From: a virus
Direction: 5' to 3' (one strand)
IMG/VR virus record: IMGVR_UViG_3300023093_000033
Location: 1-6,858 of that record
DNA length: 6,858 nucleotides
The notes beneath the pieces are model-generated. The model did not search any database. It had not been told where the DNA came from and saw nothing but the letters and a program-made list of their open reading frames with translations. The position numbers were made by a program, and so were the translations under genes. This document shows, one piece after another, positions 1-6,858 of the stretch (position 1 is the first letter of the stretch; each line of letters starts with the position of its first letter).

Positions 1-127
1 TTTGACGCTGGTTTTACCGCCGTCTGTGTTGTCAGTGGTTTTAACAGTGCTATCTATTTTGATTCCGTTGCTAGAAGGAGGTTTATTAACGCAAGTACGA
101 ACGCCATTCATCGTACCGCACGTTTGC
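1..127. repeat. Terminal redundancy, copy 1 (identical to 6732-6858); assembly overlap of a circular molecule
   Basis: Base-by-base comparison shows that tttgacgctggttttaccgcc...catcgtaccgcacgtttgc is identical at both ends. The repeat starts exactly at nt 1 and ends exactly at nt 6858. Confidence 0.97.
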
Positions 128-927
128 TTGCCGTCCTTCTGGGTTTCAGTCTCGGAACTACAGCTAACGGAACCGCCAGAGCCAGAATAAACACATGGCT
201 TGTCAGTAGTGGAGGATTCTTCTTTTATTGGAGTACAAACACCGCCATCGCACGCGGCGTCTTTTGCATCAACAACGTTAGTCTGATTATTAACATTGCC
301 AGTAAGCTTGCCAATGACATTGCAGGTAACAGCACCTTTGACGTTAGATACGCAGTCACTGCTGGATACAACGGAAACTTCACAGCTGGTACCAGCCTGA
401 GCAAAGCTAGGAGGCGCAGATGGAACACCGCCATCCCAAGTACCTGCAACTTGATAGGCAGAGCCGGAACCACCTTGAGAGAACATATACTTGCAAGTGG
501 GCTCCTCACTGGAATCAGTGAAATTTACGCACTTGCCGGCCTTACCATCAAAAATCATAGGATCACCGGGCCCTTTAGCGCCGGTTTGATCTTCGCACTT
601 TTCGCCATCTTTCAAATTGGGAACGCAAGCACCAATAGAGCCGTTAAAGGTCGTATTGGCGGGGCAAGAGTTACCATCCATAATAACACTCGTAAATCCA
701 GATAACTTATCGTCATTGCCCTTACGCATGCAGTTCCACTGGTTAGGTGCCGTACTGACAGTGGAATGCAAAGAATAGCCGTAAAGCGAGGCTGCTCCAT
801 CACAAGCCGCAGAAAGCGACCCGTAATGACGGGCAGGACCATAGACAGTATTATACCAGTAATAATCTACCGCAAAACTAGAGGACGAAAGGAACAACAG
901 GCTGAAAGAAAGTAAGAACTTGTACAT
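1..927 (-). CDS. gIII: pIII-like adsorption / minor coat protein, N-terminal 309 codons; continues across the circular junction into 6731..6207, 483 aa in total
   Basis: I split the plus strand into triplets from nt 1 and found no tta/cta/tca up to the cat at 925-927 (ATG on minus). The frame is continuous with ORF 6207..6842, since 6842-6731=111. The N-terminus MYKFLLSFSLLFLSSSSFA|VDYYW is a typical Sec signal peptide, followed by Cys-rich domains. The gene lies directly after the coat-gene terminator, as gIII does in Ff phage. It is not in the supplied ORF track because no stop lies inside the window. Confidence 0.85.
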   Translation of the reverse strand, partial: MYKFLLSFSLLFLSSSSFAVDYYWYNTVYGPARHYGSLSAACDGAASLYGYSLHSTVSTAPNQWNCMRKGNDDKLSGFTSVIMDGNSCPANTTFNGSIGACVPNLKDGEKCEDQTGAKGPGDPMIFDGKAGKCVNFTDSSEEPTCKYMFSQGGSGSAYQVAGTWDGGVPSAPPSFAQAGTSCEVSVVSSSDCVSNVKGAVTCNVIGKLTGNVNNQTNVVDAKDAACDGGVCTPIKEESSTTDKPCVYSGSGGSVSCSSETETQKDGKQTCGTMNGVRTCVNKPPSSNGIKIDSTVKTTDNTDGGKTSVK

Positions 928-953
928 AAAAAAACCCCCGAAGAAACCGGGGG
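928..953 (-). terminator. Rho-independent terminator downstream of the major coat gene
   Basis: The minus strand reads CCCCCG-GTTTCTT-CGGGGG followed by TTTTTTT. The stem is 935-940 paired with 948-953, the loop is 941-947, and the T-run is 934..928. The position matches the strong terminator after gVIII in Ff phages. Confidence 0.85.
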
Positions 954-1043
954 CTGAAGTTAGAGATATTCAGCGCACCGGATACCTGAAACCAGTGCGC
1001 TAGCCATGATGATGCCAGCCAGCGCGGACCAGATCACCTGGAA

Positions 1044-1286
1044 TCAGACTTTACGAACGAGTGCAATAATCACACCGACGACGCAGAGCGCGGCCACACA
1101 GGCTACAACAGCAGCACCGACAGTTTCACCGCTGGACTGAGCTTCAGCAATTGCAGTAGTAGCGCCGTCAGCAACACCAGCAGCAAAGCTGGAGCCGGCA
1201 GCAACGAAAGCACCAACGCCAGCGATACCAGCAGCCAATTTGCGGAAGGTTGGAACGGATTTGAACTTGGAGATTTGTTGTTTCAT
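1044..1286 (-). CDS. gVIII: Major coat protein precursor (80 aa), Pf1 CoaB-like
   Basis: ATG at 1286 is preceded by AGAGGTG. The leader MKQQISKFKSVPTFRKLAAGIAGVGAFVAAGSSFA resembles the Pf1 precoat leader as I recall it (MKAMKQRIAKFSPVASFRNLCIAG...). The predicted 45-aa mature protein, AGVADGATTAIAEAQSSGETVGAAVVACVAALCVVGVIIALVRKV, has an acidic N-terminus, a hydrophobic core and a basic C-terminus. The GTG at 1295 in the ORF track is probably not the start. Confidence 0.9.
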   Translation of the reverse strand: MKQQISKFKSVPTFRKLAAGIAGVGAFVAAGSSFAAGVADGATTAIAEAQSSGETVGAAVVACVAALCVVGVIIALVRKV

Positions 1287-1287
1287 G

Positions 1288-1545
1288 TCAAACACCTCTG
1301 CGCATTTTGCGCAACTGAGAAATGATAATACCGACTGTAAAACCGACGACGAATAACATTATCGTTCCCATAAAGAACTGCATAAATGTGTCGCCATCAA
1401 AACCACCTGTAATCACAAGTTCCAATTGGGCTTGCTGGTCAGGTGTCACAACATAAGTTTCCGTCCAAGCCTGAGACGAACACGAAATAACACCCTCAGT
1501 TGAGGTTGAAAATTGAGTGCAAGTTAAAACAGACTGAGACGGCAC
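1288..1545 (-). CDS. Hypothetical membrane protein (85 aa, GTG start); possible minor coat (pVII/pIX-position) protein
   Basis: Fills the gap exactly between the upstream stop (1546-1548) and the coat gene. GGAG lies 10 nt upstream of the GTG. The C-terminal MQFFMGTIMLFVVGFTVGIIISQLRKMRRGV is a TM helix plus a basic tail. The position corresponds to gVII/gIX of Ff and to the small ORFs before coaB in Pf phages. The start codon is uncertain. Confidence 0.55.
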   Translation of the reverse strand: MPSQSVLTCTQFSTSTEGVISCSSQAWTETYVVTPDQQAQLELVITGGFDGDTFMQFFMGTIMLFVVGFTVGIIISQLRKMRRGV

Positions 1546-1740
1546 TTATTCAATACTCCATGAATGCTGAGTACTAGAGAGTTTAACCACCTCGGAAGCA
1601 TCATAACAATTTGGACAAACACAAAAATGAGGAGGAACACTAAGTTTGTCCAGACCATCTCGACGAACAGCATTCATAGAGAACAACTGACCGACCACGC
1701 AATAGCAAAAATCGCAAACAACACGGTCGATCAGCAACAT
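1546..1740 (-). CDS. Hypothetical small Cys-rich protein (64 aa), zinc-ribbon-like CxxCxC...CxCxxC
   Basis: The ORF starts 2 nt after the stop of the upstream gene (TGA TC ATG) and ends immediately before the next gene. Cysteines sit at CDFCYC and CVCPNC, about 30 residues apart. I recognise no homolog. Confidence 0.55.
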   Translation of the reverse strand: MLLIDRVVCDFCYCVVGQLFSMNAVRRDGLDKLSVPPHFCVCPNCYDASEVVKLSSTQHSWSIE

Positions 1741-1742
1741 GA

Positions 1743-2081
1743 TCAGCTAGCCGCCTGTACAGGTTTAACAAGTTGAACATTCAGGGCCTTGCCGTCACCG
1801 GCAAGCCAATAATCAAAGCCTGCATTACCGGCTTTACTTGCCCAGGCACCAACAAAAACAGGAATCGAAACGTTTTTACCCTTCATCTGATTCCAAGAGT
1901 TGTTTAGACCAGCTTCCATATGCTTTTTAGAAAGCTTGACGGCAACCGTCTTGACCTCAGGAATACCATACTGATTAAGTTGCTCAACCTCAATCAGCAC
2001 CTGATTGTCAGTGAACGTATTGGAGCCAATCTGGCGTGTATTAGAGTTGAAACCATGGCAAAGACCAAGTAATACGAGCAT
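1743..2081 (-). CDS. Putative ssDNA-binding protein (gene V position), 112 aa
   Basis: ATG at 2081 is preceded by GAGGT with a 6-nt spacer. It is the first gene downstream of gII, where inoviruses encode the ssDNA-binding protein. Function is assigned by position and size only. I see no similarity to Ff gVp. Confidence 0.45.
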   Translation of the reverse strand: MLVLLGLCHGFNSNTRQIGSNTFTDNQVLIEVEQLNQYGIPEVKTVAVKLSKKHMEAGLNNSWNQMKGKNVSIPVFVGAWASKAGNAGFDYWLAGDGKALNVQLVKPVQAAS

Positions 2082-2131
2082 ATTCTTACCTCACAGGTTT
2101 TTAAATTGGCATCTATGGCCGTGTAAATGAA

Positions 2132-2476
2132 TTAAGCAGCCTCTAAACGAGGTTCAACATACCAAGTAGGACGCTGCATACTGAAATCAACTTGAAGAAA
2201 CCTAAGAATTGGAACGACATTATTCTTATGCTCATCAACTTTTAGCTTCTGCAATGCAGCTTTACTTAATCCGCATTCACAAATTTGGGCAACATGACGG
2301 TAAAACGTAGGTCTAGCCATGGAATCCATGGTTTCTTGCCATCCGTAGTCTTTAAGACTGCGGTAGGTGCGAAACAGGTTAAGAGGAATGGTTTCATTGA
2401 CCTTGCCTTCCTTACCAAATTTGGTAAAGCGTGCTTTAAGTGCGGCCAGCACTTTGTCATCATTAATTACTCTCAT
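2132..2476 (-). CDS. gX: Nested in-frame gene X analog (C-terminal 114 aa of pII)
   Basis: The in-frame Met in FEGISMRVINDD aligns with the M13 pX start in FEGDSMNIYDD. GAAGG lies 7 nt upstream of ATG 2476, encoded by the same conserved FEG codons that form the SD for gX in Ff. Confidence 0.55.
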   Translation of the reverse strand: MRVINDDKVLAALKARFTKFGKEGKVNETIPLNLFRTYRSLKDYGWQETMDSMARPTFYRHVAQICECGLSKAALQKLKVDEHKNNVVPILRFLQVDFSMQRPTWYVEPRLEAA

Positions 2477-3367
2477 GGAGATACCTTCAAAGGCCGCAAA
2501 CAATTCTTTTGTAACCTGTTGCCAACACCATTGAATAAAGCAGGTGCCTTGAGACTCTAATTGCTCTTGATACTCACACAATTCAATCAAGGTAGTAGGA
2601 ATACCCTTGCGATCAAGCCAGCGATGCATAACAGTCGCTTCGAGTCGAACTAGGTTTTCAGACCATGTTTGAAGTTCAGGATTCTGCAAAACAGAAAGAA
2701 CGCGTTTCGCGGAAAGGTTACCTCCCCTTGAAGCCTTAAGAGTTTTCTCAAGCTCATTGCGAAATTCAGGACTCTTAAGATAAGCCTTCAGCTTTCGAAG
2801 GCGGGTTTCTTTACTACCCCAATAGGCAGTGGTTTCATAATCATCACCCCGGTTTCTAGTCTGGCCATTGCTAACGCCACGTAGAGCTTGCATAAGTTGA
2901 AGCGCTGTACGCTCATCAGGAACCCTCGACGAATAAGTGCAGTCCAAGCAATAGACTTGAATATTGGGAATATCAAGCTTTTGAAACAACTCGGGATATG
3001 AACCAGCAAGCCACTTAAGCATGACCTCAGCACCGAGCCGAATCGAAGTCGGACCAAAAACATTATGGCCCTGCAATAACTTTGCTGGGCTAGCTTTCAA
3101 CTCGACACCGGGCGTCATACGTTTGCCCAGGGACTGGTGAAAAACCTTCACCGCCATCGGGGTAAAGCTGGTAGGCAACGACTCCCAAGCATGACTCAGA
3201 TCCTCGACCACGTAGCCGCCTTGACCGTCCGAAAAAACGGACGTTGCCCGCATCGGTATACCGAGCGTGGCAAGGTCTACAGTCAAAGAATGGTGACGAT
3301 CAACGTCGCCTACGATGGTGATCGCGTCCGAGCGAAACGGGATAAACATATGGATCTTGTCTAGCAT
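2132..3367 (-). CDS. gII: Replication initiation protein, Ff gene II homolog (411 aa)
   Basis: Several blocks match M13 pII as I recall it. MLDKIHMFIPF matches MIDMLVLRLPF. VELKASPAKLLQGHNVFGPTS matches VEIKASPAKVLQGHNVFGTTD. LRGVSNGQTRNRG matches LRNVSNGQTKSTR. ELFAAFEGISMRV matches ELFKAFEGDSMNI. NNVVPILRFLQVDFSMQRPTWYVEPRLEAA matches NNVVPLVRFINVDFSSQRPDWYNEPVLKIA. The start is set at ATG 3367 by this N-terminal alignment. The 14 extra codons in the ORF track (to 3409) come from ATGs inside the GCATGCATGC palindrome. Confidence 0.93.
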   Translation of the reverse strand: MLDKIHMFIPFRSDAITIVGDVDRHHSLTVDLATLGIPMRATSVFSDGQGGYVVEDLSHAWESLPTSFTPMAVKVFHQSLGKRMTPGVELKASPAKLLQGHNVFGPTSIRLGAEVMLKWLAGSYPELFQKLDIPNIQVYCLDCTYSSRVPDERTALQLMQALRGVSNGQTRNRGDDYETTAYWGSKETRLRKLKAYLKSPEFRNELEKTLKASRGGNLSAKRVLSVLQNPELQTWSENLVRLEATVMHRWLDRKGIPTTLIELCEYQEQLESQGTCFIQWCWQQVTKELFAAFEGISMRVINDDKVLAALKARFTKFGKEGKVNETIPLNLFRTYRSLKDYGWQETMDSMARPTFYRHVAQICECGLSKAALQKLKVDEHKNNVVPILRFLQVDFSMQRPTWYVEPRLEAA

Positions 3368-3491
3368 GGTTGGCTTCCACATCCCATTGCATGCATGCAT
3401 GCAAATCACAATGATGAGGAATGTATACGTGCACGCATGTATACGTCAACACAAGTCACATGCATGCACGTACACTTTTGGAGGTTTTCTG
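3368..3491. promoter_or_regulatory. Divergent promoter/operator region between gII (minus) and the small regulator (plus)
   Basis: Contains an 18-bp perfect palindrome TTGCATGCATGCATGCAA (3387-3404), a direct repeat ATGTATACGT at 3421-3430 and 3437-3446, the palindrome CGTGCACG (3428-3435), and TGCATGCA again at 3461-3468. A candidate gII promoter on the minus strand has -35 TTGACG (3449..3444), an 18-nt spacer and -10 TACATT (3425..3420). The promoter assignment is tentative. Confidence 0.6.
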
Positions 3492-3707
3492 ATGATAGGT
3501 AGTGGCACCATGCCAGCAACGCTGAGGCTGTCAAACGCAGAACAAGAGCTTTTGCGTAAAAAATGCATAGATATCAATAAGTTATTGATAAAACAGGGTG
3601 CTCAACCGATAAAGGATAGTGAGCTAGCCCACTTTTTGATTGAAAAATCAGTAACTTACGTTGAGGTTGGCAGTGATGGAGTGCTGACTCTGGAGCCAAA
3701 GGCTTAA
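3492..3707 (+). CDS. Small putative DNA-binding regulator / repressor candidate (71 aa), ribbon-helix-helix-like pattern
   Basis: GGAGG lies 7 nt upstream of ATG 3492. This is the only convincing plus-strand gene, and it is divergent from gII, like rstR in CTXphi. TLRLSNAEQELLRKK...IKDSELAHFLIEKS fits a beta-strand, helix, turn, helix RHH pattern loosely, with helix A longer than usual. The upstream part of ORF 3315..3707 overlaps gII and the operators and was rejected. Confidence 0.6.
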   Translation: MIGSGTMPATLRLSNAEQELLRKKCIDINKLLIKQGAQPIKDSELAHFLIEKSVTYVEVGSDGVLTLEPKA

Positions 3708-3728
3708 GAGTCGAAACCACCCCCAAAT

Positions 3729-3769
3729 TCTCACCATGAGACAAGAGTCCACCATTAGAGATAGTGGAC
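3729..3769 (-). other. Plus-strand origin of replication core: pII nick-site hairpin plus adjacent palindrome (f1 hairpins D/E equivalent)
   Basis: The minus strand reads GTCCAC-TATCTCTAATG-GTGGACTCTTGT-CTCATGGTGAGA. The f1 ori as I recall it reads GTCCAC-GTTCTTTAATA-GTGGACTCTTGT-TCCAAACTGGAA. The 6-bp stem core is identical (f1 pairs one more base), the 11-nt loop size is the same, and the 12-nt GTGGACTCTTGT is identical. The downstream palindrome TCTCA-TGG-TGAGA (3741..3729) stands in place of GTTCCA-AAC-TGGAAC. By homology to TCTTT/AATAG, the predicted nick falls between 3757 and 3756 on the minus strand. Confidence 0.85.
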
Positions 3770-3796
3770 CCGGCTGCGCCGGCCTCAAGCAAAACC

Positions 3797-3850
3797 TCTC
3801 CGCCTTCGCTCCGAAGAGGGGCCAAGCCCCTCCGCCCTTCGGTCTACCCC
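3797..3850. repeat. Intergenic direct repeat, copy 1, with a GC hairpin (GAGGGGC-CAA-GCCCCTC, 3816-3832)
   Basis: Shares TCTCCGCCTTCGCTCCGAA, AGGGGC..GCCCCT and CTACCCC with copy 2. An outer CCGAAG/CTTCGG pairing (3811-3816 with 3837-3842) is also possible. Confidence 0.8.
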
Positions 3851-3890
3851 AGATTCCACAAATGCCGCCTGCGATGCCAGACAAATACAA

Positions 3891-3939
3891 TCTCCGCCTT
3901 CGCTCCGAACAGGGGCTCGCCCCTGCGCTGCGCTACCCC
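3891..3939. repeat. Intergenic direct repeat, copy 2, with a GC hairpin (CAGGGGC-TC-GCCCCTG, 3910-3925)
   Basis: The 19-nt core TCTCCGCCTTCGCTCCGAA is identical to 3797-3815 and lies 94 nt from copy 1. It sits 5' of the plus origin in viral-strand sense, where Ff phages carry the minus-origin and packaging hairpins. Confidence 0.8.
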
Positions 3940-4035
3940 GAGGTGCTGGAATTTCGAACCTGCCGGGACCAAACCTCATAGCGGTGCTGTAGACACGCCA
4001 AAACAAAGCTTGGGTAATCAGGGTGAAAAGGTGTT

Positions 4036-4266
4036 TCAAAGATCGAGGATTGACCTGCAAGCGGTCTGGAGGGCTTCTAGACGCTGATCGAGGTGCAAGG
4101 CCTCACTATCGAGCTGCGACAGCCTAGAGCGCATCTGACGAGCTTCGGCTACAACCCGGGGATAATCAGCCAGGCAGTAGCAGACGGCGTCGAGAGGATC
4201 ACGTGACGGCGCGTACAACTGGGCGTCACGAATAAGGTTTTCGGGGATCAGAAGAGGCTTACGCAT
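4036..4266 (-). CDS. Hypothetical 76-aa protein (uncertain gene)
   Basis: The ORF is on the coding strand and has a non-low-complexity sequence with a heptad-like C-terminus (LSQLDSEALHLDQRLEALQTACRSILDL). Against it, no SD precedes ATG 4266, the ATG lies inside a dif-like arm, and the local GC-rich DNA generates long ORFs in several frames. Confidence 0.35.
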   Translation of the reverse strand: MRKPLLIPENLIRDAQLYAPSRDPLDAVCYCLADYPRVVAEARQMRSRLSQLDSEALHLDQRLEALQTACRSILDL

Positions 4267-4349
4267 AATACGGTCTATGTTACGCGACCCGTGGTGCCAG
4301 AGGCAGTTTCCACAGGTCGCTCAACATAAACCGGGCCATTATGCGTACC
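4258..4349. other. Two inverted dif-like sites forming an imperfect 92-nt hairpin: candidate XerCD-dependent attP of the CTXphi (folded ssDNA) type
   Basis: Site A, on the minus strand 4349..4319, reads GGTACGCATAA-TGGCCCGGT-TTATGTTGAGC. Site B, on the plus strand 4258..4285, reads CTTACGCATAA-TACGGT-CTATGTTACGC. E. coli dif as I recall it reads GGTGCGCATAA-TGTATA-TTATGTTAAAT. Arm identities are 10/11 and 8/11 for site A and 8/11 and 7/11 for site B. In the fold, 4260-4268 pair with 4339-4347 (9 bp). An internal loop follows (4269-4270 against 4334-4338). Then 20 of 24 positions pair between 4271-4294 and 4310-4333. Confidence 0.6.
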
Positions 4350-4359
4350 TCCTTATAAA

Positions 4360-4500
4360 TCAATAGCTTACGTTCCAGCAACGAAATCTCCACCAATAAG
4401 CTGGCCGAGTTTCCTGCAAGAACCATTTCCAGTCGATCACATGGCAATTGTGAAGATCAAGACGCTCAAGGGTCGGATTGAATCGATACTGTTCTTTCAT
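4360..4500 (-). CDS. Hypothetical small Trp-rich protein (46 aa), translationally coupled to zot
   Basis: Hand translation gives MKEQYRFNPTLERLDLHNCHVIDWKWFLQETRPAYWWRFRCWNVSY, which is too short for the ORF track. The zot stop is followed by TGAGGTGATCTC ATG, and GAGGTGATC matches 9 nt of the anti-SD complement. I recognise no homolog. Confidence 0.45.
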   Translation of the reverse strand: MKEQYRFNPTLERLDLHNCHVIDWKWFLQETRPAYWWRFRCWNVSY

Positions 4501-4509
4501 GAGATCACC

Positions 4510-5841
4510 TCAATTCGCGGTCGTAGTTGTCGAGGTTTTTAGCGTCCTGCTTGAATCAGCAACGACGGTATATGACGCACCCTGATATTTGGCCTTGTTC
4601 GCCGTATCTGCTGGCTGTGGAGCTTGGGAAGCGACAAAACGAGGCTGGCCAACGACGGCGGCTCGCTCTGCACCGAGCCGCTCACCGCCGCCGTTGGCAG
4701 TTGAAGAACCTGAACAAAGAACGAGACGACTACCGCCCGGAAACGTCAGTTCGGCCACACACGGGCCGCGGGAAATGATGCCATAGCCTGAGGCAATCAT
4801 TTCACGAGACGTGTGCATAAACGATCGATCATCTTTGCTCAGCTGGAACGCAAATAATGTGCCCTGGGATTCGGTGCTGATACTGCCCTTGATCACGATG
4901 TTAAAGGCTGCGAACGGATCAGATGTCACGCTAGGAGGCGGCAAATTCTGCTGATCAGGTACGCTATCAGGAGCCACGTGAACAACTTTGACAGGACCTT
5001 GAGGCACAGGATTTTGAGCAACTGGAACACCGGCTTTAGCACCCTGAATAGAGAGCGGATTATGAAACGGATTACCGTCATTACGCCAAAACACAAAGCC
5101 AACAATAAGTACCAATACTCCGAGGAGCATAAAAACGCGCGGAGACGTGAGGGCGTTTTTGCCCGCCATGGTGTCTCGATGGAGTCCGGTGGCTGTTGAG
5201 TCATAGAGTTGAAATACCCGCTTATCAATTTTGCGCAATTGAACGATGTTGGAGCCATCTGTAGGCGCTTTATTCTCCTGAGCGCTATGCATCGACTCCT
5301 TATAGTCCTTTGAAACAAGCTTCTTCATCCATTTACCAAGAAGCATGAGATTTGAGTGCTGGTAAGCAGCCTCAGACGTATTGCGGATATCCGTATGCAA
5401 GTACTTGATATTGGGCATCGTCAAAATGATGTCCCAGTTAAAATGCCGGTGCATCGTCCAGGCAGAGAGCCAGTCGGTAGGTTTGTCCTGAGACTTCGCC
5501 TTGTCTGGACCGCCGGGGTAATCGAAACGCTCAACGTATTTATCAGACCATTTGCTAGGAAAAATAACCTGTGCTTCATCGAATATCAGAAAGGCGTTTC
5601 GCGGAGCCCATTGAAACCAAGTTCTAATCCGTTCCAAGCCTTCTGCGGATTCGTGGCTAATAAACTCAACATCAAAAGTATCAGGCAGATCATCAAACAA
5701 AGCTTCGAAACGCTCACGAGACATCCCTCGAACATTGGTAATAATCAATCGACCTTCTTTTGCAGCCGGGACAGCATCGTCCCACACCGCACCGGAGGTC
5801 TTATAAGAACCATTAGGGCCATGATGAATTTTAATCGCCAT
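4510..5841 (-). CDS. zot: Zot-like assembly ATPase (Ff pI functional homolog), 443 aa
   Basis: The N-terminal half matches V. cholerae CTXphi Zot as I recall it. IHHGPNGSYKTSGAVW matches IHHGAPGSYKTSGALW, the deviant Walker A typical of Zot. Other shared motifs are ITNVRG, the Walker B FLIFDEA, MHRHFNWDI against MHRHHGWDI, MPNI against TPNI, and DTMAGK against DTMAGT. A single TM helix (VFMLLGVLVLIVGFVFW) is followed by a roughly 190-aa periplasmic domain. Confidence 0.93.
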   Translation of the reverse strand: MAIKIHHGPNGSYKTSGAVWDDAVPAAKEGRLIITNVRGMSRERFEALFDDLPDTFDVEFISHESAEGLERIRTWFQWAPRNAFLIFDEAQVIFPSKWSDKYVERFDYPGGPDKAKSQDKPTDWLSAWTMHRHFNWDIILTMPNIKYLHTDIRNTSEAAYQHSNLMLLGKWMKKLVSKDYKESMHSAQENKAPTDGSNIVQLRKIDKRVFQLYDSTATGLHRDTMAGKNALTSPRVFMLLGVLVLIVGFVFWRNDGNPFHNPLSIQGAKAGVPVAQNPVPQGPVKVVHVAPDSVPDQQNLPPPSVTSDPFAAFNIVIKGSISTESQGTLFAFQLSKDDRSFMHTSREMIASGYGIISRGPCVAELTFPGGSRLVLCSGSSTANGGGERLGAERAAVVGQPRFVASQAPQPADTANKAKYQGASYTVVADSSRTLKTSTTTTAN

Positions 5842-5843
5842 GA

Positions 5844-6197
5844 TCAGCTAACTCCGGGAATGAATTTCATTGCCCAGCGAGTGGGAATGGCGGAAAAGAT
5901 AAGCGTCAGGCCTTGAGGAATCTTGAAGAAAGCCAACATGGATTGAATATTGCCGGGGATAGATGCCCACGCGGATTTAACCAATTCAGTTACCCCGCTC
6001 TCGCGTAAAAGCTCCTGGATAACCTCATAAGCCACATCAAGCATAAGAATCTTGAACTGAAGGAACGAATAGATTAAAGCTTTCGTAACAATGACCAAAA
6101 GCTCTTTAGTAAACGTATAAATGCCGCTATCCATAAAATCCCAAGCAGCCTGGAAGAAGCCAGTAACACTACCCATCCACGAAATAATAAAATCCAT
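5844..6197 (-). CDS. gVI: pVI-like minor coat / assembly membrane protein (117 aa)
   Basis: Lies between the adsorption gene and zot, as gVI does in Ff and the 116-aa ORF does in Pf phages. The size (117 aa against 112 in M13) and the hydrophobic segments fit. GAGGA lies 6 nt upstream of ATG 6197. The stop is 2 nt before the zot ATG. Assigned mainly by position. Confidence 0.7.
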   Translation of the reverse strand: MDFIISWMGSVTGFFQAAWDFMDSGIYTFTKELLVIVTKALIYSFLQFKILMLDVAYEVIQELLRESGVTELVKSAWASIPGNIQSMLAFFKIPQGLTLIFSAIPTRWAMKFIPGVS

Positions 6198-6206
6198 ATC
6201 AAATCC

Positions 6207-6858
6207 TCAACCAAAGACAATCATTAATGCAACCATGGCGCACAAAGCATAAATAGCAGCGGAAATCCAAGAGAGAGAACCCGCATATTTATCCAGACAA
6301 AAATCTATTGAGCGGCCCATGACAGTAACGGCAGGTGGGCAATACAACTCCCCTCCTCCTCCTAAAGTAATGTCGCCAATGGGTGTAAAGGCTTCTTTAA
6401 GCTTGGCAAGATCTTCTTTCAGCTCAGTTTTGGAGTCGGCAATCTTTTGATCCCAGATATCGCCTTCACCATCAAAGGAATCATTTTCAGGATCACTTAA
6501 ACCGGCACCATCACCAGAACCGTCGCCTTCGCCATCACCGGAACCAGAGCCATTACCTGTACTGCCACCAGGCTTAATGCCTGTGCCGCTGTCACCACAA
6601 GCGCCAGTACACTTAGTGTCGGTTGAAGTGGTTTGCCCAGAGCCGTTAGTTTTGGTTGTCGTAGTGGTAGATGAAGTCGTCGTGGAGCATTTGTTAATGC
6701 CTGTGCAAGTAGTCTTGGTTGCGTTATCCGTTTTGACGCTGGTTTTACCGCCGTCTGTGTTGTCAGTGGTTTTAACAGTGCTATCTATTTTGATTCCGTT
6801 GCTAGAAGGAGGTTTATTAACGCAAGTACGAACGCCATTCATCGTACCGCACGTTTGC
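6207..6858 (-). CDS. gIII: pIII-like adsorption protein, C-terminal part (174 unique codons plus stop in 6207-6731; 6732-6858 duplicates 1-127)
   Basis: Contains a Thr/Ser-rich linker (CSTTTSSTTTTTKTNGSGQTTSTDTKC) and a Gly/Asp-rich linker (GGSTGNGSGSGDGEGDGSGDGAG). The C-terminus is a hydrophobic anchor (LSWISAAIYALCAMVALMIVFG). The M listed at 6842 is internal, because the frame stays open upstream through the circular junction. Confidence 0.85.
   Translation of the reverse strand, partial: QTCGTMNGVRTCVNKPPSSNGIKIDSTVKTTDNTDGGKTSVKTDNATKTTCTGINKCSTTTSSTTTTTKTNGSGQTTSTDTKCTGACGDSGTGIKPGGSTGNGSGSGDGEGDGSGDGAGLSDPENDSFDGEGDIWDQKIADSKTELKEDLAKLKEAFTPIGDITLGGGGELYCPPAVTVMGRSIDFCLDKYAGSLSWISAAIYALCAMVALMIVFG
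6732..6858. repeat. Terminal redundancy, copy 2 (identical to 1-127)
   Basis: Same as copy 1. A 127-nt length is typical of a final k-mer overlap from a de Bruijn assembler (inference). Confidence 0.97.

Follow-up and report, generated by a model that had tools for sequence, protein, structure and literature searches.

A 98-nt forked hairpin downstream of zot in an integrase-less filamentous phage probably constitutes a CTXphi-type attP that is used via host XerC and XerD at dif, a reading to which we assign a probability of roughly 85% on the strength of sequence and of analogy with CTXphi. In CTXphi of Vibrio cholerae, attP(+) is a forked hairpin formed by attP1 and attP2 (Val et al. 2005; Das et al. 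2010; reviewed in PMC3089051, PMC4246890). The sequence-only reading of this DNA had proposed an XerCD attP of that type formed from folded (+) ssDNA, and the predicted fold, its covariation, its strand bias, and the junctions of related prophages support the proposal. Read in this way, the phage is a further case, from a Pseudomonas-type lineage, of a known integration mode, and the mechanism is not new. Positions refer to the window, that is, the whole stretch of 6,858 nt that was analysed, which contains the following features:

2132-3364, minus strand: gene II replication initiator, Ff/IKe type (Pfam Phage_CRI and G2P_X_C)
3492-3707, plus strand: divergent 71-aa putative regulator (PHROG 5642), conserved at the same position in relatives
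3741-3769, minus strand: putative (+)-strand replication origin core, GTCCACTATCTCTAATGGTGGACTCTTGT, identical to M13 GTCCACGTTCTTTAATAGTGGACTCTTGT at 25 of 29 positions
4036-4266, minus strand: ORF76, a conserved 76-aa protein whose ATG is the ATG of the site B XerC arm (TT-ATG-CG)
4254-4351, minus strand: whole forked hairpin, candidate attP(+), 98 nt (DNA fold, conservation with covariation)
4258-4285, plus strand: site B, attP2-like, made up of CTTACGCATAA (4258-4268), TACGGT (4269-4274), and CTATGTTACGC (4275-4285)
4286-4318, unstranded: stem extension (9 bp) and apical loop between the sites (helix 5 covariation)
4319-4329, minus strand: site A XerD-binding arm TTATGTTGAGC, 8/11 to the dif arm TTATGTTAAAT
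4330-4338, minus strand: site A central region TGGCCCGGT, 9 nt, starting TG like the dif centre TGTATA
4339-4349, minus strand: site A XerC-binding arm GGTACGCATAA, 10/11 to the E. coli dif arm GGTGCGCATAA
4360-4500, minus strand: ORF46, a small ORF between zot and site A, 73-93% conserved in a narrow set of relatives
4510-5841, minus strand: zot, a gene I-like assembly ATPase upstream of the hairpin (Pfam Zot, E = 1e-54)

The phage and its replication module

The circular genome comprises 6,731 nt, with 127 nt of terminal redundancy within the window, and its genes lie on the window's minus strand. Pfam and PHROG scans of all sizeable ORFs identified pII, G5P, a coat protein, a pIII-like protein, DUF2523, Zot, and small proteins, and no integrase, recombinase, or transposase domain in any ORF scanned, which bears out the earlier description of a phage without an integrase. 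An Rfam scan of the window returned no known RNA family. Judged by its sequence, the phage is previously undescribed; the best result of a whole-genome megablast search against deposited phages was an 8% match to Phage blackswan219-1. The records of the phage consist of circular metagenomic contigs only: an exact look-up of its Zot returned two circular contigs of ~6.8 kb and no integrated copy, and a metagenome scan with its site-A sequence returned only a near-identical contig of 7,254 nt.

The gene II protein matches PF05144 (E = 1e-48) and PF05155 (E = 2e-15), is 38-39% identical to IKe pII over 99% of its length and 37-39% identical to the pII of f1/M13, and shows no similarity to CTXphi RstA (E = 0.87). 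When aligned to the M13 nick region, the origin core scores 42 on the minus strand versus 22 on the plus strand. This region is also conserved in the Pseudomonas aeruginosa phages 42-1 and NEU2023. On these sequence comparisons the replication module is of the Ff/IKe type, with a Phage_CRI/G2P pII and its putative cognate (+) origin core. Given the Ff-like origin core and the orientation of the genes, we take the window's minus strand to be the viral (+) strand. Zot is 36% identical to CTXphi Zot over 258 aa, and ORF46 has no family match in the Pfam and PHROG scans. A 21-nt long-range inverted repeat (1250-1270/5617-5637) is statistically odd, but we dropped it as a candidate feature given its absence from a 98%-identical relative.

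The hairpin had been placed downstream of zot, in the intergenic region before the divergent regulator and gene II. The gene order stands, but the region is not purely intergenic: ORF46 flanks the hairpin and ORF76 overlaps it, with its ATG inside site B.

The forked hairpin and its covariation

Site A, read on the minus strand from 4349 to 4319, is GGTACGCATAA-TGGCCCGGT-TTATGTTGAGC, and XerC is predicted to cleave 3' of A4339 (GGTACGCATAA^TGG); the dif reference sequences were taken from PMC2731167. Both the near-perfect XerC arm and the 9-nt spacer claimed for this site are present, as is an inverted site B at a distance of 33 nt (4286-4318) with a 6-nt spacer, the centre of which is unlike that of dif. 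In the hairpin, the bottom strand is supplied by the complement of site B. We exclude a chance origin of the inverted pair; the pattern ACGCATAA-N6-9-YTATGTT occurs twice versus 0.00 expected occurrences in 200 shuffles.

The fold likewise agrees with what had been read from the letters. The XerC-arm halves pair perfectly over 9 bp, and on the XerD side 20 of 24 positions, counting flanks and the four XerD-proximal spacer bases (CGGT, which pairs with site B), form Watson-Crick pairs, the other four being three G.T wobbles and one A.G mismatch. The XerC-proximal part of the site A centre forms an asymmetric bubble of 5 nt (TGGCC) opposite 2 nt (TA), within which the minimum-energy fold pairs T-A and G.T, leaving a 3-nt bulge. 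The modeled structure is a predicted forked fold with duplex XerC and XerD arms that is unpaired next to the putative XerC cleavage site. As ssDNA, the fold has an energy of -33.7 kcal/mol on the minus strand (z = -9.0, with 0 of 200 shuffles as good) and of -28.5 kcal/mol on the plus strand (z = -7.2). No other 100-nt window of the viral strand folds as stably as the hairpin (z = -5.5 versus all windows), and no other long hairpin occurs on that strand; outside the hairpin, the intergenic region is no more stable than shuffled sequence (z = -1.0).

The same module is found in 34 IMG/VR viral contigs, most of ~7 kb, all of which fold alike. The invariance of the XerD arms in this set was imposed by the search pattern, so that independent evidence comes from the centre, stem, and flanks only. 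Among 19 aligned relatives, pairing holds in 93.6% of cells, versus 32-47% with the partners slid, and double-sided changes occur at 10 pairs. The XerD-proximal centre (the last 4 nt of the site A centre) is 100% paired with compensatory changes at 4/4 pairs, and the stem extension (helix 5) is paired in 98% of cells with compensatory changes at 4/9 pairs. The first two centre bases, T and G, are invariant in these 19 relatives and are followed by 2-5 nt that are variable and unpaired; the site A spacer measures 8-12 nt in all family members. Other hairpin subtypes share only the first T of the centre with dif, and this T-only homology is less than the CTXphi rule usually invokes. Owing to the G.T wobbles, 35 of 37 family members fold more stably on the strand with site A on top, the mean difference being 5.2 kcal/mol.

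Prophages of relatives at dif and the proposed mechanism

Prophages flanked by dif-derived junctions, which a CTXphi-type attP implies, were found in relatives, and the junctions are those predicted by the CTXphi model. The relatives, whose Zot is 57-74% identical to that of the phage, form integrase-less prophages located at dif in Pseudomonas and Stutzerimonas genomes, often in tandem (loci L004, L006, L008, L010, L012, L110, L115, and L154). In relatives from at least 8 genomes or contigs, the left junction (attL) joins the host XerC arm to the phage site-A spacer and the right junction (attR) joins the phage XerC arm to TGTATA-TTATGTTAAAT, a regenerated dif identical to the published Pseudomonas/E. 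coli dif, so that the crossover lies exactly at the border of the site A XerC arm and central region. In P. alliivorans, for example, the sequences (with a slash at the crossover) are CTGGCGCATAA/TGTGTGG... on the left, GGTACGCATAA/TGTGTGG... between copies, and GGTACGCATAA/TGTATATTATGTTAAAT on the right. The pattern recurs in Pseudomonas sp. PS02290, P. huanghezhanensis, Stutzerimonas chloritidismutans, Pseudomonas sp. LRF_L74, and Pseudomonas sp. SJZ080, as well as on a contig of an assembly labelled Klebsiella pneumoniae. One integrated copy (L124) carries the hairpin subtype of the window itself. In P. huanghezhanensis the array maps to 2.92 Mb on a chromosome of 5.74 Mb (51%); GC skew, examined as a sign of the terminus, was uninformative, with no switch across the 21-kb locus, which is mostly prophage. 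Separately, we observed a 1.65-kb satellite-like element that carries the same hairpin, stands in tandem at a Pseudomonas-type dif, and shares 140 nt with Pf1-like prophage DNA at 98-99% identity.

We posit the following course of integration. In the circular single-stranded viral DNA (the window's minus strand), site A would pair with the complement of site B, and the folded site would offer a duplex XerC arm, a 3-5-nt XerC-side bubble, a duplex XerD arm containing the wobble and mismatch, and the stem extension. Host XerC and XerD would bind this dif mimic and synapse it with chromosomal dif; XerC would cut after GGTACGCATAA and swap one strand pair, an exchange that the TG common to the dif centre TGTATA would stabilise. 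Since beyond TG the centre neither resembles that of dif nor has its length, XerD would be unable to finish the exchange, and the resulting pseudo-Holliday junction would be resolved by replication. The left end of the prophage would then consist of the host XerC arm, the site-A spacer, and the rest of the hairpin, and the right end of a working dif regenerated from the phage XerC arm, the host centre, and the host XerD arm, which would allow further tandem insertions. Xer excision is not expected because the site would be masked in double-stranded form, and new viral strands would arise by gene II rolling-circle replication from tandem copies. XerCD binding, catalysis by XerC only, resolution by replication, irreversibility, and the use of ssDNA and not of a cruciform are inferred by analogy with CTXphi.

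The same junctions would result if double-stranded site A were the substrate. VGJphi-type and TLCphi-type phages use a single double-stranded site of 28-29 bp and integrate reversibly (PMC4246890); like the phage described here, they rely on host XerCD and dif and encode no integrase. By analogy with VGJphi, one site alone could act as dsDNA in the replicative form, through XerC exchange and replication, which would make the hairpin irrelevant. Judged by sequence, the junctions of the relatives fit folded ssDNA, double-stranded site A, and an extruded cruciform equally, and site B has a canonical spacer of 6 nt. However, the site used at the junctions is A, whose spacer of 8-12 nt in all members is of the over-long kind that made CTXphi attP1 inactive as a duplex (PMC4246890), whereas site B is intact inside the related prophages and is never the crossover site. 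A single-site model also leaves unexplained the existence of site B, the covariation of both centres and flanks, and the wobble-driven bias to one strand in 35/37 members, and the two inverted, co-varying sites and the long junction-site spacer of the family set the phage apart from VGJphi; we consider this alternative very improbable. TLCphi differs further in that its exchange is XerD-first and needs XafT (PMC4246890): its XerD arm is degenerate, whereas the XerD arms of the phage are well conserved and the crossover of its relatives is on the XerC side. A Pfam scan found no DUF3653/XafT domain in the phage ORFs.

We give slightly less credence still to the view that the hairpin serves the viral strand chiefly as a structural signal (for packaging, as a minus-strand origin, or as a stop after zot) and that its likeness to dif is incidental or vestigial. 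The hairpin does follow the last assembly gene, which is the position of the morphogenetic hairpin in Ff and IKe (IKe annotation), and it is the only long hairpin on a viral strand whose remaining intergenic region is unremarkable in its folding. Yet the dif arms are invariant across the family (for the XerD arms in the 34-contig set, an invariance imposed by the search pattern), the exact XerC cleavage context and TG included, and relatives have recombined with dif at exactly that point. An intrinsic terminator was considered and rejected: the stem is followed by AGCCTCTTCTGATCC, which has no T-run, and a terminator scan of positions 3300-4600 did not return the hairpin. A second, added role of the hairpin as a packaging signal is possible, and its position and size fit such a role.

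Plasmids commonly use XerCD sites for multimer resolution. A cer/psi-like site at which XerCD would resolve dimers of the replicative form without integration has this precedent, and the phage itself is seen only as an episome, but such sites are single and double-stranded, with 6-8-nt spacers and accessory sequences in place of an inverted 9-nt/6-nt pair, and relatives carrying the same module are integrated at dif, so that this is the least probable of the alternatives.

Known dif-integrating phages and the gene that starts in site B

Placed side by side, the folded attP that we propose and the CTXphi attP, for which an alignment had been suggested, have the same layout. CTXphi attP1 is AGTGCGTATTA-TGTGGCGCGGCA-TTATGTTGAGG and attP2 is AATGCGTATTA-TACGCCA-TTATGTTACGG (PMC3089051); the site A XerD arm matches the attP1 arm at 10/11 positions and the site B XerD arm matches the attP2 arm at 9/11. 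Neither phage has an integrase, and in both, two inverted dif-like sites lie between the last morphogenesis or accessory gene and a divergent repressor. The top-strand site has a long spacer (12 nt in CTXphi, 9 nt in the phage) and a centre starting with TG, and the other site has a short spacer (7 and 6 nt, respectively) and a centre starting with TA. The XerD arms, TTATGTTGAG(G/C) and (T/C)TATGTTACG(G/C), share the same G.T wobble and A.G mismatch (a GAG-versus-ACG flaw). Both attP have a bubble beside the XerC cleavage site and fold into the same shape, more stably on the viral strand. The relatives of the phage, like CTXphi, occur at dif as tandem prophages that are bounded on the right by a regenerated dif. 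The two differ in the size of the hairpin (~150 nt with ~90 nt between sites in CTXphi versus 98 nt with 33 nt in the phage), in the XerC arm (GCGTATTA in CTXphi versus the CGCATAA type of Pseudomonas/enteric dif), and in the replication protein, which is RstA in CTXphi and a dissimilar pII of Ff/IKe type in the phage. The phage also lacks rstB, ctxAB, and an RS1-type arrangement, and has, unlike CTXphi, a conserved 76-aa gene that starts inside site B.

CTX-type members outside this lineage have been listed previously, namely CUS-1phi and Ypfphi (PMC4246890), which in E. coli O18:K1 and Yersinia pestis, respectively, have the features needed for direct ssDNA integration (PMC3089051). From the descriptions in these reviews, we liken the phage to them as non-Vibrio gammaproteobacterial inoviruses at dif, although they have other hosts and belong to another lineage. 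The UPphi phages of Enterobacterales, which are close to IKe/I2-2, are tandem dif integrants with only about the first 15 bases of dif repeated between copies, and share with the phage the combination of an Ff/IKe-type replicon and Xer-dependent integration; unlike the present case, neither two inverted sites nor a hairpin is described for them (PMC7307601). A search for a chromosomal UPphi copy in complete E. coli genomes with IKe gene II returned three episomal IKe-like replicons only. The sequence-only reading had held that such a site on an Ff-type replicon would be notable. The replicon is indeed of Ff/IKe type in its pII and origin core, but its notability is weakened because tandem integration at dif had already been reported for the UPphi phages (PMC7307601).

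Pf prophages of P. aeruginosa groups 4-7 (Pf 42-1 and others) are integrase-less, and their integration was reported as "in intergenic regions", with host recombinases merely suggested (Evseev et al. 2023, PMC10675462). The pII proteins of Pf 42-1, NEU2023, and 5a-DAzarov are 58-64% identical to that of the phage, the origin region is shared, and in all three records checked, zot is followed downstream by a hairpin made of two inverted dif-like sites. The 12-nt terminal direct repeat annotated for Pf 42-1, TTCGCATAATGT, is the XerC arm plus TGT of P. aeruginosa dif. These three differ from the phage in having a hairpin of another sequence subtype (TTACGTTAGG/TTACGTGTAAA) and in lacking ORF76.

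ORF76 has full-length homologs directly 3' of the hairpin in ~30 loci, belongs to PHROG 13909 (E = 1e-30), and has 40 database homologs, all starting with MR. An AlphaFold model (pLDDT 93) consists of two helices. Profile searches gave no Pfam match and an NCBIfam match of E = 0.08, a PDB sequence search returned coiled-coil matches only, and Foldseek found nothing below E = 1. ORF76 is a candidate accessory factor that might bind or stabilise the folded site or might modulate XerCD; it might also report an episomal or tandem state as opposed to the single-prophage state, an idea prompted by its position, since in a single prophage the gene is separated from the operon upstream of it. The cassette seems to have been transferred from one inovirus backbone to other, unrelated ones. 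We are cautious about the whole of this reading, in which the hairpin and ORF76 as its accessory factor would form a portable integration cassette moved between backbones and present also in a Pf satellite, and regard it as tentative and on balance unlikely. If it were true, the Pf phages would have in the 1.65-kb element a satellite of the kind that RS1 and TLC represent in Vibrio.

A CTXphi-type attP in this phage would extend the CTXphi integration mode to Pseudomonas-type filamentous phages, a large lineage of which most members are uncultured, and would explain how the integrase-less Pf prophages described in 2023, whose integration site was then left open, enter the chromosome. In genome annotation, inserts of ~7 kb beside dif in Pseudomonas are best treated as tandem IMEX arrays. 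The family also supplies dozens of natural site variants that could guide biochemical work, together with putative substrate rules: that TG is invariant, that the bubble varies, that the pairs on the XerD side co-vary, and that the wobble and mismatch of the XerD arm are fixed.

The two-site hairpin and its conservation

The sequence-only reading had proposed that two inverted dif-like sites form a CTXphi-type attachment site (attP) for host XerC and XerD. We find this reading to be right on the evidence of covariation, strand bias, and the dif junctions and tandem arrays of relatives, which, like the anatomy and conservation of the hairpin, are observed in this analysis. The sites are as follows.

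4349->4319, minus strand: site A, GGTACGCATAA-TGGCCCGGT-TTATGTTGAGC (XerC arm-centre-XerD arm)
4258-4285, plus strand: site B, CTTACGCATAA-TACGGT-CTATGTTACGC

Their positions and spacing withstand a check of the sequence: a gap of 33 nt separates the sites, and a pattern that fits each site has 2 occurrences against 0.00 expected. The earlier pairing counts were also accurate, with the XerC arms pairing over 9 bp, an asymmetric bubble of 5 nt against 2 nt, and 20 of 24 Watson-Crick pairs beyond the bubble; three G.T wobbles and one A.G mismatch make up the remainder. The predicted single-stranded DNA folds have energies of -33.7 kcal/mol for the minus strand (z = -9.0) and -28.5 kcal/mol for the plus strand (z = -7.2), and the hairpin is the most stable 100-nt segment anywhere on the viral strand.

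A search of IMG/VR with the pattern of this subtype, GCATAA-N6-12-TTATGTTGAG-N25-55-CGTAACAT, returned 34 contigs, most of about 7 kb, all predicted to form the same forked hairpin. The invariance of the XerD arms in this set is imposed by the pattern and hence is no evidence; the sequence of the centre, stem extension, and flanks was left unconstrained. When 19 distinct members are aligned, 93.6% of the cells are paired, compared with 32-47% when partners are slid by 1-3 columns, and ten pairs show double-sided changes, among them four of four in the XerD-proximal centre and four of nine in the stem extension. The centre begins with an invariant TG, followed by 2-5 variable, unpaired bases. 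In 35 of 37 members the strand with site A on top has the more stable fold (mean difference 5.2 kcal/mol), and the bias has the same direction in all 11 hairpins from two other sequence subtypes. Covariation between sites 33-50 nt apart and a strand bias are predictions of a folded single-strand substrate; a single duplex site predicts neither.

The replicon and genes around the hairpin

The first 127 nt of the window are repeated exactly at its end, and the genome is therefore circular and 6,731 nt long. The minus strand encodes gene II (Phage_CRI and G2P_X_C domains), a G5P-like ssDNA-binding protein, the major coat protein, a pIII-like protein, a DUF2523 (pVI-like) protein, and Zot/pI; the plus strand encodes one small divergent regulator. 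No integrase, recombinase, or transposase domain was found in any window ORF scanned. An exact look-up places this Zot protein only on two circular metagenomic contigs of ~6.8 kb, and there is no close whole-genome match among deposited phages. The gene II protein is 38-39% identical to IKe pII over its full length and 37-39% identical to f1/M13 pII. The features flanking the hairpin are listed below.

3769->3741, minus strand: plus-strand origin core GTCCACTATCTCTAATGGTGGACTCTTGT, matching M13 at 25/29 positions of the plus-strand origin surrounding the gene II nick site
3385-3475: candidate operator/promoter between the divergent regulator and gene II, with repeated ATGCATGCA palindromes and a tandem ATGTATACGT(G/C)(C/A)ACRC repeat (family D16)
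3797-3822 and 3891-3916: 26-nt direct repeat TCTCCGCCTTCGCTCCGAA(G/C)AGGGGC, in a G+C-rich stretch that contains short hairpins and separates the origin core from ORF76
4266->4036, minus strand: ORF76, 76 aa, starting at the ATG of the site B XerC arm; PHROG 13909 (unknown function)
4360-4500, minus strand: ORF46, between zot and site A; 73-93% conserved in a few relatives, without a family match

The origin core includes a GTCCAC...GTGGAC hairpin, the opposite strand scores half as much against M13, and ~70 nt around the core are 86-93% identical to the P. aeruginosa phages 42-1 and NEU2023 and to Phage blackswan219-1. Based on gene orientation and this M13-like core on the minus strand, the packaged strand is the one that reads site A from XerC arm through centre to XerD arm, which is also the strand where the wobble pairs of the hairpin can form. 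The hairpin may have an added role in packaging: it is the sole long hairpin on the viral strand, and its position matches the morphogenetic signal of Ff and IKe.

The 3385-3475 interval, which contains a promoter-like site (3449-3420, minus strand), is probably the operator/promoter region. The stretch with the 26-nt direct repeat may be a minus-strand origin or hold binding sites; folding of the G+C-rich region between the origin core and ORF76 is overall no better than that of shuffles. Elsewhere, a 21-nt inverted repeat (1250-1270 / 5617-5637, 20/21 complementary) links the coat gene start to the zot gene 4.3 kb away; it is far above chance length for 6.7 kb and is missing from a 98%-identical relative.

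Full-length homologues of ORF76, which the gene caller overlooked on the source contigs, immediately follow the hairpin in about 30 loci whose phage backbones differ. All 40 database proteins start with MR because the start codon is the ATG inside the site B XerC arm. The predicted structure consists of a short and a long helix, and no structural relative of the model was found. The P. aeruginosa phages whose hairpin is of another subtype lack ORF76, which therefore is not a general requirement.

Related prophages at dif

Zot homologues of the window phage are overwhelmingly from Pseudomonas, and tandem prophages without an integrase are present in three isolates whose Zot proteins are 66-74% identical. 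The P. alliivorans array has CTGGCGCATAA|TGTGTGGACGTTATGG at its left end, GGTACGCATAA|TGTGTGGACG... at the inter-copy junction, and GGTACGCATAA|TGTATATTATGTTAAAT at its right end; the pattern is repeated in Pseudomonas sp. PS02290 and in P. huanghezhanensis, where the array lies at 2.92 of 5.74 Mb. Like junctions occur in Stutzerimonas chloritidismutans, Pseudomonas sp. LRF_L74, Pseudomonas sp. SJZ080, several viral contigs, and a mixed array of two phages on a contig whose assembly bears the label Klebsiella pneumoniae. Prophages with dif-derived junctions, suggested as a check by the sequence-only reading, are thus present in relatives (Pseudomonas, Stutzerimonas), often in tandem.

The sequence at the right junction equals the published dif (GATTCGCATAATGTATATTATGTTAAAT in P. 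aeruginosa, GGTGCGCATAATGTATATTATGTTAAAT in E. coli). When host and phage have different outer four bases in their XerC arms, the left end carries those of the host, and all later junctions carry those of the phage; the crossover is therefore confined to the interval from these bases to the beginning of the centre, the predicted XerC cleavage site of site A. Every prophage retains an intact site B. Successive array copies in two loci (L110, L133) differ mainly in the unpaired bubble of site A. At another locus (L154, 6476-6568 and 13853), two unrelated inoviruses lie in series with one terminal dif, showing that arrays at dif can be mixed.

CTXphi, Pf phages, and a satellite-like element

CTXphi attP1 is AGTGCGTATTA-TGTGGCGCGGCA-TTATGTTGAGG and attP2 is AATGCGTATTA-TACGCCA-TTATGTTACGG (PMC3089051). 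Alignment reveals the same pair of long and short spacers and the same TG and TA centre starts in the window, whose XerD arms show one and two differences from their CTXphi counterparts. Both phages consequently share a G.T wobble at arm position 8 and an A.G mismatch at position 9, with GAG opposite the complement of ACG (window 4319-4329 / 4275-4285; CTXphi record 3424-3434 / 3524-3534). Other hairpin subtypes also have a XerD-arm flaw, at positions 5-9. The shared flaw suggests that it is functional or that the module was exchanged between phages of distant hosts. The fold of the CTXphi record has the same shape (152 nt, -41.5 versus -36.3 kcal/mol on the other strand). Zot is 36% identical over the N-terminal 258 residues, but the backbones otherwise differ, and the window pII lacks similarity to CTXphi RstA (E = 0.87).

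The integration mechanism is likely that of CTXphi: XerC and XerD would bind the folded site and catalyze recombination there, with strand exchange by XerC only, resolution by replication, and an irreversible outcome.

RS1, Ypfphi, and CUS-1phi appear in reviews as CTX-type members (PMC4246890). The UPphi phages, to which IKe and I2-2 are most closely related, form tandem integrants at dif (PMC7307601), so Xer use by an Ff/IKe-type replicon is not new; of the earlier suggestion that an Ff-type replicon would be notable here, the replicon type stands on pII and the origin core, and the novelty of the combination does not. The Pf prophages found in a large survey all carried an integrase, and its authors set them against the Xer-dependent phages known from other genera (PMC7549136). 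Evseev et al. 2023 placed the integrase-less Pf groups 4-7 "in intergenic regions," merely suggesting host recombinases and leaving the mechanism open (PMC10675462). The Pf 42-1 record (OR621020.1) has annotated 12-nt terminal direct repeats, TTCGCATAATGT, at 1-12 and 7407-7418, which equal the XerC arm plus TGT of P. aeruginosa dif. It opens with a two-site hairpin (1-114, -35 kcal/mol), and such a hairpin lies downstream of zot in 42-1, NEU2023, and 5a-DAzarov alike. Our literature search, within sources other than subscription journals, yielded no account of any CTX-type hairpin from Pseudomonas phages.

A small element also carries this hairpin.

L134 4305-5958 (repeated from 5959) and L130 9150-10753 (two compared loci): mini-element of 1,654 nt, with a CTX-type hairpin, an ORF76 homologue, a 133-aa ORF, and a 114-aa ORF

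It occurs in tandem, adjoining a host XerC arm GATTCGCATAA, and 140 nt of it are 98-99% identical to a stretch that lies about 200 nt downstream from the zot gene of Pf1-like P. aeruginosa prophages. It has no gene II or structural genes. It looks like a satellite and may depend on Pf phages in the manner of RS1 or TLC. The mechanism itself is not new; the hairpin of the window phage adds a CTX-type example.
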